Below, piece by piece: positions 1 through 64,000 of a stretch of DNA of 64,000 bases. The notes under the pieces are model-generated. The model had not been told where the DNA came from, did not search any database, and worked only from the letters and a program-made list of their open reading frames with translations. Source of the stretch: Patescibacteria group bacterium. GTDB lineage: Bacteria > Patescibacteriota > Patescibacteriia > UBA1558 > GWA2-36-10. The translations under genes and the position numbers were made by a program. The DNA is taken from contig JBAZKN010000002.1 in assembly GCA_041650755.1 (NCBI GenBank), positions 5,030-69,029 on the forward strand, given 5' to 3'. Numbering within the stretch: position 1 is the stretch's first letter; every line of letters begins with the position of its first letter.

Positions 1-368
1 TTTTTATTTTGTTCATTTTGCAGATCTTGCCAAATACGCCTAGCTCCTTCTCGGGGGTCAACTTTTATATAAATTTTAATAGATTCTGGTATAAAATAAA
101 ATTGAGTGCGTCCCTCGGCAATGACAATATTGTTTACAGCCAAATCACGTGCTTGTTTGGCCGCTGCCTTATCTACGTCGACATCGGTTTCCGGATGATT
201 TAAGGCGTATTCATTTAATTCGGCTAGGCTCATGCCCATATCAAGCGCCAGTTGTCGACGAATGCCACCGACATAGATTCTTTTAGCCAATAGTTTTTCA
301 GCTAAAATTTTGGCAATAGTGCTTTTGCCACTTCCACCGGGCCCAGAGATTGTAATAATTGGGTGCAT
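1..368 (-). CDS. cmk: Cytidylate kinase, N-terminal 122 aa; 3' end runs off the window
   Basis: Minus-strand translation MHPIITISGPGGSGKSTIAKILAEKL (P-loop) ... IVIAEGRTQFYFIPESIKIYIKVDPREGARR matches the Cmk G-R-D/T and lid regions. ATG at 368, 6 nt after the rluD-like stop. Not listed in the ORF track because it has no stop in the window. Confidence 0.75.
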   Translation of the reverse strand, partial: MHPIITISGPGGSGKSTIAKILAEKLLAKRIYVGGIRRQLALDMGMSLAELNEYALNHPETDVDVDKAAAKQARDLAVNNIVIAEGRTQFYFIPESIKIYIKVDPREGARRIWQDLQNEQNK

Positions 369-373
369 AAAAA

Positions 374-1294
374 CTATTTTAACTCTTTTAAAAAATTTTC
401 CATCTCCAGAGGTAATCTCGAGCTGTATTTGTGCCAATGATTTTTGGTATCTTGAAATTTTAATAAGTTGGCATGTAAAAAAATTCTCAAATCAATATTT
501 TTTTTCTTTTTGCGCACATCTCTGGTTTGGTAAAGCTTGTCGCCCACCACCGAGTGTCCGATACTGTAAAGATGAGCCCTGATCTGGTGCATGCGCCCGG
601 TTTTGATCTGGATTTTGAGCAGAGTATAATTGGTATAACGCCTGACGACCTCATAAATAGTGTGGGCCGGCAAACCTGGGCTTTCGGTGTGGACTTTCAT
701 CAGACCAGTTTTGTGGTCACGCTCTAGGGGTGTAATAATTTCACCATTATCATTGAGCAAGCGGCCATGGACTAGAGCGATATATTCTTTAATAATGGTG
801 CGCTCTTGAAATTGTTTTTTTAAAGTTTGAAAAAAATCTTGGTTTAAAGCAACCACCATCAGACCAGACACCTCTCTATCAAGACGGTGGACTATGCCGG
901 GGCGCGTTGTGTCGTCACCCACATTTTTTACTTGGGGGAATTTTTTTAGTAGCCAGGCAGTCAGTGTATCTGGTTCTTGTTTTTCTGTGGGGTGAACCAG
1001 TAAACCACTGGGTTTATTCAGCACTACATAGTCTGTAGTTTTTTTGACAATTTTTGGTGTGGGCTTTTTAGTAAATTTTACTGGGGTGACTTGGGTAGCC
1101 GTTTTTTTGTCTGGCTCAAAAATAATCACATCGCCGCTTTTTAGCCAAAAATGCACCGGTGCCTCATGTTGGTTGACGGTCACTTGGTTATTGACGATCA
1201 TTTTTTGGATTTGGCTGCGGCTTAAGCTAGGATTTTGCTCATGCAAGAATTTATCTAAACGCGCCTTGTCTTTTCCCTGATATATAAATTGCAT
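374..1294 (-). CDS. RluA-family 23S rRNA pseudouridine synthase with N-terminal S4 domain (RluD-like)
   Basis: 306 aa. S4-like N-terminus (LDKFLHEQNPSLSRSQIQKMI) and the catalytic HRLDREVSGLMVVALN motif. Confidence 0.85.
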   Translation of the reverse strand: MQFIYQGKDKARLDKFLHEQNPSLSRSQIQKMIVNNQVTVNQHEAPVHFWLKSGDVIIFEPDKKTATQVTPVKFTKKPTPKIVKKTTDYVVLNKPSGLLVHPTEKQEPDTLTAWLLKKFPQVKNVGDDTTRPGIVHRLDREVSGLMVVALNQDFFQTLKKQFQERTIIKEYIALVHGRLLNDNGEIITPLERDHKTGLMKVHTESPGLPAHTIYEVVRRYTNYTLLKIQIKTGRMHQIRAHLYSIGHSVVGDKLYQTRDVRKKKKNIDLRIFLHANLLKFQDTKNHWHKYSSRLPLEMENFLKELK

Positions 1295-1382
1295 AGCTTT
1301 AATTTACCAGAAATTCATCTGAAAAGAAAGAGCGGCGCGCGCTGGGCGCGTGCCGCTGTCTAGTATCTCAAGGTCCATCTAG

Positions 1383-2126
1383 CTAGGAGCGCTGGAAGGC
1401 TTCAATGGGCGGATTACCGCCGAGCCCTGCACCCAAAGAGTAGATAGCCCGAGTAGCTCTATCAGCAATGGCCCGTTTGACTGTTCGTGGGTCTGTTTGG
1501 TCGGCATTGGCGATAAGGTCGCTATAGTCGACCGGCTGTCCGAAAGCAATCAGAATGTCTTTTCCGTTGTGGAAACGCTCCTCTCCCAAGGGGAAGACCT
1601 TTTCCATACCATCGATCCAGACCGGGACAATGGTAGCCCCAGTTTCATAGGCCACGTGGCCTATGCCGATACGCGGCGTGATTGGTTTGTTTGGACGCTC
1701 TCTGGTGCCGCCCGGAAATACAAAGAGTCGGCCATATCTGGCTAGCCGGCTCATGGCTCGCAAGGCACCAGGATCAATCCGGCTATGGGCGATGGGCTGG
1801 ATTTTCATGCACCAGCCCCAGATAGCCATCAATCTAGTCTTCATGTAGTTGGCCTTGTCTGCCGTGTGCCACGGTAGCAGCCACGGGCAGAAGAAGTCCC
1901 TTAGCCGCATAGCTGCTAGGGTCACCGGGAAGGAGTCTACTAACGTAAGGTGCCGACAGGCATAGATCACATTGCGGCCATGGGGTACGTGATGACGGCC
2001 AATGACCCGAGTGCGGTTGAATATGAAGAAGATGACGAAGGTCGCCGATCCAAATAGCGCTAGGATCGGCCAGCGCACCAGGTCAGCCAAGTACATCTTG
2101 GTGACCCTCCACCCAGAGATCTTCAT
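1383..2126 (-). CDS. Lysophospholipid (1-acyl-sn-glycerol-3-phosphate) acyltransferase-like protein (high-GC cassette A)
   Basis: The FPGGTRER acyltransferase motif and an N-terminal TM segment. Local GC about 56% against a backbone below 40%. Strong SD GAAAGGAG 7 nt before the ATG at 2126 (MKISGWRV). GC-rich terminator hairpin downstream (1330-1360). Confidence 0.55.
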   Translation of the reverse strand: MKISGWRVTKMYLADLVRWPILALFGSATFVIFFIFNRTRVIGRHHVPHGRNVIYACRHLTLVDSFPVTLAAMRLRDFFCPWLLPWHTADKANYMKTRLMAIWGWCMKIQPIAHSRIDPGALRAMSRLARYGRLFVFPGGTRERPNKPITPRIGIGHVAYETGATIVPVWIDGMEKVFPLGEERFHNGKDILIAFGQPVDYSDLIANADQTDPRTVKRAIADRATRAIYSLGAGLGGNPPIEAFQRS

Positions 2127-2287
2127 CGCGAGCTCCTTTCTATGCACCCGCCGGGTGCTTTTATTTGAACCATTTGGTGGCTCTTTATGAACCTGAGTTT
2201 TAGAAAGAGGTGATAAGAACGAGATAGATTACCTTATCATATTAACCAAAAAAAGCAATCTGGTAAAGGATTATAATTAATAAAAAA

Positions 2288-2312
2288 ACAACCCGTCGGG
2301 TTGAAATTTTAG
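2288..2312. terminator. Bidirectional intrinsic terminator
   Basis: aaaaaaacaacccgtcgggttgaaatttt: stem aacccg/cgggtt flanked by A and T runs. Confidence 0.6.
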
Positions 2313-2320
2313 GATTCATT

Positions 2321-2848
2321 CTAAAGCGTCTGATTGATCTTTTTGCCTATATTTTTTGGGGTAATAGCAAAAACAAAAAGAATCATTGCGACTGCCAGAA
2401 AAACTAATTCTTTTTCTGTGCCACAGACCTTTGCCCAGCCGCCCAACGGGTCGTCCGTGTTATAGATTATCGTACATTTAAAAACTTCTATTTTCAAGAA
2501 AAATTGTTGCAAGATTAGTGTTAAGATAAGACCAGTAATGGTTTTTATGCCAGTATTCTTAAGACCATGCAGATATTCGCTGAGAGACCGTGATACTTTT
2601 TTACTGGTATTAGATATATTTTTGCCTCGCTGGCCAATCAGATCAGCGATTAAGGTGATAAGGCTAGTCACGATCAAAATAATTCCTAAAATTAAAATAT
2701 ATGTTGCGTTGGATGCTTGAGCGCTATCGCTCATACCAAAAAAATTGGCTACCCACTGGTAATCAATAACATTAATTGCGCCAACAGAACTTAATAAAAA
2801 GAAAAGTGAAAGTAAGATCAAAATTATTTTTCTGGTGATAACACTCAT
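2321..2848 (-). CDS. Hypothetical multi-pass membrane protein
   Basis: 175-aa ORF with AT-rich host-like codon usage and 4-5 hydrophobic segments. Confidence 0.5.
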   Translation of the reverse strand: MSVITRKIILILLSLFFLLSSVGAINVIDYQWVANFFGMSDSAQASNATYILILGIILIVTSLITLIADLIGQRGKNISNTSKKVSRSLSEYLHGLKNTGIKTITGLILTLILQQFFLKIEVFKCTIIYNTDDPLGGWAKVCGTEKELVFLAVAMILFVFAITPKNIGKKINQTL

Positions 2849-2872
2849 GGTAATGCGTGTCTATTTTTATTT

Positions 2873-2955
2873 TGGTGCCCCCAGGAGGACTCGAGCCTCC
2901 AACCGTTTGCTTAAGAGTCCGCCAGCTGGCGATCTATCAACTGAGCTATGAGCGC
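2873..2955 (-). pseudogene. tRNA-Lys(CTT)-like gene disrupted by a palindromic insert; probable pseudo-tRNA
   Basis: Reverse complement GCGCTCATAGCTCAGTTGATAGATCGCCAGCTGGCGGACTCTTAAGCAAACGGTTGGAGGCTCGAGTCCTCCTGGGGGCACCA. Its acceptor, D, T arms and 3' anticodon half are near-identical to the intact tRNA-Lys at 3373-3449. The 5' anticodon stem is replaced by TCGCCAGCTGGCGGA (a 14-nt perfect palindrome), so the anticodon helix cannot form. Confidence 0.5.
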
Positions 2956-3116
2956 ATCAATAAATTGCTAATTGTTAATTGATAATAGTTAATTGTTTTT
3001 GGTACTCCCTGAAGAGCGGCAATTATTAAATTAGCAATTAACTATTTACAATTAAATAGTAGTGCGGCCGGTAGGAGTCGCCGCGCCCGCTGCCTAGTGG
3101 CAGCTTAGGCGGCCAG

Positions 3117-3150
3117 GGAACCCACAATCCCTTGGTCCGAAGCCAAGTGC
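3117..3150 (-). repeat. Partial duplicate of the tRNA-Arg(TCG) anticodon arm plus variable/T region (tRNA fragment)
   Basis: cttggtccgaagccaag (17/17) recurs 70 bp from the same sequence inside tRNA-Arg, followed by a GGGTTC T-arm remnant. Embedded in a GC-rich 120-bp non-coding stretch (3061-3168). Confidence 0.5.
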
Positions 3151-3168
3151 TCCCCGCCTGCCATAACC

Positions 3169-3243
3169 TGGTGCCCTCGTCAGGAGTCGAACCCGAAATT
3201 CTTGGTCCGAAGCCAAGCGTGATATCCATTTCACTACGAGGGC
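3169..3243 (-). tRNA. tRNA-Arg (anticodon TCG)
   Basis: Reverse complement GCCCTCGTAGTGAAATGGATATCACGCTTGGCTTCGGACCAAGAATTTCGGGTTCGACTCCTGACGAGGGCACCA. Cloverleaf with anticodon loop CTTCGGA. CCA is encoded. Confidence 0.85.
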
Positions 3244-3372
3244 CTAGGATAATGAATTTTGATGCCCCTCGACTTCGCTCAGGGCACTCGATTTATAATA
3301 CGCAATGGTCGTAGGTGCTAATAGCACTGAAGACCACGAGTGAGACTTTTGCGAAGCGAAAGGCGAATCGAG

Positions 3373-3449
3373 TGGTGCCCCCAGTAGGATTCGAACCTAC
3401 GACCGTTTGCTTAAGAGGCAACTGCTCTACCAACTGAGCTATAGGGGCA
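3373..3449 (-). tRNA. tRNA-Lys (anticodon CTT)
   Basis: Reverse complement TGCCCCTATAGCTCAGTTGGTAGAGCAGTTGCCTCTTAAGCAAACGGTCGTAGGTTCGAATCCTACTGGGGGCACCA. Anticodon loop CTCTTAA. Confidence 0.85.
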
Positions 3450-3526
3450 AATGCGATAGAAAAATATAGCTTATTATAAGCTATACGGCAAGTAGTTTAC
3501 TATAAAATTTATGAAAAATCAAGGCC

Positions 3527-4480
3527 TTAGGCCAAAGGGTCAATATAAGCCTTTTTTAAATCAGCTGTTGCCTCTTCCAAACCTATTAGTCGGCTATGTT
3601 GGATAATAGCAGCTAGCTGGGCAGCTACCGCCTCCAGTAATATTTGATTGTTGGCGCTATATTCCTGACCGTAGCGTTTATTTTTCAGCACAATAAAACC
3701 AATGGCTTTTTGTGTGAGGCAAATAGGGGCAATGATCATGGTCGACTTAGTTTGTCCTGGCCAAAGTAAATTTTTGCTAGGCCAATCATTTGGTCCCAAA
3801 ATAAGTGTGCGCGGATGGCGAACCAAGTCTTGAAAGATTGGGAAAGCAGCCGCAGGATAATAGGCGCGATCTTTGATGTCTTTAAAATTAAGACTTCGAT
3901 AGACATGGAGTTTGTCGGTGGTTTGGGAATAGGTCATAAAAATAGCTGCTTGGGACGGGATGACGTTTAGAATAATATCCAAGACAAAGCCGGCAATATT
4001 GTTGAGATTTGATTGTCGGCTGATAGCTTGGCTGATGGCGAACAAGGCGGTTAATTTATTATCAGCATGCTCCAAGCGTTGATATAATATGCCAGCTGTA
4101 TTTTTATAGATTTTCTCCGCTATTTTGGGAGCCTGTTTTATGATCTTGGGCCAGTGGCGTTGGGACAGCTCCAAGGTAGTCAAAGCCTTCAGGGCTTTGA
4201 GGCTGTGCCGGTGGTATAAAATATTGTTTAACAGGGAATTTTCTCCAATAAATTCACACTTGTTGAACAAGGCAATGATTTGTTTTTCTGAACCAACTTG
4301 GGCTTCTAGACCGGCTTGGCCGCTAGCGACAATTATCAGGCGATCGGCGGCTTTTTGATCTTGATAAAGATAGACATCAGCCGGATACTTTTTTTCTATC
4401 AGAAAATTGCCCAGCAGAGCTGTCTCTGACTTGGCTAAACCAGCCAACAAAGGAATTTTTTCTAAAGATATTTTAGCCAT
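3527..4480 (-). CDS. cNMP-binding (Crp-like) domain plus GAF domain protein, probably co-transcribed with pilT
   Basis: N-terminal cyclic-nucleotide-binding signature (FNKCEFIGENSLLNN) and a C-terminal GAF-like region. The stop lies 15 bp downstream of pilT's stop on the minus strand... more precisely the gene starts 15 bp after the pilT stop in the direction of transcription. Confidence 0.55.
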   Translation of the reverse strand: MAKISLEKIPLLAGLAKSETALLGNFLIEKKYPADVYLYQDQKAADRLIIVASGQAGLEAQVGSEKQIIALFNKCEFIGENSLLNNILYHRHSLKALKALTTLELSQRHWPKIIKQAPKIAEKIYKNTAGILYQRLEHADNKLTALFAISQAISRQSNLNNIAGFVLDIILNVIPSQAAIFMTYSQTTDKLHVYRSLNFKDIKDRAYYPAAAFPIFQDLVRHPRTLILGPNDWPSKNLLWPGQTKSTMIIAPICLTQKAIGFIVLKNKRYGQEYSANNQILLEAVAAQLAAIIQHSRLIGLEEATADLKKAYIDPLA

Positions 4481-4494
4481 GCAGTTTTGGCTTT

Positions 4495-5529
4495 TTAGGA
4501 AGTGTGGTTGAGATAAGCTAGAGCGGTAGCTTCATCGATAATATTATTCTCCAAAAGTTCTTTGATGTTTTGCTCCAAGCTAAACATGCCTTCATCGGCG
4601 CTGGTTTGGATGACGCTTTTAATCTGGGGTATTTTATTTTCTCGGATGATGTTGGCAATTGCCGGAGTGTTGACCAATATTTCTCGCACAGCCACGCGGC
4701 CGCCGTTTATTTTTGGCACTAATTGTTGGGAGATAATGCCGCTTAAGGAGATGGACAGCTGCAGGCGGACCTGAGCCTGCTGATGAGGCGGAAAAACATC
4801 GATAATACGATCAATAGTCTGGGCGGCGCTATGAGTGTGCAGGGTAGCCAGCACCAAGTGGCCGGTTTCTGCCAGAGTGATGGTAGTGGCGATAGTTTCT
4901 AGATCACGCATTTCGCCGACCATGATGACATTTGGGTCTTGACGCAGGACATGTTTTAAGGCTCCATCAAAACTCAGCATGTCGGTGCCTAGTTGGCGCT
5001 GCTTGATAATGCTTTTTTTTGGTTGATGGATAAATTCTATTGGGTCTTCGAGAGTAACAATATGAGCAGTACGGCTTTGGTTTATTTTTTCTATCATGGC
5101 AGCTAGAGTAGTAGACTTACCGCAGCCGGTCGGACCAGTGACCAGGATCAATCCGCTGGTGCGGGCAATCAGCTGCAGGACAATTTCTGGCAGGCCAATA
5201 TCTTCTATCGAGGGTATTTCACCAGAAATGACCCTGGCGACTAAACCGGGGTTATCTTTTTCCCAGTGGAGATTGACGCGGTAGCGGGAGTATTCGGCTA
5301 TTTCATAAGAAATATCCAGCTCTCTTTCTTCGGTGTATTTTTTTTGCTGTCGTTCAGTCAAAATACCAAAGATCATTTTTTCCGCTATTTCTCTAGTGAC
5401 CACTTCGGTGTCAGGCATGAGTTTCAGTTCGCCATCAATACGCAAGATGGGTGGCTTGCCAACAATGATGTGCAGATCAGAAGCTTTGTTTTTGGTGGCG
5501 ATTTTGAAAAGGTTGTTGATGTTAAGCAT
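4495..5529 (-). CDS. pilT: Type IV pilus retraction ATPase PilT
   Basis: 344 aa. Walker A GPTGCGKSTT, Asp box and His box. The length and motifs are typical of PilT rather than PilB. Confidence 0.85.
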   Translation of the reverse strand: MLNINNLFKIATKNKASDLHIIVGKPPILRIDGELKLMPDTEVVTREIAEKMIFGILTERQQKKYTEERELDISYEIAEYSRYRVNLHWEKDNPGLVARVISGEIPSIEDIGLPEIVLQLIARTSGLILVTGPTGCGKSTTLAAMIEKINQSRTAHIVTLEDPIEFIHQPKKSIIKQRQLGTDMLSFDGALKHVLRQDPNVIMVGEMRDLETIATTITLAETGHLVLATLHTHSAAQTIDRIIDVFPPHQQAQVRLQLSISLSGIISQQLVPKINGGRVAVREILVNTPAIANIIRENKIPQIKSVIQTSADEGMFSLEQNIKELLENNIIDEATALAYLNHTS

Positions 5530-5607
5530 TTTTTTGCTTGCTTTTTATTTATATAATTTGAATGTATTTATTATATCATATTTGTCAATGGTAAGGTATA
5601 TCTCAAA

Positions 5608-5652
5608 TGTCAACAACAAAAAAATCCGCCCAGCCCTTGGTGAAGGGCTGGG
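5608..5652 (-). terminator. Intrinsic terminator for the 5670-6194 gene
   Basis: 11-bp stem ccgcccagccc/gggctgggcgg followed on the minus strand by a T-run. Confidence 0.7.
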
Positions 5653-5669
5653 CGGGACAGGTTTTAAAA

Positions 5670-6194
5670 TTATTTATTAGTAGCCAGCTGTCTGTTTTTG
5701 ATGGTAGTCATGATTTTTACTGGGGCAAACAGTAGTCCGGTGTATAAGATATTACTAAGCAAGGTATTAAAGAAAAATGGTATAGCCAAAGTAAAACAAA
5801 GCATTAAGCCAGTCAGACTATGAGCATACCAGTGGCTAAATTGCCAGACAGCTAGATTGGTGATCAGAAAGAAAGTTAGAGCTGAAAGCAGCGTGGCAGA
5901 GCCGACATTTATCCAGTGGCCATGCTTTTTTAAGTAAAGTCCAAATAATAAGTTGAGAGCCAGACTGCCATAGATCGTTAGCATCAGCTGCCAAGCATAG
6001 AGGCCGAGCGCCAGATCGGATAATATGAGCGCCAAAAATGGCAGGATCCAATATTTCCGCTGGCTGGCATAAGCGCCGGCAAATAGCAGCAGGCTAGCCA
6101 GTGGAGAAAAATTTGGCAGATGCCAGATCAGCCTGGCCAGCAGCGCCAAAACACTTAAGATTATGAAGAGGTAGAGATTATCTTTTTTCATCAA
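5670..6194 (-). CDS. Small polytopic membrane protein (possible ECF-type S component)
   Basis: 174 aa with 5-6 TM helices. Adjacent to DUF4430 and CobO genes. Function inferred from context only. Confidence 0.45.
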   Translation of the reverse strand: MMKKDNLYLFIILSVLALLARLIWHLPNFSPLASLLLFAGAYASQRKYWILPFLALILSDLALGLYAWQLMLTIYGSLALNLLFGLYLKKHGHWINVGSATLLSALTFFLITNLAVWQFSHWYAHSLTGLMLCFTLAIPFFFNTLLSNILYTGLLFAPVKIMTTIKNRQLATNK

Positions 6195-6214
6195 ATTAAA
6201 ATTATTTATTAAAT

Positions 6215-6658
6215 TTAGAAATTAGCAGTTTCAAAACGCCATTCAATCTGGTCGCCCACTTTTGGCATGTATTGGCTGGCGCCCACTTGGCCCAAAATGT
6301 CGTTGATATAATATTGCCAGTATTTATTATCCCGGCCGTTGATTTTGTCATTAATCTGAGTAATTAGTCTGCCCATAGTGCTATAATCTGCATAGTTAAA
6401 AGTCCAAGCCTGTTTAGCCGCGACACTTTCCGTGATAGTAAAAAGGTTAGTGCTCAATTGGTCGGAGTAAGGATAAGCTAAGCTGATTTTTTTATCATCA
6501 CCGAAATTAAATATTATGGATATTTGCCCTTGCTCTTGGCCGGTAAGCTGCCCTATGGTTTCATTTTGATTTTTAATTGTTCGTGGCACTTGCCAGAAGA
6601 TCAGGGCTACTATTAATAACAGTGCCAGAAAAATAATAAGCTTAAGATTTTTTCGCAT
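6215..6658 (-). CDS. DUF4430-like secreted/anchored protein
   Basis: N-terminal signal/TM segment. C-terminal KYWQYYINDILGQVGASQYMPKVGDQIEWRFE resembles the DUF4430 consensus. Confidence 0.5.
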   Translation of the reverse strand: MRKNLKLIIFLALLLIVALIFWQVPRTIKNQNETIGQLTGQEQGQISIIFNFGDDKKISLAYPYSDQLSTNLFTITESVAAKQAWTFNYADYSTMGRLITQINDKINGRDNKYWQYYINDILGQVGASQYMPKVGDQIEWRFETANF

Positions 6659-6693
6659 ATATTTTATTTTGACAATTAGATGAATTAAAAATA

Positions 6694-7239
6694 TTAGTAG
6701 TCAATACCCGGTCTGGCAATCAAGCCCTGGCTGATGTAGTGTTTTTTGGCATTCATTTCGGTCACCAAATCCGCCAGATCCACGATTTCTTGGGGGCAAT
6801 AGCGCCCTGTCAAAATCAGCTCCAAGTTTTTTGGTTTTTGCTTGATCAAGATAAGGATATCGTCGCAATTTAGCAGGCCAGTTTTTACCGTGGTATTTAT
6901 TTCATCCAGTATCAGTAAATCAAAATTTTTTTTGAACCATAGTTTTGCCTGTTTGATGGCCGCAGCTGCTCCTTTGATGTCGCCAACCTGATTTTTGAAA
7001 CGGAAGCCCTTATTTTTTGACAGGCGCGGTAGACCGAAAGCGCAATAATCTATGTTTAGGTGCTTTATCTTGTCCAGGATTTTTCTTTCACTATAATAAT
7101 CGCCGCCTTTATCAAAATATATGATGCCCACCTTTAGTCCTTGTCCTAAGGCGCGGATAGCCAATCCTAAAGCAGCTGTGGTTTTACCTTTGCCGTGGCC
7201 AGTATAGACATGGATTTTTCCTAATTTATTATTTGACAT
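6694..7239 (-). CDS. cobO: Cob(I)alamin adenosyltransferase (CobA/CobO/BtuR family)
   Basis: P-loop VYTGHGKGKTTAALGLAIRALGQG is typical of BtuR/CobO. Start taken at MSNNK (7239). The 17 upstream codons in the ORF track are GC-rich sequence belonging to the adjacent island. Confidence 0.8.
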   Translation of the reverse strand: MSNNKLGKIHVYTGHGKGKTTAALGLAIRALGQGLKVGIIYFDKGGDYYSERKILDKIKHLNIDYCAFGLPRLSKNKGFRFKNQVGDIKGAAAAIKQAKLWFKKNFDLLILDEINTTVKTGLLNCDDILILIKQKPKNLELILTGRYCPQEIVDLADLVTEMNAKKHYISQGLIARPGIDY

Positions 7240-7304
7240 AAAGTCAGCATTTGTGTTTAAATTTTGAGGTCCCCCGGCTGTTCTTTTCATCAGGGAGGGC
7301 AGCC

Positions 7305-7475
7305 ATGCATTGGTGGCAGACTCGGCCTTTTTGGGTCACATTCTGTGTGGCCATCGGCGCGGTCATGATCTGGCGTATCCAGCATCACGTCTTTGACGTC
7401 ATCGGCGGTTTGTTTATCGCCCTTGGCATAACCATTGCCCTAATCAAGGACAAGGAAGGGAGAAGATGGAGATGA
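7305..7475 (+). CDS. Small membrane protein (56 aa), high-GC cassette C gene 1
   Basis: SD AGGGAGGG 5 nt before the ATG at 7305. Two hydrophobic segments. GC about 60%. Overlaps the next ORF by 10 nt (ATGGAGATGA). Confidence 0.5.
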   Translation: MHWWQTRPFWVTFCVAIGAVMIWRIQHHVFDVIGGLFIALGITIALIKDKEGRRWR

Positions 7476-7834
7476 ACGAAGGCGGCGCGTATCGCTACTT
7501 TTGGCCACTAATGGTCACACTGACGGGCGCGATCATTGTCCTATTCTCGGTTGGCGAGTCGAACCTCGTCTGTTTCATCGGCGCGCTGGTGGCTATCTCG
7601 GGCCTGATCTTCTTTCTGGCCAGGTCTCGCCTGTCCGCCACCCGGACCGTGATTCCAATCAACTGGTTTGCACTAGCGACAATGCTGGCGCTCTATCTCT
7701 GGACCCACGGTGGCCTGGAGGTTTCAACCGGCGATTGGCTGGTCAGCCTCTTGTTGGCTTTGGTGGGTACAGCTGTGCTCTGCTTTTTGCTATTGCTGAC
7801 CGGTTTTTGGATCGCGATCAGCCGTCGTCTATGA
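7466..7834 (+). CDS. Membrane protein (122 aa, 4 TM), cassette C gene 2
   Basis: SD AAGGAAGGGAG upstream. GC3-rich codons. Four hydrophobic helices. Confidence 0.55.
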   Translation: MEMNEGGAYRYFWPLMVTLTGAIIVLFSVGESNLVCFIGALVAISGLIFFLARSRLSATRTVIPINWFALATMLALYLWTHGGLEVSTGDWLVSLLLALVGTAVLCFLLLLTGFWIAISRRL

Positions 7835-7857
7835 TCCGAGTAGACGGAGGTGTGGAT

Positions 7858-7992
7858 ATGCTACAGGAGTTTTTGAAGCAATTGACCCAGTTGCGGTCAG
7901 TCTACATCGTGATGGCCGCGACAATCCTGCTCTTGTTCGCAATCTGGGCAGGGTGTGATTATCTGCCTCGCATTAGGGCGCGGCGACGCTAG
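7858..7992 (+). CDS. Small single-TM protein (44 aa), cassette C gene 3
   Basis: SD GGAGG 7 nt before the ATG at 7858 (MLQEFLKQLTQLRSVYIVMAATILLLFAIW...). Confidence 0.45.
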   Translation: MLQEFLKQLTQLRSVYIVMAATILLLFAIWAGCDYLPRIRARRR

Positions 7993-8039
7993 CCCCGCCC
8001 ATCCATCCCGAAGGGCAGACATGGTTCCGTGTACCTGAC

Positions 8040-8072
8040 CCGTCGAGCCGAGCTCGACGGTTTTTTATTTTT
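8040..8072 (+). terminator. Intrinsic terminator ending cassette C
   Basis: ccgtcgagc cga gctcgacgg followed by ttttttattttt. Confidence 0.8.
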
Positions 8073-8108
8073 AATCAAGACACCTTTTTAAATTTAGTCA
8101 TGATTAAT

Positions 8109-8717
8109 TTATATTAAAAATTTTCTGGTTAGATTATCAATATTTTTATTTTTTAAATATCTATCAATATTTTTTATAGCTTTAGCATGAAAATTATCTC
8201 TATAATATTTTGGCGTCAGCTGAATTTTTGGTTTTAAATAAGAGAGTATTGACTTGGTCCAAGCTCGTATGGGGAATGGTCTACCGTCGTGTAATAGATG
8301 ATATTCTCTTTCTATTTTTTTGCTGGCTGCTAAAAAGTTTTTATAACTTTCAGTAAACGATGATAAGTCGGCAGCTCGTAATATTTTTTGCTCAGTGGTT
8401 TTTAGGGGGTAGCCAGCTTTGGTCGCCATAATTGTTTGTTGGACTTGCTTAACAGCCCCAGTTGGGTATTTTAAAGTTTTTAATTCTCGAGCGGTAATTT
8501 TGCCAGCTAGTTCTTCTTTGTTATTTTTAACTTTATCATAGCCAGCATCATGAAATAGGGCGGCTATTTCTACTATCTCCCGATTGACTGGCACCTTGTA
8601 TTTTTTGCAGCGGTGGATAAATTTTAAAGCTACTCGCCTGACCTTGAGAGCATGAGCAAAATTGTGATAGGGAAGTTTGCCATAATGTTTTCTGGCAATA
8701 GTTTCAATTTTAGTCAT
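8109..8717 (-). CDS. HD-domain phosphohydrolase
   Basis: HNFAHALKV ... LFHDAGY, the H..HD metal-binding motif. Confidence 0.7.
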   Translation of the reverse strand: MTKIETIARKHYGKLPYHNFAHALKVRRVALKFIHRCKKYKVPVNREIVEIAALFHDAGYDKVKNNKEELAGKITARELKTLKYPTGAVKQVQQTIMATKAGYPLKTTEQKILRAADLSSFTESYKNFLAASKKIEREYHLLHDGRPFPIRAWTKSILSYLKPKIQLTPKYYRDNFHAKAIKNIDRYLKNKNIDNLTRKFLI

Positions 8718-8767
8718 TAGTTTTTATTTTATTTAAACTTGTCAAATAAATGCAGGTTTTGGCATTA

Positions 8768-8796
8768 TTGACATTTTTGTGCCATCAGTATAAAGT
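8768..8796 (+). promoter_or_regulatory. sigma70-like promoter (TTGACA ... TATAAA/TAAAGT) in AT-rich DNA, just before the high-GC cassette D
   Basis: ttgaca tttttgtgccatcag tataaagt. The GC-rich ORF starts 80 bp downstream. Confidence 0.4.
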
Positions 8797-8877
8797 AATA
8801 CGTCGTATAGTCAGGAAACTTTGCCAGTGGCTACAAGTGTTCGTTCTGGCCATGTACACACGAGACAAGGAGGCACC

Positions 8878-9210
8878 ATGAAGAAGAAGTCTGCTTTGCT
8901 TGCCATGACCACGGATCACCCCGAATGGGGCAAGTTCATGGCCCGCCTGCATGGTCCAAGGGGGTGCAATGCTCGTCAGAAGAAGGGCGTGGGGACCATC
9001 TACACCTGTGGGCATGAGTCTGATCGTCCTCGCATCAGGGCAATTCTCCAGGAGATGGGGGATGTCGATATCCCTCATACGATGGGGTGCTTCACGAAGC
9101 GGGGCCTCATGTGCGACTGCGCGGTCGCCCGCAGCGGCATCGCGCCCGCGCCGAAGCGGGTGCTGCCAGAGCAGCGTTCGTGGTGGGAGATCATGATGTC
9201 GCGACCGTAG
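8878..9210 (+). CDS. Cys/His-rich small protein (110 aa), cassette D gene 1
   Basis: Perfect SD caAGGAGGcacc before the ATG at 8878. Strong GC3 periodicity. Motifs GCNAR..., CGHESD, HTMGC, LMCDC suggest metal binding. Terminator-like hairpin downstream. Confidence 0.6.
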   Translation: MKKKSALLAMTTDHPEWGKFMARLHGPRGCNARQKKGVGTIYTCGHESDRPRIRAILQEMGDVDIPHTMGCFTKRGLMCDCAVARSGIAPAPKRVLPEQRSWWEIMMSRP

Positions 9211-9527
9211 GCTTGCCTTTAGCCGTCCACTGGGACCCTTCGAGGGTTCTGTGGGCGGTGTTTTTTTATTTTTCAATTATTTTTTTCTTGCCACCTTTTT
9301 ACCCTTCAACTCCCCCTCGACTTGGTTCGACTACGCTCACCACAAGTCGCTCGGGGTCAGACAACACGGTTTTTTAACGTGGCTAGTCGCTGCCAAATTT
9401 TAAGTTTTTCTAAGGGCGGGGTCGTTTGATTTATTTTTTAATCAAATTTTCTAAGTATAATTATTATAGAAAACATCCTGAGAGGGGGCGGGGATGCGTC
9501 GGGTGCATCCCCGAGAAGACTGGTGAT

Positions 9528-9713
9528 TCAGTACTTGCGATAAGGGTGCTCAGGCCCAGGGCCGCCGTGCTTGATCGGCTCGCCGTTCATTGGCCAGCGG
9601 CATCGTGGGCACTTGCGGAATGGAGGAGGATTGTTCACATCCTCGTGGCTGGTGTCGGTGTATAGACATCCAACGTTAGAGCACGCCCAAGTGTAATTTG
9701 GCGGAGGGAACAT
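9528..9713 (-). CDS. Zinc-ribbon-like mini-protein (61 aa), cassette D gene 2, convergent with gene 1
   Basis: SD aAAGGAGaaagacc before the ATG. CxxxxC ... CPRC spacing. An 8-bp perfect hairpin GGGGATGC/GCATCCCC lies just past the stop. Confidence 0.55.
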   Translation of the reverse strand: MFPPPNYTWACSNVGCLYTDTSHEDVNNPPPFRKCPRCRWPMNGEPIKHGGPGPEHPYRKY

Positions 9714-9865
9714 GGTCTTTCTCCTTTGGGGGATGTGGTTCTTTGGCCTCTTCTCAAGATGTTTTAAAGAGCGAGATTATGTAATTAATTTTATTTATTT
9801 TGTAATATAAATGGGAAATGTATTTCACTACACTAAACCCCTACCTTTTTGGCAGGGGTTTATAA

Positions 9866-12814
9866 TTATTTCATATCACATGCCCCTTTGAATCCACACT
9901 GCTTTGAACATTCCGTGCAACCGCCCATTTTGACCATAATGCCTTGCTTGCAGTTGGGGCAGATTTTACCGACCTCTGTGCCATAGCGATCATCTAGCTC
10001 TTCTTGCAGTACTTCTTTGGCAATTTCCAAGTGCTTTAAGGGGTTTTGGATTTCCGGCATTTCTACCGTATCTGGCGTGGGGGCAATGGCCACCTTAAGA
10101 GTTTTCTGCTCGGTTTCTTTTTTGCCGTTGTAAGCCAGATTTTTCTTTTCGGTTTCTTTATCTAGAGACAATACCTGTTCTTGCCGGCTGGCATCACGAT
10201 AAATAGTCACACCTTTACAACCTAGCTCGTAAGCTTGTTCATAGAGAACAGTAGTTTGTTCGACGCTGAAGTCAGCTGGAGCATTAGCCGTTTTGCTGAT
10301 AGAAGAGTCTGTCCAGCGTTGGACAGCTGCCTGCACCTTGATGTGATCGAGAGGAGACAGGTCCATGGCTGATACAAAGAAATCAGGCAGGTGACCATTG
10401 TGTTTGTAGAGATCAGCTAGCGGTATATAGACTTCGTGAAAACCAAGTCTGGATTGGCGGTAAAATTTGAAAGCATAATATGGCTCGATGCCGGTAGACG
10501 TCCCCAACATTGATCCGACTGTGCCGGTTGGCGCTTGCGTAGTCAGCGTGACATTGCGCAGGCCCTGCTCGCGGATCATGCCTCTCACATCTTCGGGCAA
10601 AGTTTTGACAAATCCGGTTTCTAAGAATTTTTCTGATTCAAACTTCGGGAATGAGCCTTTTTCTTTGGCCAGCCGAGATGATTCACGGTACATCTCGATT
10701 GTAATAGTCTGGAAAAGGCGGTCAATAAGTGGGGCTGCTTCACTGGAGCCATATTTGAGGCGCAGTTTTATTAATAATTCGCCCAAGCCCAAAGTGCCGC
10801 CACCGATGCGGCGCTCATTTTTTTGATTCAGCTCATTTTCTTTGAAGTGATAGGGCGTAAGGTCAATGACATTATCCAAAAATCTGGTCAAAACTCTGGC
10901 AGATTTTTTCAGGCCCTCCCAATCAAGCTCATACAATGGCCCTAGTTCGTCTTCACCCACCTGTCTGGCAAAAGAAGCCAAGTAAAGATGTCCTAAGTTG
11001 CAGACGCCCCAGGGCGGTAAGCCTTGCTCGCCGCAGGGATTGGTGGACACTAGCTTGTTGTAGTAGCTGGAATTGCTCAGTTTGTTGTAGCGCTCCATAA
11101 ATACTACGCCCGGTTCAGCACTGGCATGGGCCGAAGCAATGATTTTGTTCCATAGATCCCGCGCCTTGATGGTCTTGTATATTTTTACCGGATAGCCGGC
11201 GGCTTTCCAGGCATGCAGGTCGCCATCCCAGATATTGTCATAGATATCTTTATAGGCCGGGTTTTCATAGTCGGGGAACTCCAGATTCCAATATTCGTCA
11301 TTTTTGACGGCCTTCATAAAGGCATCAGATACCATGACGGAAATATTAGCATTTTCTATTTGGCCGGCTTTGGTTTTGGAGCTGATAAATTCTAAAATAT
11401 CCGGATGCCAGTCCCATTGCATCAGCATCAGGGCTCCTCGGCGCGAACCGCCTTGTTCTATCAGCCCGGTAGCATAAGAAAATAATCCCCCCCAAGAAAC
11501 AGAGCCAGAAGATTTGCCGTGCACGCCTTTGACGTAGGCATATCTGGGGCGCAAGGCAGATAGCGACATGCCCACGCCGCCACCGCGAGAAAAAACTTCG
11601 GTCATATGATAGAGCGTGTCAGCAATGATGGCTTTGCGGGAGTCGCGCGGTCCGGGCAAGACATAGCAATTGAATAGTGTCAGGTTGGAGGTGTAGTTGC
11701 CGTGGGTGTCGACGTTGGCGCCGGTCATGATGCGGCCGCCTGGCTGGATATGCTTGTCGTGCAATTCTTCAAAAAATATTTCAAAATATTTTTCTTTATT
11801 TTCCGGGCTAGTTTCCACTGAAGCCACAGCCTTGGCAATCCGGCGGTGAGCATCCTCTATGGATTCTCGCGGCTTGTCGCATTTATATAGGTCTTGCTCA
11901 AATTCAAAATTATTGGCCGGATCAGCAAAAGCGCCAGTCAGCATATGCAGGATAGTTTTGTCATCGGGCAAAATGTGCTTGATGATGCCCAAGTCTTTTT
12001 TGGGATATTTGCGGTCTTCTTTGGAGATGACAATTACCAGATCACCTAGCTCTATATCCTCCCTTTTATCTTTGATAGAGTAGCGATCAAGAAAAATGAT
12101 CCGACCCAGCTCATCAAAGCCAACAGAGTTATTTAGAATATGCTTAGCCTGCTTGCTGAGATTGATGCCTTTGGCCTCCAGAGCCTTTACTTCCGGCGAA
12201 GTGACTTCCTTACCCAGTTCGAGGCGGATTTTTTTGCGCTGTTCGCGGTAGAGGATAAAGGCTTTGGCGGTTTTGGCCCAATTTGACTGGATCAAGATGA
12301 TTTCTATGATATCTTGGATTTGTTCGACGTTTGGTATGGTGTGGCCGTCATACTTATGCTCTAGTATGGAGATGGTAATATCCGCCAGTTTTTTGGCTTC
12401 CAGCTCATCAAACTCCTGGGTAGCATTGCCGGCCTTAAGAATCGCCATAAAGACCTTGTTTTTATCAAAGTCAACAATGGTGCCGTCCCGTTTGCGTATT
12501 TTAGTGATATTAGAAAAAATTTTTTGCTGGGCGTCAGCCTTAGCATTTCTAGTTTTAAAGTAAGCCTTGGCTACTTGGGGCAGATTGTTTTCCAATAATA
12601 CTATATTTACAGCACTGCGGATGTCGTCGCTGGTAATCAATTCTTCGTCTGAATAGATATTTTCGATATATTTGACCACTTGTTGGGCGAATTTATCAGT
12701 TAAAGGGTTGTCTTGCAGGCCGGCACTCAAAAGGGCGCCTTTTAGAGAAGCGGCGATTTTGTCTTGGTCAAAATCTTCGGTGTTACCGGAGCGTTTTTTC
12801 ACTTGGCGAGCCAT
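9866..12814 (-). CDS. nrdJ: Class II (adenosylcobalamin-dependent) ribonucleotide reductase with N-terminal ATP-cone and C-terminal Zn ribbon
   Basis: ATP-cone (VKKRSGNTEDFDQDKIAASL), the catalytic NPCGEQ motif and a C-terminal CPNCKQG...CTECSKQC. Start taken at MARQVKK (12814). The 28 extra N-terminal residues of the ORF-track model (ATG at 12898) would overlap the upstream palindromes. Confidence 0.85.
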   Translation of the reverse strand: MARQVKKRSGNTEDFDQDKIAASLKGALLSAGLQDNPLTDKFAQQVVKYIENIYSDEELITSDDIRSAVNIVLLENNLPQVAKAYFKTRNAKADAQQKIFSNITKIRKRDGTIVDFDKNKVFMAILKAGNATQEFDELEAKKLADITISILEHKYDGHTIPNVEQIQDIIEIILIQSNWAKTAKAFILYREQRKKIRLELGKEVTSPEVKALEAKGINLSKQAKHILNNSVGFDELGRIIFLDRYSIKDKREDIELGDLVIVISKEDRKYPKKDLGIIKHILPDDKTILHMLTGAFADPANNFEFEQDLYKCDKPRESIEDAHRRIAKAVASVETSPENKEKYFEIFFEELHDKHIQPGGRIMTGANVDTHGNYTSNLTLFNCYVLPGPRDSRKAIIADTLYHMTEVFSRGGGVGMSLSALRPRYAYVKGVHGKSSGSVSWGGLFSYATGLIEQGGSRRGALMLMQWDWHPDILEFISSKTKAGQIENANISVMVSDAFMKAVKNDEYWNLEFPDYENPAYKDIYDNIWDGDLHAWKAAGYPVKIYKTIKARDLWNKIIASAHASAEPGVVFMERYNKLSNSSYYNKLVSTNPCGEQGLPPWGVCNLGHLYLASFARQVGEDELGPLYELDWEGLKKSARVLTRFLDNVIDLTPYHFKENELNQKNERRIGGGTLGLGELLIKLRLKYGSSEAAPLIDRLFQTITIEMYRESSRLAKEKGSFPKFESEKFLETGFVKTLPEDVRGMIREQGLRNVTLTTQAPTGTVGSMLGTSTGIEPYYAFKFYRQSRLGFHEVYIPLADLYKHNGHLPDFFVSAMDLSPLDHIKVQAAVQRWTDSSISKTANAPADFSVEQTTVLYEQAYELGCKGVTIYRDASRQEQVLSLDKETEKKNLAYNGKKETEQKTLKVAIAPTPDTVEMPEIQNPLKHLEIAKEVLQEELDDRYGTEVGKICPNCKQGIMVKMGGCTECSKQCGFKGACDMK

Positions 12815-12894
12815 AAATTTGCTTTTATTTAAGGATTTTTTATTAGTTTTATTGGCCGATAAAAAAATGGCCAAAGGACATTTTACGCTGTAAA

Positions 12895-12910
12895 ACACAA
12901 CATATTGTGT
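12895..12910. promoter_or_regulatory. NrdR-box-like 16-bp palindrome upstream of nrdJ
   Basis: acacaacatattgtgt, immediately preceded by a second palindrome ttttacgctgtaaaa (12880-12894). It resembles the NrdR operator consensus. No nrdR gene lies in the window. Confidence 0.3.
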
Positions 12911-13024
12911 TCAAAATCATTATAGCATACAAGATATAGGTTTAGCAATTTTGTTAGTTTGTGGCTATTTTTAGCCAAAATATTATAACCCAAAGATTTT
13001 AAAAATCCAAGCTGTGCATAACTT

Positions 13025-13080
13025 GCCCTCCTTTGCGGGAAAACAGGGATTAAATTATTAGAAAATGGGCAAAGGAGGGC
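13025..13080. repeat. 12-bp perfect inverted repeat (gccctcctttgc / gcaaaggagggc) with a 32-nt loop in the nrdJ upstream region
   Basis: Read directly from the sequence. Followed by a second GC-rich hairpin, ccccgc...gcgggg (13083-13108). Confidence 0.5.
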
Positions 13081-13138
13081 ACCCCGCGGAGCTTCAGCGG
13101 AGCGGGGTTTGCTCCAAGACGGCAAAGTCTTACTAAAG

Positions 13139-13167
13139 TTGGCAAAAATTTACCTTTCTGCTATTAT
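13139..13167 (+). promoter_or_regulatory. sigma70-like promoter TTGGCA-N17-TATTAT
   Basis: Positioned 17 nt upstream of the ATG at 13184 (short or absent leader). Confidence 0.35.
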
Positions 13168-13183
13168 TGCTTTAACTATACAT

Positions 13184-13399
13184 ATGGCCAGTATTTTTAA
13201 GAAAAAGAAGAATTATAGAAAAGAAGGCCCAAAAAATAGGCCTCGCCTTGAGCGGCATAGACCGCGCACCTCTGATAAGGACCTGGTTGACCCGGTTGCT
13301 TATTGCGGAGATTTGGATTTGGGTAAATATCCTGTTTTGCCGCCCACCAAAAAAGAAGAACAGGAGTTTGACGTAGAAAATCCATTGAATAAGAGATAA
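13184..13399 (+). CDS. Small basic hypothetical protein (71 aa)
   Basis: ORF MASIFKKKKNYRKEGPKNRPRLERHRPR... No SD, which is consistent with host genes. Followed by a bidirectional terminator. Confidence 0.35.
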   Translation: MASIFKKKKNYRKEGPKNRPRLERHRPRTSDKDLVDPVAYCGDLDLGKYPVLPPTKKEEQEFDVENPLNKR

Positions 13400-13403
13400 A
13401 TAT

Positions 13404-13444
13404 AAAAAACGCGCTAGTTTTTCATTGAATCGGCGCGTTTTTTT
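13404..13444. terminator. Bidirectional intrinsic terminator between convergent genes
   Basis: aaaaaacgcgc ... gcgcgttttttt. Confidence 0.6.
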
Positions 13445-14801
13445 AATTTAAAACAATACTTTCCTTTATTTTTATAGCCTGGACCGCAAAACCCAGATCT
13501 TTTTGGATTTTGTCAGCCAAAATTTGAGTTGCAGTCGGATCACCATGCACCAAAAACACCTTTGGTTTATTTTTAAAAGCTTCCAGCCACTTTAGTAGGC
13601 CAGCTTGATCAGCGTGGGCTGAAAAACCATCGATTTTTTCTACCCCGGCCCGGATTGGTATTTTGTGCCCGCCGTAGCGGAAATCAAAAGCGCCATTAAC
13701 GAGAGCATGGCCTAGGGTGCCAGGCACTTGATAGCCCATAAACAGAATGTGATTTTTTTCTTGGCTGGCATAAACAGCCAGATGGTGGATGATGCGGCCG
13801 CCATCGGCCATACCAGCTCCGGCCAAGATGATTTTCGGAGCAGGAGCCAGATTTATTTGTTTTGACTGGGCGGCAGTGTTGGTGATCTTGAGATGCGGAA
13901 AACTAAAGATATCATGATCATGCTCTAAGGCGCCTTGGGCGGCTACGTTTAAATCCTGGACATTTTGTTTGTATATCTTGGTAGCTTCATAGGCCATAGG
14001 ACTGTCCAAATATACCGGCACTCTAAAGTCCAGATGTTTTTCATAATAATCATTGAGGACTTTTAGGATATCTTGAGCACGCTCAATAGCAAAGACAGCA
14101 ATAATCAAAGTAGAGCTATGGCGGGTGACTCTTTGCACAGCTTCTAGGAGTTTGGCGTTGCGATTTTTGATCTGTTCATGCAGCCGGTCGCCATAAGTGC
14201 TTTCCATGATGACAAAGTCAGCTTTAGATAAATATTCAATATTTTTCACCAAAGGCATATTTTCTCCGCCAATGTCACCGGTGAAAACAATAGTTTTTGG
14301 TCCGGCTTTTATTTCCACCAGGCTGGCGCCCAAAATATGGCCAGAATTGTAGAGGGTAAAACTTAATTCAGAATTCAGCTGATTATTTTTGTGGTAGTTT
14401 ACTAGAGTCCAGTGCTTATTCAATTCGTCTAAATCAGTTTGAGCATATAGCCAGCTCAGAGAATGCTCAGCCACCCTTTCCTGCATTACTTTGAAGCTGT
14501 CGGCTAGGATAATGTCAGCTAGCTGCCGGGTTGCTTTGGTAGCAAATACAGGCCCGCGGAAGCCTCTTTTAAAAAGCAGGGGCAATCGGCCGCAGTGGTC
14601 AAGATGGGCGTGGGTCAAAATCACAGCATCAATGCTTTTGGCATCAAAATCAAATTCCGACCAATTTTTCAGATAATTTTCATCACCGCCTTGCCAAAAG
14701 CCGCAATCAATTAAAACCCTAAAATCGTCCACTTTGAGCAAGTGGCAGGAGCCGGTGACTTCTTGCGTGGCACCATAGGATGTTAGGGTGATTTTTGGCA
14801 T
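13443..14801 (-). CDS. MBL-fold beta-CASP ribonuclease (RNase J/CPSF73-like)
   Basis: The HAHLDHCG (HxHxDH) motif, a beta-CASP region, and a length of 452 aa. Confidence 0.7.
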   Translation of the reverse strand: MPKITLTSYGATQEVTGSCHLLKVDDFRVLIDCGFWQGGDENYLKNWSEFDFDAKSIDAVILTHAHLDHCGRLPLLFKRGFRGPVFATKATRQLADIILADSFKVMQERVAEHSLSWLYAQTDLDELNKHWTLVNYHKNNQLNSELSFTLYNSGHILGASLVEIKAGPKTIVFTGDIGGENMPLVKNIEYLSKADFVIMESTYGDRLHEQIKNRNAKLLEAVQRVTRHSSTLIIAVFAIERAQDILKVLNDYYEKHLDFRVPVYLDSPMAYEATKIYKQNVQDLNVAAQGALEHDHDIFSFPHLKITNTAAQSKQINLAPAPKIILAGAGMADGGRIIHHLAVYASQEKNHILFMGYQVPGTLGHALVNGAFDFRYGGHKIPIRAGVEKIDGFSAHADQAGLLKWLEAFKNKPKVFLVHGDPTATQILADKIQKDLGFAVQAIKIKESIVLN

Positions 14802-14802
14802 T

Positions 14803-15465
14803 TTATCCGCAATTTATGCAGTCATAGCTTTGCAATTCTTGATAAAATGGTTTTAATTTCAAAATATCAATAACCTTTACCGTATTTTTCAATTGCCACT
14901 GTTTGCAACTGGCATTGGCGGTATTCTTTTGGATGCACTGAAAACCAATTTGCTTAAATGTCGTTTGCAGATCGGTAGACGGATTATTATTCAATGATAT
15001 ATTCGCTCCGAGCGTATAATTTTCTCCACTAACGCCGAAGATTTTACTTAGGCGATCGGCGTCACCACAGTCGGAAGCAGTGAATAGTTCTCCTAGATGC
15101 CTCAGGGATTCATACTTTGTGTCTATTGGGTATATGTTGTAGCCAGCTTCTGTTGGCGTTGGCGCGGCAGTGCATAAGTTATTTATTGTTTGGTTTTTTT
15201 CTAATTCAGTTAATTTATTTTCATTCTCCGATAATTTGTTTGTTAGTTTTGTAATTTGATTTTCCGCAGCATTAAGCTTGTTTTGCATTTCAGTGCGTAT
15301 TTTTTCTTCATTAGCTTTGATTAATTTCCTGGCTTCCATATTTTGCCAATAATATACTCCACCACCAACCAGCAGAGCAACGATGATGGCAATCAATACT
15401 ATTGGACCAGAAGAGCTACTTTTTGGCGGCGTGGAACTTACATAAATAGGTTTTTTGTCGGGCAT
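14803..15465 (-). CDS. Membrane-anchored coiled-coil protein with C-terminal Cys-containing domain
   Basis: N-terminal TM segment, heptad-rich segment (KLTNKLSENENKLTELEKN) and 6 Cys residues in the C-terminal half. Confidence 0.5.
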   Translation of the reverse strand: MPDKKPIYVSSTPPKSSSSGPIVLIAIIVALLVGGGVYYWQNMEARKLIKANEEKIRTEMQNKLNAAENQITKLTNKLSENENKLTELEKNQTINNLCTAAPTPTEAGYNIYPIDTKYESLRHLGELFTASDCGDADRLSKIFGVSGENYTLGANISLNNNPSTDLQTTFKQIGFQCIQKNTANASCKQWQLKNTVKVIDILKLKPFYQELQSYDCINCG

Positions 15466-15470
15466 AGTTT

Positions 15471-16052
15471 TTATTTTTTTAAAAATGGGTTAGGCATATT
15501 AAATATTATTTTTGGTGTGTGATTATTTATTCTATCCAGAGATATTTTGTATTTTTTGGCGTAGATGATGTCGGCAGCACCAAAAATAGCTTTTTTGTAA
15601 TCCAAACTAAGCCGCCGGCAAATATTTTTGACCTTTTTTTCTGAACAATCTTCGATTTCTAGATATGGGTCTAGGAAGGGCCAATGGTCGATTGTTATTT
15701 CGGCGCCATTTAGTTTCCACAATTCCCGCCAGTTTTCTTGATAGGCTTTTTGTTCGCAGCCCAAGCACAGTAATAATTGTCTAGCTGTTTCCAGGTTGTC
15801 TATTTTTAAGCAAATTTCTTTTTGGTCGGTGATTTTTGAGCCGCGGACCACTTTTAGACTCATGGTAATTTTGTCTTTTTCCTGGCGCAGTCTTAGCCAT
15901 GATCCTTTTTTGTTTTTAGGTAAATTAAAAATGTACCGTTTTTGCAAAAAAGAGGAGTAGATTTTTTTGGCGCCAATTTTTTTAAGTTGTCTTCGGATTG
16001 CCGAGACATTAATATCCAAAAAAGTGGCCTCGTATTCTATGGGTAAACGCAT
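15471..16052 (-). CDS. CYTH-domain protein (CyaB/thiamine-triphosphatase-like)
   Basis: N-terminal EYEATF motif region, 193 aa. Family call is moderate. Confidence 0.45.
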   Translation of the reverse strand: MRLPIEYEATFLDINVSAIRRQLKKIGAKKIYSSFLQKRYIFNLPKNKKGSWLRLRQEKDKITMSLKVVRGSKITDQKEICLKIDNLETARQLLLCLGCEQKAYQENWRELWKLNGAEITIDHWPFLDPYLEIEDCSEKKVKNICRRLSLDYKKAIFGAADIIYAKKYKISLDRINNHTPKIIFNMPNPFLKK

Positions 16053-16095
16053 ATAGGCAATTATACCATATTTTTTTGTGTTTAGGGGGCGTGTA

Positions 16096-16124
16096 TTGAC
16101 AATTTTATTATATTTTGCTATAAT
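16096..16124 (+). promoter_or_regulatory. Perfect-consensus sigma70 promoter TTGACA-N17-TATAAT preceding cassette E
   Basis: ttgaca attttattatattttgc tataat. A roughly 120-nt leader follows, with a hairpin (cagtc...ggcctttgtgaaacaggcc...gactg), then the SD AAAGGAGG. Confidence 0.55.
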
Positions 16125-16248
16125 ATTTTGATACAGTCAAAAGTTGGCCTTTGTGAAACAGGCCCTAGACTGTTACTTTGAACCTTCAATTATTCTCCCA
16201 AGTACTATGCTATAACAAAACGCCTAACGGCAGGCAAAAGGAGGCCTC

Positions 16249-16968
16249 ATGGACAAAGCGTTGTTGGAACAGGTGGCCGGGCGACTAGACGAGAAAGTCG
16301 CCGTGGCCCAACTACTGGTGGTGCACATGCTCGCTTCTGACCCTCCTTCATCCGAGGTTGATATGCTGGCCATTCACGGACTCTCGGCCGGCATGTACCA
16401 GAGCGGGAATCTCCTGGAGTGCGCTGCCGAGCTCTGGCGTTCAGGGCTTGCCAGCCACATGGCAGTGGTCGGCGGTGACGGCAGTCCGACGGGCCAGTCG
16501 GCTCCGGGAGCATCCTGGGTCGGGTCCAGCTTTCTGATCGAAGAGCTGGCCAAGCGCGAAGTCCCCCAAGACCAGATCATCGTGATGGATCCCATCACCC
16601 ACACCAAGGAGGAGGCTTACGCCATCGTCCGGGCGGCCATGAAGCACGGGTACCGGAGCGTGATGAGCGTAACGGTGCCTTACCATGGCCCCAGAGTGCT
16701 CTCCTGCCTGGTCGCGGTGATGAAAGAGTTGGGCTACTGGATCGAGTGGCACATGATGGTGCCGCCCAAGGTCAACTGGACCCTGGAGATGGTCGCTTCC
16801 CAGGGCAAGGGCACGACCAACTCCCTGTTCGCGGCCATGGACGATGCCGCCAAGGTCCAGAAGTACGTGGACAACAGTTTCGGTGCTTCCTACCCGGAGG
16901 TGATCTACTACCTGCTCAATCGTGCTCGGATCGTCGAGCACCAGCAGTGGGATTTCCCTGGGGCGTAA
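16249..16968 (+). CDS. DUF218 (YdcF/ElyC/SanA)-like protein, high-GC cassette E
   Basis: SD aAAGGAGGcctc ATG. GC about 62%. Motifs VVGGDGS, THTKEEAYAI and TVPYHGPRV align with the DUF218 GG, NTxENA and TSxxHMxRA boxes. Confidence 0.5.
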   Translation: MDKALLEQVAGRLDEKVAVAQLLVVHMLASDPPSSEVDMLAIHGLSAGMYQSGNLLECAAELWRSGLASHMAVVGGDGSPTGQSAPGASWVGSSFLIEELAKREVPQDQIIVMDPITHTKEEAYAIVRAAMKHGYRSVMSVTVPYHGPRVLSCLVAVMKELGYWIEWHMMVPPKVNWTLEMVASQGKGTTNSLFAAMDDAAKVQKYVDNSFGASYPEVIYYLLNRARIVEHQQWDFPGA

Positions 16969-17070
16969 CCCAGCAGATGAGCATAGAGCCGGCCGCGTCG
17001 TCGTTTATCAAGCGATGGCGCGGCTTTTATTTTTATATGAGTAATACCATTTTTTTAGGGTCTATGATAG

Positions 17071-17136
17071 AATTTACCCTGTTAAATAACTCCGCTTAGC
17101 GGAGTTGCCGCGCGGCGGCATTTAACAGGGTAAATT
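17071..17136 (+). repeat. Structured 66-bp element, copy 1
   Basis: 17-bp perfect outer inverted repeat aatttaccctGTTAAAT / ATTTAACagggtaaatt enclosing hairpins aactccgc-ttag-gcggagtt and gccgc-gcg-gcggc. Ends 21 nt before the DUF2207 ATG. Confidence 0.7.
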
Positions 17137-17157
17137 TGTAAGATTAATAAAGTATTT

Positions 17158-18915
17158 ATGAAAAAACATTGGAAACTATTTTTATCCGCGTTTATCTTGA
17201 GCTTATTTTGGTTTAGGCCAGCCTTGGCTCTAGAAAAGATAAATAATTATCAAGCAATAGTCCAACTGAATGCCGATAATACTATGACGGTGACCGAGCG
17301 GATCGATTATGATTTTGGTGATGCCCAAAGACATGGTATTTACCGCAATATACCCTATTTATATAATAATTTTTTATGGAGTCGAGCTGCCGAAATTAGC
17401 CAGATATCCGTGGCCGATGAAAATGGCCAGGCTTACAATTTTGTGGTCAGTAATCACAATAAAGATAAGCAGATAAAAATAGGCAAAGCCGATGTTTATG
17501 TGACTGGTCAAAAAATATATGTTATTAAATATAAAGTTTCTGATCCATATCTTTTTCGTCAGGACAGCGACCAATTTTATTGGGATATTATAGGTGGTGG
17601 CTGGCAGGTACCCATTAGCCAAAGCACGGTGACAATTTGGTTGCCCCAAAGTATTTCAACTGGCGATTTAGAAGCAGATTGCTATGCCGGCAACTATGGC
17701 AGTAATTCGTCTTGTAATTCGATCAAGTATTTGTATGCTGATGACGGTAGTACCTTAGTGAGTGGCCTGGTTCTCAAGCAAGATGATTTATCGGCCGGCG
17801 GCATTTTGACGGTTTTGATAGGCTTGCCAAAAGGCGCGATCATGGAGCCGGGTTTTTGGCATAAAACTTGGCAGATTTTCAAATATAACGGCATAATATT
17901 TTTGCCGCTCTTAGCTTTTATTATCGCCTTTATCCTTTGGTTTAAACGCGGCCGTGATCCAAAAGGCCGGGGCAATATTATTGCCGAGTATGATGTGCCG
18001 GATAAGCTGTCGCCGGGTGAAGTAGCGGTAGTAGTTAATGAGAAAATTTCCAATCAAGACATTTCTGCCGAGGTCATATATTTAGCCATCAATGGCTACT
18101 TGAAAATTACCAGACTAGAAAAATCGGGCCTTATTAAAAAGTCAAGCGATTATCTGCTGGAAAAATTCAAAGATGAAAAAGATTTGCCCAATGAATTTCA
18201 AAAAGATCTGCTGGCCAATTTATTCCACCGAGCCAGCTCTCCCGATAAACTAAAGGGTTATCAGCTTGATCCTCGGACCACAGTGGCGGTTTTGTTGTCA
18301 GATCTGGATAAAGCTTATGAATGGCGCCCAATTGTTGATAACAAACTCCTTCAGTCAGTAGCTGATAAGGGATATTTTATCAAAAATCCAAATAAAATCA
18401 GAGGCATATATATTACCGTATTTTTGCTTTGCCTCCTGCCGATTGTCATTGTTTTGGGTCTGCTGGGAATTTTTACTCCTTTGGCACGCATAGCCCTGGC
18501 CTTGAGCATGATAATATTGATTATCTTTGGCTGGCAAATGCCAAAGAAGACCCCAAAAGGCGCATTGACCAAAGAATATATTCTGGGGCTAAAAGAGTAT
18601 TTGCGAGTAGCGGAAAAAGACAGAATAAAATTTCATAATGCTCCGGAAAAAAATCCACAGCACTTCGAGGCTTTATTGCCCTATGCCATGGTGCTGGGCG
18701 TAGAGAAAGAATGGGCCAAACAGTTTGAGGGCATATACAGAGAAAATCCGAGTTGGTGCGCTGGTTTTTATGTGGGTACTTTCAGCAGTGCAGATTTTTC
18801 TCATAGTCTAGAAAATTTTGGCGCCCAAGCCAAAGCTACTTTTGCCACTCCTAGCTCTAGTGGTGGTGGTTTTGCCGGCGGTGGCGGCGGTGGCGGCGGT
18901 GGCGGCAGCTGGTAA
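17158..18915 (+). CDS. DUF2207 family membrane protein
   Basis: Signal peptide, mid-protein TM segments, and the diagnostic C-terminal Gly tail SSSGGGFAGGGGGGGGGGSW. Confidence 0.8.
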   Translation: MKKHWKLFLSAFILSLFWFRPALALEKINNYQAIVQLNADNTMTVTERIDYDFGDAQRHGIYRNIPYLYNNFLWSRAAEISQISVADENGQAYNFVVSNHNKDKQIKIGKADVYVTGQKIYVIKYKVSDPYLFRQDSDQFYWDIIGGGWQVPISQSTVTIWLPQSISTGDLEADCYAGNYGSNSSCNSIKYLYADDGSTLVSGLVLKQDDLSAGGILTVLIGLPKGAIMEPGFWHKTWQIFKYNGIIFLPLLAFIIAFILWFKRGRDPKGRGNIIAEYDVPDKLSPGEVAVVVNEKISNQDISAEVIYLAINGYLKITRLEKSGLIKKSSDYLLEKFKDEKDLPNEFQKDLLANLFHRASSPDKLKGYQLDPRTTVAVLLSDLDKAYEWRPIVDNKLLQSVADKGYFIKNPNKIRGIYITVFLLCLLPIVIVLGLLGIFTPLARIALALSMIILIIFGWQMPKKTPKGALTKEYILGLKEYLRVAEKDRIKFHNAPEKNPQHFEALLPYAMVLGVEKEWAKQFEGIYRENPSWCAGFYVGTFSSADFSHSLENFGAQAKATFATPSSSGGGFAGGGGGGGGGGSW

Positions 18916-18925
18916 TTTTATATGA

Positions 18926-18950
18926 GAAAAAAGAGTCCGTTGCCGGACTC
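18926..18950 (-). terminator. Intrinsic terminator for the minus-strand small ORF
   Basis: gagtccg ttgc cggactc with a T-run on the minus strand. Confidence 0.6.
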
Positions 18951-18975
18951 TCAAGGCAGAGGCCCCTAGTCGTTA

Positions 18976-19131
18976 TTAGTGACTCACGCTCATGGCATCG
19001 TTGATGCCATAGCCCAGCAGACATATTCCCGATATGATGATTATCACTAGCACTAGGACGATTCCGATCTTGCTAGAGCGGGACTCACTCCGCCAAAACG
19101 CGTTGAGTAGGATTTCTGATTTTTTAGGCAT
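18976..19131 (-). CDS. 51-aa hydrophobic peptide (type I toxin-like) with strong SD; moderately GC-rich micro-cassette F
   Basis: ggaAAGGAGGgcc ATG, then MPKKSEILLNAFWRSESRSSKIGIVLVLVIIIISGICLLGYGINDAMSVSH. Not in the ORF track (below 60 aa). Followed by the terminator above. Confidence 0.4.
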   Translation of the reverse strand: MPKKSEILLNAFWRSESRSSKIGIVLVLVIIIISGICLLGYGINDAMSVSH

Positions 19132-19250
19132 GGCCCTCCTTTCCTTTTATCAGGCTATGTATGAGGGAAGGAACGTTGGTAAATATTTTTTTAACATATA
19201 TATTGCATCTTGTCAACTATATAATTAAGTAATAGAATTTTAGGAAAACA

Positions 19251-19366
19251 AAAACCGCCGATATTTTGTTGTTATGGCGAGAGCTTTGGCCCGAAGCAAC
19301 CTATAAGCTGGTAGATTGCCACGCCCTTTGCACTTGCAATAACAATGTAGAACGCTCGGCGGTTTT
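19251..19366. repeat. Long imperfect hairpin closed by a 10-bp perfect stem (aaaaccgccg ... cggcggtttt), downstream of the peroxiredoxin gene
   Basis: A- and T-runs flank a roughly 95-nt interior containing sub-hairpins (ttgcacttgcaa). Candidate structured RNA or an unusually large terminator. Confidence 0.4.
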
Positions 19367-19373
19367 ATAAGTA

Positions 19374-20018
19374 TTATATTTTACCCACCAAGTCCATTCC
19401 TGGCCTTAAAGTTTTTTCGCCCGGCTCCCAGTTGGCTGGGCAAGCCTGGTCGCCATACTTGGAGACAAATTGCGCAGCTTGTAGTTTGCGCATGAGCTCT
19501 TTGCTGCTGCGGCCGATCCCATTGGCATGAATTTCCATAGTTTTTAAGTTGCCATCGGGGTCAATAATGAAAGTGCCACGTAGGGCCAAGCCCTCATCTT
19601 TTATATAGACGCCGTAGGCGCGGCTGATATTACCAGTCGGATCAGCCAACATTGGGAAATTTATTTTTTTAATCGCGTCCGATGTATCATGCCAGGCCTT
19701 GTGTACATAGACAGTGTCGGTAGAGACTGACAGTATCTCGGCATTCAGTTTTTTTAATTCCTCATAGTGATGAGCCAGATCTTCGAGCTCGGTTGGGCAG
19801 ACGAAAGTGAAGTCAGCCGGATAAAAGAATAGTATGACCCAGCGGCCTTTATAATCAGACAATTTTATCTTTTTTTCCTCATCGTGATGATAGGCAGTGG
19901 CGGTAAAATTTGGTGCAGGAGCATTTATTTGGGGAGTGCTGATCTTGCAACACGAGCAGTCGCAGATATTGTGGCAGCAATAGTCAGTATTGCATTGGCA
20001 AATATTTTTTTCTTGCAT
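19374..20018 (-). CDS. 2-Cys peroxiredoxin (AhpC/Prx1 family) with a Cys-rich N-terminal extension
   Basis: FTFVCPTE peroxidatic Cys and ACPANW resolving Cys. The first 25 aa, MQEKNICQCNTDYCCHNICDCSCCK, carry 9 Cys. Confidence 0.8.
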   Translation of the reverse strand: MQEKNICQCNTDYCCHNICDCSCCKISTPQINAPAPNFTATAYHHDEEKKIKLSDYKGRWVILFFYPADFTFVCPTELEDLAHHYEELKKLNAEILSVSTDTVYVHKAWHDTSDAIKKINFPMLADPTGNISRAYGVYIKDEGLALRGTFIIDPDGNLKTMEIHANGIGRSSKELMRKLQAAQFVSKYGDQACPANWEPGEKTLRPGMDLVGKI

Positions 20019-20028
20019 ATATCTTAAG

Positions 20029-20928
20029 TTAATTATTATCCAAATTAGATTTTAATTTTTTTAATATATCTTTACCCTTGGTCTGGCCATATTGATACGA
20101 TCTCAGGGCCCTTTCTTTGTCTACGCGTAATTTGTAGTTTTTAGTATCGTCAAAGAGCAAGTGGACATGAGGATATTTACGTAGATTGTGTGCATAGGGA
20201 TAGTTCATGATATTGCGCAAATGTTTGCGGCCATACTTGATGCCAAAATATCTGGTTTTCATGGCAATATCCAGTAGATCATACCACAAAGATCTAGCTA
20301 CAGAAAATTTTGTCTTTTTTTCATTGAGGATGTAGACGATTTGTTTGTCAAGATTTTTTTCCACAACATTTTTGATGAAATCATCAGTCGGCATAATGCC
20401 GCCGTCCACATACATATCTTTTTGGTGCAAGGAGCTGGCATAAAGCGGCATGTTTGATGATTGGATGATGCGCTCAATGGTATTTTCTCTGGCATCCAGG
20501 TATTTTATCTGCAAAGATTTTGGGTCTAGAACTTTGACATAAAAATTTATCGGTGAGGATTTTATTTTTTCTATATTAAGGGGGAAGATTTTGGTTTCAA
20601 TATCTTCTAGATAGGTCAAATCCATAACGTCAAAATTGCGCTTAAAAAGTATCATCATGAAGAATTGCTTGGCCATCCTAAAAAAAGACAGGTTGCGCAA
20701 AAAAATATCTTTGCGGCCCAAATAATCCAAATATACTATCAAGCCCTTATCGGTTTCTTCTGATAAAAAATAGGCGGCGTTGTGTGAGCCGCAAGATACA
20801 GCATAGATGGAGTGAATGCGGGGGTAGAGATTAGCTGCCTGAAAAGCCGAAAATACTCCAGCGCTAAATACACCGCGGATTGATCCGCCCTCAACGATGA
20901 TAATAATGTCCCGTTGGTCTTGCCCCAT
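20029..20928 (-). CDS. Patatin-like phospholipase with a non-canonical nucleophile motif
   Basis: GGSIRG oxyanion motif and a DGG catalytic Asp are present, but VSCGS replaces the usual G-x-S-x-G. Confidence 0.6.
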   Translation of the reverse strand: MGQDQRDIIIIVEGGSIRGVFSAGVFSAFQAANLYPRIHSIYAVSCGSHNAAYFLSEETDKGLIVYLDYLGRKDIFLRNLSFFRMAKQFFMMILFKRNFDVMDLTYLEDIETKIFPLNIEKIKSSPINFYVKVLDPKSLQIKYLDARENTIERIIQSSNMPLYASSLHQKDMYVDGGIMPTDDFIKNVVEKNLDKQIVYILNEKKTKFSVARSLWYDLLDIAMKTRYFGIKYGRKHLRNIMNYPYAHNLRKYPHVHLLFDDTKNYKLRVDKERALRSYQYGQTKGKDILKKLKSNLDNN

Positions 20929-20931
20929 GGA

Positions 20932-21552
20932 TTATTTTTTGGCCGCCATAAATTTTTTAGCTACCACTGACCAGTTTATCACTGACCAGAAGTTTTGGAT
21001 ATATTCTGCTCGGCGATTCTGGTATTTTAGATAATAGGCATGTTCCCATACGTCGATGCCCAATAAGGGTGTGTGCCCGAGAGAATAAGGGCTGTCTTGG
21101 TTGGCGGTTTTTTCAATAATCAATTTATTATCATTGAGTGACAGCCAAGCCCAGCCTGAGCCAAAGACAGTGCTGGCGGCGTTGTTGAATTCTTCTTTGA
21201 ATTTATCCAAACTGCCGAAATGCTTGTTAATGGTTGCCAGTAATTCATCTTTAGGGTGTGTGTTTTCGTCAGCTGGGCCCATGATCTGCCAGAGTATATT
21301 GTGGTGCAAGTGCCCGCCGCCATGATTTTTAACCGTTAGTCTGATATCTTCGGGTATTAGGTTGAGATTACTTAGAATATCTTCAATAGTTTTGTCAAAA
21401 AAATCAGGGTATTTCTCCAAAGCCTTGTTTAGGTTGGTAGTATATGTAGCGTGATGCTTGTCGTGGTGAACTCGCATTGTCGCTTCATCAATATATGGCT
21501 CGAGCGCATTATAACCATAAGGCAGCTCGGGCGTAATAAATTGTTTGCTCAT
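20932..21552 (-). CDS. sodA: Fe/Mn superoxide dismutase
   Basis: HHDKHH and DVWEHAYYL motifs. 206 aa. Confidence 0.9.
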   Translation of the reverse strand: MSKQFITPELPYGYNALEPYIDEATMRVHHDKHHATYTTNLNKALEKYPDFFDKTIEDILSNLNLIPEDIRLTVKNHGGGHLHHNILWQIMGPADENTHPKDELLATINKHFGSLDKFKEEFNNAASTVFGSGWAWLSLNDNKLIIEKTANQDSPYSLGHTPLLGIDVWEHAYYLKYQNRRAEYIQNFWSVINWSVVAKKFMAAKK

Positions 21553-21570
21553 ATGTTTTTATTTAATTGA

Positions 21571-22248
21571 TTAGCCAAAATATTTTTCTTTATAAAATCT
21601 GATTAGTTGTTCCACTTCTGGTATGACTATGGGGTTACCTATACCAACTTTGGTTTTTTTCTGCACAGCTTCTAGGGTTGTGGCGCCCTCCAAAACAGCT
21701 TCTTCTATATCGTGGTCGCTGACTCCTGACACTTTATCAATCAGGCGGGCGCTTTCTTCAACAATGCGTTGTTTCTGGTCAGAACGCAAAAAATAATTAT
21801 TGATGGCGCTGCGCAGGGCTTTGTCGCCCAAGACCGAGCAATGGATTTTGCGAATCGGCAAGCCGCCTAAGCGATTAGTGATGTCCTGGGCCTGGATTTT
21901 TAGAGCTTGATCAATTTTCATGCCACCCTTTTCCGTGGCCATGACCGATAGCATTGAGGTGGCGCCGATAGCTGAAGCACAACCAAAGGTTTGCCACTTT
22001 AGCTTTCTTATGCGGTCAGTTTTTTTATTAACCCAGATCCACATTTTCATCATGTCGCCACAAGCCGGTGAGCCAATCATGCCCACGCCATCATAATTTT
22101 TTATTTTATTGGCATCCATGATGAGATTTTTGGGATGGAAAAAATGTTCCTTGACGATGTCGGTATATAGCCAGGTATCTTCCTGGCCGGTCGGCAAGAC
22201 ATCGATACTTGATAAGATCGATTTTTTATTTTTTTTATATGTAGGCAT
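21571..22248 (-). CDS. NifU/IscU-like Fe-S scaffold protein with C-terminal extension
   Basis: GSPACGD and GCASAI scaffold cysteines. 225 aa. Confidence 0.75.
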   Translation of the reverse strand: MPTYKKNKKSILSSIDVLPTGQEDTWLYTDIVKEHFFHPKNLIMDANKIKNYDGVGMIGSPACGDMMKMWIWVNKKTDRIRKLKWQTFGCASAIGATSMLSVMATEKGGMKIDQALKIQAQDITNRLGGLPIRKIHCSVLGDKALRSAINNYFLRSDQKQRIVEESARLIDKVSGVSDHDIEEAVLEGATTLEAVQKKTKVGIGNPIVIPEVEQLIRFYKEKYFG

Positions 22249-22253
22249 TTTAT

Positions 22254-23516
22254 TTAACAGGGCAAATTAATTATTTTTTTAGGTGCCAAGCGTATGCTTT
22301 TTTCCAAGCTCGCCATATCTACTCTGACTGGCGACCCTTTGCGTAAATAGTCAACTATATCAGGCAGCTTAGTCATCAGATATTCTAGATCTTTTTTGGT
22401 GGTGTATTTACCCAAAGTAAAGCGTAGTGAGCCGTGGGCGGCTTCATAAGGCCTGCCCAAAGCGCGGATGACGTGGGATGGCTCTAGGGTAGTAGAGGTA
22501 CAGGCCGAGCCAGTAGATGCCTGAACGCCAACTTCATCTAAGTACAATAACAAGGCTTCACCTTCTATGTCCAGTATAGAAATATTTATATTGTTGGGCA
22601 GCCTTTTTTCTGCGTGGCCGTTGAGTATAGTTTTGGGGATTTTTTTGAGGATAGATTTTATCAGCCAATCTCGTAAAATAATTAAGCGTCGATTTTCTTT
22701 TTCTCTATTTTTTTGAGCTAATTTTAAAGCTGCGGCCAGGCCGATGATGCCAGGTACATTTTCTGTTCCTGAACGCAGATTTTTTTCTTGACCGCCACCA
22801 TCTATCAGCGGCGCTAAAGGTGTGCCGCGTCGCGCATAGAGCAAACCAACTCCTTTGGGACCATAGATTTTACTGCCGTTAATGGTCAGCAAATCAACGT
22901 GCATTTTTTGGACATCAAGCGGCAGGGCTCCGGCTGCTTGGCAAGCATCAGTGTGAAAATAAATCTTATTGAGCCCGCTTTTTTGTCTAGCCATATTGAC
23001 CCTAGTAAGATTAGCGCCAATTTTTTGGATGGGTTGGAGCGTGCCAATCTCATTGTTGGCAGTCATGATGCTCACCAGCATTGTATTTGGCCTAATAGCT
23101 CGATTGAGCAGCGGCTCCATGATAATGCCGTCATCGTCAACTGGTACAATGGATACGGTGAAGCCCTGTTTGGCCAGATGTTCGGCTGTATGCAGGACAG
23201 CATGATGCTCGATGGCTGAAATTATCAGGTGCGGTTTATTTTTTTCTGTCAAAAAATTATAAGTCAAGCCCTTGATAGCCAGAGCAATGCTTTCAGTACC
23301 GCCGCTGGTAAAGATTATTTCTTCAGCTTGGCAATTTAGAATTTGAGCAAGATCAGTCCGAGCATTTTCAACAGCTTGTTTAGCCATTAAACCAAGAGAG
23401 TAGAGGCTGGATGGATTGCCAAATTTATCCGACCAATATGGCGCCATAGCCCGAAGCACGACCGGGTCGACGGGAGTGGTGGCCGCGTAGTCCAAATAAA
23501 TATTTTTTCTAGGCAT
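22254..23516 (-). CDS. Cysteine desulfurase (NifS/IscS class V aminotransferase)
   Basis: HTDACQAAG, PLP-lysine region INGSKIYGPKG. 420 aa. Confidence 0.85.
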   Translation of the reverse strand: MPRKNIYLDYAATTPVDPVVLRAMAPYWSDKFGNPSSLYSLGLMAKQAVENARTDLAQILNCQAEEIIFTSGGTESIALAIKGLTYNFLTEKNKPHLIISAIEHHAVLHTAEHLAKQGFTVSIVPVDDDGIIMEPLLNRAIRPNTMLVSIMTANNEIGTLQPIQKIGANLTRVNMARQKSGLNKIYFHTDACQAAGALPLDVQKMHVDLLTINGSKIYGPKGVGLLYARRGTPLAPLIDGGGQEKNLRSGTENVPGIIGLAAALKLAQKNREKENRRLIILRDWLIKSILKKIPKTILNGHAEKRLPNNINISILDIEGEALLLYLDEVGVQASTGSACTSTTLEPSHVIRALGRPYEAAHGSLRFTLGKYTTKKDLEYLMTKLPDIVDYLRKGSPVRVDMASLEKSIRLAPKKIINLPC

Positions 23517-23746
23517 TATTTTTGGGGAGGATGAAGTTGCTGTCCATTATCGTCAAAAATGCGGATAGCATTGACCGGGCAGCTTTGAGCAGCCTGTAAA
23601 ATAGTTTTGGCATCGTCGCCAGTCGGATTTTTGATGATGGCAATACCCTTGTCATCCAATACAAAAGTATTTGGGGCGACCGCCACGCAAGAAGCTACAC
23701 TAATGCAGGCTTCTCGATCGATTTCTATTTTCATATATAAGTGCAA
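23516..23746 (-). CDS. Small ferredoxin-like protein (4 Cys)
   Basis: CISVASC ... SCP spacing, 72-76 aa. Lies directly upstream of nifS in the same orientation. Confidence 0.55.
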   Translation of the reverse strand: MHLYMKIEIDREACISVASCVAVAPNTFVLDDKGIAIIKNPTGDDAKTILQAAQSCPVNAIRIFDDNGQQLHPPQK

Positions 23747-23824
23747 GTTAATATTTAGCTTTTATAGTATTAATAATAATGAAAATAGATAAAACAGTCA
23801 ATTTTTGAGTAAAATATATGAATA

Positions 23825-23853
23825 TTGACAATTTTTTCTATATATGATATAAT
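23825..23853 (+). promoter_or_regulatory. Perfect-consensus sigma70 promoter TTGACA-N17-TATAAT preceding cassette G
   Basis: ttgaca attttttctatatatga tataat. A 70-nt leader with the hairpin tggcc-tttt-ggcca follows, then the SD AAGGGAG. Confidence 0.55.
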
Positions 23854-23924
23854 ATAATGTTAAGTCGTACATAGACAACTATTCTGTAGCTTTTCTTGGC
23901 CTTTTGGCCAGAAGGGAGACCATA

Positions 23925-24959
23925 ATGAGCGGGACAGTTCGTCTAGTCAAGAAAATCGTGACTCATGTCAAGCCCCATCTGGATGAGCTGGTGGCCATTT
24001 GGCTGCTCGTCCGGTGGGGGGAGAAACACTTCCCCGGCATCAACACTGTGCCAGTAGAGGTCTGGCGCAAGGGGTTGGAGTCCGCCGACGGCCGCTCCTT
24101 TGAGGAGCATGAGGACGAAGGCACGATGTTCATCGGGATTGGCGGCGGCCAGTTCGATGAGCACCCGACCAACGGCACTGACGATCTGTCTGGTGAGTGC
24201 GCGGCCACTCTGGTCGCCAAGCGTCTGGGCATCCAAGACGACCCGGCTCTCGAAAGGATTCTGGACTTCGTTCGTCGGATTGACACCAAAGGTGGCGCCA
24301 ATCCTTGGGACATCTCGGCTGTCGTTAAGGCGGCCAACGAAGTCGGCAAAGGTCTGCCGGAGCTGCTCACCTGGGTGTTCTTGGCGCTTGATGCCAAGTA
24401 TGAACAGCAGGTCAAGTTCCTCGAGGCAGAGGCCGATGCCAACATCGCCCAATGGGATACGGTCGGCTCTGTGCGGGTAGCTACCGCAGAATCTGACAAC
24501 CAGCAGGTCTACAAGGTGCTTTTCACTAGGGGTGCGGCGGTGGCGATTGTTCGCCGGCGTCAGGATGGCCGAGTGGCCATCTTCACGCAGAAGCGTGACA
24601 ACATCAGGCTCACTGACGCTGTCAGGATCATCCGCCGCTTGGAGCAGAAGGCTCGCGGCGATGTCAGGACTACCAACTGGAAGGAGCTGGCAGCGCCTGG
24701 TTCCATCGACGCTGTGGCGCGCTGGTACTATCTTAAGGAGGGTGAAATGCTGCTGAACGGCAGCGATACCCACCCCGATACGCCGGCTACCGGTCTGTCC
24801 CTTTCCACCATCCGTCAGGCGGTCATCTTGGCCCTTTCTGGCGAGATGATCTGCTCGCAGGCCAATGTCTGCGACGGGAAGTCCTGCAAGTGGTATCAGC
24901 TCGGCCTGAGCCGGTGCCAGACAATTCGCTACAGAATGTCGAGTGGCCAATCGCAGTAG
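23925..24959 (+). CDS. MYG1/UPF0160-like metal-dependent hydrolase, high-GC cassette G
   Basis: N-terminal KKIVTHVKPHLDELVAIWLL fits the MYG1 T-H-x-x-x-H-x-D-E signature. GC about 60%. SD present. Terminator downstream. Confidence 0.45.
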   Translation: MSGTVRLVKKIVTHVKPHLDELVAIWLLVRWGEKHFPGINTVPVEVWRKGLESADGRSFEEHEDEGTMFIGIGGGQFDEHPTNGTDDLSGECAATLVAKRLGIQDDPALERILDFVRRIDTKGGANPWDISAVVKAANEVGKGLPELLTWVFLALDAKYEQQVKFLEAEADANIAQWDTVGSVRVATAESDNQQVYKVLFTRGAAVAIVRRRQDGRVAIFTQKRDNIRLTDAVRIIRRLEQKARGDVRTTNWKELAAPGSIDAVARWYYLKEGEMLLNGSDTHPDTPATGLSLSTIRQAVILALSGEMICSQANVCDGKSCKWYQLGLSRCQTIRYRMSSGQSQ

Positions 24960-24983
24960 GTCGCACTACTGATTGGGCACACG

Positions 24984-25030
24984 AAGAGCTCGGAGCGGCG
25001 TCAGCCGACACCCCGAGCTCTTTTCTTTTT
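24984..25030 (+). terminator. Intrinsic terminator ending cassette G
   Basis: aagagctcgg ... ccgagctctt ttctttttat (10-bp stem). Confidence 0.75.
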
Positions 25031-25087
25031 ATAAATTTTTTACAAAAGCGTATTCGAAACCAGCAAAGCAACCTGAGCTAAGATAAA

Positions 25088-25140
25088 TTTTGAGGTTGCG
25101 AAGCAAGTTGAGCGCAGGCGAGCTGAGTTCGCCGAAGTCG
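25088..25140 (+). promoter_or_regulatory. Three to four degenerate ~17-18-bp direct repeats (gcRaagcaaSYtgagc-like) immediately upstream of a promoter
   Basis: gcaaagcaacctgagc / gcgaagcaagttgagc / gcaggcgagctgagttc / gccgaagtcgaaacttgac. Candidate binding array for a transcription factor. Confidence 0.35.
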
Positions 25141-25144
25141 AAAC

Positions 25145-25173
25145 TTGACAAAACCATTTTTTTGTGCTATCAT
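25145..25173 (+). promoter_or_regulatory. sigma70-like promoter TTGACA-N17-TATCAT
   Basis: ttgaca aaaccatttttttgtgc tatcat. Confidence 0.5.
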
Positions 25174-25188
25174 TACTATGTAGTTTGA

Positions 25189-25230
25189 AATTGGCTTTGA
25201 GCCCCAGTAGAAGGGGCGGCCAATTTTTTT
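25189..25230 (+). terminator. Attenuator-like intrinsic terminator between the promoter and the first small ORF (or 3' end of a ~45-nt sRNA)
   Basis: aattggc tttga gcccc agtagaa ggggc g gccaatt ttttttt. Confidence 0.5.
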
Positions 25231-25243
25231 ATTATAAAAATAT

Positions 25244-25402
25244 ATGATTACTAATGCTCTTCAAACCCCAAAATTACAGTCATTTAAAATGGTAATAAAG
25301 CCCGGCGATAGCAAATTACGTTCGGGCGATTATTGGGCAATTTTGGTTTTGTGCTTGGTTGGCTCTATTACCTTAATTGTGATGATGACTCAGGCCATTT
25401 AA
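25244..25402 (+). CDS. Small single-TM peptide 1 (52 aa)
   Basis: MITNALQTPKLQSFKMVIKPGDSKLRSGDYWAILVLCLVGSITLIVMMTQAI. Paralogous C-terminal half with peptide 2 (xWAIxxLxxL...VLM). Confidence 0.3.
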   Translation: MITNALQTPKLQSFKMVIKPGDSKLRSGDYWAILVLCLVGSITLIVMMTQAI

Positions 25403-25426
25403 AATTAATAATTAAATATAAAATTT

Positions 25427-25573
25427 ATGACTCCAGAAGGACCAATGTGCCAAGTAAAGTCTTGGAAGAGAGCTGGCTTTTATTGTAGCCCAGAAGTAGC
25501 CAGCCATGAAAATTGGGCAATTTTCAGCTTGGTAGTTTTGAGCTACTTTGTGTTAATGAGCACCATAGTATAA
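25427..25573 (+). CDS. Small single-TM peptide 2 (48 aa)
   Basis: MTPEGPMCQVKSWKRAGFYCSPEVASHENWAIFSLVVLSYFVLMSTIV. Confidence 0.3.
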   Translation: MTPEGPMCQVKSWKRAGFYCSPEVASHENWAIFSLVVLSYFVLMSTIV

Positions 25574-25586
25574 AGATTTAAAATAT

Positions 25587-25664
25587 ATGTGGTCAAAAAC
25601 ACAGCTCTTGGGCCCCCTGATATTATTATTATTTACCTGGGCCCCCTATGCTCTTTATTGTTAA
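25587..25664 (+). CDS. Small hydrophobic peptide 3 (25 aa)
   Basis: MWSKTQLLGPLILLLFTWAPYALYC. Speculative. Confidence 0.2.
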   Translation: MWSKTQLLGPLILLLFTWAPYALYC

Positions 25665-25718
25665 AAAATAAACAATATGTCACCATGATTTTTTAAGGTT
25701 CGCTCTAAGGCCTACCTG

Positions 25719-25753
25719 CCCACCCTGTACCATATGGTATGGGGTGGGTTTTG
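25719..25753 (+). terminator. Intrinsic terminator ending the small-peptide unit
   Basis: cccaccctgtaccata/tggtatggggtggg followed by tttt. Confidence 0.65.
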
Positions 25754-25813
25754 ATTAGAAAATAATCAGTATTTTTGTTATAATACCATTAGCTTAGAAA
25801 ATTAAACATTATT

Positions 25814-27550
25814 ATGGAGAACAGAAATAATTTGAGTTGGAAAATCGGTGGTGAGGCCGGTTTTGGCATAAAGTCGGCCGGCATAAGCCTTGGCAAAATT
25901 TTCATGAAAGCCGGTTATGAAGTTTTCGACTATACCGAATATCCATCTTTGATAAGGGGCGGGCACAATACTTACCAATTGATGATAGATAGTCAAAAGG
26001 TGAACGGCGTCAGTTTGGCGATAGATGTCCTGGTGGCCCTCAATCAGGAGACTATTACCAAGCATGCTGGTGAACTGGTAGACCAGGGCGTGATAATTTT
26101 TGATCACGAAAATATTGAGGCCAAAAATTTGAAATTAGACAAAAAAATAAACCTTTTGGGCGTGCCTTTGTCTGTTCTGGCAAATCAAGCTGGTGGCGAG
26201 TTGATGCGCAACGTAGTGGCTATGGGCGCCACCTTGGCTTTGGTTGGGCAGGATTTAGCGATTGCTAACCGAGTCATCAAAGACACTTTTCAGAGTAAGG
26301 GAGAGGGGGTTGTCAAAAATAATTTACAGGCGCTGTCTTTGGGTTTTGAATATGTCAAAAAGAATTACAGGCAAAAATTCATTTGTCATCTACCCACTAA
26401 GACTGATCACCATAATATCTTACTGGCTGCCAACGAAGCCATGGCCTTGGGGGCTTTGGCCGGCGGTTTAAATTTTTATGCTGGCTATCCCATGACGCCA
26501 TCTTCTTCAATTCTGCACTATTTGGCTGGTGTAGCCGAGTCAGCCAGTATAGTGGTGCGTCATGCGGAAGATGAAATATCAGTAATTAATATGGCTTTGG
26601 GGGCTGCTCATGTTGGCGCTCGGGCTATGATAGCTACTTCGGGCGGCGGTTTTGCCTTGATGGTAGAGGCTTTGGGTTTGGCTGGTATGACTGAGACTCC
26701 TCTGGTGATTATCAATGTTATGCGGCCTGGTCCAGCTACTGGTCTTCCTACCTGGACTGAGCAGGGTGATTTACAATTTGTCCTGCGGGCAGCTCAGGGA
26801 GATTTTCCCAGGATAATTTTGGCGCCTGGCGATGCAGAGGAGGCTTTTTATTTGACAGCCGAAGCCCTGAATTTAGCTGAAGTTTACCAGACGCCGGTGA
26901 TAATTTTATCGGACAAATTTATCGGTGAAGGTAATAGCACCGTGCCTAAATTTGACACCAAAAAAATTAAAATTGACAGAGGCAAATTATTGACCGAAGA
27001 GCAGCTCAAGAAGATCAAAGATTACCAGCGTTATCAGGTGACCAGTGACGGCATTTCTTCGCGCGCCTTGCCGGGCATGATAGGCGGCTTGTTTGTGGCC
27101 AATAGCGATGAGCATGATGTCTATGGCTTCGTGTCAGAAACATCGTCTGATCGCAAGCAGCAAGTAGACAAACGGCAGCGCAAATTGGAAACTATGGCCA
27201 AGAATTTGCCCGAGCCACCGGTACACGGTAATCTAAAAGGGCCAAAAACCATTGTTTTGTGGGGTTCGACCAAGGGCCCGGTTTTGGATGTATACAATTC
27301 TTTGCCGGCAGAGAAAAAAGCCGAGATCAAGATTTTGCAGCTTCAATATTTGTGGCCATTTCCGGTAGATTTTGTGGCAGAAATTTTGCGGAAGTCCAGC
27401 AAAGTTTTGTTAATAGAAAATAATAATAATGCTCAAGCCGGTCAATTAATTGCCCAAGAAACGGGGATCATTATTAAAGATAAATTATTAAAATATGATG
27501 GCCGCCCGTTTTTCAGGGAAGACTTGGTTGCGGCTTTAAATAAATTATAA
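25814..27550 (+). CDS. 2-oxoacid:ferredoxin oxidoreductase alpha subunit with fused N-terminal gamma domain
   Basis: The N-terminal 180 aa resemble the POR/KOR gamma subunit (GGEAGFGIKSAG), followed by the alpha domains. 578 aa. An extended -10 (tgttataat) lies upstream. Confidence 0.8.
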   Translation: MENRNNLSWKIGGEAGFGIKSAGISLGKIFMKAGYEVFDYTEYPSLIRGGHNTYQLMIDSQKVNGVSLAIDVLVALNQETITKHAGELVDQGVIIFDHENIEAKNLKLDKKINLLGVPLSVLANQAGGELMRNVVAMGATLALVGQDLAIANRVIKDTFQSKGEGVVKNNLQALSLGFEYVKKNYRQKFICHLPTKTDHHNILLAANEAMALGALAGGLNFYAGYPMTPSSSILHYLAGVAESASIVVRHAEDEISVINMALGAAHVGARAMIATSGGGFALMVEALGLAGMTETPLVIINVMRPGPATGLPTWTEQGDLQFVLRAAQGDFPRIILAPGDAEEAFYLTAEALNLAEVYQTPVIILSDKFIGEGNSTVPKFDTKKIKIDRGKLLTEEQLKKIKDYQRYQVTSDGISSRALPGMIGGLFVANSDEHDVYGFVSETSSDRKQQVDKRQRKLETMAKNLPEPPVHGNLKGPKTIVLWGSTKGPVLDVYNSLPAEKKAEIKILQLQYLWPFPVDFVAEILRKSSKVLLIENNNNAQAGQLIAQETGIIIKDKLLKYDGRPFFREDLVAALNKL

Positions 27551-27554
27551 AAAT

Positions 27555-28415
27555 ATGTTGACCGAAAAAGATTTTTTGACCCCAAATCGTCCGACTTGGT
27601 GCCCGGGCTGCGGTAATTATGCGATTTGGCTAGCACTGCGTCAGGCTCTGGCTGAACTAAATTTAGCCCCACACAATGTTTTGTTGGTTTTTGGCATTGG
27701 CTGTTCTGGCAATGGCTATAATTTTACTAAAGCTTATGCTTGGCACTCTTTGCATGGTCGCAGCGTGCCCACGGCCGTAGGCGCAAAACTGGCTAATAAA
27801 GATTTGACCGTGATTGCGCTGGCTGGCGACGGTGATGGCTATGGCGAGGGTTTAAATCATTTATTGCAAGCTATCCGCGGCAATGTTGATATTACTTATA
27901 TTGTGCATGATAACAAAGTTTATGGCCTGACTACCGGCCAAGCTTCGCCGACTTCAGATCAGGGCTTTGAGACAAAGTCTTCACCTCAAGGTACGACCGA
28001 CGAGGCCCTCAATCCTATTGCTCTATCTTTGGCTGGCGGCGCTAGCTTTGTAGCCAGAGGATTTTCCGGCCAAGCCCAGCATTTAAAAGAACTATTTAAA
28101 GCGGCTATTACTCACAAAGGTTTTTCTTTGGTTGATGTTTTCCAGCCCTGCGTGACTTTTAATAAGGTAAATACTTTTAAATGGTTTTTTGATCGATTAT
28201 ACAATTTGGATACGCAAGCCGCTTATGATAAGAAAAATTTAGGCAGCGCTCTAGAACAAAGCCTGATTTGGGGGGATAAAATTCCTTACGGCATTTTTTA
28301 TCAGAAAGATAAAAGAGAATTGACTGCTAGTCTACCGGTTTTATCTGGTGCAGCTTTAGCCAAGCGCCCGATGAATATACGAAATTTAGATAAGTGGCTG
28401 GCTGAATTTAGCTAA
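27555..28415 (+). CDS. 2-oxoacid:ferredoxin oxidoreductase beta subunit (TPP-binding)
   Basis: CPGCGNYAIW and GDGDGYGEG TPP motifs. Confidence 0.85.
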   Translation: MLTEKDFLTPNRPTWCPGCGNYAIWLALRQALAELNLAPHNVLLVFGIGCSGNGYNFTKAYAWHSLHGRSVPTAVGAKLANKDLTVIALAGDGDGYGEGLNHLLQAIRGNVDITYIVHDNKVYGLTTGQASPTSDQGFETKSSPQGTTDEALNPIALSLAGGASFVARGFSGQAQHLKELFKAAITHKGFSLVDVFQPCVTFNKVNTFKWFFDRLYNLDTQAAYDKKNLGSALEQSLIWGDKIPYGIFYQKDKRELTASLPVLSGAALAKRPMNIRNLDKWLAEFS

Positions 28416-28416
28416 T

Positions 28417-29223
28417 ATGAAAAATATTTTTTTTAGTAGACAGAACGGTGGGTTTTCTCTGGCAGAAATAGTGATAGTAGTGGCTATTTTGGCGATTTTG
28501 GGAGCAGTTATATTTTATTGGGTTGATCCAGCTGCCAAAGTGGGTACTGCTAGAGATAAAAAGCGCCAGCATGATGTTTTGGTGATTAGTGGCGCATTGT
28601 CTGATTATGTGCAGAAACATAAAGGAGCTCTGCCAGTTTTGGGCGCAGTGACCACCAATAAAAAAGTGCTTTGCTCCAGCCAAAGCGGCAGCAATCTGAC
28701 TTGCGATGGTACCTCACAGCTTTGTTTAGTAGTTGATGACCAAAACTTTTATGATAAATATTTGTCGGCCTTGCCGGTAGATCCGGAAAAAACCGATACC
28801 ACTGATACAGGGTATTATCTCCAGAAAGATTCAGATGGAAATTTGGTGGTTGGCGCTTGTACTTATACTGATTCAGCTATCAGCACCAAGCCGGGCATCA
28901 GGGTCAGCTGCACAGCTTATGCCGGCGGTCACTGCTGGTATGCGGGCATAGCTGGGCAGACTTGTGATACGGTTTGTGCTGCTCAAAGCCTGGTTTGTTC
29001 CTCGGGTGCGACCTATGGTCCCGATGTTTATACCGGCAATCATCCATTCTGCGTTTTAAATAAAGCCTTGGGGGCTACCTGCGGCACCAATTGTCAGGCT
29101 GGCACCAGTGATTACCCGCCTTCTTATACCAGTGACGGCTTGAGTTGTTGGACGCAAAGCAGTGCTATTGCCTGCGATAGTATTCGCGATGCGGGCGACA
29201 TCAACGCTTGCCCGTGCGAATAA
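28417..29223 (+). CDS. Type IV pilin/pseudopilin with prepilin N-terminal methylation motif and Cys-rich C-terminal domain
   Basis: GFSLAEIVIVVAILAILG class III signal. About 20 Cys in the C-terminal 150 aa. Confidence 0.75.
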   Translation: MKNIFFSRQNGGFSLAEIVIVVAILAILGAVIFYWVDPAAKVGTARDKKRQHDVLVISGALSDYVQKHKGALPVLGAVTTNKKVLCSSQSGSNLTCDGTSQLCLVVDDQNFYDKYLSALPVDPEKTDTTDTGYYLQKDSDGNLVVGACTYTDSAISTKPGIRVSCTAYAGGHCWYAGIAGQTCDTVCAAQSLVCSSGATYGPDVYTGNHPFCVLNKALGATCGTNCQAGTSDYPPSYTSDGLSCWTQSSAIACDSIRDAGDINACPCE

Positions 29224-29234
29224 TTTTAGAGTAA

Positions 29235-29262
29235 AACTTCAAGCCAAACTTGAAGTTTTTTG
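29235..29262 (+). terminator. Intrinsic terminator after the pilin gene
   Basis: aacttcaag ccaa acttgaagtt tttt. Confidence 0.7.
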
Positions 29263-29309
29263 TTGTATTTTTTTGTGTTATAATAAAGCCATTATTTGAT
29301 TAAAATCTT

Positions 29310-31970
29310 ATGTTTTGGAAAAAAGTTTATCATCACGCCAGTTTTATATTTTTAGCTATTTTGCTTTTTGCCCAATGCTTGGTTTTGGTGGCCACTCAAG
29401 CCCGGCCAAAAGCCAGCTATGATTTGGCGGCTATTTTTATTGAGCCAATGCCTTATACCAGCTTGGCAATCGGCGATTCCGTCAGTCTACAGGCCAGATT
29501 ATCCAGTAAAGCGGCTAACAATTTTTCTTCGGTATATTTTATTGTTGCCAATGCTGATAAAAACATTAGTTTAAATTTTGAAGCAAGTAAGCAAGTTGAT
29601 GGCTCGTGGCTGGCTGACAGCACCTGGCAGACCACTGATTGGCCCGGAGCGATTTATCAAATTTCAGTCACAGCCAACATCACAGATGCCAATGGTCAGC
29701 TGATTGATAGCTTGAATTCTGCTCCGCAACTTGTTCAACTGGTGGATATGGGTACTGGAGAAAGTGTTTTGCCAGCAAAAACCAGTAGCGTTTCGACTAG
29801 CACCCAGGCAGCCGCTGATGAGTCCATGCCCCTCCCCACAAAGACAAACCAAACTACTTCTACGCCGCCGGATACTAGTTCGGATAATAGCCCCTCTAGT
29901 GATGCCAGCACACCGACCAGCACCAGTCCCACCAGTACTACCACCCCCAGTGATTCAGATAAAAACATAATTTTATTATCGCCGGCTAGCGGTAGTATTA
30001 TTAGTGATTCACAACTATCGGTGAAACTAACCACTAATTTTGAGGCTGACGTCGTCAGTGTGGAATTAATAAATACAAATAATGCAGCTATCAGTACCGG
30101 TAGTATAGATATAAATAAGGTGGATGGTTTGAGTTGGGACAAAACTCTCACCTTGGGCAACACTTTTATAGATGGCGACTATAAACTATTGGTATCGGCC
30201 GATCCAAAAGATGATATGGCAAGCATTGAAAAGGCGTTTGATTTTATGTTGGCTCTGACTGGCGCTGATACTGAAAATCAAGATTTAGCAATATCTTTGC
30301 TTAATATTGGTTCTAATTTATCTGGTTCAGTGACTTTGAGGGCTATGGCGACGGCTAATGCCAATAGCGCGGGATTTTTAATCACAAATTCTTTGACTGA
30401 TGCGGAAGTTTTACTGGCAGCTGGAGTCCGCAAGGCAAGTACTGCTAGTACAAGCAGTGAATATTTATATATTTGGGACACGAAAACCGCAGCTAATGGT
30501 AATTATTTTATCCAAGCTCTAGCCTATGCTGGCGGGAACACAGTCAAAAGCGAGAAAAAATTGATCAGTGTTTTTAATGAAACCACCGGCAATGAAGAAA
30601 TTGTCAGCTCCACCCAAGAAATAGAAGGCGAACCTACCGATATTCCAACCCCAGAGGAGCCAATTTCAGAACCGAGTGATAGTGGGCTAGATTGCGCAAA
30701 GTCAGGCATCGCCGATCAAATAGCCTGTGCTAAATTTATGGCTGAGTTGAGTGGAGTTTTCCCCAGTGCCTGCCTTAAGGCTGGCGTGTATGATGCTGAA
30801 GCCTGTGAACAATTTTTGAACCAAAGCCTTTCAGTAGAATGCCAGGAGCAGGGCATTACTGACGCTGAAAAGTGCAAGGATTATTTGATGCAAAAATATG
30901 CCAGCCAAGTAGTTTGTCAGCTGACAGCTACTAGCACTTGTGCTGATTTATTACGCGACGATTATTTGAATCGCCTAGCAGCCATTATCAAACAGCGAGA
31001 TTTTTTATCAAGCGCTACCGCGGCAGTATTAAATCAGACTTTATCAGTCACCGACCTTAATCAAAAATTAAAGGAAAGCGGCTTGTCAGAAGATCTGTCT
31101 ACTTTAGCCACCCCAGAATTGAAGGTTATGGTAGTCAAGGCTCAGGCAGAGACGATTTTGGCTGCAGATGATAAACTCGAAATTACGCCACCGGCCATTC
31201 TTTTGCCGGATAACGACAGTGATATGCTACCTAATGATTTGGAAAAATATTATGGCACTGATTTGAATAATGCTGACACTGACAATGATGGCTACAAAGA
31301 TGGAGAGGAAGTCAAAAATGCCTATAACCCCTTAGGCCAAGGCAAATTAGCTACTGTTAGGACAGTTTTAGACCAAATTATTTTAAGCAACTTGAGCCTA
31401 GAACAACCAAAAAGCTCTTCTGGACTGCTTTTGGATACCAACTGGCAAGTGATGGCGGCCGATTCTCAAAATGGCAACTTGGCTTTGAGCGGTCAAGCTG
31501 ATCCCGAAACTTGGGTCAATATTTATTTATATAGCGGCTTGCCCATATTGTTGACAACTAGAACTGATGCTAGCGGCAAGTGGACTTATGATTTGCCGGC
31601 TAATTTGAGTGAGGGTGTGCACCAAGCTTATGTAGCCATTAATGATGCTAGCGGCAAGATCATTAAGCAATCAGCCGCTTTGATATTTTCTGTGACAAAT
31701 TTATCCGCCCCAGCAGCCAGCGCCCAAGTCACTTTTACGGATGAATCTCCCGTCAAACCTAGTTTTCAATTTGTTTGGTGGTATTTTATTTTAGCCGGTG
31801 TAGCGGTCTTGATCGTGGCCTTAGTTATTATTTCGGTAGCTCGCCATCGTCGCCAAGAAGCGTTCCTATCGAGTAGTCAGCCTATCGCCGGAGCAGTTGA
31901 TAGCCGGGTCAATACCCAGACCATGCCCAGTACGCCTCCTAGTGATACGCCAACCGGTTTTCCTCAATAG
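29310..31970 (+). CDS. Large secreted/cell-surface protein (886 aa) with Ser/Thr-rich linker, thrombospondin-type-3-like Ca-binding motif and C-terminal TM anchor
   Basis: Signal peptide. STSTQAAADESMPLPTKTNQTTSTPPDTSSDNSPSSDASTPTSTSPTSTTTP linker. DNDGYKDGEE motif. TM segment FQFVWWYFILAGVAVLIVALVII near the C-terminus. Confidence 0.7.
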   Translation: MFWKKVYHHASFIFLAILLFAQCLVLVATQARPKASYDLAAIFIEPMPYTSLAIGDSVSLQARLSSKAANNFSSVYFIVANADKNISLNFEASKQVDGSWLADSTWQTTDWPGAIYQISVTANITDANGQLIDSLNSAPQLVQLVDMGTGESVLPAKTSSVSTSTQAAADESMPLPTKTNQTTSTPPDTSSDNSPSSDASTPTSTSPTSTTTPSDSDKNIILLSPASGSIISDSQLSVKLTTNFEADVVSVELINTNNAAISTGSIDINKVDGLSWDKTLTLGNTFIDGDYKLLVSADPKDDMASIEKAFDFMLALTGADTENQDLAISLLNIGSNLSGSVTLRAMATANANSAGFLITNSLTDAEVLLAAGVRKASTASTSSEYLYIWDTKTAANGNYFIQALAYAGGNTVKSEKKLISVFNETTGNEEIVSSTQEIEGEPTDIPTPEEPISEPSDSGLDCAKSGIADQIACAKFMAELSGVFPSACLKAGVYDAEACEQFLNQSLSVECQEQGITDAEKCKDYLMQKYASQVVCQLTATSTCADLLRDDYLNRLAAIIKQRDFLSSATAAVLNQTLSVTDLNQKLKESGLSEDLSTLATPELKVMVVKAQAETILAADDKLEITPPAILLPDNDSDMLPNDLEKYYGTDLNNADTDNDGYKDGEEVKNAYNPLGQGKLATVRTVLDQIILSNLSLEQPKSSSGLLLDTNWQVMAADSQNGNLALSGQADPETWVNIYLYSGLPILLTTRTDASGKWTYDLPANLSEGVHQAYVAINDASGKIIKQSAALIFSVTNLSAPAASAQVTFTDESPVKPSFQFVWWYFILAGVAVLIVALVIISVARHRRQEAFLSSSQPIAGAVDSRVNTQTMPSTPPSDTPTGFPQ

Positions 31971-31974
31971 ATTT

Positions 31975-32009
31975 TAAAAAAGCCCCGCATTATTTGGTGG
32001 GGCTTTTTA
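31975..32009. terminator. Bidirectional terminator between the surface-protein gene and rpe
   Basis: aaaaaagccccgc attatttggt ggggcttttt. Confidence 0.65.
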
Positions 32010-32643
32010 TTTTACGTAAAGCTTTTCTAATATCTGGGGCAGTCTGCAGATACTTACCTATGACGGCCATATCGGCGCCGGCATTTTTTATGCGCAGAAA
32101 ATTTTTGTCACTGATGCCGCCATCAACGGAGATTTTTTGCCGGGGGAATTTTTTTCTCAATTTTTTTATTTTCAAAATAGCCTTAGCGTGGAAGGCGCGG
32201 CCTTGGGCGCCGGATTTTATGCTCATCAGTTGAATGGTGTCAAAATACTTGGCTATTTTGGCGATTTTTTCTACCGGAGTGGTCAAATTTAGGCAAAGAC
32301 CGGTCTTTATTTTTTTCTTTTTTAGATAATCATTGAGGCAGAGGATGACGGCCAGATTTTTCTTAGCTTCGTAGTGCCAGATTATTTTTTTGACATTAGA
32401 TAATTTTTCCCAGAGATTTATATACTTAGCCACATCTCTGACCATGAGATGTATTTCTAGTTGATGCTGGCGGGTGATTTTTTTGACTGTAGCGGGGCGG
32501 AATTTAGTCTGGCCGCTGACAAATTTGCCATCCATGATGTCTAGTTGGATATAAGAAAAAAAAGGAGCAACTTTGCGCCATTGTCGGTAAAATTCTCTTT
32601 TGTTTTTGGCAAGGATTGCCGGAACAATTTTTATTTGCCTCAT
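31990..32643 (-). CDS. rpe: Ribulose-phosphate 3-epimerase
   Basis: PAILAKN ... LDIMDGKFV ... HLMV ... DGGI motifs. Confidence 0.8.
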   Translation of the reverse strand: MRQIKIVPAILAKNKREFYRQWRKVAPFFSYIQLDIMDGKFVSGQTKFRPATVKKITRQHQLEIHLMVRDVAKYINLWEKLSNVKKIIWHYEAKKNLAVILCLNDYLKKKKIKTGLCLNLTTPVEKIAKIAKYFDTIQLMSIKSGAQGRAFHAKAILKIKKLRKKFPRQKISVDGGISDKNFLRIKNAGADMAVIGKYLQTAPDIRKALRKIKSPTK

Positions 32644-33083
32644 CCGATTTTTTTTATGCGTCGGGCATGCCTTTCTTCTCCGGGAAAATCTGTTTTAAGA
32701 AAAGTCTCGACTAAGTGTACGCCTTGAGTAGTACTTAAGAAGCGGCCGGCCAAACAGAGGACATTGCTGTCGTTGTGCTCGCGTCCGACCATGACAGCGC
32801 TGACCGAGTAGCCTAAGATAGCCCGGACTTTTTTGAAGCGATTGGCGGCAATGCACATGCCGTGCCCGCTGCCGCAGATCAGTATGCCGAAATTTTTTGG
32901 CTGGCGGCTGATGGTCTGGGCAACCTTTTTGGCAAAATCAGGATAATCATCATCTGACGTTAGCGTGTCAGCGCCAAAGTCCACATAATTGATTTTGGTT
33001 TCAGATAAATATTGTTTGATAGCATTTTTCAAGCGCAAGCCAGCATGATCGGCCCCCAGATAAACTTTAAATTCTTTTTCCAT
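32640..33083 (-). CDS. rpiB: Ribose-5-phosphate isomerase B
   Basis: GADHAG and GILICGSGHGMCIAANRF motifs. Start at MEKEFKV (33083). Overlaps the rpe start by 4 nt. Confidence 0.8.
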   Translation of the reverse strand: MEKEFKVYLGADHAGLRLKNAIKQYLSETKINYVDFGADTLTSDDDYPDFAKKVAQTISRQPKNFGILICGSGHGMCIAANRFKKVRAILGYSVSAVMVGREHNDSNVLCLAGRFLSTTQGVHLVETFLKTDFPGEERHARRIKKIG

Positions 33084-33213
33084 AAGAATATTTTTACTTT
33101 TGTTTATATGGTTAAACTTTAGCATACTTTGGATTTTTTTACCATTGACGTAATGGCTGTTTATTGTTATACTTGGCTGTGTTTATTTGAAAAAATGGAC
33201 ATTTTACATATTA

Positions 33214-33250
33214 GCCCCGGTAGTTCAATGGATAGGAACATTAAGATATA
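33214..33250 (+). pseudogene. tRNA 5'-half fragment (acceptor and D arm only)
   Basis: GCCCCGGTAGTTCAATGGATAGGAACATTAAG parallels the 5' half of the adjacent tRNA-Arg(TCT), then diverges. No matching 3' half is found. Confidence 0.45.
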
Positions 33251-33325
33251 AGTGCCTTCCCCCGCAAAATGTATGAGCGAAGCGAATACTATTTTGCGCG
33301 GTCCCGCAACACGAAATTTTTTTAA

Positions 33326-33400
33326 GCCCCTATAGTTCAACGGATAGAACAGCGGCCTTCTAAGCCGTCGATGTAGGTTCGATTCCTACTGGGGGCACCA
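33326..33400 (+). tRNA. tRNA-Arg (anticodon TCT)
   Basis: GCCCCTATAGTTCAACGGATAGAACAGCGGCCTTCTAAGCCGTCGATGTAGGTTCGATTCCTACTGGGGGCACCA. Confidence 0.85.
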
Positions 33401-33514
33401 CCGATAGTTTTTGCGGGACTCCGCCAGTTGGCGGACTCGCAGAGAGAGTAAACCCCTGTGGTAATAGTAGTTATGCACCTTTACATTTTTTACCACAGAT
33501 GTTAATATATCCCC

Positions 33515-33958
33515 ATGACATGGGAATATATAGCAGGTTTTTTTGATGGCGAAGGATCCATAGTTTACAATGGTAGTGGTTTTAGATTAACAATCGCCCA
33601 AACGAACCTTACGGTGTTAGATAGTATAAGTAGGTTTACAAAAATTGGTCAGGTTATAAAGGTCACCAAACGTCAGGTTCACTGGAAAGATAGTTGGGTA
33701 TATTATATAAGCAAACAGGAAGACATTTTATTTTTTGTGAGACATATCCAAAATTTTTCAATAGTTAAAAAACAAAAAATAAATATAGTATTGCCGAGGC
33801 TCATAAAAGCAGTTTCCAATAATAGAGATAGGATTTTAAAGAGACAACTATTGACTAAATCAGCTAAAGCTCTGAGAAAAAATGGTTTAAGTTATAGAGA
33901 AATAGGCAAGAGATTAAATATGGATTTTGGACAAGCGCGTCGTTTGATAAAAAGATAA
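33515..33958 (+). CDS. Free-standing LAGLIDADG homing endonuclease with C-terminal HTH
   Basis: MTWEYIAGFFDGEGSIVYNGSGFRL: single LAGLIDADG motif (IAGFFDGEGS). C-terminal GLSYREIGKRLNMDFGQARRLIKR. 147 aa. No flanking intron or intein context found. Confidence 0.7.
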   Translation: MTWEYIAGFFDGEGSIVYNGSGFRLTIAQTNLTVLDSISRFTKIGQVIKVTKRQVHWKDSWVYYISKQEDILFFVRHIQNFSIVKKQKINIVLPRLIKAVSNNRDRILKRQLLTKSAKALRKNGLSYREIGKRLNMDFGQARRLIKR

Positions 33959-33970
33959 GATTATTTACAT

Positions 33971-34048
33971 GGTGGCAGTAGCTCAGTTGGTTAGAGCATC
34001 GGGTTGTGGTCCCGGCGGTCGTGGGTTCGAGACCCATCTGCCACCCCA
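33971..34048 (+). tRNA. tRNA-His (anticodon GTG) with encoded G-1 and CCA
   Basis: G-GTGGCAGTAGCTCAGTTGGTTAGAGCATCGGGTTGTGGTCCCGGCGGTCGTGGGTTCGAGACCCATCTGCCAC-C-CCA. Confidence 0.85.
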
Positions 34049-34086
34049 TCGAAGATCCTGAGCGAACGTAGTGAGTCGAAGGATCA
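34043..34086 (+). repeat. 44-bp direct repeat, left copy (overlaps the last 6 nt of tRNA-His); attL-like
   Basis: accccatcgaagatcctgagcgaacgtagtgagtcgaaggatca, identical to 35761-35804. Each copy is followed by a similar hairpin plus T-run. Confidence 0.85.
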
Positions 34087-34350
34087 AAAAACACCCAATT
34101 TTCTTTGAGTGTTTTTTGTTCGTTATAATTTGACTAAATATATAATAATTGCTATAGTATCTTGTTGTTTTTCATATATTTCGTAGTCTGCTTTTTGTTT
34201 ATTTATATGAGTAAAAAGCAGGCTAAGAAAACGCTTAGTCTTTGTTCCGTTAAATAATTTTTTGTGTACGAAGGGGGGTGAACCAGACCGTTGTTCTGTC
34301 GGCAATCTCGTGTGCTAGGGTTCTGGATTCATTCAAGGAGGTATGGGAGG

Positions 34351-35613
34351 ATGTCGACCATGCTGCAATCCCAGGTCATCGAAAGGCTTCTGAAGTACGC
34401 GCGGGTCAACACCCGTTCGCTTCAGGCCATGCCGGGCGAGGAGCTCCCTCACCCAAGCAGTCCGGAGCAGGTGGTCTTGATCGACCTGTTGCTCTCCGAG
34501 CTGTCCGACATGGGGGTGCCGTCCAACTGGACCAGGAAGCTCGAAGACGCTTCGTTCCTGATCGAGATCCCCGCGACCGAGGGCCACGAGAACGCCCCGC
34601 ACGTCGTTCTGGCTGCGCACGTGGACACCTACTTCGGCTGTCCCGGCGGGGCCAACCCGATCATCCACGAGTACCAGGGCGGCGACATCGCGCTCCCGAA
34701 CGACAACGTGGTCATCCCGGCCTCGGACCTTGCCGGTCTCGAGGGCAAGGGGATCATCACCGCTGACGGCACCACGCTGCTCGGTGGCGACGACAAGTGC
34801 GGAGTCGCGGCCATCATGACCTTCATCGAGAGCATGCTGGCTCACAATCTGCCGCACGGTCCGCTGACCATCTGGATCTGTACCGACGAGGAGGTCGGCG
34901 AGGTCGGCGTGAAGTTCCTGCCTTCGGGCACGGCGGAGAAGTGGGACTTCTTCTGGACCGTGGACGGGGAGCGTCTCGAAGTCGTGGACATTGGCTGTTT
35001 CTACGGCTCCTCGGTCGACGTCGAGTTCATCGGCAACGATTCCCATCCGGGTGTCTCCGGCCACTCGCTCAAGCCCGCCCACTACGCCGCCTGTCGCTTC
35101 GTGGATCAGCTCGGCCTGGCGCCGACGCCCTGGCGGACCAGCGGCGAGGAGTCGTTCATCTACGTGCCCTCTCTGCCCGCCTGCACGGCCGGCAAGTCGA
35201 CGATCAAGGTCTTCCCGCGTACCTTCCGCCAGGAAGAGATCCCTGAGATGCGGGAGACGATCCGGCTCGTGGCCGAGGAGGCGGCTTCGCACTACGGCGT
35301 CCAGGCCGTGGTCAGTGAGGCCAAGATCCTCTACGTCTCCACCGAGGTCGCGATCGACCAGAACCGCCACCTGTTGCAGCCGGGTCTGGACGCGATCCGG
35401 AAGTTCTGGGTCGAGCCCAAGCTGCATCGCGTGCGCGCTGGCACCGACGGCGCCATGCTGAACATGACGTACCCGAAGATCCCGTCGCCGAACATGGGAG
35501 CCGGGGCCCGCAACTTGCACGGCGTTCGCGAGTTCGTCGTGCGGGAAGAGCTCCAGCTCGTCCCGGAGATCATCTCCGAGATGATCGGAATCTACGCGAC
35601 CATGTCGCGCTGA
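34351..35613 (+). CDS. M20-family peptidase (peptidase T/PepT-like tripeptidase), high-GC cassette H cargo
   Basis: HVDT, GGDDKCGVAAIM, TDEEVGE, GTDGA and NLHGVREF motifs of M20B. GC about 62%. SD AAGGAGG 9 nt before the ATG at 34351. Confidence 0.75.
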   Translation: MSTMLQSQVIERLLKYARVNTRSLQAMPGEELPHPSSPEQVVLIDLLLSELSDMGVPSNWTRKLEDASFLIEIPATEGHENAPHVVLAAHVDTYFGCPGGANPIIHEYQGGDIALPNDNVVIPASDLAGLEGKGIITADGTTLLGGDDKCGVAAIMTFIESMLAHNLPHGPLTIWICTDEEVGEVGVKFLPSGTAEKWDFFWTVDGERLEVVDIGCFYGSSVDVEFIGNDSHPGVSGHSLKPAHYAACRFVDQLGLAPTPWRTSGEESFIYVPSLPACTAGKSTIKVFPRTFRQEEIPEMRETIRLVAEEAASHYGVQAVVSEAKILYVSTEVAIDQNRHLLQPGLDAIRKFWVEPKLHRVRAGTDGAMLNMTYPKIPSPNMGAGARNLHGVREFVVREELQLVPEIISEMIGIYATMSR

Positions 35614-35760
35614 TCCGCCATCGTGAGAGGTTCGCAACCCAAACTGCCGTCTCAACAATCCTTGCAGGTGAGAGATGGCGTTTTCATTTATTTAAAATTG
35701 TAGATAGGGTATATGATAAGTATTTGAAATTAGTATAGTCCCGATACGTTTTACGACGCG

Positions 35761-35804
35761 ACCCCATCGAAGATCCTGAGCGAACGTAGTGAGTCGAAGG
35801 ATCA
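35761..35804 (+). repeat. 44-bp direct repeat, right copy; attR-like
   Basis: Perfect match to 34043-34086. Followed by tcaccc..gggtgg ttttttg terminator-like hairpin. Confidence 0.85.
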
Positions 35805-35868
35805 CAAAATCACCCTGAGCGTAGTCGAATGGGTGGTTTTTTGATATAATGGAGAAAATAAATTCACC

Positions 35869-36105
35869 ATGAAATACTTTGTGATAATTGCTATAAGTAT
35901 GATTTGGGCTGGCGTTATTGCCTTTTATTTTATAATGAAGAAATATTCAACTAAAGAGGAATTGGCTAATTGGAAATATGTGCCTATTTTAAATCTTTGG
36001 TCTACAAACTGGGGTTTTGTTAAAAGGTATTGGAAAACTTTTATTATTGCATGGTTCATAGTATTGATAGTTGCGTTATGGTGGTCATTAACTAAAAATT
36101 CATAA
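35869..36105 (+). CDS. Small membrane protein (78 aa)
   Basis: Two hydrophobic helices. AT-rich host-like codons. Confidence 0.45.
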   Translation: MKYFVIIAISMIWAGVIAFYFIMKKYSTKEELANWKYVPILNLWSTNWGFVKRYWKTFIIAWFIVLIVALWWSLTKNS

Positions 36106-36142
36106 TATTAATTTATAATCATTATTTTTATTGGGTCTTATT

Positions 36143-36172
36143 AAAAAACCCTCAGGTGACGCGAGGGTTTTT
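36143..36172. terminator. Bidirectional terminator
   Basis: aaaaaaccctc aggtgacgc gagggttttt. Confidence 0.7.
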
Positions 36173-36178
36173 ATAAAA

Positions 36179-36448
36179 TTATATATTATCCTGTTTGTCT
36201 TTTTGGCTGTTAGCCTTAATTATCGGCAAAAAATACATGATCAATCCAGATATAGCCATGCCCAACAATAATATACCAAAGATAATGCTCATCTGGTTGT
36301 GCAGATATTGAGCTAAGCTAAAATTTAAAAAATCAAACAAGTGGGGGTATTTTAGGATTAGGCCAGTAATCATCATGATTAGGCCTGAGCAGGCCGTGAC
36401 CAGAGTCAGATAGCGGTGAACCTTTCTAGATATTAGATAGATATTCAT
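36179..36448 (-). CDS. Small membrane protein (89 aa)
   Basis: Three hydrophobic segments. Confidence 0.45.
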   Translation of the reverse strand: MNIYLISRKVHRYLTLVTACSGLIMMITGLILKYPHLFDFLNFSLAQYLHNQMSIIFGILLLGMAISGLIMYFLPIIKANSQKDKQDNI

Positions 36449-36457
36449 AGAAATAAA

Positions 36458-36868
36458 TTATGGAGTGTATTGATCACCTATTTGGCCAATGAATAATTGT
36501 CCGAGAGCATTGATAGCTTTACTGCTCTGATGTTTTTCCTGGCTGGAAAATTGTCCGCTTACGTCTTGGCCGCAATATGGCACGATCAATTGATCGGGTC
36601 GGGGGTGTTGGTCTAAATAATTGGTAGCGTCATAAACTTTATTATTGATAATCAGCCAGCAGTCGTTGCTAGTGTCGTGCTTAGCCACTTCAGCGGCAGA
36701 TAGGGTGCTTTGGCTGCCTGGGTTAATGTTGTTTACCTGATTGTTGTTGGTTAAATTAAAATTCGGCAAATTTTTGCCAGCTTGATTTTTGTAGTGCACA
36801 GCCATGGCTATTGCAAATATTACTACAGCCACGGTTATTAATACGCCAATAATCAGTTCTTTTTTCAT
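36458..36868 (-). CDS. Membrane-anchored cytochrome b5-like heme-binding domain protein
   Basis: KVYDATNYLDQHP resembles the cyt-b5 VYDVTxFxxxHPGG motif. Start at MKKELIIGVL (36868). Confidence 0.45.
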   Translation of the reverse strand: MKKELIIGVLITVAVVIFAIAMAVHYKNQAGKNLPNFNLTNNNQVNNINPGSQSTLSAAEVAKHDTSNDCWLIINNKVYDATNYLDQHPRPDQLIVPYCGQDVSGQFSSQEKHQSSKAINALGQLFIGQIGDQYTP

Positions 36869-36982
36869 AATAAAATTTAATCTTAGCTTTATTATATAAT
36901 ACGCCGGGGTAATAGACAATATTTCATGCGCCGCTTACCTTTACCATGGTTTTTTGCTATACTTAATCAATAAAATATAAAC

Positions 36983-37588
36983 ATGAAAAAATCCATCTTA
37001 TTAGTTTTAGCGCCGGTTATTATTTCTGGCTGCACATTGATTCCCAAAGGGATTGAGCGCCCAAATAACGCGAATACGTCAGCGGAAGTAAATGCGAAAT
37101 GTAAAGAAGAGTGCCTTGCTAGTACAGCCGATAACCGTTGCCGTTTTGGCACGCCCACCGGCGGCGAATTTATCAACGGGGAGTGTAAGTGTCATTGCTA
37201 TGAAACGCCGCCGCCAACCAATCAGCCAAATGCCGGCACAAATAATCCGGCTTCAGTAAATTGCCTTCAAAAAGGTGGCCGGGTAGAAATTAGGCAAGCC
37301 AAGAATGGTCAGTATGGTGTTTGTCTTTTTGACGATAATCGTCAATGCGAAGAATGGGCTCTCTTACGGGGCGAATGTCCGGCAGGCGGCCTAAAGATTA
37401 CTGGTTATGAAAATGAAGCTGAAATTTATTGCGCGATTACAGGTGGCGAGGTTCAGGGTGTGGGCACGGCCACTCCGATGTGCAAGCGTATTGATGGTAC
37501 ACTTTGTAATGCTCAGGCTAATATGGATGGCGATTGCCCAAATCCGTATGATCCTAATCCAAGTGCCGGAAATATCGAAACCCCATAA
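36983..37588 (+). CDS. Lipoprotein with two DUF333 (COG3042 putative hemolysin-like) domains
   Basis: Lipobox IISGC. NPASVNCLQKGGRVEIR ... CLFDDNRQCEEWALLRGEC, with a second repeat CAITGGEVQG ... CNAQANMDGDCPNP. Confidence 0.6.
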   Translation: MKKSILLVLAPVIISGCTLIPKGIERPNNANTSAEVNAKCKEECLASTADNRCRFGTPTGGEFINGECKCHCYETPPPTNQPNAGTNNPASVNCLQKGGRVEIRQAKNGQYGVCLFDDNRQCEEWALLRGECPAGGLKITGYENEAEIYCAITGGEVQGVGTATPMCKRIDGTLCNAQANMDGDCPNPYDPNPSAGNIETP

Positions 37589-37792
37589 AATTATTAATTA
37601 TAAATTATATGAATAAAAACAGCGGAGTATCAGGGGGCATTTATGGTTTAGCTTTTATTGGCGCCTTGATTTATAACATTCAACATTCCAATACTTTCTG
37701 GTTGGGGGTGCTGGGATTTCTTAAGGCCCTAGTCTGGCCAGCTTTTCTGGTCTATAAATTAATGGGTTTTTTAGGTATGTAGATTTAACAAA

Positions 37793-37826
37793 AAAACACC
37801 CCGCATTTGATGCGGGATGTTTTTTA
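37793..37826. terminator. Bidirectional terminator
   Basis: aaaaaacaccccgcatttgatgcgggatgtttttt. Confidence 0.7.
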
Positions 37827-37836
37827 TTTCAAAGAT

Positions 37837-38949
37837 TTATTTATTGTGTCCTTTACCATTGCCAGATGATTGTTTTGGCATAGCTTGTTTTAAGTTGCCA
37901 TTGAACTTAGCCATTTTTTGTTGTAGTCTATTTTTTAGAATATGGATTGGGTTGCGATCATTTTCACGATTTTTTTCACACCAATCATCGCACTTGCATT
38001 CACATTGGCATCTTTGATTGTTGTTTCTACCCAACGTGGTTACTGAAATAATACTAGAGTTTGGGGAGACATTGCCAGCCGCATCATAGGCTTTGACAAA
38101 GTAAGAGTAGGTGGTAGATGCAGTTAGACGGATGTCGTTATAATGGGGATTTTTAACTTGAGCAATTTGGATTCCATCTCTAAATACTTTATAGCCAACC
38201 ACAGCTAGATCATCGGTTGAAGTTGACCATTTTAGATTGACGTGCTGGAAAGAGACCACATGGGCGACTAAATTAGTTGGTGCATTAGGTATAGTCGTGT
38301 CAGTGGGGTTTGCCAAGGTTATAGCCGAGACAGTATTGGAGGCAGTTGATATGTTGCCAGCCGCATCATAGGTTTTTACAAAAAAGCTATAGGTAGTAGA
38401 AGCAGTTAGACCAGTGTTATTGAAAGTAGTATCGGTTGATGTGGCAATTTGTATATTATTTCTAAATATTTTATAGCCAGCTACTCCAATATTATCAGTA
38501 GCAGCGGTCCAGCTCAAATTTATTTGGGAAGAAGACACTGTGTTGGCGACTAGGTTAGTTGGCGCACTGGGCACAGTCAAATCAACGGGCATAGCCAGAG
38601 TCGTAGTTGATACTGGATTAGAAAAATCCGATTTATTACCAGCCACATCATAGGCCTTAATAGCATAGGTATAAGTAGTAGAGGCTGTCAGTCCCAAGTC
38701 GTTGAATGTGGTGGTAGCTACATTGGCGACTCCAAGACCATTTCTAAATATACTATAACCAGCTACTCCAATATTATCAGTAGCAGCGGTCCAGTTCAAA
38801 TTTATTTGGGAGTTTGAAACTGCAGTGGCCGCTAAATTAGTTGGTATAGATGGAGGAGTGGTGTCATCCACAGCTAGAGCGGACTTGATAAGTGTCAAAG
38901 AGGAGTAGGCAGCTACGAGTACGCCCAAGATTAAAAGTATTTTTTTCAT
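37837..38949 (-). CDS. Secreted protein with four fibronectin type III-like repeats and a C-terminal Cys/charged tail
   Basis: Four repeats of about 90 aa (PTNLxAxxVSxxQINLxWTAATDNIGVAGYxIFRNG). Signal peptide. Tail QRCQCECKCDDWCEKNREND. Confidence 0.7.
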   Translation of the reverse strand: MKKILLILGVLVAAYSSLTLIKSALAVDDTTPPSIPTNLAATAVSNSQINLNWTAATDNIGVAGYSIFRNGLGVANVATTTFNDLGLTASTTYTYAIKAYDVAGNKSDFSNPVSTTTLAMPVDLTVPSAPTNLVANTVSSSQINLSWTAATDNIGVAGYKIFRNNIQIATSTDTTFNNTGLTASTTYSFFVKTYDAAGNISTASNTVSAITLANPTDTTIPNAPTNLVAHVVSFQHVNLKWSTSTDDLAVVGYKVFRDGIQIAQVKNPHYNDIRLTASTTYSYFVKAYDAAGNVSPNSSIISVTTLGRNNNQRCQCECKCDDWCEKNRENDRNPIHILKNRLQQKMAKFNGNLKQAMPKQSSGNGKGHNK

Positions 38950-39161
38950 AAGTTTTATTTAATTATTATAGGAGAAAGTATTATCCTTTCATGAAATTAA
39001 TACAAAATAACCCCCTTTTTGTTACAAGTAGGGTTTGGGGTATTATAATGAGAAATATTTAATATTTTAGCTAATTTTAGTCAAAATATTATTAAAATTA
39101 GACAAGGAAAAATATTCTGCTATATTAGATATATTAGACACGCAACAAAAAGGCGATTTAT

Positions 39162-39668
39162 TTGTATATTATTATGGGATTTAGTCAGGACAATTTTATA
39201 GCCCATTACGAAAAATACAAAGATAAAATATATGTATATTTTTTGTATCGAGTCGGCTTTAATAGGGAAACAGCCGAGGACCTGACCTCCGAAGTGTTTT
39301 TGAAAGCTCTCAAGAGTTTTTCGACCTTTGACCAAAATAGATCTTTTCAGTCATGGATTTATGCCATTGCTCATAATCATTTGGTTAATCATTATCGAGT
39401 AGCTAATCGCGAAGTGGAGCTGACGGAAAATGTTTCCATCACCCAAAGCGACCACAAAAAAATAGAGCTAGGATATGAGCTAGAGTTGATTTTAAAAGAA
39501 ATAAATAAAATGGAAGCCAACGACAGAGATATTTTATTGCTGCGCTTTGTGGATCAGCTGGATAATTCTGAAATAGCCGAGCTTTTGGGCAAAGAAGAAG
39601 GAGCAGTCCGCACCAAAATTAGTCGCAGCTTGGCAAAGTTAAGAGAAAAATTAGACGGACATGGATAA
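39162..39668 (+). CDS. ECF-type sigma-70 factor
   Basis: Region 2 (ETAEDLTSEVFLKALKSFSTFD...SWIYAIAHNHLVNHYR) and region 4 HTH (DNSEIAELLGKEEGAVRTKISRSLAKLRE). Confidence 0.8.
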   Translation: MYIIMGFSQDNFIAHYEKYKDKIYVYFLYRVGFNRETAEDLTSEVFLKALKSFSTFDQNRSFQSWIYAIAHNHLVNHYRVANREVELTENVSITQSDHKKIELGYELELILKEINKMEANDRDILLLRFVDQLDNSEIAELLGKEEGAVRTKISRSLAKLREKLDGHG

Positions 39669-40524
39669 TTTAGAAAAAAATTTATTAAACCTACCCAAAC
39701 CCAACTTAGGTAGAAACACGGATTTAAAAATCAGATCAAAAATCCGCTGGTTTGTTTTTTTCAAGAATTTGCGGGTAGCCCTTGATCTGCCGATACCCAA
39801 GACCCCGATTTTACGACCAATATTTTTGAGCTTGCTAATCGTGGCTGTTATTTTTGGCTCAACGGCGGCTTATGCATATGCTAATGATAGCGTAACCATA
39901 GGTAGCGCCCTGTATCCGCTCAAGAAGGCAGTCGAAAACGTCCAGCAGAATTTGTCCTTGACCAAAAATTCAAAAGTTGATACTTTAAATAATTTTTCAG
40001 AAAGAAGGCTAAAAGAGGCGGTGAATTTAGTTGAAGAAAACCAGCAAAATGATAGAATTGATCAGCAAGCGGTAGCCAGTAATAATATTCAAGCAACCAT
40101 TGATGAAGCCGTTAATAATATTGATTCAGCTGTCAAAACTTCCCAAGAAATAGTTGATGTCAAGGCTGCGCAAAGAGCCAAGGATAAGATCAAGAAAAAG
40201 AATGAGGCCATTGTTCAATACTTGGATAATATTGAAAAAATTGCCGATATCAATCAAAACAAAGAAGTTATCAATAAAGTAAATGAGGCCAAAAGGGCCA
40301 TTGATAAATACAACGCAGTGTTGGATAAAGGCAATAAACACAAAAAGTCCGACAATGGAACTTCGGGCAGGGATAATGATTCTGTCCAGAATCCAGTCCC
40401 ACAAAACCTTAATACGCAAAGTGATTTTCCCAAGCGTGATACGGGCAGCCAAAACAAATCGGCTGATAAGCTGGAAAGAAATATAAACATGAGTGAGAGG
40501 GACTATTCTCATTTACCAAGATAA
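39661..40524 (+). CDS. Single-pass membrane protein with extracytoplasmic coiled-coil region (putative anti-sigma partner)
   Basis: Overlaps the sigma gene stop. TM segment at aa 55-75. Low-complexity Q/N/K-rich extracellular part. Confidence 0.5.
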   Translation: MDNLEKNLLNLPKPNLGRNTDLKIRSKIRWFVFFKNLRVALDLPIPKTPILRPIFLSLLIVAVIFGSTAAYAYANDSVTIGSALYPLKKAVENVQQNLSLTKNSKVDTLNNFSERRLKEAVNLVEENQQNDRIDQQAVASNNIQATIDEAVNNIDSAVKTSQEIVDVKAAQRAKDKIKKKNEAIVQYLDNIEKIADINQNKEVINKVNEAKRAIDKYNAVLDKGNKHKKSDNGTSGRDNDSVQNPVPQNLNTQSDFPKRDTGSQNKSADKLERNINMSERDYSHLPR

Positions 40525-40627
40525 AATAATAAAACATCTAAAACAACTTTGCACCGGACAGTACAGAGTTGTTTTTTTATTGATTTTTTTGTTATACTAG
40601 CTAAGTTGATTATTTGATCGAAAAAAT

Positions 40628-42139
40628 ATGCATCAAGATTTACTAGACAAATTTTTACAAGACAAGCGATGTCTTGCCGTAGTTTGCAACCAGTGGGGTG
40701 ATACTGGCAAGGGCAAGCTGGTGGATCTTTTATCCACTTGGGCTGATATTATTATTCGTGGCACCGGTGGAGCCAACGCCGGACACACCATTGTAGTGGG
40801 CAACCAGAAACACATTTTTCATCTTTTGCCTTCAGGGATTTTGCACGATCTGGCTGGCAAAATAAACGTGATTGGCCGCGGCGTGGCTTTTGATCCGCAA
40901 GCCGTGATAGATGAGCTAAATATTTTGCAGACCGCCGGCAGTGATGTGAAAAATTTAAAGATCAGCCATCAGGCGCCGCTTATTTTGCCCTATCATATTT
41001 TGGTAGATAGGATTGGCGATAAAGAGCAAAAGATCGGGACAACCGGCAGAGGTATTGGGCCGCTCTATACCGACTACGCTGCCCGCCAAACTATTTTTGT
41101 AAACGATATTTTTAATCAGGAAGTTTTTAGAGAAAAATTGACCAAGTATTTAGCCGGTAAACAAAATGTTTTGCTTGGTCTTGATAAAAATATAGCTAAA
41201 GAAGTTTTATCCCATCCGCATTTAGGTGGCGGAATCTATTTTAACAGCGAAACAATTTTGGATATAGAGGCTATTGTAGAAAAATACACCGGAGATTTTG
41301 CCGTCAGGCTAAAGCCATATATTATTGATTTAGAAAATTTCGTCCGAAAGGCTTTGGCTGACAATAAAAAGATTCTTCTGGAAGGCGCCCAGGGCGCATT
41401 ATTAAGTGTTGATCATGGCACTACCAAATACCAGACTTCTTCAGACTGCACTATAGCCGGCCTGGCCAAGGGAGCAGCTTTGAGAGAAAATCAAGTTGAC
41501 CATGTTTTTGGTATTGCCAAGGCATTTTATATGACTAGAGTCGGGCACGGGCCATTTCCCAGTGAGTTTGGTGGCCGGGAAAGCGAGGAGTATTGTGAAC
41601 GCGGCATTACTCGAGAGCAGGAAAAAGCTGATCACGCCAATAAAATAGATGAGTATATAAATTCAGGAGACCAACTAAAGACGGGCATAGCAGTGCGTTT
41701 ATTGGGGGATGAATACGGGGCAACTACTGGCCGGACTCGTCGCAATGGCTGGCTAGATTTAGTAGCTCTTAAATATGCCATGGGGTACAATAGCCATAGT
41801 TTAGCCTTGACCAAGGTAGATGTTTTGGATAAATTTAAAAAAATAAAATTATGTATAGCCTATAAATATATCGGCCCAAATATTTTTTATGCTGGTAGAG
41901 AATTAAAGACCGGTCAGCAAATAGATTTTTTTCCGCGTTTTTCAGAAATTTTATATAATTGCGAGCCAGTCTATCAGGAGTTTGACGGCTGGCAGACAGC
42001 TATTTCCAGTATAGAAGATTATGCTACCCTACCCCAAGCCATAAAAACCATAGTGGAATTTATTGAACAATATACTGTCGGTAAAATTAATATTATTTCT
42101 GTGGGGCCAGATAGACAGCAGACCATTTTAAAGATATAA
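40628..42139 (+). CDS. purA: Adenylosuccinate synthetase with a ~50-aa internal insertion
   Basis: QWGDTGKGKLVDLL, GHTIVVG, GTTGRGIGP, and GATTGRTRRNGWLD...SVGPDR. 503 aa against a typical length of about 430. Confidence 0.85.
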   Translation: MHQDLLDKFLQDKRCLAVVCNQWGDTGKGKLVDLLSTWADIIIRGTGGANAGHTIVVGNQKHIFHLLPSGILHDLAGKINVIGRGVAFDPQAVIDELNILQTAGSDVKNLKISHQAPLILPYHILVDRIGDKEQKIGTTGRGIGPLYTDYAARQTIFVNDIFNQEVFREKLTKYLAGKQNVLLGLDKNIAKEVLSHPHLGGGIYFNSETILDIEAIVEKYTGDFAVRLKPYIIDLENFVRKALADNKKILLEGAQGALLSVDHGTTKYQTSSDCTIAGLAKGAALRENQVDHVFGIAKAFYMTRVGHGPFPSEFGGRESEEYCERGITREQEKADHANKIDEYINSGDQLKTGIAVRLLGDEYGATTGRTRRNGWLDLVALKYAMGYNSHSLALTKVDVLDKFKKIKLCIAYKYIGPNIFYAGRELKTGQQIDFFPRFSEILYNCEPVYQEFDGWQTAISSIEDYATLPQAIKTIVEFIEQYTVGKINIISVGPDRQQTILKI

Positions 42140-42163
42140 AGTATTTATTATCACCATCTATGG

Positions 42164-42190
42164 TGAAATAAAAATTTCAGCATTTGCGTA
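42164..42190 (+). promoter_or_regulatory. ECF (sigmaW-like) promoter TGAAAT-N17-CGTATTAA upstream of the ECF sigma gene; transcript effectively leaderless
   Basis: tgaaat aaaaatttcagcatttg cgtattaa. The ATG lies about 9 nt after the -10. The same bipartite motif recurs at 43491 and 44091. Confidence 0.6.
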
Positions 42191-42199
42191 TTAATACAT

Positions 42200-42778
42200 A
42201 TGGTGAGCGAACAGATCGTGGCTGATAAAACCGATATAGAGCTAGTCAGACTGACCTTGGCCAATCAAGAGAATTTTTTGTATTTGGTCAATCGTTATGA
42301 CCAAAAACTCCTAAAGTTTATCAAGAGAATATCTGGTCTAAATAAAGAAGATGCCGAAGATTTATTACAAGAAGTATTTATAAAAGTTTATCAGAATCTA
42401 AATGATTTTGATCAGAACTTAAAATTTTCTTCTTGGCTTTACCGTATAGCGCATAATCAGGTGATCAGTAATTATCGTAAAAATAAAAGCCGGCCAAGAA
42501 TGTCTTTATTTGATTTGGATTTAGAGTCGTGTGAGCAGTTGGTTAGTGATTTTGATATCAATCATAATGTCGATCAGCAAATTTTGCGGGAAAAAATAAC
42601 CACCGTTTTACGGGGCTTAGACTGGAAATATCGTGAGGTGATGATTTTAAAGTACCTAGAAGATAAAAGCTATGAGGAAATTTCCGATATTATCAAAAAA
42701 CCGGCTAGTACGGTCGGTACCCTATTACGACGGGGTAAAAAAATCCTTCGACAAGAGCTAAAAAAAGAAAATATATGA
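42200..42778 (+). CDS. ECF-type sigma-70 factor (second copy)
   Basis: Region 2 DAEDLLQEVFIKVYQNL...SWLYRIAHNQVISNYRKN and region 4 YEEISDIIKKPASTVGTLLRRGKKILRQEL. Confidence 0.8.
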   Translation: MVSEQIVADKTDIELVRLTLANQENFLYLVNRYDQKLLKFIKRISGLNKEDAEDLLQEVFIKVYQNLNDFDQNLKFSSWLYRIAHNQVISNYRKNKSRPRMSLFDLDLESCEQLVSDFDINHNVDQQILREKITTVLRGLDWKYREVMILKYLEDKSYEEISDIIKKPASTVGTLLRRGKKILRQELKKENI

Positions 42779-43485
42779 ATAATTTTGGTCAACAAATTTT
42801 GACGGAAATAAAAGAGCATAATATTCAGCCCAAAAAACGCTGGGAGTTTTTGTTTAAGAATATTATTCTTTGGGTCATCTTGATTTCGGCTATTTTTTTA
42901 GCCAGTCTAGCTAGTTCGGTCACGATTTTTATGCTCAAGCATGCAGTGGGATCTACTTATATACCAGATTTTCATCCACTCAAAAGATTATTGCTAGATT
43001 TGCCATTTTTTTGGCTAGTCAGCCTGGCATTATTTTCTTTGCTGGCCTGGTATGATTTTAAAAACACCAAGCGCGGCTACAAATACCATACTTGGGTGAT
43101 AGTGATCGGCAGCTTGCTGGTGAGCATTGTTTTGGGTGCTGTTATTTATCAGGCCGGCGTGGGTGAAAGGCTAGAGGATGTATTTTTTAGGCGCGTGCCT
43201 TTTTATAAAGAGATGTTTAGAAGGGGTGGCAGGATTTTAGTCGAGCCAGATAAAGGGCATTTGGCTGGAGTAGTAAGATCAGTGGCGTCCGATGCTATTA
43301 CCGTGGAGGATTTTAAAGGAGATGTCTGGGTTATCAACACTAGTACTAGCCAGTTTCGTGTTGGCCAGAGAGTGATGTTGATCGGCAAAATAGGAGATGA
43401 CGATAGGTTTGTTTGCGAGAGCATTAAGCCTTGGCTTAAACCGCAGGGTCATGTGGCCCCACCACCAATGTTTCCGCGGCCATAA
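42775..43485 (+). CDS. Polytopic membrane protein overlapping the sigma gene stop (putative anti-sigma factor)
   Basis: 4-nt overlap (ATGA). Short cytoplasmic N-terminus, four TM segments and a C-terminal soluble domain. Confidence 0.5.
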   Translation: MNNFGQQILTEIKEHNIQPKKRWEFLFKNIILWVILISAIFLASLASSVTIFMLKHAVGSTYIPDFHPLKRLLLDLPFFWLVSLALFSLLAWYDFKNTKRGYKYHTWVIVIGSLLVSIVLGAVIYQAGVGERLEDVFFRRVPFYKEMFRRGGRILVEPDKGHLAGVVRSVASDAITVEDFKGDVWVINTSTSQFRVGQRVMLIGKIGDDDRFVCESIKPWLKPQGHVAPPPMFPRP

Positions 43486-43490
43486 TTATT

Positions 43491-43517
43491 TGAAATAATT
43501 TTTATTTGTTTGGCGTA
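43491..43517 (+). promoter_or_regulatory. ECF (sigmaW-like) promoter TGAAAT-N17-CGTATAAT
   Basis: tgaaat aatttttatttgtttgg cgtataat. Confidence 0.6.
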
Positions 43518-43573
43518 TAATCTAGTGTCGAAGGAATTTGGCCAATTCCTATTAACTATTAATCAAATAAATT

Positions 43574-44023
43574 ATGGACAAAAAAAGATATTTACTAGTA
43601 GCATTTTTGGGGCTATTGATCACTACGGTAGCGGTCGGGGCAACCACTTTAGCTTTTGGTGGCCGAGCTAACCTTGGCGCCAATGGAAATAGCCAGACAT
43701 GGCCAGCTAAAGAGCAGCGACAAGCCCCCGCGAACATGCAAGCTATCACCAATAATGATTATAATTCTTGGGCAGCGTCTATGACGACTCGAGTGGCTGA
43801 AATGCGCCAGCAAGCTAGTGATTTGGAAGCCAAAATAAATCAGGAGACTTTCAACAAACTAGTGCAGGCTCATGAGCTTATGCAAGCCGGCAAGCAAGAT
43901 GAGGCTAAAGCTATCTTTGACGAATTGGGCATGTTCGGCCCATTTGGCGGGCGCATGGGAGATAAGGGCATGGGCCACGGACCAAATGCAGCTAGTACAA
44001 ATACTGGGCAAACAACTGAATAA
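43574..44023 (+). CDS. Secreted low-complexity protein (149 aa)
   Basis: Signal peptide followed by a Q/A/G/N-rich sequence. Under the ECF-type promoter. Confidence 0.5.
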   Translation: MDKKRYLLVAFLGLLITTVAVGATTLAFGGRANLGANGNSQTWPAKEQRQAPANMQAITNNDYNSWAASMTTRVAEMRQQASDLEAKINQETFNKLVQAHELMQAGKQDEAKAIFDELGMFGPFGGRMGDKGMGHGPNAASTNTGQTTE

Positions 44024-44047
44024 TTTTTTAGCAAAAAACTCACCTCT

Positions 44048-44086
44048 AAAATCCAGCCCCGAGTAACTCATAAGGGCTGGATTTTA
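44048..44086 (+). terminator. Intrinsic terminator (12-bp stem aaaatccagccc / gggctggatttt)
   Basis: Read directly from the sequence. Overlaps the next promoter's -35 region. Confidence 0.75.
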
Positions 44087-44090
44087 GGTT

Positions 44091-44117
44091 TGAAATAAAT
44101 TGAGTCAGTTTGGCGTA
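44091..44117 (+). promoter_or_regulatory. ECF (sigmaW-like) promoter TGAAAT-N17-CGTATTAT for the efflux operon
   Basis: tgaaat aaattgagtcagtttgg cgtattat. Confidence 0.6.
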
Positions 44118-44165
44118 TTATATAAAAGATGCTCTGGTTTATTGGTTAGTTATTATTTATAAATT

Positions 44166-45935
44166 ATGTCTAAAAAACGTAAATTATGGGGAGCGATTAT
44201 TTTAGCCTTTGTGCTGGTAGTCGGGTATTTTGTTTGGCAAAATATGGCCAACAAAAAAGTAGAAACCAAGTATGTTTTAGCCAAAGTAGAAAAAGGAGAC
44301 CTGATCAAAAATATTTCCGGCAGCGGTCAGGTGTCAGTATCCAATCAAGTAGATGTTAAGCCGAAAGTCTCCGGCGATGTCATCAGTGTTGCAGTCAGCG
44401 TTGGCCAATCAGTTAAGGCTGGAGATATTATAGCACAGATCAATGCTAGAGACGCTTACAAAGCAGTCAGAGATGCCCAGGCTAATTTAGCCAGCGCTAA
44501 ATTGTCTTTAACAAAACTTCAACAGCCAGCTGATGATCTAAGTATCTTGCAAGCAGAAAATTCTTTGGCTCAAGCCCAAGAATCAAAACAAAGCAGCCAA
44601 GAAGACCTGCAAAAAGCCTATGACGATGGTTTTAATGACGTGGCTAATGCTTTTTTGGATTTGCCGAACATAATTTCAGGAATTTATACTATGCTTTATG
44701 GTAGTGCTATCAATATTAGTCAGAGCAATATGGATTATTATACTGACAGCGCTAGTCAGTATGACTTGAAAGCCCTGAGTTATCGCGACGATGTTACGGC
44801 TGCCTATAATACAGCCCGCAGTTCTTATGATAAAAATTTTAGTGATTATAAGGTAACGGACAGATTTTCTAACATCAGCACCATTGAAGCATTGATTAAC
44901 GAAACTTATGGTGCCAGTAAAAACATTGCCCAATTAGTCAAAAGCGCTAACAATTTAATTCAGTTTTATGAAGACCAACTATCCAAACATGATTTGAAAC
45001 CGCTGGCAACTGCCGATACTTACCTGAGCAGTCTAAATACTTATACCGGAAAGATTAATAATCATATTGCTAGCTTGCTATCTATCAAACAGACAATTCA
45101 AAAAAACGAACAGGCGATTATTGACGCTGATCGTACTATTGCAGAAAAGACAGCCAGTTTGAGCGATCTAAAGGCTGGTACAGACCTCCTAGATTTACAA
45201 GCGCAGCAATTGGTGGTGCAGCAACGGCAGAATGCCCTGCTTGATGCTCAACAAGAACTAGCCGACTATGTGATCAAGGCGCCATTTGATGGCGTGATTG
45301 CTGCTTTGGATGTCAAAAAAGGAGATATAGTTTCATCAGCTACGGCTATAGCCACTTTGATTACTAAGCAACAGATGGCGGAGATTTCCCTAAATGAAGT
45401 AGACGCAGCTACAGTAAGGCCGGGGCAAAAGGCTGTTCTAACTTTTGATGCTGTTTCCGATCTGACTATTTCGGGGGAAGTGGGAGAAGTTGATACTCTA
45501 GGAACCGTCAGTCAGGGAGTAGTGACTTATGGCGTCAAGATTGTTTTTGATATTCAAGATGAAAGAGTGAGGCCTGGTATGAGCGCTAGTGTTTCCATTA
45601 TCACTGATCTCAAGCAGGGGGTTTTATTGCTTGCCACTGCGGCCGTCAAATCAAGTGGGGAAAATTATTATGTTGAAGTGCCAAACGAAGAGCTGGATAG
45701 CGCTGCGGCCACAGCTAGTACTGGCGTGGTTTTGCAGAATCAACTAAAACAGCAAGCGGTGCAGATAGGCATAGCCAACGATTCTTTGACAGAAATAAGT
45801 AGCGGTTTATCTGAAGGTGATCTGGTAATTTTGCGATCCATAAGTTCCGGCAGCTCCACCAATAATACAAATTCTTCTTCCCAGGGGAAGAGCATTTTCC
45901 AAATGACTGGTGGTGGACCGCAAGGCAGACCATAA
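44166..45935 (+). CDS. HlyD/MacA-family periplasmic adaptor (membrane fusion) protein
   Basis: N-terminal TM segment, long coiled-coil region and C-terminal beta-barrel region. 589 aa. Confidence 0.7.
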   Translation: MSKKRKLWGAIILAFVLVVGYFVWQNMANKKVETKYVLAKVEKGDLIKNISGSGQVSVSNQVDVKPKVSGDVISVAVSVGQSVKAGDIIAQINARDAYKAVRDAQANLASAKLSLTKLQQPADDLSILQAENSLAQAQESKQSSQEDLQKAYDDGFNDVANAFLDLPNIISGIYTMLYGSAINISQSNMDYYTDSASQYDLKALSYRDDVTAAYNTARSSYDKNFSDYKVTDRFSNISTIEALINETYGASKNIAQLVKSANNLIQFYEDQLSKHDLKPLATADTYLSSLNTYTGKINNHIASLLSIKQTIQKNEQAIIDADRTIAEKTASLSDLKAGTDLLDLQAQQLVVQQRQNALLDAQQELADYVIKAPFDGVIAALDVKKGDIVSSATAIATLITKQQMAEISLNEVDAATVRPGQKAVLTFDAVSDLTISGEVGEVDTLGTVSQGVVTYGVKIVFDIQDERVRPGMSASVSIITDLKQGVLLLATAAVKSSGENYYVEVPNEELDSAAATASTGVVLQNQLKQQAVQIGIANDSLTEISSGLSEGDLVILRSISSGSSTNNTNSSSQGKSIFQMTGGGPQGRP

Positions 45936-45945
45936 TTTAGCATCC

Positions 45946-46629
45946 ATGGTAGAATGTAAGGACATCATTAAGGTTTACCAGAGCGGTGAAGCCGAGGCAA
46001 AAGTCTTGAAAGGCATATCTTTTGTGATTGAAGACGGAGAATTTGTGGCTATCATGGGCCCATCCGGCTCAGGTAAATCCACCCTGATGCATATTATTGG
46101 CGCTTTGGATACGCCTACCAGTGGCCAGTATTTTTTTGATGGCAAAGATACGTCAGAGCTAGCCGATGATGAGCTGGCTGATATTAGAAGAAAAAAAATT
46201 GGTTTTGTTTTTCAGAGCTTTAATCTTTTATCTAGGGCCACAGTTTTGAGGAATGTAGTTTTACCCTTGGTTTATACCGGTATAGACAAGAGTAAAAGAG
46301 AAAAGCTAGCCAAGGCCGCCTTGATAAACGCTGGCTTAGATGAAGCGCATTTTCACCATCTATCCAATCGGCTATCTGGTGGCCAGATGCAGCGAGTGGC
46401 GATAGCCAGGGCTTTAGTTAATGATCCTAGCTTGATTTTGGCTGATGAGCCGACAGGTAACCTAGACACCAAGACTGGCTTAATTGTTTTGGATACATTC
46501 CGTAGGCTTAATACTCAAGATCATCGCACCATTGTTTTAATTACTCACGAGCACGATGTTGCCCAGCATGCAGACAGAATTATTACCATTAGAGATGGTT
46601 TGATTGTTGGAGACACAAGGCATCGTTAA
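45946..46629 (+). CDS. ABC transporter ATP-binding protein (MacB/LolD-type)
   Basis: Walker [10 protein letters not shown], signature [15 protein letters not shown] and Walker [12 protein letters not shown]. Confidence 0.85.
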
Positions 46630-46638
46630 AATAATAAT

Positions 46639-47862
46639 ATGCGAAGTTCAGATATATTCGAGGAAACATATTTGGCCCTGCTGGCCAATAAAGTCAGATC
46701 GGTCTTGACCATACTTGGTATTGTCATTGGTATTGCTTCGGTGATTGCCATGATAGCTATTGGCCAGGGATCGCAGGGGACAATTCAATCCAGCATTCAA
46801 TCTCTGGGGTCCAATTTGATTCTGGTAATGCCGGGCATGCAGAGAGGGGTGGGCACGCAAATAAGTCAGGGGCGAGGCTCAGCTCAGACGCTTACCCTGG
46901 AGGATGCTTATGCTATTAGAGATGAGGTTGATAGTGTTGAGGCAGTAGCCCCGGAATTATCTGGTCGTTATCAAGTGACTGCCAAAGGCACCAACACTAA
47001 TACTTCTATAGTCGGCACTACGTCCAGTTATCCCAGCATTAGAAATGTAGAGATTGATAGTGGTTTATTTATATCAGATCAAAATGTTGGCAGTATGTCC
47101 AAGGTGGCTGTCCTGGGGCCGACTACTAGGGATGATGTTTTTGGTGAGGGGGTAGATCCGGTGGGACAGACCATTCGTATTAATCAGATAGATTTTAAAG
47201 TGATTGGCATCACCAAGGTCAAAGGCGGTAGCGGTTTTAGTAATCAAGATGATATGATTTTTGTGCCGATTACGACAGCTCAACAATTTTTAGCGGGTAA
47301 TGATAGGGTTAGCACTATCAGCGTGCAGGCCACCGATCAATCAGTTATGATGCAGATGCAATCGGATATTACCTCCCTATTATTAAGTCGACACAATATT
47401 TCTGATTCTACTTTGGCTGATTTTAGCACCTTGAATCAGACTGATATAGTAGCCGCCGCTACTTCTGTGGCCGACACTTTTACCACATTATTGGCTTCAG
47501 TAGCCGCCATTTCACTTTTGGTGGGTGGTATAGGTATTATGAATATGATGTTGACCACTGTGACAGAGCGGACTAAAGAAATTGGTTTACGAAAAGCTAT
47601 TGGCGCCAAGCGCAGGGATATTAGTTCCCAGTTTTTAGCAGAAGCTGTGGCTCTGACTTTTATTGGCGGCTTTATTGGTATAATTTTAGGTTGGTTAGTG
47701 TCTTGGGGCGTGCATAAATTTGGTAATATTGCTACTCAAGTATCGTTATCGTCTATTATTTTGGCTTTTTGTGTTTCAGCTGGCATCGGCATTATCTTTG
47801 GCTATTATCCAGCTCGCCGGGCGGCTCGTCTCAATCCGATCGATGCTTTGCGTTTTGAATAA
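46639..47862 (+). CDS. ABC transporter permease, FtsX/MacB family
   Basis: N-terminal TM segment, a periplasmic domain of about 220 aa and C-terminal three TM segments. 407 aa. Confidence 0.8.
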   Translation: MRSSDIFEETYLALLANKVRSVLTILGIVIGIASVIAMIAIGQGSQGTIQSSIQSLGSNLILVMPGMQRGVGTQISQGRGSAQTLTLEDAYAIRDEVDSVEAVAPELSGRYQVTAKGTNTNTSIVGTTSSYPSIRNVEIDSGLFISDQNVGSMSKVAVLGPTTRDDVFGEGVDPVGQTIRINQIDFKVIGITKVKGGSGFSNQDDMIFVPITTAQQFLAGNDRVSTISVQATDQSVMMQMQSDITSLLLSRHNISDSTLADFSTLNQTDIVAAATSVADTFTTLLASVAAISLLVGGIGIMNMMLTTVTERTKEIGLRKAIGAKRRDISSQFLAEAVALTFIGGFIGIILGWLVSWGVHKFGNIATQVSLSSIILAFCVSAGIGIIFGYYPARRAARLNPIDALRFE

Positions 47863-47885
47863 AAATAATTAATTATATAAAAAAC

Positions 47886-48326
47886 ATGAAGAAATTTTTA
47901 CCAATCATGATTATTCTGGCAGTCATAATAGCGGGAGGAGCTTTCTATGGCGGCATAGTTTATCAAAGGTCAAAGATGAGTCAAAAAAATATGGCCAATT
48001 TTCCTAACGCTGGGCAAATGAATGGCACCAACCGAGCGATCAATAATCGCTCTGGCATGGATTTTGTGAGTGGGGAGGTTCTAAAGCAAGATGTTGCTAG
48101 TTTGACTATTAAGTTGAAAGACGGTGGCTCTAGGATTATTTTGTATGCCAGTTCTACGCCAATCATGAAATCTACTATTGGTTCTGTTGGTGATTTGCAG
48201 ATCGGCCAAAGTGTCAGTGCCAATGGCACAACTAATTCTGACGGTAGTCTTAGTGCTCAAGCAATACAGATTAGGTCGGAGATGCCGGTTGGGGCCGAGC
48301 CTGCTCCGGGGCCAGTCGGGGGATAG
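47886..48326 (+). CDS. Secreted/anchored small protein (146 aa)
   Basis: N-terminal TM/signal segment. Last gene of the efflux operon. Confidence 0.5.
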   Translation: MKKFLPIMIILAVIIAGGAFYGGIVYQRSKMSQKNMANFPNAGQMNGTNRAINNRSGMDFVSGEVLKQDVASLTIKLKDGGSRIILYASSTPIMKSTIGSVGDLQIGQSVSANGTTNSDGSLSAQAIQIRSEMPVGAEPAPGPVGG

Positions 48327-48370
48327 CTGTTTTTGAGAATTAGTTTTAGCTACGATTTTAAATATTCCCC

Positions 48371-48432
48371 AATAAAATTTTCTGGTTATTAACTGCTTTA
48401 CAGATGAGGAGTTAGAGCCAGAAAATTTTATT
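48371..48432. repeat. 15-bp perfect inverted repeat (aataaaattttctgg / ccagaaaattttatt) with a 32-nt spacer, in the 5' region of the M23 peptidase gene
   Basis: Read directly from the sequence. A T-run follows the 3' arm. Confidence 0.5.
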
Positions 48433-48453
48433 TTTAGCCCTCAGATAGTTTTT

Positions 48454-49149
48454 TTGCTATACTTAAAATATATGAAAAAATATATATCGTTGGTTTTAAT
48501 AATTTTTGTTTTAAGCGGGCTGATTTATTGCTTGCGTTTTTATACCTTGCAAAGATCGCGGGGTGTGGGCACGAATCTACCGGTAAGTAACGAGGCACAG
48601 AAAGACGTTTTATCTACTAATAGTATTGATATTGCAGATCAAGATCAGTCAGTCATAGGTGAGCCAATTAGCGATGCTTTATCCCGCATCACTAAAAAAC
48701 CGTTTGGTATAAAAATTTCGCCAAAAGACTCACCAATTCAGCCGGAAAAATTTTCCGGTTATCACACTGGCATTGATTTTGAGACGACCAGCATTGAACA
48801 AAATATAGATATACCAATTTATGCCGTTTGTTCTGGGCCACTGATCTTGCAAAAGCGGGCCGGCGGTTATGGCGGGGTGGCTGTGCAGAGTTGCACGATA
48901 GATAAACAGGCGGTAACAGTTGTTTATGGCCATTTGCGTCTTGCCAGCATCACGGCAAAAATTGGGCAGGAGCTAAATCGTGGAGAACAGATTGGTTTTT
49001 TGGGTAGCGGATTTAGCGTCGAGACTGATGGTGAGAGAAAGCATTTACATTTAAGCATACACAAAGGCACCGGCGTCAATATTTTGGGTTATGTACAGAA
49101 GCCGGAACATTTAAGCGCTTGGATAAATCCGGCAGATTTATTAAAATAA
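48454..49149 (+). CDS. M23 (LytM-type) metallopeptidase
   Basis: YHTGIDF (HxxxD) and HLHLSIH (HxH) motifs. N-terminal TM anchor. Confidence 0.75.
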   Translation: MLYLKYMKKYISLVLIIFVLSGLIYCLRFYTLQRSRGVGTNLPVSNEAQKDVLSTNSIDIADQDQSVIGEPISDALSRITKKPFGIKISPKDSPIQPEKFSGYHTGIDFETTSIEQNIDIPIYAVCSGPLILQKRAGGYGGVAVQSCTIDKQAVTVVYGHLRLASITAKIGQELNRGEQIGFLGSGFSVETDGERKHLHLSIHKGTGVNILGYVQKPEHLSAWINPADLLK

Positions 49150-49166
49150 TAATTAATTACAATATT

Positions 49167-49478
49167 ATGTCCAAAAAAATTATTAAGTATTGCCTTATTG
49201 AAGCTGGGGCAGCGATTATTTACGTGGGCTTGGTGGTCGGGCTGATGAATAATTCTGAGAAAATTTTTGATCAGCATAGCGATGTCTGGGCCGGGGTAGC
49301 CATGTTACTGTTGCTGGTTTTTTCGGTAGCGGTCATGGGCCTGACTATTTTTGGCCGCTCAATCATCTGGTATGTGGATGGCCAAAAAAAAGAAGCGCTT
49401 AGGCTGATATTTTGTAAATTAGCCTTTTTGCTGATTATAATATTATTGGTTTTTCTGGGGCTGGTGATTATCAAATGA
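49167..49478 (+). CDS. Small membrane protein (103 aa, 3 TM)
   Basis: ORF beginning MSKKIIKYCLIEAGAAIIYVGLVVG. Confidence 0.45.
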   Translation: MSKKIIKYCLIEAGAAIIYVGLVVGLMNNSEKIFDQHSDVWAGVAMLLLLVFSVAVMGLTIFGRSIIWYVDGQKKEALRLIFCKLAFLLIIILLVFLGLVIIK

Positions 49479-49544
49479 TCAAATTAAACCATTGCCAGCC
49501 AGCCTTATTTTGGCTATACTTTCTATATAATTTAACAAGAATTT

Positions 49545-51005
49545 ATGGCTAAAAAAGCAAAAAAAGGATCCGAACTAAGTATTACTAAGCGAACCGACGA
49601 TTATTCCCAGTGGTATCTGGACGTAGTTGCCGCGGCTGATTTAGCGGAGAATTCACCGGTCAGGGGTTGTATGGTTATTAAACCCTATGGCTATGCCTTG
49701 TGGGAGAATATTCAAATAGAGATAAACAGAAGGTTTAAAGAGCACGATATACAAAATGCTTATTTTCCGATTTTTATTCCAGAAAGTTTTATCAAAAAAG
49801 AAGCCGAACATATCGAGGGTTTTGCCCCAGAGTTAGCCGTTGTCACCCAAGCTGGTGGCAAAAAATTGGAAGAGCCACTAGTTGTCCGACCGACTTCCGA
49901 AACTATTATAAACAAGTCTTTTAGTAAATGGATAGAATCATATCGCGATTTGCCATATATAATCAATCAATGGGCTAATGTTGTCCGTTGGGAGATGCGA
50001 CCTCGATTGTTTTTGCGTAGTTCCGAGTTTTTGTGGCAAGAGGGGCATACTGCGCATGCTACTCCAGAGGAGGCGCGCGACTATGCCTTGATGATTTTAC
50101 AAAAAATATATCAGCCGTTTGTGGAAGAGTTTTTGGCTATGCCGGTTTTGGCTGGCATCAAGTCAAGATCCGAGCGTTTTGCCGGGGCTAAAGATACTTA
50201 TGGCATAGAAGCCTTAATGCAGGACGGCAAATCTTTGCAGGCCGGCACCTCGCATGATTTATCCGATCATTTTGCCAAGTCTTTTGATATAAAATATTTG
50301 GACAAGGACGGCAAATTGCAATATGTCTATCAAACTAGCTGGGGAGTGAGTACCAGACTGATTGGTGGCTTGATCATGATGCACGGTGATGACAATGGTC
50401 TGATCTTGCCGCCTAAAATAGCCCCTCATCAAGTAGTTATTATTCCCATTGCTCAAGCTGCTAGCGATCCTGTGGCCAAGCAGTCAGTCAATTTAAAGAG
50501 AAAATTAGAAAGGAAATACAGGGTGCATCTGGATAAGCGCTACAATCTTCGTCCTGGTGAAAAATACTACGAGTGGGAAAAGAAGGGCGTACCGGTCAGA
50601 GTAGAGATTGGTCCGCGCGATTTAGAATCCAAAGCGGCAATCCTGGTACGTCGTGATACCGGTGAAAAGATGACGGTAAAATTAGTTGATTTAGAAAAAA
50701 AAATTAGTCAGGCTTTGGTGGAAATACAAAAAAATCTATATCAGCAAGCCTTGAATCGTCGAGAAGACTCAACTCATAGGGTAGATACTTGGCCAGAGTT
50801 TGCCAAAGCCCTAGAGAAAGGCGGCTATGTCTTGGCTCATTGGTGCGAATCCGAGGAGTGCGAAGCTGACATCAAAGCCAAAGTAAAGGCCGTCAGTCGT
50901 TGCTTGACTTTTGATGCCAAAAAAGAAACGGGGGAGCATAAGTGCATTGCTTGCGGTAAAAAATCTCCTAGCAATAAGCGTTGGGTATTTGCTAAAGCTT
51001 ATTAA
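49545..51005 (+). CDS. proS: Prolyl-tRNA synthetase (archaeal/eukaryotic-type, with C-terminal Zn-binding domain)
   Basis: Class II aaRS motifs (FLRSSEF, GTSHDLSDHFAK). C-terminal CESEECEADIK...CIACGKK. 486 aa. Confidence 0.85.
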   Translation: MAKKAKKGSELSITKRTDDYSQWYLDVVAAADLAENSPVRGCMVIKPYGYALWENIQIEINRRFKEHDIQNAYFPIFIPESFIKKEAEHIEGFAPELAVVTQAGGKKLEEPLVVRPTSETIINKSFSKWIESYRDLPYIINQWANVVRWEMRPRLFLRSSEFLWQEGHTAHATPEEARDYALMILQKIYQPFVEEFLAMPVLAGIKSRSERFAGAKDTYGIEALMQDGKSLQAGTSHDLSDHFAKSFDIKYLDKDGKLQYVYQTSWGVSTRLIGGLIMMHGDDNGLILPPKIAPHQVVIIPIAQAASDPVAKQSVNLKRKLERKYRVHLDKRYNLRPGEKYYEWEKKGVPVRVEIGPRDLESKAAILVRRDTGEKMTVKLVDLEKKISQALVEIQKNLYQQALNRREDSTHRVDTWPEFAKALEKGGYVLAHWCESEECEADIKAKVKAVSRCLTFDAKKETGEHKCIACGKKSPSNKRWVFAKAY

Positions 51006-51007
51006 AT

Positions 51008-51040
51008 AAAAAGGCCCTTATTATGGGGCTTTTTTATTTA
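51008..51040 (+). terminator. Intrinsic terminator after proS
   Basis: aaaaaggccc ttattatg gggctttttt. Confidence 0.6.
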
Positions 51041-51106
51041 CACTTGACAGCATTTTATTTTTGTTATATATATTTAGACATATATCTAAATATCTAATTA
51101 ATTCCC

Positions 51107-51391
51107 ATGTCTTTAACAGAAACATTTGCCGCCCTTTCCGAGCCAAATAGGCAAAAAATCTTAGATTTATTGAAAAAAGGTGAATTGTCAGTCAATGAGA
51201 TCGCCAAGAATTTAGACATTACTTTGGCCACCCTATCTCATCACTTGGATATCCTCAAGCGAGCTGACCTGATTTCCAGTCGTCGTAAGGGGCAGCAGAT
51301 TATTTATTCTTTAAATTTTAGCATTTTAGAGGAGGTCGCCGAAAAAATCGCTAAATTTTTAGCCGTAAAAAAATATAAAAATAATAATTAA
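51107..51391 (+). CDS. ArsR/SmtB-family transcriptional regulator (SdpR-like)
   Basis: Winged HTH LSVNEIAKNLDITLATLSHHLDILKRADLI. A TTGACA-N17-TATATA promoter and a near-palindrome tagacatatatcta lie upstream. Confidence 0.75.
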   Translation: MSLTETFAALSEPNRQKILDLLKKGELSVNEIAKNLDITLATLSHHLDILKRADLISSRRKGQQIIYSLNFSILEEVAEKIAKFLAVKKYKNNN

Positions 51392-51399
51392 TAATCATT

Positions 51400-52065
51400 A
51401 TGAAATCACCAATTAAGTTAACTTGGAAAAGCGAAATTTGGGCGATACTTTTGGTCATCGCCGTTATCGTATTAAGCTTTTATTTTTATGCTCATTTTCC
51501 CGAGCGGGCAGTCACCCATTGGGATTTTAGAGGCGTGCCCAATGGCTGGTCAGGTCGAGCGGGGGCGGCCTTTGGTGTAATGGCTATCATACCTGGTCTA
51601 TATCTGATGTTTTTATTGCTACCACTTGTCGATCCTAAAAAAGAGCGCTATGCCGAATTTGCCAAAGTCTTTCAGGCCTTTAAAAATATTTTGTTAACCT
51701 TATTTTTCATTATTTATATCGTAGCCGGTCTATATAATATGGGCATACCAGTCAGAGTGGAATTTTGGATACCATGGTTGATAGGTCTGTTGATGATTTT
51801 TATCGGTAACTACCTGGGTAAGATCAAGCGCAATTGGTTTATGGGCATTCGTACCCCTTGGACTTTGTCTTCGGAAAATGTTTGGAACAAGACGCATCGA
51901 GTTGGCGGTTGGGCGTTCATTTTATTTGGTGTTTGCATTATTATTTCGCCAAACTTATCACCGTTTTGGGGCGCTGTCATATTTTTTGCAGGCGTTTTGT
52001 TGGCGGTTGTTGGCACCATACTTTATTCTTATATTATTTTTCGTCAGGAGCAAAAGAATAAATAA
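51400..52065 (+). CDS. SdpI/YhfL-family membrane protein (DUF1648 plus SdpI domain)
   Basis: AVTHWDFRGVPNGWSGRAGA (DUF1648 box) and NWFMGIRTPWTLSSENVWNKTHRVGG (SdpI box). Six TM segments. Confidence 0.75.
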   Translation: MKSPIKLTWKSEIWAILLVIAVIVLSFYFYAHFPERAVTHWDFRGVPNGWSGRAGAAFGVMAIIPGLYLMFLLLPLVDPKKERYAEFAKVFQAFKNILLTLFFIIYIVAGLYNMGIPVRVEFWIPWLIGLLMIFIGNYLGKIKRNWFMGIRTPWTLSSENVWNKTHRVGGWAFILFGVCIIISPNLSPFWGAVIFFAGVLLAVVGTILYSYIIFRQEQKNK

Positions 52066-52077
52066 CTTTTTATAAAA

Positions 52078-52116
52078 AATAGATCAGCCTCGGGAAATCC
52101 CGGGGCTGATTTTAAT
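52078..52116. terminator. Bidirectional terminator between the sdpI-like gene and mgtA
   Basis: atcagcctcggg aaat cccggggctgat flanked by A and T runs. Confidence 0.7.
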
Positions 52117-54718
52117 TTATATGCATTTTTTTGAGCAGCCAATTTTTAGCTATCTGTGTGCTGGTGAAATATAGCAGTAAGATGATTGCTAGATATAGCC
52201 AATAGCGAGGCGGCGGCATTACTAGACCAAGATAGTTGGCTAGAGGCGAAAAAGGCAGATAGATGCCTATCGCAGATATAGCTAAAGTGGTGATAATCAA
52301 TGGCCAGCTGGCGCGGCTTTGAATAAAAGGCAGGCGGCGGGTGCGAATAACGTGAATGATTAGAGTTTGGCTCAAGAGAGATTCTATGAACCAGCCAGTA
52401 TGGAAAAGGGCCGGGTTGAACCAACAGTTGAAAGCTAAAATCATAGTAAAATAGGTGATATAGTCAAAGATGGAGCTGATTGGCCCGATTGATAAAATAA
52501 ATTTTTTGATGTGCTCGGTACTTAGAGTTTCTTGCCGCTTAAGCTGTTCTTTGTCAACATTGTCGGTGGGGATAGTAGTTTGGGAAATGTCATAAAGCAA
52601 ATTGTTGAGTAAGATCTGTAGAGGCAGCATAGGCAAAAATGGCAAGAAAATACTGCTGCCGACTACGCTTAGCATATTGCCAAAATTTGAGCTGGCCGCC
52701 ATGCGTATGTATTTTATAATATTAGAAAAAATGCGGCGTCCTTCCAAGACTCCATCTTTGAGGACGAGCAAATTTTTCTCCAGCAGGATAATGTCAGATG
52801 ACTCCTTGGCAATATTGGCTCCACCATCTACTGATATACCGACATCGGCTGCCCGTAAAGCCGGGGCGTCGTTGATGCCATCGCCCAAGTAGCCGACTGT
52901 ATGTTGGTTTTGTCGTAAGGCGCGGATAACCCTTTCTTTGTGCAGAGGAGAAAGTCGAGCAAAAATATTATTTTCTTCAACTAATTTACTTAAAAGTTGA
53001 TCGCTGGCTGATTCGATTTCTTGGTCGGTCACTATGCCCTTTATTTTAAAGTCCACTTGTTGGCAGACTTGTTGGGTAATCAGGTGATTGTCGCCGGTCA
53101 ATATTTTTATATCAACGCCCAGTTCGGCCAATTCTTTTATGGTATTTTTGGTGCTGGGTTTCGGTGGGTCCAAAAAAGCTAAGTAGCCTAAAAAAGTCAA
53201 CTCTTTTTCATCGTGATGGGTGTATTTTTTTTCACGGACAGCAGTTTTTTTTATGGCCAAGCCCAAAACTCTAAAACCATCGTTGCTCAACTGTTCAAAA
53301 TCTTTTTTTAAGCGAATAAAAATTTGTTTATTGACGTGATGGCTTTGGCCAGCCAGCTCATAGGAGTCGCAGCGGGCAAAAATTTCTTCAGCTGCACCTT
53401 TGGCAATTAAATAATGGTGTTCCCGGTCTTTGACTACTATAGACATTAACTTGCGTTCAAAATCAAAAGGTATTTCAGCCACCTTTTTGTATTGAGAAAT
53501 AGGGACATCCTCATAGTGCAATATAGCCTGATCTAGTATATTTTTTAATCCAGTCTGAAAATAGCTGTTTAAATAAGCATATTTGAGAACGGTCGGGCTT
53601 TCTTGGTGATTAATATCACAATGTTTTTCCAAAATAATTCTATTGAGGGTCAGAGTGCCGGTTTTATCGGTGCACAAGATATCCATGGCCCCAAAATTTT
53701 GAATGGCGCTTAGGTGTTTGATGACCACTTTTTTCTTGGCCATGCGCAGAGCACCGTTGGATAAGTTGACAGTCACTATCATGGGCAGCATTTCTGGGGC
53801 CAGCCCCACGGCTACAGCCAGAGCAAACAAAAAGGATTGCCAAAAGTCACCCTTGGTCAAAAGATTTATCAAAAATACGGCTGGCACCATGATCAATACA
53901 AATCGCATGATCAACTTGGTGAAATTCTTTATCCATTTATCAAAGTTGGTCAGCTCTCGATCAGCTAAAATCGTCTTGACCATTGACCCAAAATAAGTTT
54001 CTTGGCCGGTGGCCACCACCACAGCCTTGCCAATGCCGCTATCTACATTGGTGCCCATAAAGCATATGTTGGAAAAATAAAGCGGGTTTTTGAGGTCTTG
54101 CTGCTCTAGGTCTTCGGTTTTTATTACCGGTAGCGATTCGCCAGTCAACATTGATTGGTCAATCAAAAGATTTTGTGATTCGATCAACCTGATGTCAGCC
54201 GGTATCATGTCGCCGGCTGTTAAAGATATGATATCGCCTGGCACTAGTCGGGGTAAGGATATTTTTTTAGTTTCACCGTCACGGATGACCGTGGCCTGGC
54301 TCTTGATGATTTTTTCTAATTTATCGGCAGCTAGTTGGGCCCTAGTTTCCTGCCAAAATTTTATTACAGCGCTTATCAGCACCATGACTAGAATCATGAC
54401 CACAGAGGCTGGGTTATTGGTCAAAAGTGATATGAAAGCTAAGGCCAGTAATAAGATAGCCAAGGGGTCCTTGAAAGCCAAAATCAACCTCAGGGTTATT
54501 GGTTTGGGTTTTTGTTGAGTGGTGATATTTAGCCCATATTTTATTAGGCGATGTTTTACCTCATTTTTATCTAGGCCGCCTAGCTTGCTGTTGAGATTAT
54601 GTAAAACCTGCTTATAATTCTGATAGGCGGCCTGTTTTAAGGATAATAAAATTTTTTCACCTGGCTGGTGGGCGGTGGTCTTATCAGAGTGTCTTAAAAC
54701 TAAGCGCAGTGAGTTCAT
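52112..54718 (-). CDS. mgtA: Magnesium-translocating P-type ATPase
   Basis: DKTGTLT phosphorylation site, TGESLP, and the GDGINDAPALRAADVGI hinge. 868 aa with MgtA-like topology. Confidence 0.85.
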   Translation of the reverse strand: MNSLRLVLRHSDKTTAHQPGEKILLSLKQAAYQNYKQVLHNLNSKLGGLDKNEVKHRLIKYGLNITTQQKPKPITLRLILAFKDPLAILLLALAFISLLTNNPASVVMILVMVLISAVIKFWQETRAQLAADKLEKIIKSQATVIRDGETKKISLPRLVPGDIISLTAGDMIPADIRLIESQNLLIDQSMLTGESLPVIKTEDLEQQDLKNPLYFSNICFMGTNVDSGIGKAVVVATGQETYFGSMVKTILADRELTNFDKWIKNFTKLIMRFVLIMVPAVFLINLLTKGDFWQSFLFALAVAVGLAPEMLPMIVTVNLSNGALRMAKKKVVIKHLSAIQNFGAMDILCTDKTGTLTLNRIILEKHCDINHQESPTVLKYAYLNSYFQTGLKNILDQAILHYEDVPISQYKKVAEIPFDFERKLMSIVVKDREHHYLIAKGAAEEIFARCDSYELAGQSHHVNKQIFIRLKKDFEQLSNDGFRVLGLAIKKTAVREKKYTHHDEKELTFLGYLAFLDPPKPSTKNTIKELAELGVDIKILTGDNHLITQQVCQQVDFKIKGIVTDQEIESASDQLLSKLVEENNIFARLSPLHKERVIRALRQNQHTVGYLGDGINDAPALRAADVGISVDGGANIAKESSDIILLEKNLLVLKDGVLEGRRIFSNIIKYIRMAASSNFGNMLSVVGSSIFLPFLPMLPLQILLNNLLYDISQTTIPTDNVDKEQLKRQETLSTEHIKKFILSIGPISSIFDYITYFTMILAFNCWFNPALFHTGWFIESLLSQTLIIHVIRTRRLPFIQSRASWPLIITTLAISAIGIYLPFSPLANYLGLVMPPPRYWLYLAIILLLYFTSTQIAKNWLLKKMHIN

Positions 54719-54839
54719 TTTTTGTTTTTGCTTTGATTAAATATATTATAACACAAATCGCGATTTTTGGGGGATAAACTATTTTATTTTTAAATCAAAG
54801 TGGTATAATAAATTTGCCTTTAATTTTAAATTTAAATTC

Positions 54840-56129
54840 ATGGGAAAGAAATTTTTATTTATTAGTATTGAGGGTTTGCTTTGCGATATTGCTTGGATTA
54901 TTTCCAAGGAGGGCAACGAAGTAAAATTTTATATTAGAGATGCCAGCGCTAACGACATTGGTCTTGGCTTTGTGGAGCGAGTCGATAATTGGGAAAATTG
55001 GGTTGACTGGGCAGACGTCATTGTCTTTGATGATGTTTTGGGGCATGGTGCTATGGCTGAAGATTTGCGCAAACAGGGCAAGCTGGTCATAGGCGGTACC
55101 AGGTATACCGATCGTCTGGAAGATGACAGGAGTTTTGGCCAGGAGGAGATGAAAAAACACGGCATTTCCATTATTCCTTATCAAATTTTTACCTCCTTTG
55201 ATGAGGCCGTTGAGTTTGTCAAAAAAAATCCCTCCCGTTATGTTATTAAATCAAGCGGCGAATCACACGTTTCTAAGGCTTTTTTATTTATTGGCGAAGA
55301 GGATGACGGTCAGGATGTCTTGCATATTTTGGAGGCCTATAAAAAAGTTTTTGCTGATCAGGTCAAAGAGCTCCAGCTGCAAAAGAGGGTAGTCGGCGTT
55401 GAGGTGGCAGTGGGAGCATTTTTTAATGGGCATATTTTTTTGAATCCGATCAATGTAAATTTTGAACATAAAAAATTATTCCCCGGCAACATCGGCCCCT
55501 CGACCGGTGAAATGGGCACCAGCATGTTTTGGAGTATGCCCAATAAGATATTTAATGCCACTTTAAAAAAATTGGAAGAAAAATTACGCGAAGAGCATTT
55601 TGTCGGCTATATTGATATTAATTGCATAGTCAACGGTAACGGCATTTATCCCCTGGAATTTACTTCCCGCTTTGGTTATCCGACTATTTTTATTCAACAA
55701 GAGGGCATAGCTATGCCGATGGGAGAATTCTTTTACAAAATGGCAGCCGGCGAAGATTTTGCCATCAAGACCAAAAAGGGTTTTCAAATAGGTGTCAGGA
55801 TTATAGTGCCGCCCTATCCATTTGATGACCCAGCCACCTTTGATTCTTTTTCTAAAAATGCCGTGATTTTGTTCAGAAAGCCAAATTATGATGGTGTGCA
55901 TTTTGAAGATGCCAAGCAAGATAAGGGCGAATGGCTGGTAGCCGGCGATGCCGGCGTAGTGCTGACTGTCACCGGCAGTGGATTGACCATGAAACAGGCC
56001 CAACGGCATGTGTATAATCGGGTGAGTAACATCATGATACCTAACATGTATTATCGTACGGATATTGGCGATCGCTGGTATGAAGATAGCGATAAGTTAA
56101 ATACCTGGGGCTATTTAAGAGACTCATAA
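54840..56129 (+). CDS. Phosphoribosylamine--glycine ligase (PurD)-like ATP-grasp enzyme, divergent
   Basis: VIKSSGESHVSKAF compared with PurD VIKADGLAAGKGV. GNIGPSTGEMG compared with GPNTGGMG. EFTSRFGYPT compared with EFNCRFGDPE. 429 aa. Confidence 0.6.
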   Translation: MGKKFLFISIEGLLCDIAWIISKEGNEVKFYIRDASANDIGLGFVERVDNWENWVDWADVIVFDDVLGHGAMAEDLRKQGKLVIGGTRYTDRLEDDRSFGQEEMKKHGISIIPYQIFTSFDEAVEFVKKNPSRYVIKSSGESHVSKAFLFIGEEDDGQDVLHILEAYKKVFADQVKELQLQKRVVGVEVAVGAFFNGHIFLNPINVNFEHKKLFPGNIGPSTGEMGTSMFWSMPNKIFNATLKKLEEKLREEHFVGYIDINCIVNGNGIYPLEFTSRFGYPTIFIQQEGIAMPMGEFFYKMAAGEDFAIKTKKGFQIGVRIIVPPYPFDDPATFDSFSKNAVILFRKPNYDGVHFEDAKQDKGEWLVAGDAGVVLTVTGSGLTMKQAQRHVYNRVSNIMIPNMYYRTDIGDRWYEDSDKLNTWGYLRDS

Positions 56130-56131
56130 AT

Positions 56132-56914
56132 ATGGCAAAAATAGGTTTAGTGTTGAGCGGCGGTGGGACAAGGGGCCTAGCCCATATCGGTGCTTTAAAA
56201 ATTTTACAGGCTTTGGGCATAAAATTTGATTATGTGGCTGGTTGTAGCATCGGTGCCATCATCGGTGCTTTTTATGCGGCCGGCAAGAGCGCCAAAGAGA
56301 TGGAGGATTTTATTTTATTAAACAAGGTTTATAAATTATTAAATTTTTCCTTATCATCGCTGGGCATAAACAAGACAAGTAATTTAGAGAAGGCCATTTT
56401 TGATGTTATCAAAGTAAAAAAATTTGAAGAATTAAAATTGCCGCTTTTTATCAATGCTACCAACTTGAGCCAAGGCCAGGAAGTTATTTTTAAATCGGGT
56501 GATTTATTTGCCGCCATTAGGGCCAGCATTGCCGTGCCGGGAGTATTTGCTCCGGCAAAAATAAAGGGGGACTTTTATGTTGATGGCGGAGTCTTAAACC
56601 AAAATCCATTTGCCATTTTGCCCAAAGATACCAGTCATTATATCATTATTAATGCTTCACCTTTTGAAAAAATGGGGTATAAGAAAAAATTAAATTTAGT
56701 AGATATTTTGGCAGCCAGTATAAAAATGATGCAAAACGAGATTAGTTATTTGAAGCTTTCCCAAGTGCCAGACGACAAGGTAGTATTGATTGAGCCAGAT
56801 TTGGAGGGGCGCAGTCTTTTGCAGGGCACTAAACATTTTCATGATTTGATAAGAAAGGGAGAACAGGCAGCCCTAGCTAAGCGGTCAGAAATAAAAAATA
56901 AATTTAATATCTAA
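56132..56914 (+). CDS. Patatin-like phospholipase (canonical)
   Basis: GGGTRG oxyanion box, GCSIG nucleophile elbow and the DGG catalytic Asp. Confidence 0.8.
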   Translation: MAKIGLVLSGGGTRGLAHIGALKILQALGIKFDYVAGCSIGAIIGAFYAAGKSAKEMEDFILLNKVYKLLNFSLSSLGINKTSNLEKAIFDVIKVKKFEELKLPLFINATNLSQGQEVIFKSGDLFAAIRASIAVPGVFAPAKIKGDFYVDGGVLNQNPFAILPKDTSHYIIINASPFEKMGYKKKLNLVDILAASIKMMQNEISYLKLSQVPDDKVVLIEPDLEGRSLLQGTKHFHDLIRKGEQAALAKRSEIKNKFNI

Positions 56915-56924
56915 AAATAAAAAA

Positions 56925-56962
56925 CCGCCCGGACCAAGTTCGGCCAGCGGGCGAGGAGGTGG
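56925..56962 (-). terminator. Intrinsic terminator for the small minus-strand gene
   Basis: ccgcccgctggccgaacttggtccgggcgg followed by tttttattttt on the minus strand. Confidence 0.7.
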
Positions 56963-56969
56963 GGTGAAA

Positions 56970-57182
56970 CTATCTTGCCAGACGGGCGCGGATCGGACCG
57001 CGAGGATAGCGGCGTGGATTGCGGCGGCGCAAGCCTTCTCCCAAGCCCTCGGCTTGGGTTTTGGATCTTGCCCATAAGTTGGCCACAAACACTTCTTGGC
57101 CTTGGGCGTCTACATAGACATTGTAATACTGCTTTTTGTTCTTGTCTGGAGAAGGACGGCTGGTGTTGGAGCATCTAGACAT
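56970..57182 (-). CDS. Small basic protein (70 aa), high-GC micro-cassette I
   Basis: SD GGGGAGG 8 nt before the ATG. MSRCSNTSRPSPDKNKKQYYNVYVDAQGQEVFVANLWAR... GC about 58%. Has its own terminator. Confidence 0.45.
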   Translation of the reverse strand: MSRCSNTSRPSPDKNKKQYYNVYVDAQGQEVFVANLWARSKTQAEGLGEGLRRRNPRRYPRGPIRARLAR

Positions 57183-57367
57183 CTTGTTGGCCTCCCCAAA
57201 GAGCAGAAGGAACAGATGGTAGCAAAAGCAATCCTAGTTTCAATTTTAAATATTGTCAAGCTCGTGCTATATTGATTATATATGGCCGATAGGACATATC
57301 ATATTATTGGCTGATTGTGGTAGTAGCTTAAGCATAGGTTCAATCAGGCCCTAAGATTGATAACACC

Positions 57368-57814
57368 ATGCAGATTATTAGTTCAAAATTTGCCAATCAA
57401 CAAATCATACCTAGTGACTATACTTGCGATGGCCGCGACGTTAATCCGCCACTGGAGTTTAAAGAGGTACCAGAAAATACCAAAAGTTTGGTGTTGATCA
57501 TGGACGACCCTGATGCTATGAAGCCGGCCGGTAAGGTTTGGGATCATTGGATAATTTTTAATATTCCGCCGGACATCAGAACAATAAGAGAAGGCGAGGA
57601 ACCGCTTGGTGTTCATGGCTTAGGTACCAGTAACAACTTAAAATATCATGGGCCTTGCCCACCAGACGGTCAGCATCGTTATATTTTTAAGTTGTACGCC
57701 TTGGACACCAGTTTAGATTTGCCCCAGTCTAGTACCAAGGGCCAATTAGAGCAGGCGGTGTCCGGGCACATTCTGGCCCAGGCGGAACTAGTTGGTTTGT
57801 ATCAGAGAAGATGA
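57368..57814 (+). CDS. YbhB/YbcL-family PEBP (Raf kinase inhibitor-like) protein
   Basis: DGRDVNPPLEF ... DDPDA ... GKVWDHWIIFNIPPD ... HRYIFKLYALD. Confidence 0.8.
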   Translation: MQIISSKFANQQIIPSDYTCDGRDVNPPLEFKEVPENTKSLVLIMDDPDAMKPAGKVWDHWIIFNIPPDIRTIREGEEPLGVHGLGTSNNLKYHGPCPPDGQHRYIFKLYALDTSLDLPQSSTKGQLEQAVSGHILAQAELVGLYQRR

Positions 57815-58452
57815 TTTTTTAGTAATTCAATAACTTCTTGATCGGTCGTTTGCTCAAATTCCTCATAAAAATTTCCCACAGCGCCAAAGTAGTCTGGCGC
57901 CTCCAGATAAACCAATTTATCAACTAATTTTTTTATTGTTTGAGCTGTGTCGCGGGCAATCACCGGCACGGCTACAATTATTTTTTTTGGTTTTTGTGGG
58001 CCGACAGCCAAAAGGGAGGCTCGCATAGTAGCCCCGGTAGCTATACCATCATCTACTAAAATAGCGGTTTTATTTTTTAGTATCAGCGGCGGCCGATTGG
58101 CTCGGTATATTTTTTGGCGTCGCGCGGCTTCTTGCTTGGCGGCGGCTATGCTTTGCTCAAGATAAACATCAGATATGCCGTAAGCAACGATTGAACCATG
58201 ATCCAGGAAAGCTTCTCCGGCCAGAGTGACAGCACCAATAGCAAATTCTGGGTTTTGCGGGGCACTGATTTTTCTGGGTACGATGATATCGAGCGGTAAA
58301 GCTAATTTTTTGGCAACTGCCGCGGCGACTACTACACCGCCACGCGGCAAACCTAAGATGATTGCCTGCCGGTCGTTTTGGCAGGCCTTTAATTTGTCAG
58401 CTAAGTGCCGGCCAGCCGTTTGGCGATTGGTAAATATCATAATTTTTGCCAA
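57802..58452 (-). CDS. Type I phosphoribosyltransferase-family protein
   Basis: PRPP-binding loop ILVDDGIATGATM. 216 aa. Confidence 0.65.
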   Translation of the reverse strand: MAKIMIFTNRQTAGRHLADKLKACQNDRQAIILGLPRGGVVVAAAVAKKLALPLDIIVPRKISAPQNPEFAIGAVTLAGEAFLDHGSIVAYGISDVYLEQSIAAAKQEAARRQKIYRANRPPLILKNKTAILVDDGIATGATMRASLLAVGPQKPKKIIVAVPVIARDTAQTIKKLVDKLVYLEAPDYFGAVGNFYEEFEQTTDQEVIELLKNHLL

Positions 58453-59225
58453 TATTTTTGAGTGGCACGGGGATTTTGTAAGTGGAGACCAGATTGGACA
58501 TCTCTACCCAAGCCACCTTGACGCTTTATTTGGTGGGCTAGAGTATGGCGGAGGATTTGCGGGGTAATGATAAGCGGCGGCCTTAGTCGGCGGGCATATT
58601 TATCAATAATCCTTTCTACTGATCTAACCGACAGATGATTGACGACTGGATTTTTTTGCGCCCGATCAAAGTTTATAAATAACCAGGGGCTATTGTCGTG
58701 CCGCCAAGCTAAATATTTTTCCAAGTCCGCCCAAGTGAGAGGATCCAAATGAATGCTTTGCCCGTTGATAAATATTTCTTGTTTAATAGTATCGATATCG
58801 TGGCGTTTTAATTTGATTAGTTGGCTGACTTTTAAGCCGCTGTAGTAGAGTATTTCCAGCATAGCTTTATCGCGCCGGCCGATCAGGCTTGTTTGATCAG
58901 AATCAGCAGCCAAAAAAGCAGTCAGCTGTTTTTGGCTTAGCACTTTGACGGCCGGCGCTTGATAGGAAAGCAAGGCAAACTTAAATTTGACCTGTAAAAA
59001 CTCCAGATAGTCGTTGATGATAATAAAATGCAGGTTGAGGCTGCCGACATTTTGGCGCGAGCGTAATAATCGCTCTTGATATTTTTTTAGATTAGCAGTG
59101 TTTATTTTTTGTTTGCCCAAACTAAGCAGAAATTTATCTATATGCCAGAGATAATTTTTAATGGTCAAAGGTTTTAGGCCACGTTTTTTGAGCAGATTTT
59201 GGTATTTGTTTATATTTTTTTCCAT
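58437..59225 (-). CDS. Tyrosine site-specific recombinase (XerC/XerD-like, short form)
   Basis: N-terminal core-binding-like LKPLTIKNYLWHIDKFL, R...HxxR box (ILRHTLAHQ), and C-terminal GGLGRDVQSGLHLQNPRATQKY with the catalytic Tyr. The start codon is 2 nt from structured-element copy 2. Confidence 0.75.
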   Translation of the reverse strand: MEKNINKYQNLLKKRGLKPLTIKNYLWHIDKFLLSLGKQKINTANLKKYQERLLRSRQNVGSLNLHFIIINDYLEFLQVKFKFALLSYQAPAVKVLSQKQLTAFLAADSDQTSLIGRRDKAMLEILYYSGLKVSQLIKLKRHDIDTIKQEIFINGQSIHLDPLTWADLEKYLAWRHDNSPWLFINFDRAQKNPVVNHLSVRSVERIIDKYARRLRPPLIITPQILRHTLAHQIKRQGGLGRDVQSGLHLQNPRATQKYWQKL

Positions 59226-59226
59226 A

Positions 59227-59292
59227 AATTTACCTTGTTAAATAGTTCCGCAAGGCGGAACTGCCGCTTTGTGGCATTTAACAGAGTAAATT
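59227..59292 (+). repeat. Structured 66-bp element, copy 2
   Basis: aatttaccttGTTAAAT ag ttccgc-aag-gcggaa ct gccgc-ttt-gtggc ATTTAACagagtaaatt. Same architecture as copy 1, with compensatory changes in the inner stems. Confidence 0.7.
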
Positions 59293-59388
59293 TTATCATA
59301 AAACGACACAAAAAGAAAAACTCGCCGCGTGAGTCCACCTGATGGTGGCGCAGCGAGCTTGAGGGAGAGGGGGGGGTGGGCGGGGTGC

Positions 59389-59868
59389 TTATGTCGAAGG
59401 AGGGTCGACAGCCCTGGTAAGGAAGATGAGGTTTCCCATTCGCCCGTTAAGTCGAGCGATTACAGAGATCGAGACGTCGCGCAGGCAATAGCCCTGGTCG
59501 AGCTTGTGCAGCATGAAATCGTCGATGCGGCCATAGACGCTGGTCGGCAGGATGGTCGTGTTGCCCCTAGTGACCACTGTGTCATCCGGGCTGTAGCAAT
59601 CACCAGTGATGTTGTAGCTGATTTCAATCAGGCCAACTCGCGTCTTGATCTGCTCTTGGTGTGCGTTGCAGTAGTTGACTGTGGCATTCAGACCTTGGTC
59701 GTAGTAGACCATCAAGGCCGCATTCATCATCTGCGCGGCGGAATCTTGGATGGCGGCGATCTCGTCTTTGTTGGGTCCGGTGTGGTGGGCGATTGCGATG
59801 ATGATCACAACCAAGAGTAGTAGGGAGGCAATCGCTGCCGACATATTGTTTCGGTTCATGGGAGTCAC
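59389..59868 (-). CDS. Secreted/membrane-anchored Cys-containing protein (159 aa), high-GC cassette J
   Basis: SD gAAAGGTGactcc ATG. Signal/anchor AAIASLLLLVVIIIAIAHH. Five Cys. GC about 58%. Terminator hairpin after the stop (about 59330-59385). Confidence 0.55.
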   Translation of the reverse strand: MTPMNRNNMSAAIASLLLLVVIIIAIAHHTGPNKDEIAAIQDSAAQMMNAALMVYYDQGLNATVNYCNAHQEQIKTRVGLIEISYNITGDCYSPDDTVVTRGNTTILPTSVYGRIDDFMLHKLDQGYCLRDVSISVIARLNGRMGNLIFLTRAVDPPST

Positions 59869-59939
59869 CTTTCAAATGAATGAACATTACCCCACATTCC
59901 CTGGGGCAGGGGTTTATGGCTATTTGCCAACAACTTTAT

Positions 59940-59968
59940 ATAATAACATATATTTAATTATTTGTCAA
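59940..59968 (-). promoter_or_regulatory. Near-consensus sigma70 promoter TTGACA-N17-TATTAT driving cassette J
   Basis: Minus strand: ttgaca aataattaaatatatgt tattat. A roughly 70-nt leader with the hairpin cccctgcccc/gggg follows. Confidence 0.5.
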
Positions 59969-60105
59969 TAATGTTAAAAAAAATTGACTTTTTACCTGCA
60001 AAATGTTAGTCTATGATTACTTTTAATCATAGAACCCTATGCTTGGTTTGGCCCGACTTAGCTAACTTGAGGTCAGGCTCGGCTTTTGGGAGAAAGGTAA
60101 ATATT

Positions 60106-60468
60106 ATGTTAGACAAGAAGAAAAAGATTAAAATCATCGAAAAGTTCAAAACCCACAAAAATGACACCGGTTCTCCGGAGGTGCAAATTGCTATTTTGAC
60201 AGAAGAGATCAAAGAACTGACCAAGCATTTGCGGGAAAATAAAAAAGACTTTTCTTCTCGCCGCGGCCTACTGGCCAAGGTATCTTTGCGCCATCGTCTC
60301 TTGCGCTATTTGGAGCGGGAAGACGAAAAGCGTTTTGTTAAACTCATCAAGGCTTTGGGTTTAAAGTTTGCCAAAAAGGAAAAACAGGATATTTTGGGAG
60401 ACGAGATGATCTTGGGTGCTCCAGAAGAAGCCGAGACCAGCGAAGACAGCAAAGAAATAAAAGAATAA
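60106..60468 (+). CDS. rpsO: Ribosomal protein S15 with ~30-aa acidic C-terminal extension
   Basis: TGSPEVQIAILTEEIKELTKHL ... SRRGLLAKVSLRHRLLRYL. Extension KFAKKEKQDILGDEMILGAPEEAETSEDSKEIKE. A 90-nt structured leader lies upstream. Confidence 0.85.
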   Translation: MLDKKKKIKIIEKFKTHKNDTGSPEVQIAILTEEIKELTKHLRENKKDFSSRRGLLAKVSLRHRLLRYLEREDEKRFVKLIKALGLKFAKKEKQDILGDEMILGAPEEAETSEDSKEIKE

Positions 60469-60477
60469 TTTTTATGA

Positions 60478-60515
60478 AACCCCAAGGCCGTAAAAACCTT
60501 AGGGTTTTATAAAAT
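60478..60515 (+). terminator. rpsO-pnp intergenic hairpin/terminator
   Basis: ccccaagg ccgtaaaaa ccttaggg tttt. Confidence 0.55.
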
Positions 60516-60651
60516 AAATATATTAACAATTAAGGCAAAATAGCGGAGCTTTAGTAGTTGGTAGGCAGATTTTAGATCATGGACAGTGATCTGGAATTTG
60601 TCATATCAACTATAGAACCGACATTTTGCCTATAGGAAAGTATCAAAAAAT

Positions 60652-62877
60652 ATGTCGGTACGACAATTTAAGACCGAGGTAGCCGGAAAAGAGCTTACAG
60701 TAGAGATCGGTAAGCTGGCTCAACAAGCTCATGGCTCTTGCACTGTCATTTATGGTGAGACAGTAGTTTTAGCAACTGCTGTGACTAGCTCAACCCAGCG
60801 CGAGGGCATAGATTATTTCCCTTTGCTGGTTGATTATGAAGAAAGGCTTTATGCTGCCGGTAAAATAAAGGGTTCGCGCTTTATCAAGCGTGAAGGCCGG
60901 GCTACCGATGAAGCAATTCTCACCTCTCGTTTGATTGATCGGTCCATCAGGCCATTGTTTAAAGAATCAGAACGGAATGACGTGCAGGTAGTGGTGACAG
61001 TTTTATCTTATGACGGCATCAATGAGCCTGATTTTCCCAGCCTGATAGCCACTTCTATAGCCTTGGGCATTTCACCGATTGTCTGGGGTGGGCCACTGGC
61101 CGGCATTAAGCTTGGTAAAATCGGCGAGGAGTGGGTAATAAACCCCAGCGTCGAGGCTAAACAAAAAAGCGAGTTTGATTTACTGGTTGCCGGCACAGCT
61201 GATCAAGTGGTAATGATTGAAGCCGGAGCCAAACAAGTCCCAGAAGACACCATGATAGCTGCTATTGAATTTGCCGGTAAGCATATTCAGCGTCTGATGC
61301 CCTTTATTGAGGGCGTTATTCGGGATGCTGGCTTACCCAAAATTCAGCCCAAGGTAGATGGAGATGCCGAAGCAGCTCAGCAGATGATTCATGATAAGGT
61401 TTTGGCATTTTTGCAAAGCAAAGATTTATTAGCTTGTTTTCAGCCCGATAAATCAAAGATGAAAACAGCCATTGAGGACATTAAAGCTGAGCTTGATCAG
61501 GTATTAAAAGTTGATAATGAAGTTTCTAAAGATGCTCGAGCCATGGGGGTAGCCATGCTCGATTCTATGTTAGAGAAATCTTTCAAATCTTTGGTTTTGG
61601 ATAAAAAACAGCGTCCAGATGGCCGCGCTTTTGATGAAATCAGACCACTATCTGCTGAAGTGGGGATTTTGCCCCGCACTCATGGCAGTGGTTTATTTGC
61701 TAGGGGCGAAACCCAGGTTTTGTCTATAGTGACTTTGGGTGCGCCGGGAGATCAGCAGCTGCTTGATTCAATGGAAGAATCTGGTTCCAAGCGCTATATG
61801 CATCATTATAATTTTCCGGGGTTTTCTACGGGTGAAGTAAAGCCTTTGCGCGGTCCGGGTCGTCGGGAGATCGGCCACGGCGCCTTAGCTGAAAAAGCCC
61901 TAGTGCCAGTTTTGCCGGATGAGGAGAGCTTTCCCTATACTATCCGGGTTGTTTCTGAAGTATTGAGCTCAAACGGTTCATCTTCACAAGCCTCTATCTG
62001 TGGTTCCACCTTATCCTTGATGGACGCTGGTGTGCCAATTATTGCGCCGGTAGCTGGTATTGCCATGGGTTTGGTAGTTGATGATAATGACCCCAAAAGA
62101 TATGAGATTCTGACAGATATCCAGGGCATTGAAGATCATTCTGGCCATATGGATTTTAAAGTAGCGGGCACCGAAGCTGGCATTACCGCCATTCAATTGG
62201 ATATAAAATTGGGCGGCATTAGCTATCAGGTTGTCAAAGAGACCATTCAGCGGGCCCGTGAAGCTAGAATGAAGGTTTTGTCGGTCATGAAGCAGGCAAT
62301 TGCCGCTCCGAGAGCGGAACTTTCTCCTTATGCGCCGCGGATTATTACTTTGCGCATTGATCCGGATAAAATTCGGGAAGTTATTGGTACTGGTGGTAAA
62401 ATCATCAATGAAATTATTGATAAATGTAATGTCCAGATCGACATTGAGCAGGATGGTTTGGTATTAATTACTTCTACCGACCAAGTTGGCGCTCAAAAGG
62501 CCAAGCAGTGGATAGAAAACATTGTCAAAGATATTACGGTGGGTGAAATTTATGAAGGTAAAGTCACCCAAATAATCAAAGACAAAAATAATGGCAATGA
62601 AATAGGCGCTATTGTAGAATTGTTGCCAGGTAAAGATGGTATGGTTCATATTTCCCAAATTTCTCACTCAAGAATTGCCAAGATCACTGACGTGGTAAAT
62701 ATTGGCGACACAGTCAGAGTCAAGGTAATGGATGTGGATACTGCCAATAATCGCATTAGTTTATCCATGAAAGAGCTTGTGCCCCGTCCAGCCGGCTTGC
62801 CGGAGCATGACACCAGAGATTTTCGGCCTCGTCGTCCCGGCGGTCCAGCCAAAAAGCCATTTTTTAAGCGCTCATAA
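60652..62877 (+). CDS. pnp: Polynucleotide phosphorylase
   Basis: Two RNase PH domains, KH and S1 domains (GEIYEGKVTQIIK...), and a basic C-terminal tail. 741 aa. Classical rpsO-pnp synteny. Confidence 0.9.
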   Translation: MSVRQFKTEVAGKELTVEIGKLAQQAHGSCTVIYGETVVLATAVTSSTQREGIDYFPLLVDYEERLYAAGKIKGSRFIKREGRATDEAILTSRLIDRSIRPLFKESERNDVQVVVTVLSYDGINEPDFPSLIATSIALGISPIVWGGPLAGIKLGKIGEEWVINPSVEAKQKSEFDLLVAGTADQVVMIEAGAKQVPEDTMIAAIEFAGKHIQRLMPFIEGVIRDAGLPKIQPKVDGDAEAAQQMIHDKVLAFLQSKDLLACFQPDKSKMKTAIEDIKAELDQVLKVDNEVSKDARAMGVAMLDSMLEKSFKSLVLDKKQRPDGRAFDEIRPLSAEVGILPRTHGSGLFARGETQVLSIVTLGAPGDQQLLDSMEESGSKRYMHHYNFPGFSTGEVKPLRGPGRREIGHGALAEKALVPVLPDEESFPYTIRVVSEVLSSNGSSSQASICGSTLSLMDAGVPIIAPVAGIAMGLVVDDNDPKRYEILTDIQGIEDHSGHMDFKVAGTEAGITAIQLDIKLGGISYQVVKETIQRAREARMKVLSVMKQAIAAPRAELSPYAPRIITLRIDPDKIREVIGTGGKIINEIIDKCNVQIDIEQDGLVLITSTDQVGAQKAKQWIENIVKDITVGEIYEGKVTQIIKDKNNGNEIGAIVELLPGKDGMVHISQISHSRIAKITDVVNIGDTVRVKVMDVDTANNRISLSMKELVPRPAGLPEHDTRDFRPRRPGGPAKKPFFKRS

Positions 62878-62902
62878 TCAAAAAATTTGCGACTTTAGTC
62901 CC

Positions 62903-64000
62903 GTGCCTATCAAAGAATCGCTAAAAAATAAAGCAGCCTTTTTAAAAATAAAATTTATTTGGTTTATTTTGGCGTTAGTATTTATTTTTATAGTGGCCAT
63001 GCTGTGGACGCCAAAACATTCCTTGCCAGCCATTAGCTATTTGCCCCAAGATACTGTTTTTTATTATCAATGGTCCAATCAAGAAACATTTAATCAGCAG
63101 GTTTTGGCTAAATTACCAATTATTGATGCCAGTATCCCCCAAGAGCAGCTTAGCAAATTGCAGCAGATACTTTTGGATGGTTTTGGCCAAGCCAAAGAGA
63201 TTGTTTGGTTCAAAGTAAAGGACGATAGTGACGATCACTATTTGGTTCGTTTCGATAAATCTAGGTCCATTCTCAAGTGGCTGCAAGAATATCAGATTGA
63301 TTACCTTTTTGTTGAGCCAGGTAAAAATGTTATTTTGATTTCCCATTCAGCTAGTCTTGTAGCTTCGGCGGATAGCGGAGCGCACTTTGATGTTTCAGAG
63401 AACGATTTGGGTCAGGGCGTGAATATATATTGGTCCACCCAGGACTCTCCGCAATTTTTAAAAAATTTATCTGCTTGGCTGAAAATTTCTACTGATAATC
63501 CCCATGTCTATACCAATATCAAGCTGCTGGATTCTGGTAAAACATCCTTTAATCTTTGGCAAGATAAACTACGCAAAGTGATAAACTCCACTTCTACAGT
63601 TACGTGGCCCAATGACGCCCAAATTCCTTATAACATTGATTTGGCCCTAGGTTTTTCTAGCGGTTTAAATCAAGAGGAGCAGGGTTTGATAAAAAGTTAT
63701 ATTTTGCAGCCGCTATTTGCCGACTTACCATATTATAAATTGGGAGAAAAAGATATGGCCAGGCTAATGCAGGGTAATTTTATCCTAAAAAATAGTGACG
63801 GTTGGCTGATGATGAGTCGATTAGATTGGCAGAGCCAAGCAGCTGCTTTACTGCCCAGTTTTGATTTAACTGAAGTTAAAAAAGTTCTGCCTGATGGCAC
63901 GGCCTATATAGAGTATTTAGCCAGCTCTACTCAAGCCATCAATAGCCAGGATAAGAATAACCAGAATGTCAAACAATACGATTATCGGAGCCATGTCTAT
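62903..64000 (+). CDS. Hypothetical membrane-anchored protein, 3'-partial (runs off the window); not in the supplied ORF track
   Basis: Open frame from GTG 62903 (alternative ATG at 62999) to the window end, over 360 codons. N-terminal TM segment FIWFILALVFIFIVAML. AT-rich host-like codons. Confidence 0.5.
   Translation, partial: MPIKESLKNKAAFLKIKFIWFILALVFIFIVAMLWTPKHSLPAISYLPQDTVFYYQWSNQETFNQQVLAKLPIIDASIPQEQLSKLQQILLDGFGQAKEIVWFKVKDDSDDHYLVRFDKSRSILKWLQEYQIDYLFVEPGKNVILISHSASLVASADSGAHFDVSENDLGQGVNIYWSTQDSPQFLKNLSAWLKISTDNPHVYTNIKLLDSGKTSFNLWQDKLRKVINSTSTVTWPNDAQIPYNIDLALGFSSGLNQEEQGLIKSYILQPLFADLPYYKLGEKDMARLMQGNFILKNSDGWLMMSRLDWQSQAAALLPSFDLTEVKKVLPDGTAYIEYLASSTQAINSQDKNNQNVKQYDYRSHVY

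Follow-up and report, generated by a model that had tools for sequence, protein, structure and literature searches.

The locus considered here raises the question of what a LAGLIDADG gene standing on its own between the tRNA-Arg(TCT) and tRNA-His genes of a Patescibacteria genome is doing there. Bacterial homing endonucleases are, to my knowledge, known almost solely from introns, inteins, and phages, and the original prediction, made from the letters of the window (the whole stretch of DNA that was analysed, 64,000 nucleotides), named a decayed intron, a domesticated gene, and a selfish nuclease as possible answers. The analysis favours a ~0.5-kb free-standing homing cassette fixed to the tRNA-His locus, a proposal that I regard as likely when taken as a whole, and for which I infer cleavage, the exact target, and the basis of self-immunity. 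The main point, which was absent from the original prediction, is the near-invariant and phylum-wide linkage of the nuclease gene to tRNA-His. The features of the locus are as follows.

33198..34050, + strand: horizontally exchanged module (orphan tRNA-Arg half, tRNA-Arg, operator/promoter, nuclease ORF, tRNA-His)
33214..33250, + strand: orphan 5' half of a second tRNA-Arg(TCT) gene, which is disrupted; context, outside the nuclease cassette proper
33326..33400, + strand: tRNA-Arg(TCT) (ARAGORN; Rfam 72 bits), the usual, non-obligatory upstream neighbour of the cassette
33456..33464, + strand: left arm of the operator-like inverted repeat, CTGTGGTAA, conserved across related loci
33480..33508, + strand: sigma-70-type promoter TTTACA-17-TAATAT with TG before the -10 box (promoter scan), ending 6 nt before the ATG
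33490..33498, + strand: right arm of the inverted repeat, TTACCACAG, inside the promoter spacer
33515..33958, + strand: LAGLIDADG-HTH endonuclease gene, 147 aa (residues 3-78 core, 86-122 long helix, 127-146 HTH)
33972..34048, + strand: tRNA-His(GTG) with encoded G-1 and CCA, starting 13 nt past the ORF stop codon; the conserved partner of the ORF

The nuclease gene and its product

ORF calling in the 64-kb window confirmed a 147-aa frame exactly where it had been placed, at 33515..33958 on the + strand between tRNA-Arg(TCT) and tRNA-His. IAGFFDGEGS is the sole LAGLIDADG motif of the window and Pfam LAGLIDADG_3 matches with 28 bits against a cut-off of 22.5, in agreement with the single-domain, homodimer type originally proposed. 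The description of the gene as AT-rich like its backbone, on the other hand, was wrong: its GC content is 32% (GC3 26%) compared with 40-44% in neighbouring genes and 43% in the window, which makes the ORF compositionally foreign.

The gene also stands free of any intron or intein, as had been supposed. A covariance search with Rfam models for group I and group II introns, the check proposed along with the original prediction, returned nothing but tRNAs between 32000 and 36000 at E ≤ 10, and a search of the whole 64-kb window at gathering thresholds for introns and rRNA likewise matched only tRNAs. The ORF has its own start codon and a predicted promoter and lies in no host protein frame.

An AlphaFold2 model of the protein, built on 30 homologues, reached a pLDDT of 93 and predicts an alpha-beta-beta-alpha-beta-beta-alpha core (residues 3-78), then one very long helix of 37 residues (86-122), and finally two HTH helices (127-133 and 138-146), in line with the C-terminal HTH that had been read from the sequence; Pfam HTH_23 and sigma-70 region 4 match weakly over residues 119-147. 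The best Foldseek matches in the PDB were I-CreI, I-Vdi141I, I-CvuI, and I-MsoI, each with a probability of 1.0, and the family profile matched the PDB sequences of I-Vdi141I (E = 7e-7) and I-CreI (E = 2.5e-4) as well as I-MsoI and I-PanMI.

E13, Q29, K85, and the IAGFFDGEG motif are invariant in 30 family sequences. Sequence alignment pairs E13 with I-CreI D20 and K85 with K98 but leaves Q29 and I-CreI Q47 unpaired, and these two were matched by secondary-structure position, where they appear equivalent: Q29 stands at the end of strand 2 in the AlphaFold2 model, as Q47 does in I-CreI. I infer that the protein is an active-looking single-domain, homodimeric LAGLIDADG endonuclease of the I-CreI type. 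Enzymes of this class act as homodimers on a long pseudo-palindromic site and leave 4-nt 3' overhangs, and in the present family one LAGLIDADG domain per protein goes together with a palindromic GTGG-N31-CCAC upstream of the gene.

A sporadic family linked to tRNA-His

Protein searches found 192 clusters of homologues, nearly all of them 146-157 aa long and 47-94% identical; those with an organism label come from Patescibacteria or an unclassified 'bacterium'. An HMM search of 1.84 billion representatives retrieved 42 at E ≤ 1e-30, and a scan of one genome per species (185,579 representatives) gave 54 loci with 37 clear family members. A phage origin of the gene was considered and rejected, as tblastn against 50,697 phage records found no homologue. 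Sequences of the two best-labelled classes are intermixed in the protein tree, which suggests transfer between Patescibacteria classes, and no more than suggests it because the tree is star-like. More distant candidates for the same architecture, one of them beside tRNA-Asp, lie on contigs too short for a judgement.

ARAGORN placed a co-oriented tRNA-His(GTG) directly downstream of the ORF in 35 of the 37 loci, and a 36th (L024; loci are given by number) carries a sequence that resembles tRNA-His and has an unusual T loop. From stop codon to tRNA the median distance is 6 nt (range -23 to +27, n = 33), and five ORFs overlap the tRNA, ending at the TAG of its D loop. The upstream neighbour varies, being mostly tRNA-Arg(TCT), otherwise a tRNA for Phe, Lys, Pro, or Arg(CCG), or no tRNA at all, which makes tRNA-His and not tRNA-Arg the conserved partner. 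The home of the cassette is thus a few bases upstream of the Patescibacteria tRNA-His gene. A gap of ~6 nt is too small for a separate promoter, and the tRNA-His most likely shares a transcript with the ORF, or else is reached by read-through from a tRNA-operon promoter predicted at 33145-33173.

Two further ideas about the surroundings were dropped. ORFs between the upstream tRNAs of L007, L008, and L009 were considered as additional nucleases, but one is an AdoMet decarboxylase and two have no Pfam match. The linked 'type A' tRNA-His was considered as an immune allele confined to the cassette, but L062, L069, and L070 have no cassette and carry exactly this allele. Type-A tRNA-His genes contain GTGG-N31-CCAC themselves, spaced as in the operator; it starts at the anticodon and extends to the acceptor stem's 3' strand.

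Occupied and empty alleles

Relatives of the locus were found via RpiB, with the gene order large protein, rpe, rpiB, tRNA-Arg, tRNA-His, and a metagenome scan for the linked tRNA-His allele contributed two more loci. In the first pair of alleles, L069 has no ORF and its flanks, including a split tRNA-Arg, are ~95% identical to those of the ORF-bearing L055; the tRNA-His is identical in the two. The sites read:

empty (L069): CACCAGAAAATTTTGTG-TTA-TAATTATTTACGTG-GTGGCAG
occupied (L055): CACCAGAAAATTTTGTG[GTAATAG ... ~500 nt ... AAAAAAA]TAATTATTTACATG-GTGGCAG

The difference is a clean insertion of ~500 bp in the tRNA-Arg/tRNA-His spacer, with no att-type repeat at the insertion, and in the clade of the window the 13 nt preceding tRNA-His are unaltered by it. 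RpiB of L055 is 97% identical to that of L069 and 96% identical to that of L062, which is also empty, as are L060 and L064. Presence and absence between genomes this close speaks against a host-wide domesticated gene, one of the options first put forward. In L065 the same spacer holds a 99-aa GIY-YIG ORF. The 124-nt spacer of L062 was considered as an ORF-less cassette remnant and rejected, as its content is a decayed 3' half of tRNA-Arg and, after that, the empty site.

The second pair consists of L071 (empty) and L009, which share 91% identity in their IGPS-like neighbour proteins. In L071, tRNA-Phe precedes an intact native 'type B' tRNA-His. L009 and L016 (both occupied) retain no more than the 5' half of this type-B gene, which ends with position 39 and there runs into the left repeat arm; downstream come the ORF and a 'type A' tRNA-His that is complete. 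On the right, the junction falls within a 3' fragment of type A that L071 already has. The left junction falls at TGTG(G) in both pairs: in the second within the anticodon loop (CTGTGGC), and in the first within a TGTGTTATAAT motif located 9-10 nt ahead of the tRNA-His G-1. My reading of this motif at the empty site is a possible extended -10 box; the promoter scan called no promoter there because a -35 box is absent.

Two independent allele pairs therefore show occupied and empty states at one defined site. The same pairing of ORF and tRNA-His across dozens of ultra-small Patescibacteria genomes, together with presence and absence in close relatives, indicates a selfish mobile cassette, which was one of the behaviours foreseen for the gene.

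Transfer, selection, and decay

When the window is compared with L055, nucleotide identity is 60-70% in rpe and rpiB but 90-98% across 33198-34050, with sharp edges on both sides, and dS of the nuclease gene is 0.28 compared with a saturated rpiB (pS 0.79). These comparisons show a recent horizontal transfer of the 33198-34050 module. The nuclease gene has a dN/dS (omega) of 0.05-0.10, which indicates purifying selection; decayed copies exist as well, with a frameshift in L033 and a deletion plus frameshift in L036.

An operator-like inverted repeat over the promoter

The arms of the inverted repeat lie ~60 and ~25 nt before the ATG, with the consensus tTGTGGtTA...tAaCCACA and a spacing of 29-33 nt, most often 31. 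GTGG-N29-33-CCAC occurs at the same place in 26 of the 37 loci and a few more have variant arms, which brings the total to about 26-30 of 37. The longer pattern TGTGG-N29-33-CCACA is found once in the 64-kb window (33457-33497, N31), with 0.21 occurrences expected.

The -35 box sits between the arms. At least 9 of 12 promoter positions were matched in 20 of 36 loci, mostly with the -10 box 5-8 nt before the ATG (up to 11 nt in a few), and an SD-like motif was seen in only one of 36. With the -10 box so near the ATG and SD-like motifs nearly absent, the nuclease mRNA is probably leaderless. The repeat would be a putative operator through which the gene probably regulates itself. Arm centres are 35 bp apart and the 37-residue helix, at ~55 Å, corresponds to ~16 bp, from which it follows that a dimer could set one HTH on each arm with its core over the -35 box. 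In the clade of L017, L018, and L027 the HTH reads IDHGY and the arms GGTGAC/GTCACC, compared with ID[WF]GY and GTGG/CCAC elsewhere; HTH and arm sequences appear to covary, through only one or two evolutionary events.

Two other readings of these signals fell away. The operator centre was considered as a mimic of the tRNA-His T arm or 5' end, but the centre is the -35 box and a convincing match was absent. The hairpin said to be shared with another tRNA locus at 61845 does not stand: that site lies within coding sequence, presumably of a PNPase-like protein, and the match count is at chance level.

tRNA halves and the neighbouring islet

Orphan tRNA-His 5' halves, fused in register from the anticodon loop to the left repeat arm, were found in at least six loci; those of L004, L007, L009, L011, L016, and L017 exceed shuffled controls (p ≤ 0.005), and L017 has two in series. 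The test was anchored on the left repeat arm, as plain local alignment is confounded by neighbouring tRNAs.

The tRNA 5'-half fragment noticed at the outset is of another kind. It does exist, at 33214-33250, but as a tRNA-Arg(TCT) half, and it belongs to no intron-containing tRNA around the ORF. The tRNA-Arg allele of L001 and L064 matches the fragment in its 5' half, and the 3' counterpart is retained in L055 and L069 beyond the intact tRNA-Arg, so that a second tRNA-Arg gene is interrupted by a ~215-nt insert carrying a complete tRNA-Arg. The idea of a split tRNA around the ORF was rejected accordingly, as the halves bracket a complete tRNA-Arg.

On the other side of the locus, the GC-rich islet is bounded by direct repeats of its own, 52 nt long, which start within the tRNA-His 3' end. 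In the relatives L062, L065, and L069 this end is adjoined by large serine recombinase genes, and recombinases acting there would explain the islet without the nuclease.

Proposed mechanism

The homing cassette may work as follows. A dimer would bind the inverted repeat with its two HTHs ~17.5 bp on either side of the dyad and repress its own leaderless promoter, as I-TevI does. In a cassette-free genome, one HTH would anchor on TGTG(G), which lies either a short way before tRNA-His or within the anticodon loop (TTGTGG), and the core would cut ~17 bp downstream of the anchor, in the tRNA-His 5' end or T arm. A dyad 17.5 bp from the anchor is predicted at G-1 in L069, at position -2 in L062 and L070, and at T54 (T loop) in L071. 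The junctions at TGTG(G) and this geometry suggest a target site near the insertion point.

The break would then be repaired from a cassette-bearing donor, for which the tRNA genes would serve as homology arms: the right end could pair with tRNA-His sequence, and the left end could join through flank homology or through microhomology at TGTG(G). Repair would sometimes swap the native tRNA-His for the donor allele and leave an orphan 5' half. Such a route would yield the two occupied forms that are seen, along with the exchanged tRNA-His type and the leftover 5' half. Once the cassette is in place, the tRNA-His would be co-transcribed with the nuclease mRNA.

It counts against the model that the cassette-linked tRNA-His is identical to the allele of the cassette-free L062 and L069 and still contains GTGG-N31-CCAC, and that in the window's clade the insertion left the 13 nt ahead of the tRNA as they were. 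An anchor apart from the cut site could account for immunity in the first pair. The anticodon-anchored site is kept in every genome and must, under the anchor model, be a poor substrate.

A bolder version would make this an extended-reach class of meganuclease, in which HTH 'outriggers' on long helices read TGTG(G) at a distance of ~17 bp from the cut, whether this motif lies just ahead of tRNA-His or within its anticodon loop, with a ~45-bp footprint. The cassette would then drive tRNA-His alleles, breaking the resident gene, installing itself and the donor tRNA-His, and taking over transcription of an essential tRNA, and the ORF-less split tRNA-Arg nearby would be a non-autonomous relative. 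I put this forward tentatively and consider it rather doubtful.

Alternative explanations

The strongest competitor to the homing cassette, although an unlikely one, is a domesticated LAGLIDADG-HTH DNA-binding protein resembling half of WhiA, which would not cut and would regulate itself and the tRNA-His operon. Strong purifying selection and a conserved operator are also compatible with such a role: the C-terminal HTH and the operator-like repeat over the gene's own promoter would suit a regulator, as would the omega of 0.05-0.10 and the constant pairing with tRNA-His, and one homologue has been named WhiA by JGI and there are weak Pfam matches to WhiA-LAGLIDADG. WhiA has lost the LAGLIDADG catalytic residues, however, and here the equivalents E13, Q29, and K85 are invariant. 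The Pfam domain for the WhiA LAGLIDADG part scored 19.7 bits, under its cut-off of 23.2, and no WhiA structure appeared at E ≤ 0.01 among the PDB matches of the family profile. A regulator also sits poorly with a gene that is missing from genomes whose RpiB is 96-97% identical, that is transferred horizontally, and that only ~37 of 185,579 species representatives possess.

A passenger gene on a recombinase-driven island integrating at tRNA-His is very improbable. Serine recombinase genes do abut the 3' end of tRNA-His in L062, L065, and L069, and the direct repeats of the window's islet start in that same end, but the ORF lies 5' of the tRNA and the islands lie 3' of it. Furthermore, those three recombinase loci have no ORF, the window and L001 have the ORF and no recombinase, and the insertion measures ~500 bp and shows no att-type repeat.

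Equally little credit can be given to a maturase-like factor acting at the RNA level, which would process or stabilise a co-transcribed pre-tRNA-His. Some LAGLIDADG proteins are maturases, and ORF and tRNA are always adjacent and overlap in five loci, which would fit. Against this, there is nothing unusual about the tRNA-His, whose G-1 and CCA are encoded, the identical tRNA occurs in cassette-free relatives, and its normal maturation in cassette-free sister genomes already argues against a need for such a factor; the DNA inverted repeat and the HTH indicate DNA binding, and the nuclease residues are conserved.

Least probable of all is a remnant endonuclease of an intein or of a decayed group I intron in a tRNA or rRNA gene, as originally entertained: tRNA half-fragments lie close by and CPR rRNA insertions do encode single-domain LAGLIDADG enzymes (PMC11270868), but intron models stayed unmatched at E ≤ 10 with no ribozyme detected, rRNA is absent from the window, a complete tRNA-His always follows the ORF, the nearby half belongs to tRNA-Arg and brackets a complete tRNA-Arg instead of the ORF, and the empty alleles reveal either the intergenic insertion of ~500 bp in a spacer, with its own promoter, or a native tRNA-His truncated and replaced.

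Significance and comparison with known systems

The gene belongs to a free-standing cellular LAGLIDADG family bound to one tRNA gene across a phylum. As a homing cassette it would show that in Patescibacteria the known association of mobile nucleases with genes for stable RNAs reaches beyond rRNA to tRNA, and it would also account for the orphan halves of tRNA genes and for tRNA allele turnover in reduced genomes. The natural combination of a LAGLIDADG core with HTH modules could interest engineers of meganucleases with longer sites, and testable substrates are at hand because natural empty and occupied alleles exist.

I-CreI, I-MsoI, and I-Vdi141I share the core fold, the motif, the catalytic equivalents (acidic, Gln, Lys), and a similar size with the window protein; they recognise ~22 bp and lie within group I or archaeal rRNA introns, whereas the window protein is free-standing with its own predicted promoter, carries an extra 37-residue helix and an HTH, and is linked to a tRNA. 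Single-domain LAGLIDADG enzymes (I-ShaI) have been documented in 16S and 23S rRNA insertions of CPR bacteria, in a study that mentions neither tRNA genes nor an HTH (PMC11270868). The I-ShaI type is likewise found in Patescibacteria, as a mobile single-domain homodimer associated with stable-RNA genes, but it sits inside rRNA insertions, and the present family is intergenic and tRNA-associated.

WhiA likewise combines a LAGLIDADG fold with a C-terminal HTH, and both probably bind their own promoters; its two domains are degenerate and lack the catalytic residues, and its gene belongs to the conserved core, unlike the window protein with its one domain, retained catalytic residues, sporadic occurrence, and mobility. 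Integrase insertion into tRNA genes likewise yields anticodon-loop junctions and a functional tRNA rebuilt by the incoming element, but the cassette is its mirror image: the 5' part is displaced, the element supplies the promoter, and no recombinase gene is present in it.

In behaviour, the nearest analogues appear to be T4 SegB and I-TevI. Free-standing endonucleases of the T4 Seg type ('intronless homing') also lie between conserved genes, SegB in a tRNA cluster, and also show presence and absence between relatives with co-transfer of flanking markers. Enzymes of the Seg/Mob type cut the cassette-free allele near the insertion point and spare their own. The window gene shares with them an intergenic position and absence from collinear relatives (L069 compared with L055 and the window; L064 and L060; L071 compared with L009). 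SegB is a GIY-YIG enzyme of a phage, whereas the window gene is LAGLIDADG, cellular, and tied to one tRNA gene phylum-wide. I-TevI has the same succession of catalytic domain, spacer, and HTH, and its operator over its own promoter, like the putative one here, shares a motif with the presumed target; it is an intron-encoded GIY-YIG monomer, and self-repression by the window protein is predicted from sequence. No description of a LAGLIDADG gene linked to tRNA-His was found in the literature searched. The enzyme class itself is known, and the cassette tied to the tRNA-His locus is a new variation on it.

Nuclease ORFs and tRNA-His variants

At five of the numbered loci in related genomes (L005, L007, L008, L029, and L030), the nuclease ORF had no stop codon ahead of the tRNA and ended 10-23 nt inside tRNA-His, which in L005, L007, and L029 meant that the D-loop TAG served as the stop codon and the C-terminus read ...SSIG. 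The stop codon of these tRNA-overlapping ORFs would be lost from the transcript upon RNase P cleavage.

Type A tRNA-His, the allele linked to the cassette, carried a GTGG-N31-CCAC motif that reached from the anticodon as far as the acceptor stem's 3' strand:

Window 34005-34043: GTGG-N31-CCAC inside type A tRNA-His
L001 4489-4527: the same motif
L055 3489-3527: the same motif

Motif and spacing were identical to those of the predicted operator, the inverted repeat upstream of the ORF. The copy inside the tRNA may serve as an additional site for binding, or the match may be coincidental. Type B tRNA-His (L013, L022, L031, L032, and L071) as well as tRNA-His of L024 and L025 had unusual T loops in place of the usual TTCGAAT: TGCAAAT or TGCAAGT with a G at position 55, GGCAGAA in L024, and TCCGATT in L025. 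Since L071, a locus without the LAGLIDADG gene, shows the unusual T loop, this feature is native to the lineage and was not caused by the cassette.

Other elements around the tRNA-Arg/tRNA-His spacer

L065, which lacks a LAGLIDADG gene, encoded a 99-aa GIY-YIG ORF (2402-2701, - strand; Pfam E=6e-16) in the same tRNA-Arg/tRNA-His spacer, and because this ORF occupies the spacer, a second nuclease family uses the same site. The neighbouring tRNA-Arg(TCT) gene was itself interrupted near the anticodon arm by a ~215-nt insert:

Window 33214-33460: split tRNA-Arg(TCT) region
L055 2560-2935: split tRNA-Arg(TCT) region
L069 9443-9780 (- strand): split tRNA-Arg(TCT) region

The insert contained a complete, different tRNA-Arg(TCT), with hairpins and the inverted repeat GGTCCCGCAA / TTGCGGGA on either side, and no ORF in the window, L055, or L069. 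Both orphan halves were kept in L055 and L069, and the 5' half alone in the window. The insert looks like a counterpart of the tRNA-His cassette without the ORF.

ORFs of 531-533 aa touched or overlapped the 3' end of tRNA-His in relatives without the cassette:

L069 7852-9453: large serine recombinase (Pfam)
L065 698-2296: large serine recombinase (Pfam)
L062 882-2477: ORF of the same size class, no Pfam match on record

Sequence downstream of tRNA-His differed in every relative (for example, L055 vs L056). On this side, the window held two 52-nt direct repeats (96% identical), the first part of each being the last 9 nt of tRNA-His:

Window 34040-34091: 52-nt direct repeat
Window 34351-35613: M20-family peptidase gene, within a 65%-GC islet between the repeats
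Window 35758-35809: 52-nt direct repeat

The islet bounded by these repeats has the look of DNA that integrated at the 3' end of tRNA-His. Two hairpins followed tRNA-His (window 34049-34125), the first being GATCCTGAGCGAACGTAGTGAGTCGAAGGATC and the next one carrying a T run; hairpins of a similar 'GAGCGAAGCGAA' type flanked the tRNA-Arg insert (window 33270-33300).

Possible repeated invasion and distant relatives

Two orphan tRNA-His 5' halves lay in succession upstream of one cassette in L017 (about 3843-3940), which suggests that the same locus was invaded repeatedly. A distant relative of the nuclease, P0311 (160 aa; L067 1021-1657), shared the LAGLIDADG and HTH architecture and started 77 nt after tRNA-Asp(GTC); the wider superfamily may include members tied to other tRNAs.

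Follow-up and report, generated by a model that had tools for sequence, protein, structure and literature searches.

How did a GC-rich peptidase gene come to lie between two perfect direct repeats at the 3' end of a tRNA-His gene in a Patescibacteria (CPR) genome? Members of the CPR are very small symbionts that have not been cultured, and little is known of how they gain genes. The locus offers a clean and datable case, in which a single metabolic gene sits at a tRNA flank as a ready-to-express cassette and has no recombinase of its own. An earlier note had read this 1.7-kb islet as the footprint of site-specific integration. We examined the islet within a 64-kb window (the whole stretch of DNA that was analysed). 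The results support a recent foreign insertion at the tRNA-His 3' flank.

The tRNA-His(GTG) gene, with encoded CCA, is found at 33972-34048 on the + strand (ARAGORN; Rfam tRNA score 62.5 bits); the repeats, hairpins, promoter-like site and genes of the locus that are described below are on the same strand. The perfect 44-nt direct repeat ACCCCATCGAAGATCCTGAGCGAACGTAGTGAGTCGAAGGATCA is present at 34043-34086 (R1, attL-like) and at 35761-35804 (R2, attR-like and identical to R1), exactly as first noticed. R1 consists of ACCCCA, TCGAAGAT, the 26-nt core CCTGAGCGAACGTAGTGAGTCGAAGG and ATCA; it is preceded by GCC and R2 by GCG. The ARAGORN gene end at 34048 confirms that the repeat overlaps the last 6 nt of the tRNA (ACCCCA, encoded CCA included); the overlap is 9 nt at most. 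The 44-mer occurs exactly twice in the window (zero copies expected in shuffles), and the proposed search for further copies, run on the 64-kb window, gave no third one even with three mismatches allowed. If one mismatch is tolerated per side, the repeat extends to 52 nt at 96%.

The stretch between the repeat copies is 1,674 nt long. Its left end is a terminator-like hairpin (34085-34118) with an A-run, the stem ACACCCAA/TTGAGTGT and a U-run; the 78-nt segment around it folds at -20.1 kcal/mol (z -3.2). To its left, over 182 nt (34087-34268), the insert is AT-rich and carries the promoter that the earlier note had placed there, a sigma-70-like TTGACT-17-TATAGT with an extended -10 TG (34130-34158, 10/12), which is the top scorer in 33400-36200. 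The composition profile and the fold delimit a GC-rich foreign block (34269-35680) made up of a leader of ~80 nt, a Shine-Dalgarno sequence, the peptidase CDS and a 3' hairpin. The Shine-Dalgarno AAGGAGG (34335-34341) is indeed perfect and lies 9 nt before the ATG at 34351. The 3' hairpin of the peptidase gene (CGCCATC...GATGGCG, then a U-run) is at 35616-35680, and an AT-rich right spacer of 80 nt (35681-35760) ends with ...CGACGCG directly before R2. A second terminator-like hairpin (35801-35845) has CTGAGCGTAGTCGAA (35815-35829) as its loop; thus the fold shows an A-run, a hairpin and a U-run after either repeat copy, in agreement with the first reading. What had been called an internal sub-repeat is related to the repeat, and is better seen as this shorter motif variant, which starts 10 nt after R2. 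A TATAAT and an orphan 78-aa membrane-like ORF come next (35869-36105 in the ORF list, GC 0.29), on the host side of the junction. A homolog search among 5.8 billion clusters found this ORF itself alone. The sequences beyond R1 and beyond R2 share a weak similarity over ~95 nt (p about 0.01-0.02), which could be a sign of local duplication instead of insertion.

The long ORFs inside the islet are the peptidase gene and its antisense or alternative-frame shadows only. As stated earlier, neither the ORF list nor the Pfam survey contains a recombinase within the islet, and terminal inverted repeats and a transposase are likewise absent from it. The sole recombinase of the 64-kb window in the Pfam survey is an Xer-like gene 22.6 kb from the islet; a cognate integrase or an integrase-bearing cognate element was not found in the window. 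A Rfam search of 33000-36500 (E<=1) detected tRNAs only.

The insert has a GC content of 57.9% vs 42.7% in the rest of the window, and the peptidase CDS was measured at 64.8% GC, not at the 62% given before. A 1.2-kb interval covering the peptidase gene exceeds the mean GC of the window by 6.5 sd. The peptidase GC3 is 0.89 vs a mean of 0.40 (maximum 0.51) in 18 neighbouring genes. Since the synonymous sites are without any drift to host composition, the arrival of the gene is recent and datable. The arrangement recurs in an independent MEGAHIT k141 contig of 236 kb (ENA k141_3127890), at one SNP in 21 kb, and the integrated junctions are present in two assemblies, the NCBI MAG contig (191,846 nt) and the k141 contig. 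At k=31, a Logan contig (1,734 nt) corresponds to the insert with 30 nt of repeat attached at each end. It stops where a break is expected for a 44-nt repeat, and the break is compatible with the integrated as well as the excised state. A search for further strains or empty sites by exact neighbour proteins returned only the two known assemblies. The islet is genuine and no assembly artefact.

The peptidase gene (34351-35613) encodes a PepT-like M20 metallopeptidase of 420 aa. The NCBIfam PepT models match over the full length (E 2e-72) with bit scores under the curated thresholds (NF003976, 244.2 bits vs cut-off 255; TIGR01882, 177 vs 286), so the protein is classed by its sequence as PepT-like and not as a PepT equivalog. 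The CDS and the full-length PepT match thus bear out the previous call of a 420-aa M20B peptidase. It aligns over the full length with PepT of E. coli/Salmonella (MEROPS M20B; 1vix and 1fno, E 6e-46 and 5e-44) and is similar in length, but the identity is about 30-35% only and the islet protein belongs to a separate clade. H90, D92, D147, E180, E181, D205 and H390, which we take to be the metal-binding/catalytic positions of PepT (M20), are invariant in a 34-sequence clade alignment. Judged by its homology to PepT, the gene probably adds tripeptide-cleaving capacity to an amino-acid-auxotrophic episymbiont.

The clade was found only in CPR genomes or unnamed metagenome contigs, and the donor is therefore not obviously outside CPR. 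In the closest subclade (67-78% identity) all four members examined are GC-rich islands in AT-rich genomes, in four different contexts. In three of eight contexts the peptidase gene follows the 3' end of a tRNA (His, Trp, Gly) at a distance of 142-303 nt. Apart from the CDS, the window and three of the other loci (L003, L006 and L007) have no nucleotide homology to one another. Flanking repeats of at least 14 nt are absent around five peptidase loci (L003-L007), and the tRNA-adjacent L006 and L135 have none even down to 9-10 nt; the flanking-repeat test left out L131, L132 and L143. Hairpin ends like R1/R2 are absent at the other peptidase loci compared. A phage or plasmid origin of the peptidase was rejected: IMG/VR contains no relative, and GenBank phages and PLSDB plasmids have PepT genes at only 28-33% identity. 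A genome-collection scan with clade-alignment patterns (generic PepT motifs) found, among the matches listed, only loci of 28-35% identity. The data document a CPR-restricted PepT-like clade that is passed between genomes. One homolog (L132, the same contig as L133 under different gene calls) adjoins TraG/TrwB-like and DUF87 genes, and its locus differs from the tRNA-His islet.

A free-standing LAGLIDADG homing-endonuclease-like ORF (33515-33958, 147 aa, GC 0.32; Pfam LAGLIDADG_3, E 2.6e-6) sits between tRNA-Arg(TCT) and tRNA-His, 85 nt upstream of R1; it is one more insertion at this pair of tRNAs. Comparison of tRNA-His loci in relatives, as had been proposed, identified a syntenic locus (L138) without the insert. 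Its gene order is that of the window (POR, PFO-beta, hypothetical, large Ig-like protein, rpe, rpiB, tRNA-Arg, tRNA-His), with a gap of only 76 nt from tRNA-Arg to tRNA-His. L138 and its strain variants L140-L142 are without the insert, the R repeat and the LAGLIDADG ORF. Downstream of tRNA-His, L138 has T, a terminator and then a different gene, and this region has no homology above shuffles to either islet flank. L138 is distant (RpiB 68%), lacks the R hairpin and carries another gene after tRNA-His; what it reveals is a variable region, not a precise empty att site. Two genomes that are closer by RpiB (82-86% identical; GCA_964591505.1 and GCA_964540095.1) have contigs that stop short of tRNA-His. 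The flanks of the tRNA-Arg/tRNA-His pair thus take up insertions in at least one CPR genome, the LAGLIDADG ORF on one side and the hairpin motif with the peptidase on the other.

Exact matches to the 26-nt repeat core are present in 41 JGI metagenome contigs, whose GC ranges from 0.32 to 0.68. The outer 18 nt (14 to the left of the core including the tRNA end, 4 to the right) were compared against the 41 other core occurrences and all 143 fetched loci, and they are common to the two local copies only. The earlier note would have given up its reading if the 44-mer had been a common dispersed intergenic repeat that flanks nothing variable elsewhere; half of this applies, in that the core is a common dispersed motif and the outer 18 nt are not. 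With its core dispersed over contigs of differing GC, the repeat is no att site peculiar to this locus. The first interpretation is weakened in this respect, while a recent, foreign, recombinase-free insertion at the tRNA 3' end stands; site-specific integration, mobilisation in trans and satellite status are hypotheses. Confinement of the outer 18 nt to R1/R2 indicates that the 44-nt identity is a local duplication and not two random family copies. In four contigs the core lies 63-78 nt 3' of a tRNA in the same orientation, and in three more it is near tRNAs. The flanking +/-1 positions are paired in 37 of 38 distinct instances (TA 19, CG 13, TG 5), a level matched by 0 of 2,000 shuffles; with this covarying closing pair, the core is a conserved, REP-like stem-loop. 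The motif also occurs in local multiples, as 64-nt tandem copies (L099, L112) or as paired variants ~35 nt apart (L090, L097), and alongside partial tRNA duplications (L130; window 2860-3160). The 64-kb window contains two full copies, one short variant and two looser variants near other tRNAs. IMG/VR does not contain the 26-mer, Rfam gave no family match over the motif in 12 other loci, and a literature search gave no match to the motif sequence. A widespread, previously undescribed stem-loop motif near stable-RNA genes is documented. In some contigs the motif adjoins small nuclease genes (GIY-YIG in L120).

Among known systems, the islet can first be compared with tRNA-targeting integrative elements or genomic islands. 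The islet has direct repeats with one at the tRNA 3' end, in an overlap much shorter than usual, and its composition is atypical (GC3). It is absent from relatives (L138, L140-L142), of which L138 is distant and differs in its downstream gene too; an integrase at the element end is missing. Classical tRNA-targeting att sites differ from the islet repeat, which includes only 6 (at most 9) nt of tRNA. A cis-mobilizable element (CIME) retains attL and attR and is missing the integration/transfer genes (PMC5704250). The islet resembles a CIME in its direct repeats, one of them at a tRNA 3' end, in having no integrase or transfer genes inside, and in that it would need a recombinase supplied in trans. 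It differs in its size (1.7 kb, one gene), in having no recognisable ICE/IME remnants and in a repeat that lies mostly in the downstream hairpin, with 6-9 nt of tRNA; moreover, an integrase-bearing counterpart is not known. The 1,674 nt are wholly accounted for by one expression cassette, with no room for ICE/IME remnants.

REP sequences and BIMEs of E. coli and Salmonella, the RAYT transposases and the REP sequences at duplication join-points form a second background, and the classical REP families are species- or genus-specific. The core is like them in being a short stem-loop whose closing pair covaries, in lying between genes, in local multiples and beside terminators, and in offering short identical sequences usable for recombination. 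In contrast to them, the identical 26-mer is found across contigs of GC 0.32-0.68 and prefers tRNA/rRNA gene flanks, and neither a RAYT (Y1/HUH) nor any transposase is present among the scanned ORFs of the 64-kb window. Single-gene modules moved in trans are also known, such as pdif modules on Acinetobacter plasmids, MITE-flanked "integron mobilization units" and integron cassettes. Like these, the islet has one self-contained gene between two short structured sites and no enzyme of its own. However, its site is not dif-like (arms 20 nt apart), its copies are direct and not inverted, without transposase-type target duplications, and its repeats are identical direct copies including a tRNA end, not attC. 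There is no IntI-type integron integrase in the 64-kb window. Geometry led to the rejection of dif/Xer-type, attC, CRISPR-repeat and casposon-type readings: the arms are separated by 20 nt, there are two copies only, the "spacer" would be 1.7 kb long, and inverted terminal repeats are missing.

The explanation we prefer, at a little under an even chance, is that a cassette-like unit was recently inserted through recombination at the hairpin site next to tRNA-His. The insert would be a self-contained expression cassette (terminator, promoter, SD-bearing leader, PepT-like gene, terminator), placed in the hairpin-bearing spacer directly 3' of tRNA-His in a CPR genome. A circular or circularisable DNA would have brought one 44-nt copy, that is, a tRNA-His end plus the REP-like hairpin, and a Campbell-type single crossover with the identical resident segment would then leave one copy per side, in the attL/attR geometry. 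Either a trans-supplied site-specific or hairpin-recognising recombinase, acting in a CIME-like or cassette-like manner, or ordinary homologous recombination on 44+ nt of identity may account for the crossover. A circular intermediate, the enzyme, the direction in which the gene moved and any mobility at present are inferred. Several findings count against this explanation. The GC-rich block is shorter than the repeat-bounded unit, with host-like AT-rich DNA next to either repeat copy within the unit, and a recombinase is neither in nor near the islet. The homologous peptidase loci examined have no flanking repeats or shared ends, and the tRNA overlap of 6-9 nt is atypical for tRNA-targeting integrases. 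The core is often found in local multiples, and R1/R2 could therefore predate the gene.

This last point leads to an alternative that we regard as unlikely. R1 and R2 may be a local REP-like hairpin array 3' of tRNA-His (e.g., from a slippage-type tandem duplication of ~47 nt including the tRNA end), into which the peptidase fragment was later put by illegitimate or hairpin-targeted recombination; the repeat would then not be an integration product. The tandem and paired copies in L099, L112, L090 and L097, the third, shorter variant 10 nt past R2, the partial tRNA duplications that accompany the motif elsewhere (L130 and window 2860-3160) and the host-like AT-rich DNA within the repeats are all in line with it. 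However, such an insertion must hit the exact boundary of two tandem units, a tandem R-R with the 44-mer occurs in none of the fetched loci, and L138 is without any R copy. A long target-site duplication is less probable still. Here a staggered double-strand break around the hairpin, such as a homing or structure-specific nuclease might make, would be filled in at both ends, with a linear foreign fragment captured in between. The repeated segment is perfect, with only weak similarity outside about 52 nt, the stem-loop could direct paired nicks, and the homing-endonuclease-like ORF 85 nt from R1 fits this scenario, as does the lack of terminal inverted repeats and of a transposase. Yet we know of no system that yields a 44-nt duplication around a 1.7-kb insert, the AT-rich ends with promoter and terminator look like an organised cassette and not like a random fragment, and the weak similarity past R is not expected from fill-in.

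Two further possibilities would place the cause in a mobile element or in the assembly. The hairpins could be the ends of a non-autonomous REP/RAYT or IS200/IS605 (PATE-like) element whose movement, cargo gene included, relied on an HUH (Y1) enzyme supplied from elsewhere, which we consider very unlikely. Identical, directly oriented hairpins at both ends, no need for a target duplication, a core dispersed over many genomes with REP-like covariation and the small nuclease genes next to some copies of the motif (GIY-YIG, L120) would suit such an element. Against it, the scanned ORFs of the 64-kb window include no Y1, RAYT or transposase gene, the hairpin ends are missing at other peptidase loci, and the identity spans the tRNA end, which is better explained by site duplication. 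An assembly chimera, in which a GC-rich contig of another organism was joined to the CPR contig via the shared 44-mer, is suggested by the metagenomic source of the data, the abrupt GC change and the k=31 contig that ends within the repeat on both sides. It is highly improbable: both junctions are carried by the NCBI MAG contig and by an assembly at k=141 (>3x the repeat length), AT-rich CPR-like DNA runs 182 nt and 80 nt inside the repeats, and the nearest peptidase relatives are themselves on CPR-like contigs.

A bolder and rather improbable reading is that the stem-loop (loop GAGCGAACGTAGTGAGTCGA, covarying closing pairs) acts as a portable recombination site common to very different bacteria, with a concentration beside tRNA/rRNA genes. 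Self-contained gene cassettes would be looped out between copies and re-inserted at resident copies, via a trans-supplied hairpin-recognising enzyme or via shared identity. If true, the portable site would explain why the peptidase subclade appears as GC-rich islands at varied tRNA flanks of AT-rich CPR genomes. If the bracketing hairpin is a recombination site, it would amount to a light-weight cassette exchange system via a motif common to many lineages. Finally, a 441-aa ORF antisense to the peptidase gene (34333-35658) was rejected as a gene and put down to GC3-rich codons: the peptidase homologs with the highest GC have an open codon-aligned antisense frame, and others have two to nine stops in it.

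The islet bracketed by the two 44-nt direct repeats is a recent, single-gene, self-contained putative cassette in a CPR genome, and the bracketing repeat is built on a stem-loop common to very different organisms. The 44-mer ACCCCATCGAAGATCCTGAGCGAACGTAGTGAGTCGAAGGATCA occurs in two exact, identical copies on the plus strand, R1 at 34043-34086 and R2 at 35761-35804. No third copy was found in the window even when 3 mismatches were allowed (shuffled sequences gave 0 matches). In the repeat finder output the repeat reaches 52 nt at 96% once the mismatches GCC/GCG (left) and A/C (right) are included. R1 starts 6 nt before the encoded CCA end of tRNA-His(GTG) (33972-34048, plus strand, ARAGORN) and thus overlaps the gene by 6 nt, which confirms the perfect repeats that the earlier note had placed at the 3' end of this tRNA. 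The two copies enclose 1,674 nt. Directly after R1, at the left end of the islet, folding predicts a terminator (A-run, hairpin and U-run). The best-scoring promoter of the region is a sigma-70-like TTGACT-17-TATAGT with TG (34130-34158). A GC-rich block spans 34269-35680 in the composition profile. It contains a 420-aa peptidase ORF (34351-35613, plus strand), whose ATG at 34351 has a Shine-Dalgarno sequence (AAGGAGG) 9 nt upstream. A hairpin (CGCCATC…GATGGCG) with a U-run lies 3' of the ORF and is followed by 80 nt of AT-rich DNA up to R2. A second terminator follows R2, so the hairpin and T-run described earlier after each repeat copy are both present. The loop of this second terminator (35815-35829) is a shortened version of the repeat core; the sub-repeat previously placed inside the repeat is better regarded as this short variant after R2. 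There is no recombinase ORF inside the islet, as had been noted; the remaining long ORFs lie antisense to the GC-rich gene or in one of its alternative frames. An antisense ORF was rejected as a gene: its frame is interrupted in lower-GC homologs and is an expected by-product of GC3-rich codons.

The peptidase matches the PepT model NF003976 over its full length (E 2e-72) with 244 bits, just under the curated cut-off of 255; the protein is PepT-like, not an equivalog. It aligns with the PepT structures 1vix (E 6e-46) and 1fno (E 5e-44). The residues H90, D92, D147, E180, E181, D205 and H390 do not vary among 34 aligned clade members. We take these columns to be the metal-binding residues of the M20 family and the catalytic Glu of PepT, and on this basis the gene looks functional. 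The nearest relatives (40-78% identity) are all found on unlabelled metagenome contigs or CPR-type MAGs (labelled Patescibacteria, Parcubacteria, Kerfeldbacteria and Magasanikbacteria), and ordinary bacterial PepT comes next at 33-36% identity. No close relative was found in IMG/VR, GenBank phages or PLSDB plasmids. The databases do not contain the donor; their best peptidase match is 78% identical.

The peptidase CDS has a GC content of 0.648 and a GC3 of 0.89, compared to a mean GC3 of 0.40 (maximum 0.51) in 18 neighbouring genes, in agreement with the earlier description of the gene as high-GC. A 1.2-kb segment over the gene is 6.5 sd above the window mean. Synonymous sites so far from the host composition imply that the gene probably arrived very recently from a much GC-richer genome. 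The clade contexts were compared at eight independent loci (the window and the metagenome/MAG loci L003, L006, L143, L007, L131, L132 and L135). All four members of the subclade with at least 67% identity are strong GC islands amid AT-rich DNA, with peptidase and neighbour GC3 of 0.69 and 0.37 in L003, 0.66 and 0.41 in L006, and 0.74 and 0.49 in L143, besides the window. GC elevation is mild or absent in the more distant L007, L131, L132 and L135. The peptidase gene lies 142-303 nt from a tRNA 3' end in three contexts (tRNA-His in the window, tRNA-Trp in L006 and tRNA-Gly in L135); tRNA adjacency in three of eight and a strong GC anomaly in four of eight are small numbers. In L135 the gene is beside a six-tRNA cluster. 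In L132 it is found downstream of TraG/TrwB-like, DUF87 and AAA genes. Nucleotide homology between the compared loci is confined to the CDS, they have no mobile cassette end in common, and flanking repeats are absent from every homolog locus tested for them. No high-GC reservoir lineage for the CPR-restricted subclade was identified among the examined loci. The PepT-like clade has clearly been passed around. A second, milder GC-rich gene in the window (23904-24959, 351 aa, no Pfam match) has the highest 1.2-kb GC outside the islet (0.58) and may be another acquired gene.

When JGI metagenome contigs were scanned for exact matches to the inner 26 nt of the 44-mer (CCTGAGCGAACGTAGTGAGTCGAAGG; window 34057-34082 and 35775-35800), here called the core, 41 contigs with GC of 0.32-0.68 contained it. 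Its most frequent context is gtcatCCTGAGCG…GAAGGatct. The bases flanking the core covary (T-A 19, C-G 13, T-G 5); the pair is formed in 37 of 38 distinct instances compared to 30.5 expected, and none of 2,000 shuffles reached 37. These covarying outer bases indicate that the core forms the conserved loop and upper stem of a stem-loop. No Rfam family was found for the stem-loop, and a full-text literature search found no description of the core sequence. In four contigs (L109, L110, L120 and L123) a tRNA of the same orientation precedes the motif by 63-78 nt, and in three more the motif is close to a tRNA. In L120 (2933-3226) it is located 63 nt after tRNA-Gly, immediately followed by an 86-aa GIY-YIG ORF (Pfam E 1e-16). 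This hints that the motif may be connected with small nuclease genes located at tRNA flanks. L099 carries two tandem copies upstream of a 16S rRNA gene. In L130 the motif abuts the 5' end of an intact tRNA-Leu; upstream of this forward copy (4120-4330, minus strand) is an incomplete tRNA-Leu duplicate (first ~31 nt) with an inverted motif at the D-loop position. L130 is another tRNA-end duplication associated with the hairpin motif. The left 14 nt of the 44-mer (ACCCCATCGAAGAT, including the tRNA end) and the right ATCA next to the core were found in 0 of 41 other core contexts and in 0 other fetched loci, which indicates that R1 and R2 are copies of each other. The earlier note had named a common dispersed, tRNA-associated repeat as a finding that would speak against its reading; the 26-nt core is such a repeat, the whole 44-mer is not.

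Looser variants of the motif occur beside other tRNAs of the window (33266-33299 and about 3266-3285). At 33205-33299, just upstream of tRNA-Arg(TCT), a tRNA-like 5' fragment (agccccggtagttcaatggataggaac…) is followed by a hairpin with loop TGAGCGAAGCGAA, and the arrangement is similar in the relative L137. At 2860-3450 (minus strand), the hairpin CCCTGAGCGAAGTCGAGGGG follows tRNA-Lys(CTT) and tRNA-Arg(TCG). A partial copy of the tRNA-Arg anticodon arm is present at ~3125-3145 (minus strand), and a tRNA-Lys-like gene with a 15-nt insertion in the D region, not called by ARAGORN, at 2873-2950 (minus strand).

Exact-protein look-ups of the two flanking ORFs returned only the two assemblies described below, and the downstream 78-aa ORF is an orphan without homologs. 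The best relative with enough DNA, L138 (RpiB 68% identical; variants L140-L142), was found via RpiB. Gene order is kept through POR, PFO-beta, a hypothetical protein, a large Ig-like protein, rpe, rpiB, tRNA-Arg(TCT) and tRNA-His. Only 76 nt separate the two tRNA genes of L138, and this spacer lacks a LAGLIDADG ORF. The tRNA-His of L138 ends in …ACCCCA, directly followed by T, AAAAAC, a hairpin and TTTTTG, and a Phage_holin_4_2-family gene comes next. Neither the hairpin motif nor the peptidase is present after tRNA-His in L138, and this downstream region has no detectable homology to either islet flank. Both sides of tRNA-His took up DNA in the window lineage and synteny stops at tRNA-His, which supports insertion at a variable tRNA flank. 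The comparison with relatives proposed earlier thus gave a locus that lacks the insert but is not a precise empty att site, because L138 is distant and its downstream region has no detectable homology. In the window, a free-standing LAGLIDADG-type ORF (33515-33958, GC 0.32, GC3 0.26) lies between tRNA-Arg(TCT) and tRNA-His. The 76-nt spacer of L138 holds a CCATTCGACTCG…GTTCATGG motif right after the tRNA-Arg CCA. The tRNA-Arg(TCT) genes (window 33326-33400, L138 1326-1400) are identical at 73 of 75 positions, while the tRNA-His genes (window 33971-34048, L138 1175-1250) are only about two-thirds identical and differ in the acceptor stem, D arm and T arm; tRNA-His itself may have been replaced in one lineage.

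An independent MEGAHIT assembly (k=141; ENA ERZ27247363) has the same locus on a 236-kb contig, with 1 SNP in 21 kb, and an NCBI MAG contig (191,846 nt) carries it too. Since k=141 exceeds the length of the repeat more than threefold, the tRNA-His/R1/insert and insert/R2/host junctions must be spanned by real sequence. With these junctions and AT-rich DNA inside the repeats, an assembly chimera is highly improbable. A 1,734-nt contig from Logan (k=31) corresponds exactly to 34057-35790. It comprises the insert with 30 nt of either repeat copy and stops at the points at which a graph of 31-mers is bound to branch; it is neutral as to a circular form. The simplest account of two identical copies, to which we give slightly less than an even chance, is a Campbell-type single crossover. 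R1 is fused to tRNA-His, and R2 has insert DNA on its left and host DNA on its right. An incoming circular molecule would carry one copy of the 44-nt segment, and a single crossover with the identical resident segment would leave the attL/attR geometry. Without a recombinase, the islet would correspond functionally to a cis-mobilizable element. RecA-type recombination on the 44+ nt of identity would be an equally possible route.

Several features argue against a classical integrase site. The repeat contains only 6-9 nt of the tRNA, the sole recombinase in the 64 kb is a 262-aa Xer-like gene (58437-59225, minus strand), and the unit between the repeats exceeds the GC-rich block by 262 nt. The sequences after R1 and R2 also show weak similarity over ~95 nt (AAAA·CACCC…GTG·TTTTTTG…TATAAT…ATAATTGCTATAGTAT), with a score that is also attained by 4 of 500 shuffled sequences and by 9 of 486 segments drawn at random from the window. 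This could reflect a homologous origin of the flanks, or merely similar terminator and promoter architecture. Insertion of the peptidase gene into a pre-existing local hairpin array, a reading in keeping with the common local motif multiples and partial tRNA duplications, is unlikely. We consider it rather improbable that staggered cleavage on either side of the hairpin, followed by fill-in, left the repeats as a long duplication. We give as little credit to the reading in which the stem-loop is a portable site of recombination, by which cassettes would be exchanged beside stable-RNA genes. A REP/RAYT- or IS200/IS605-like unit that carries a hairpin of the same orientation at either end and is moved by an HUH enzyme acting in trans is still less probable; no HUH-type gene was found among the window ORFs scanned.

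Compared to known systems, the islet in function most resembles CIME-like elements, small integrase-less, att-flanked islets at tRNA genes. As a single-gene module between short structured sites it also resembles pdif modules, MITE-bounded units and integron cassettes, but the defining features of none of these systems could be recognised in full. A 67-nt palindromic element (AATTTACCYTGTTAAATA…CATTTAACAGRGTAAATT) is found at 17071-17137 and 59227-59293 in two copies with 81% identity; the latter copy abuts the start of the Xer-like gene, the only tyrosine recombinase gene of the window.

What the first reader, a model, noticed from the sequence alone, without database searches (positions are those of the whole stretch)
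42164..48326. SigmaW-like ECF promoter motif TGAAAT-N17-CGTAT(T/A)A found three times, including one autoregulatory and effectively leaderless
The bipartite motif, with the conserved gtttgg immediately before CGTAT, precedes three units:
- the second ECF sigma gene (42164-42190, with the ATG about 9 nt after the -10);
- the secreted protein gene 43574;
- the HlyD-ABC-FtsX efflux operon 44166-48326.

It matches the Bacillus sigmaW consensus TGAAAC-N16-CGTA, whose regulon is an antimicrobial-peptide resistance response and includes SdpI-family proteins. The window also carries an SdpR/SdpI-like pair at 51107-52065.

The first ECF sigma (39162) lacks the motif. The two sigma/anti-sigma modules flank purA.
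Basis: partly seen in the sequence, partly recalled or inferred. Interest (0 to 1): 0.6.

Follow-up and report, generated by a model that had tools for sequence, protein, structure and literature searches.

The report
Conserved ECF sigma promoter regulon
A short two-part DNA signal found four times in this uncultivated (Patescibacteria/CPR) bacterium is very likely the promoter read by its own SigW-like alternative sigma factor, which switches on itself, a secreted protein, a MacAB-type efflux pump and probably a membrane cytochrome b5-like protein; this is an ordinary kind of stress regulon, here in a poorly studied lineage.

Summary
TGAAAT-N17-CGTAT occurs four times in the window, not three (expected 0.07). 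All four sites are intergenic and point at a gene:
- ECF sigma-2 (42200)
- a secreted 149-aa protein (43574)
- the MacA/HlyD-ABC-MacB-p146 operon (44166-48326)
- newly, a membrane cytochrome b5-like gene (36868, minus strand)

In ten related genome loci the two blocks, TGAAATAA and GCGTAT(T/A)A, stay fixed while the spacer is randomised. A motif-only metagenome scan recovered further sigma, partner-protein and MacAB loci.

The -10 hexamer sits exactly 7 nt before the sigma ATG in 14 loci (sigma 50-78% identical), although those 7 nt vary. This supports a leaderless autoregulatory transcript.

The sigma is closest to B. subtilis SigW but falls below the ortholog cut-offs. The -35 ends in T or G, not C. 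The co-transcribed partner is an unannotated three-transmembrane protein with an OB-like C-terminal domain, not RsiW.

The 'gtttgg' is not conserved. The SdpR/SdpI pair has its own sigma-70-type promoter and operator. Sigma-1 has a different motif of its own.

Verdict: a clean new member of a known kind. No transcription start site has been mapped experimentally.

The parts
42164..42194 (+). Autoregulatory promoter of sigma-2: -35 block TGAAATAA (42164-42171), -10 block GCGTATTAA (42186-42194). The hexamer CGTATT ends 7 nt before the ATG at 42200.
   Evidence: Conserved in L001-L010 and in more distant loci.
42200..42778 (+). ECF sigma factor 'sigma-2' (192 aa), SigW-like.
   Evidence: Pfam Sigma70_r2 and Sigma70_r4_2. 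Best PDB hit is SigW 5WUQ, E 2.7e-24. Best NCBIfam models are the SigW equivalogs, but below their cut-offs.
42775..43485 (+). Co-transcribed membrane partner 'asf2' (236 aa), the putative anti-sigma factor. It has a conserved ~28-aa N-terminal cytoplasmic segment, 3 predicted TM helices and a C-terminal OB-like beta domain. Its start overlaps the sigma stop (ATGA).
   Evidence: No Pfam, NCBIfam or PDB sequence hit. Always directly downstream of an ECF sigma gene.
43491..43521 (+). Second promoter copy: TGAAATAA-N14-GCGTATAAT, with a T-tract after the -35 block. It starts 5 nt after the asf2 stop.
   Evidence: Conserved in L001-L009, L040, L118 and L010.
43533..43549 (+). Conserved 6-bp hairpin near the predicted 5' end of the secreted-protein mRNA (GGAATT-TGGCC-AATTCC).
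   Evidence: All 6 pairs are kept in 11 sequences, with one compensatory change; the folding energy is weak.
43574..44023 (+). Secreted or membrane-anchored 149-aa helical protein 'sec149' with a Gly/Met/His-rich tail. A core regulon member.
44045..44088 (+). Strong stem-loop (-26 kcal/mol, z -5.3), a probable terminator of the sec149 transcript, immediately before the third promoter.
44091..44121 (+). Third promoter copy: TGAAATAA-N14-GCGTATTAT, 46 nt upstream of the HlyD/MacA-like gene.
   Evidence: Conserved wherever the pump operon is present (L002, L004, L009; also L072, and a variant in L136).
44166..48326 (+). MacAB/YknXYZ-type efflux operon: MFP (HlyD/MacA-like, 44166-45935), ABC ATPase (ORF 45910-46629, likely start ATG 45946), MacB-type permease (46639-47862) and a small secreted 146-aa protein (47886-48326).
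   Evidence: Pfam, PDB MacB and MacA hits, synteny.
36896..36926 (-). It overlaps a sigma-70-like TTGTCT-N17-TATAAT.
   Evidence: Conservation could not be tested. One analogous case in L065.
36458..36868 (-). Membrane-anchored cytochrome b5-like heme-binding protein (136 aa), a probable regulon member.
   Evidence: Pfam Cyt-b5, 70.5 bits.

Best explanation
The bipartite element TGAAAT(A/T)A-N14-GCGTAT(T/A)A is the promoter recognised by RNA polymerase carrying the ECF sigma factor encoded at 42200-42778.

Shown:
- The element is statistically non-random and lies in front of four transcription units in the right orientation.
- It is conserved as two blocks at fixed spacing across orthologous and more distant loci.
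- It travels with this sigma gene and its membrane partner.

Inferred:
- Sigma-2 is held inactive at the membrane by the co-translated partner asf2. A short, conserved cytoplasmic N-terminus would bind sigma, and three TM helices plus an extracytoplasmic OB-like domain would sense.
- An envelope signal releases sigma-2.
- Sigma-2 then transcribes its own operon from a promoter placed so that transcription starts at or within about 2 nt of the AUG. This gives a leaderless mRNA, in a genome that hardly uses Shine-Dalgarno sequences.
- It also transcribes a secreted helical, possibly Spy/ZraP-like protein, a MacA-ABC-MacB efflux pump operon and probably a membrane cytochrome b5-like protein.

Functionally this is a small cell-envelope or antimicrobial-compound defence regulon, analogous to B. 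subtilis SigW with yknWXYZ.
For: - Four exact matches against 0.07 expected, all intergenic and correctly oriented.
- In 25 sites from the window plus L001-L009, the block positions carry 1.6-2.0 bits and the spacer about 0-0.8 bits. The PWM separates sites (>=20 bits) from everything else (<12 bits).
- The motif tracks the sigma gene, not purA, which is up to 6 kb away in relatives.
- A motif-only scan of metagenomes returned 120 loci. Eight of them carry an asf2 homolog and 12 a sigma-2-like gene next to the site. L072 is a HlyD-ABC-MacB operon and L081 a sec149-like gene.
- The CGTAxT hexamer is exactly 7 nt from the sigma ATG in the window, L001-L009, L071, L087, L098 and L118, while those 7 nt differ.
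- The N-terminus of the protein is conserved from that ATG.
- Only 7 of 57 genes have an SD core, against 7% background.
- The sigma is closest to SigW.
- CGTA is the SigW-selective -10 element and TGAAAC its -35 element (PMC5758882). yknWXYZ (MFP + ABC + MacB-like) is SigW-dependent (PMC8144471, PMC4887032).
- The sigma-asf2 junction is ATGA, or TAA plus 4 nt, in all loci.
- Four of four distant asf2-family members sit directly behind an ECF sigma gene. In L136 the same pump operon follows, and related promoter variants are present.
- The sigma-70 consensus scan does not call sites 1-3.
Against: - No transcription start, expression or binding data exist for this uncultivated organism. Assigning the motif to sigma-2 rather than sigma-1 rests on the autoregulation principle.
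- The -35 block ends in T (or G), not the C of the near-universal ECF 'AAC'.
- asf2 has no recognisable anti-sigma domain, and its model has low confidence (pLDDT 61.6).
- Site 4 overlaps a good sigma-70-like promoter (10 of 12 matches), and its conservation could not be tested.
- Only 64 kb of the genome was searched, so the regulon is incomplete.
- The function of sec149 rests on sub-threshold hits.
Confidence: 0.85

Rival explanations
1. The sites are housekeeping (sigma-70/SigA-type) promoters of this lineage: TTGAAA as a -35 and TATTAA, TATAAT or TATTAT as a -10.
For: Sites 2 and 3 read tTTGAAA...TATAAT/TATTAT. Site 4 overlaps TTGTCT-N17-TATAAT, which matches 10 of 12 positions. The genome is AT-rich.
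Against: - The implied spacer is 19 nt, and the sigma-70 scan (16-18 nt) does not call sites 1-3.
- The invariant positions are C-G-T-A and TGAAAT, not the first T of TTGACA (ggTGAAAT, caTGAAAT, gaTGAAAT) nor the last T of TATAAT.
- Canonical TTGACA-N17-TATATA and TAGACA-N17-TATAAT promoters exist elsewhere in the same window.
- The motif occurs only next to this sigma module and its targets.
Confidence: 0.04
2. The element is an operator for a DNA-binding regulator rather than a promoter.
For: Conserved sequence blocks upstream of co-regulated genes are also what a transcription-factor regulon looks like.
Against: - The element is asymmetric, strictly oriented with the downstream gene and has a fixed 17-nt gap typical of -35/-10 geometry.
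- It sits at a fixed 7 nt from the ATG of a gene with no room for any other promoter.
- It resembles the known ECF consensus (PMC5758882).
- No transcription-factor gene co-occurs with it apart from the sigma.
Confidence: 0.04
3. The promoters are read by the other ECF sigma of the window (sigma-1, 39174-39668), or by both sigmas (overlapping regulons, as with B. subtilis SigW/X/M/V).
For: - The two motifs are similar in register: sigma-1 AAC-N16-TGTAT against sigma-2 AAT-N17-CGTAT.
- The target promoters, but not the autoregulatory one, carry a T-tract after the -35. In B. subtilis this feature broadens ECF recognition (PMC5758882).
- Relatives put a cyt b5-like gene under the sigma-1-type motif.
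Against: - Sigma-1 has its own distinct motif, conserved in front of its own gene and the divergent operon.
- The sigma-2 motif is found in loci that contain no sigma-1 (L003, L005, L006, L040, L087).
Confidence: 0.07

Closest known systems
Bacillus subtilis SigW regulon (ECF01 in the Staron classification): autoregulated sigW-rsiW, promoters TGAAAC-N16-CGTA, targets including yknWXYZ and yfhLM
   Same: - The sigma is the closest solved or curated relative.
- The -10 core CGTA is identical, and the -35 core TGAAA is shared.
- There is an autoregulated sigma/membrane-partner operon.
- A target operon has the same architecture as yknXYZ: an MFP, an ABC ATPase and a MacB-like permease (PMC8144471, PMC4887032).
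- A T-tract follows the -35 in target promoters but not in the autoregulatory one (PMC5758882).
   Different: - Scores are far below the SigW equivalog cut-offs (121 vs 209 bits, 110.6 vs 243.1 bits).
- The -35 ends in T/G, not C, and the spacer is 17 (16 in some relatives).
- The partner is a 3-TM protein with a ~28-aa N-terminus and an OB-like domain. It has no zinc-binding anti-sigma domain and no similarity to RsiW.
- The sigma gene is leaderless.
- The SdpI-family gene in the window is not under the motif.
- The organism is a Patescibacteria/CPR bacterium.
Generic autoregulated ECF sigma/anti-sigma modules (ECF classification of Casas-Pastor et al. 2021, PMC7826278), e.g. ECF258 (Firmicutes, DUF4179 anti-sigma, associated with ABC transporters)
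   Same: A two-domain sigma (sigma-2 and sigma-4 regions), a co-transcribed membrane partner, a self-promoter with group-specific -35 and -10 elements, and a conserved transporter in the neighbourhood.
   Different: The ECF group could not be assigned, because no ECF Hub models were available. The paper does not mention candidate phyla, and ECF01 is 'scattered' in the new scheme. The partner family has no Pfam model.
Leaderless mRNAs driven by a promoter directly abutting the start codon (e.g. Mycobacterium, Deinococcus; PMC3160421)
   Same: A -10 element lies at a fixed short distance (7 nt) from an ATG, there is no Shine-Dalgarno sequence, and the spacing is conserved without sequence conservation.
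   Different: Here the abutting promoter is ECF-type, not housekeeping, and the evidence is comparative only.

Membership tests
ECF (group IV) sigma-70 family | Sigma-70 regions 2 and 4 present, region 3 absent, about 170-200 aa | tested here: met
   Pfam Sigma70_r2 (63.7 bits) and Sigma70_r4_2 (47.5 bits) in 192 aa, with no r3 hit. TIGR02937 sigma70-ECF scores 104.7 bits against a cut-off of 42.9.
ECF (group IV) sigma-70 family | Autoregulatory promoter with conserved -35 and -10 blocks upstream of its own operon | tested here: met
   TGAAATAA-N14-GCGTATTAA is conserved upstream of the sigma gene in L001-L010 and in more distant loci.
ECF (group IV) sigma-70 family | -35 element containing the 'AAC' motif | tested here: not met
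   The -35 is TGAAAT, or TGAAAG in some relatives. C never occupies that position in 25 or more sites.
ECF (group IV) sigma-70 family | Co-transcribed cognate anti-sigma factor with a recognisable anti-sigma domain | tested here: inconclusive
   A membrane protein is translationally coupled (ATGA, or a 4-nt gap) in all loci. It always follows an ECF sigma gene, including 4 of 4 distant members. It has no Pfam, NCBIfam or PDB sequence match, and its N-terminal cytoplasmic part is only about 28 aa.
SigW orthologs (NCBIfam NF007223 / TIGR02948) | Score at or above the equivalog cut-off | tested here: not met
   121.4 bits against 209, and 110.6 bits against 243.1. These are nevertheless the two best specific models.
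SigW orthologs (NCBIfam NF007223 / TIGR02948) | Promoter TGAAAC-N16-CGTA | tested here: inconclusive
   CGTA is met and invariant. The -35 last base is T/G rather than C. The spacer is 17 in the window and close relatives, and 16 in L010 and in the sec149 promoter of L098/L118. Consensus taken from PMC5758882.
SigW orthologs (NCBIfam NF007223 / TIGR02948) | RsiW-type single-pass zinc-binding anti-sigma partner | tested here: not met
   The partner has 3 predicted TM helices and no zf-HC2, RsiW or any other Pfam hit.
MacAB / YknXYZ-type (type VII) ABC efflux system | Membrane fusion protein, ABC ATPase, and a permease with a MacB periplasmic core domain plus an FtsX domain | tested here: met
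   Pfam hits: HlyD_3 and HlyD_D23, ABC_tran, and MacB_PCD (167.5 bits) with FtsX. PDB hits: MacB 5GKO at E 1.8e-66 and MacA at 1.5e-16.
Leaderless mRNA | Transcription start at, or within a few nt of, the start codon | not testable with these tools
   Only indirect evidence: an invariant 7-nt gap between the CGTAxT hexamer and the ATG in 14 loci with variable gap sequence, no SD, and the ATG conserved as the protein N-terminus.
SdpR/SdpI immunity-signalling pair as a member of this regulon | ECF motif upstream of sdpR-sdpI | tested here: not met
   The pair is genuine: SdpR NF033789 scores 100.9 bits against a cut-off of 100, and Pfam SdpI scores 72.9 bits. No PWM hit >=12 bits lies near it. 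Instead there is TTGACA-N17-TATATA plus the palindrome TTTAGA-N6-TCTAAA.

The most novel reading that the evidence does not exclude
The partner protein asf2 may represent a large, undescribed class of ECF anti-sigma factor.

- The family has about 2,100 clusters at 50% identity and no Pfam model.
- It is found in CPR bacteria and at least one Desulfococcaceae genome.
- Members have only a ~28-residue conserved cytoplasmic N-terminus, three TM helices and an extracytoplasmic OB-fold sensor domain.

Together with its SigW-like sigma, a TGAAA(T/G)AA-N13/14-(G/A)CGTA promoter, a Spy/ZraP-like secreted protein and a MacAB pump, it would form an ancient, portable envelope-defence cassette. For tiny episymbiotic CPR cells, this could be a main inducible defence against host or competitor antimicrobials.
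Probability: 0.4. Interest if true: 0.55.

Novelty: new member of a known kind. Interest (0 to 1): 0.4.

Why it matters
Almost nothing is known about transcriptional regulation in Patescibacteria/CPR. Full-text searches found no paper on ECF regulons in these lineages.

This locus gives a precise, conserved promoter motif, a cognate sigma, a candidate new anti-sigma family and a defined target set: a secreted helical protein, a MacAB-type pump and a cyt b5-like protein.

All of these parts can be moved into E. coli or B. subtilis and tested without cultivating the organism. The motif can also be used directly to enumerate the regulon in hundreds of related MAGs.

The finding does not overturn anything. 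It extends the SigW-type envelope-stress paradigm to a new phylum-level group and offers another orthogonal sigma/promoter pair.

Tried and rejected
- **Chance occurrence:** rejected by shuffles, the PWM null and conservation.
- **Sigma-70 reading:** rejected for sites 1-3. It remains possible as an overlapping promoter at site 4.
- **'gtttgg' as part of the motif:** rejected. It is not conserved in orthologs.
- **SdpRI as a regulon member:** rejected.
- **Known RNA family in the conserved sec149 leader:** none. Rfam gathering thresholds gave only four tRNAs in the window.
- **Similarity of asf2 to known anti-sigma factors:** no hit by Pfam, NCBIfam or a PDB profile search. Foldseek of the low-confidence model gave only weak OB-fold matches, with E >0.005.
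- **Similarity between the asf2 C-terminal domain and p146:** not significant, E 0.17.
- **Structure of sec149:** the model is poor (pLDDT 54.8). Profile against PDB gave only spurious uS2 hits. Pfam hits to Metal_resist (CpxP/Spy/ZraP clan) are sub-threshold, in 7 of 27 members.
- **Orthologs of the cyt b5-like gene, to test site 4:** only 5 distant homologs, and those whose DNA could be read (L131-L133) come from unrelated contigs without the motif.
- **ECF group assignment in the 2021 classification:** not possible. The paper has no CPR content, and ECF01 is scattered across new groups.
- **Fold library:** afdb50 was unavailable.

Full report
**What is in the sequence**

The window comes from a Patescibacteria (CPR) MAG. 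The protein at 42775-43485 is 100% identical to an NCBI 'Patescibacteria group bacterium' hypothetical protein on a 236-kb contig.

The pattern TGAAAT-N16-18-CGTAT has four exact matches, against 0.07 expected. Three are those reported (42164, 43491, 44091, plus strand, all N17). The fourth lies on the minus strand at 36926-36899. A looser pattern (GAAAY-N16-19-CGTA) finds exactly the same four.

Each site is intergenic and points at a gene:
- The ECF sigma gene at 42200.
- A 149-aa protein with an N-terminal hydrophobic signal or anchor at 43574.
- An operon of a HlyD/MacA-like membrane fusion protein, an ABC ATPase, a MacB_PCD+FtsX permease and a 146-aa secreted protein (44166-48326).
- A membrane-anchored cytochrome b5-like protein (36868-36458, minus strand).

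**Conservation**

I aligned relatives of the protein downstream of the sigma (A1) and fetched ten genome loci (L001-L010). Synteny is preserved: sigma-1 with a DUF5667 protein, then purA, then sigma-2 with asf2, then sec149, then the optional pump operon.

- The motif is present upstream of sigma-2 in all ten loci.
- It is present upstream of sec149 in all ten. L010 has the variant TGAAAGAA with spacer 16.
- It is present upstream of the pump operon in all three loci that have one.

Over 25 sites the two blocks TGAAATAA and GCGTAT(T/A)A carry 1.6-2.0 bits per position, while the 14-nt gap carries about 0-0.8 bits. This is selection on two blocks at fixed spacing, not mere recent common ancestry.

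A PWM from these sites scores true sites at >=20 bits and nothing else in the window or L001-L010 between 12 and 20 bits. The null gives 0.74 hits >=12 bits per 64 kb.

Only the G before CGTA is.

**An independent test by motif alone**

I scanned the metagenome collection for the 16 specified bases TGAAATAA-N14-GCGTATTA. Most are unrelated chance matches, as expected. However:
- 8 loci carry an asf2 homolog, and 12 a sigma-2-like gene (36-78% identical), directly at the site.
- L072 is a HlyD-ABC-MacB operon.
- L081 and others are sec149-family genes.
- L087 and L119 have three sites each, in front of the sigma, an ABC/MacB operon and a small secreted protein.

Since asf2 relatives are rare, this co-occurrence cannot be chance.

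**Leaderless configuration**

The hexamer CGTAxT ends exactly 7 nt before the sigma ATG in the window, L001-L009, L071, L087, L098 and L118. The 7 nt themselves differ: AATACAT, AAAACAT, AAGAAAC, AATAAAC, AATCTTT and others.

The encoded N-terminus (M-V/A-x-N/E...-K-S/T-D-L/I-E-L-V) is conserved from that ATG. The alignment to SigW starts at residue 19, which leaves no plausible downstream start.

ECF holoenzymes normally start a few nt downstream of the -10 element (my background knowledge, not tested here). This places +1 at or within about 2 nt of the A of the AUG.

More distant relatives (L010, L012, L083, L018, L119) have 14-33-nt leaders. The leaderless state is therefore a feature of a sub-clade.

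The genome barely uses Shine-Dalgarno sequences: 7 of 57 genes have an SD core, against 7% at random positions. Several other genes have a TATAAT-like hexamer 6-8 nt before the ATG. Leaderless initiation is thus plausible and not exceptional here. All of this is inference; no start site has been mapped.

**Which sigma, and how SigW-like**

Sigma-2 has regions 2 and 4 only.
- Its best solved relative is B. subtilis SigW (5WUQ, E 2.7e-24). The next, E. coli RpoE, is at 1e-14.
- Its best specific NCBIfam models are the two SigW equivalogs, but at about half their cut-offs.

The SigW consensus is TGAAAC for the -35 and CGTA for the -10, with CGTA conferring SigW selectivity (PMC5758882). Here CGTA is invariant, the -35 ends in T (G in some relatives, never C), and the spacer is 17 (16 in some relatives).

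SigW controls yknWXYZ, which comprises an MFP, an ABC ATPase and a MacB-like permease (PMC8144471, PMC4887032). The target operon here has the same architecture. In L136 the MFP even hits the Pfam 'Beta-barrel_YknX' model.

It therefore works like SigW but is not a SigW ortholog.

**The partner protein**

asf2 overlaps the sigma stop codon (ATGA). In relatives the gap is 4 nt.
- It has a nearly invariant ~28-aa N-terminus (EILDKIKEQNIQPKKRWEFLFKN).
- It has three predicted TM helices and a C-terminal beta domain (pLDDT 61.6).
- The beta domain weakly resembles OB folds.
- It matches no Pfam, NCBIfam or PDB sequence.

The family is large: 2,094 representatives at E<=1e-3. Members are unnamed, and one cluster is from Desulfococcaceae.

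Four distant members that I looked up all lie directly behind an ECF sigma gene. In L136 the same pump operon follows. Promoter variants of the same type are present there: TGAAAGAA-N14-ACGTAATAA, TGCAATAA-N14-TCGTATTAT, and a similar -35-like block followed by GCGTATTAT before the L136 MFP gene.

An anti-sigma role is the natural inference but is untested.

**Other targets**

- sec149 is a helical protein with a Gly/Met/His-rich tail. Sub-threshold Pfam hits to Metal_resist (the CpxP/Spy/ZraP clan) occur in 7 of 27 members. This is a weak lead that it is an envelope-stress chaperone-like protein.
- Its promoter starts 5 nt after asf2, with no terminator between them. A strong hairpin (-26 kcal/mol, z -5.3) follows sec149, just before the pump promoter.
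- Site 4 (cyt b5) is an exact match but overlaps a sigma-70-like TTGTCT-N17-TATAAT. No orthologs with usable context were found. The only analogue is L065, where an exact motif lies 207 nt upstream of a similar membrane cyt b5-like gene. I rate site 4 at about 0.6-0.7.

**Claims about the neighbourhood**

- The first ECF sigma indeed lacks the motif. It has its own: G(T/x)AACA-N14-TTGTAT. One copy ends 6 nt before its ATG. A second points at the divergent FN3-repeat gene. Both are conserved in relatives.
- SdpR and SdpI are genuine. They are preceded by TTGACA-N17-TATATA and a perfect palindrome, not by the ECF motif.
- purA lies between the two sigma modules.

**Verdict**

The finding is confirmed and extended. 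It is a conserved, autoregulated ECF regulon with a SigW-like sigma in a CPR bacterium, and so a new member of a well-known kind.

The less ordinary aspects are the unannotated, widespread partner family, the non-AAC -35 element, and the strictly conserved promoter-ATG abutment. I found no literature on ECF regulons in these lineages.

Noticed in passing
window 39144-39167 (+) and 39023-39000 (-): The first ECF sigma (39174-39668; best NCBIfam model is the BldN family) has its own bipartite motif, G(T/x)AACA-N14-TTGTAT. One copy ends 6 nt before its ATG, so this gene is again near-leaderless. A second copy points at the divergent FN3-repeat gene. Both are conserved in L001, L002, L004, L009 and L010. 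In those relatives the divergent operon is a cyt b5-like gene plus the FN3 gene. A sigma-70-like TAGACA-N16/17-TATAAT lies about 45 nt further upstream.
   Followed up: partly
window 51044-51090: Upstream of sdpR there is a canonical TTGACA-N17-TATATA (51044-51072), followed at once by a perfect inverted repeat TTTAGA-CATATA-TCTAAA (51073-51090). This is a likely SdpR auto-operator.
   Followed up: no
window 43533-43549; L001-L009, L040: The ~50-nt leader of the secreted-protein gene is more conserved than the promoter spacer. It has a 6-bp hairpin with an invariant GGCC-containing loop near the predicted 5' end (one compensatory pair change) and then a TTAATTATTAA-like box. There is no Rfam match. 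It may be an mRNA-stabilising 5' stem-loop or a regulatory site.
   Followed up: partly
L118 1501-1463 (-): In a more distant relative, the leader of the sec149 homolog consists of five TTAAC repeats at 7-8-nt intervals: GTTAACAGTTAACATTTAACAATTAACGCTTAACTTATG.
   Followed up: no
window, all promoter copies; L001-L009: The target promoter of sec149 always has a T-tract right after the -35 block (TGAAATAATTTTT). The autoregulatory promoter never does (TGAAATAAA...). This parallels the -35-proximal T-tract that modulates ECF selectivity in B. subtilis (PMC5758882).
   Followed up: partly
window 36867-36838 (-): An extra PWM hit (21 bits, spacer 16), TGAAAAAA-N13-GCGTATTAA, lies inside the first codons of the cyt b5-like gene, 59 nt downstream of site 4. 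It is probably chance, since it overlaps ATG AAA AAA.
   Followed up: no
window, genome-wide: Shine-Dalgarno cores are almost absent upstream of genes: 7 of 57, against 7% background. Positions -12 to -4 are A-rich. Several genes have a TATAAT-like hexamer 6-8 nt before the ATG, for example tgGTATAAT+7 nt at 16052 (-) and TTTACA-N17-TAATAT+6 nt at 33515 (+). This suggests frequent leaderless or SD-independent initiation.
   Followed up: partly
window 42775-43485 and relatives: The asf2 family is large (2,094 representatives at 50% identity with E<=1e-3) and has no Pfam model. At least one cluster is outside CPR (Desulfococcaceae). In every context examined it follows an ECF sigma gene.
   Followed up: partly
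window 43574-44023: sec149 ends in a conserved Gly/Met/His-rich tail (GMFGP-MG-GHMGGRGMG), reminiscent of ZraP or of Met-rich metal-binding tails. Pfam hits to Metal_resist are weak and sub-threshold, in 7 of 27 members.
   Followed up: partly
window 40628-42139: purA encodes 503 aa, whereas the Pfam adenylosuccinate synthetase model has 416 positions. The match spans residues 18-500, which implies roughly 70 residues of insertions.
   Followed up: no
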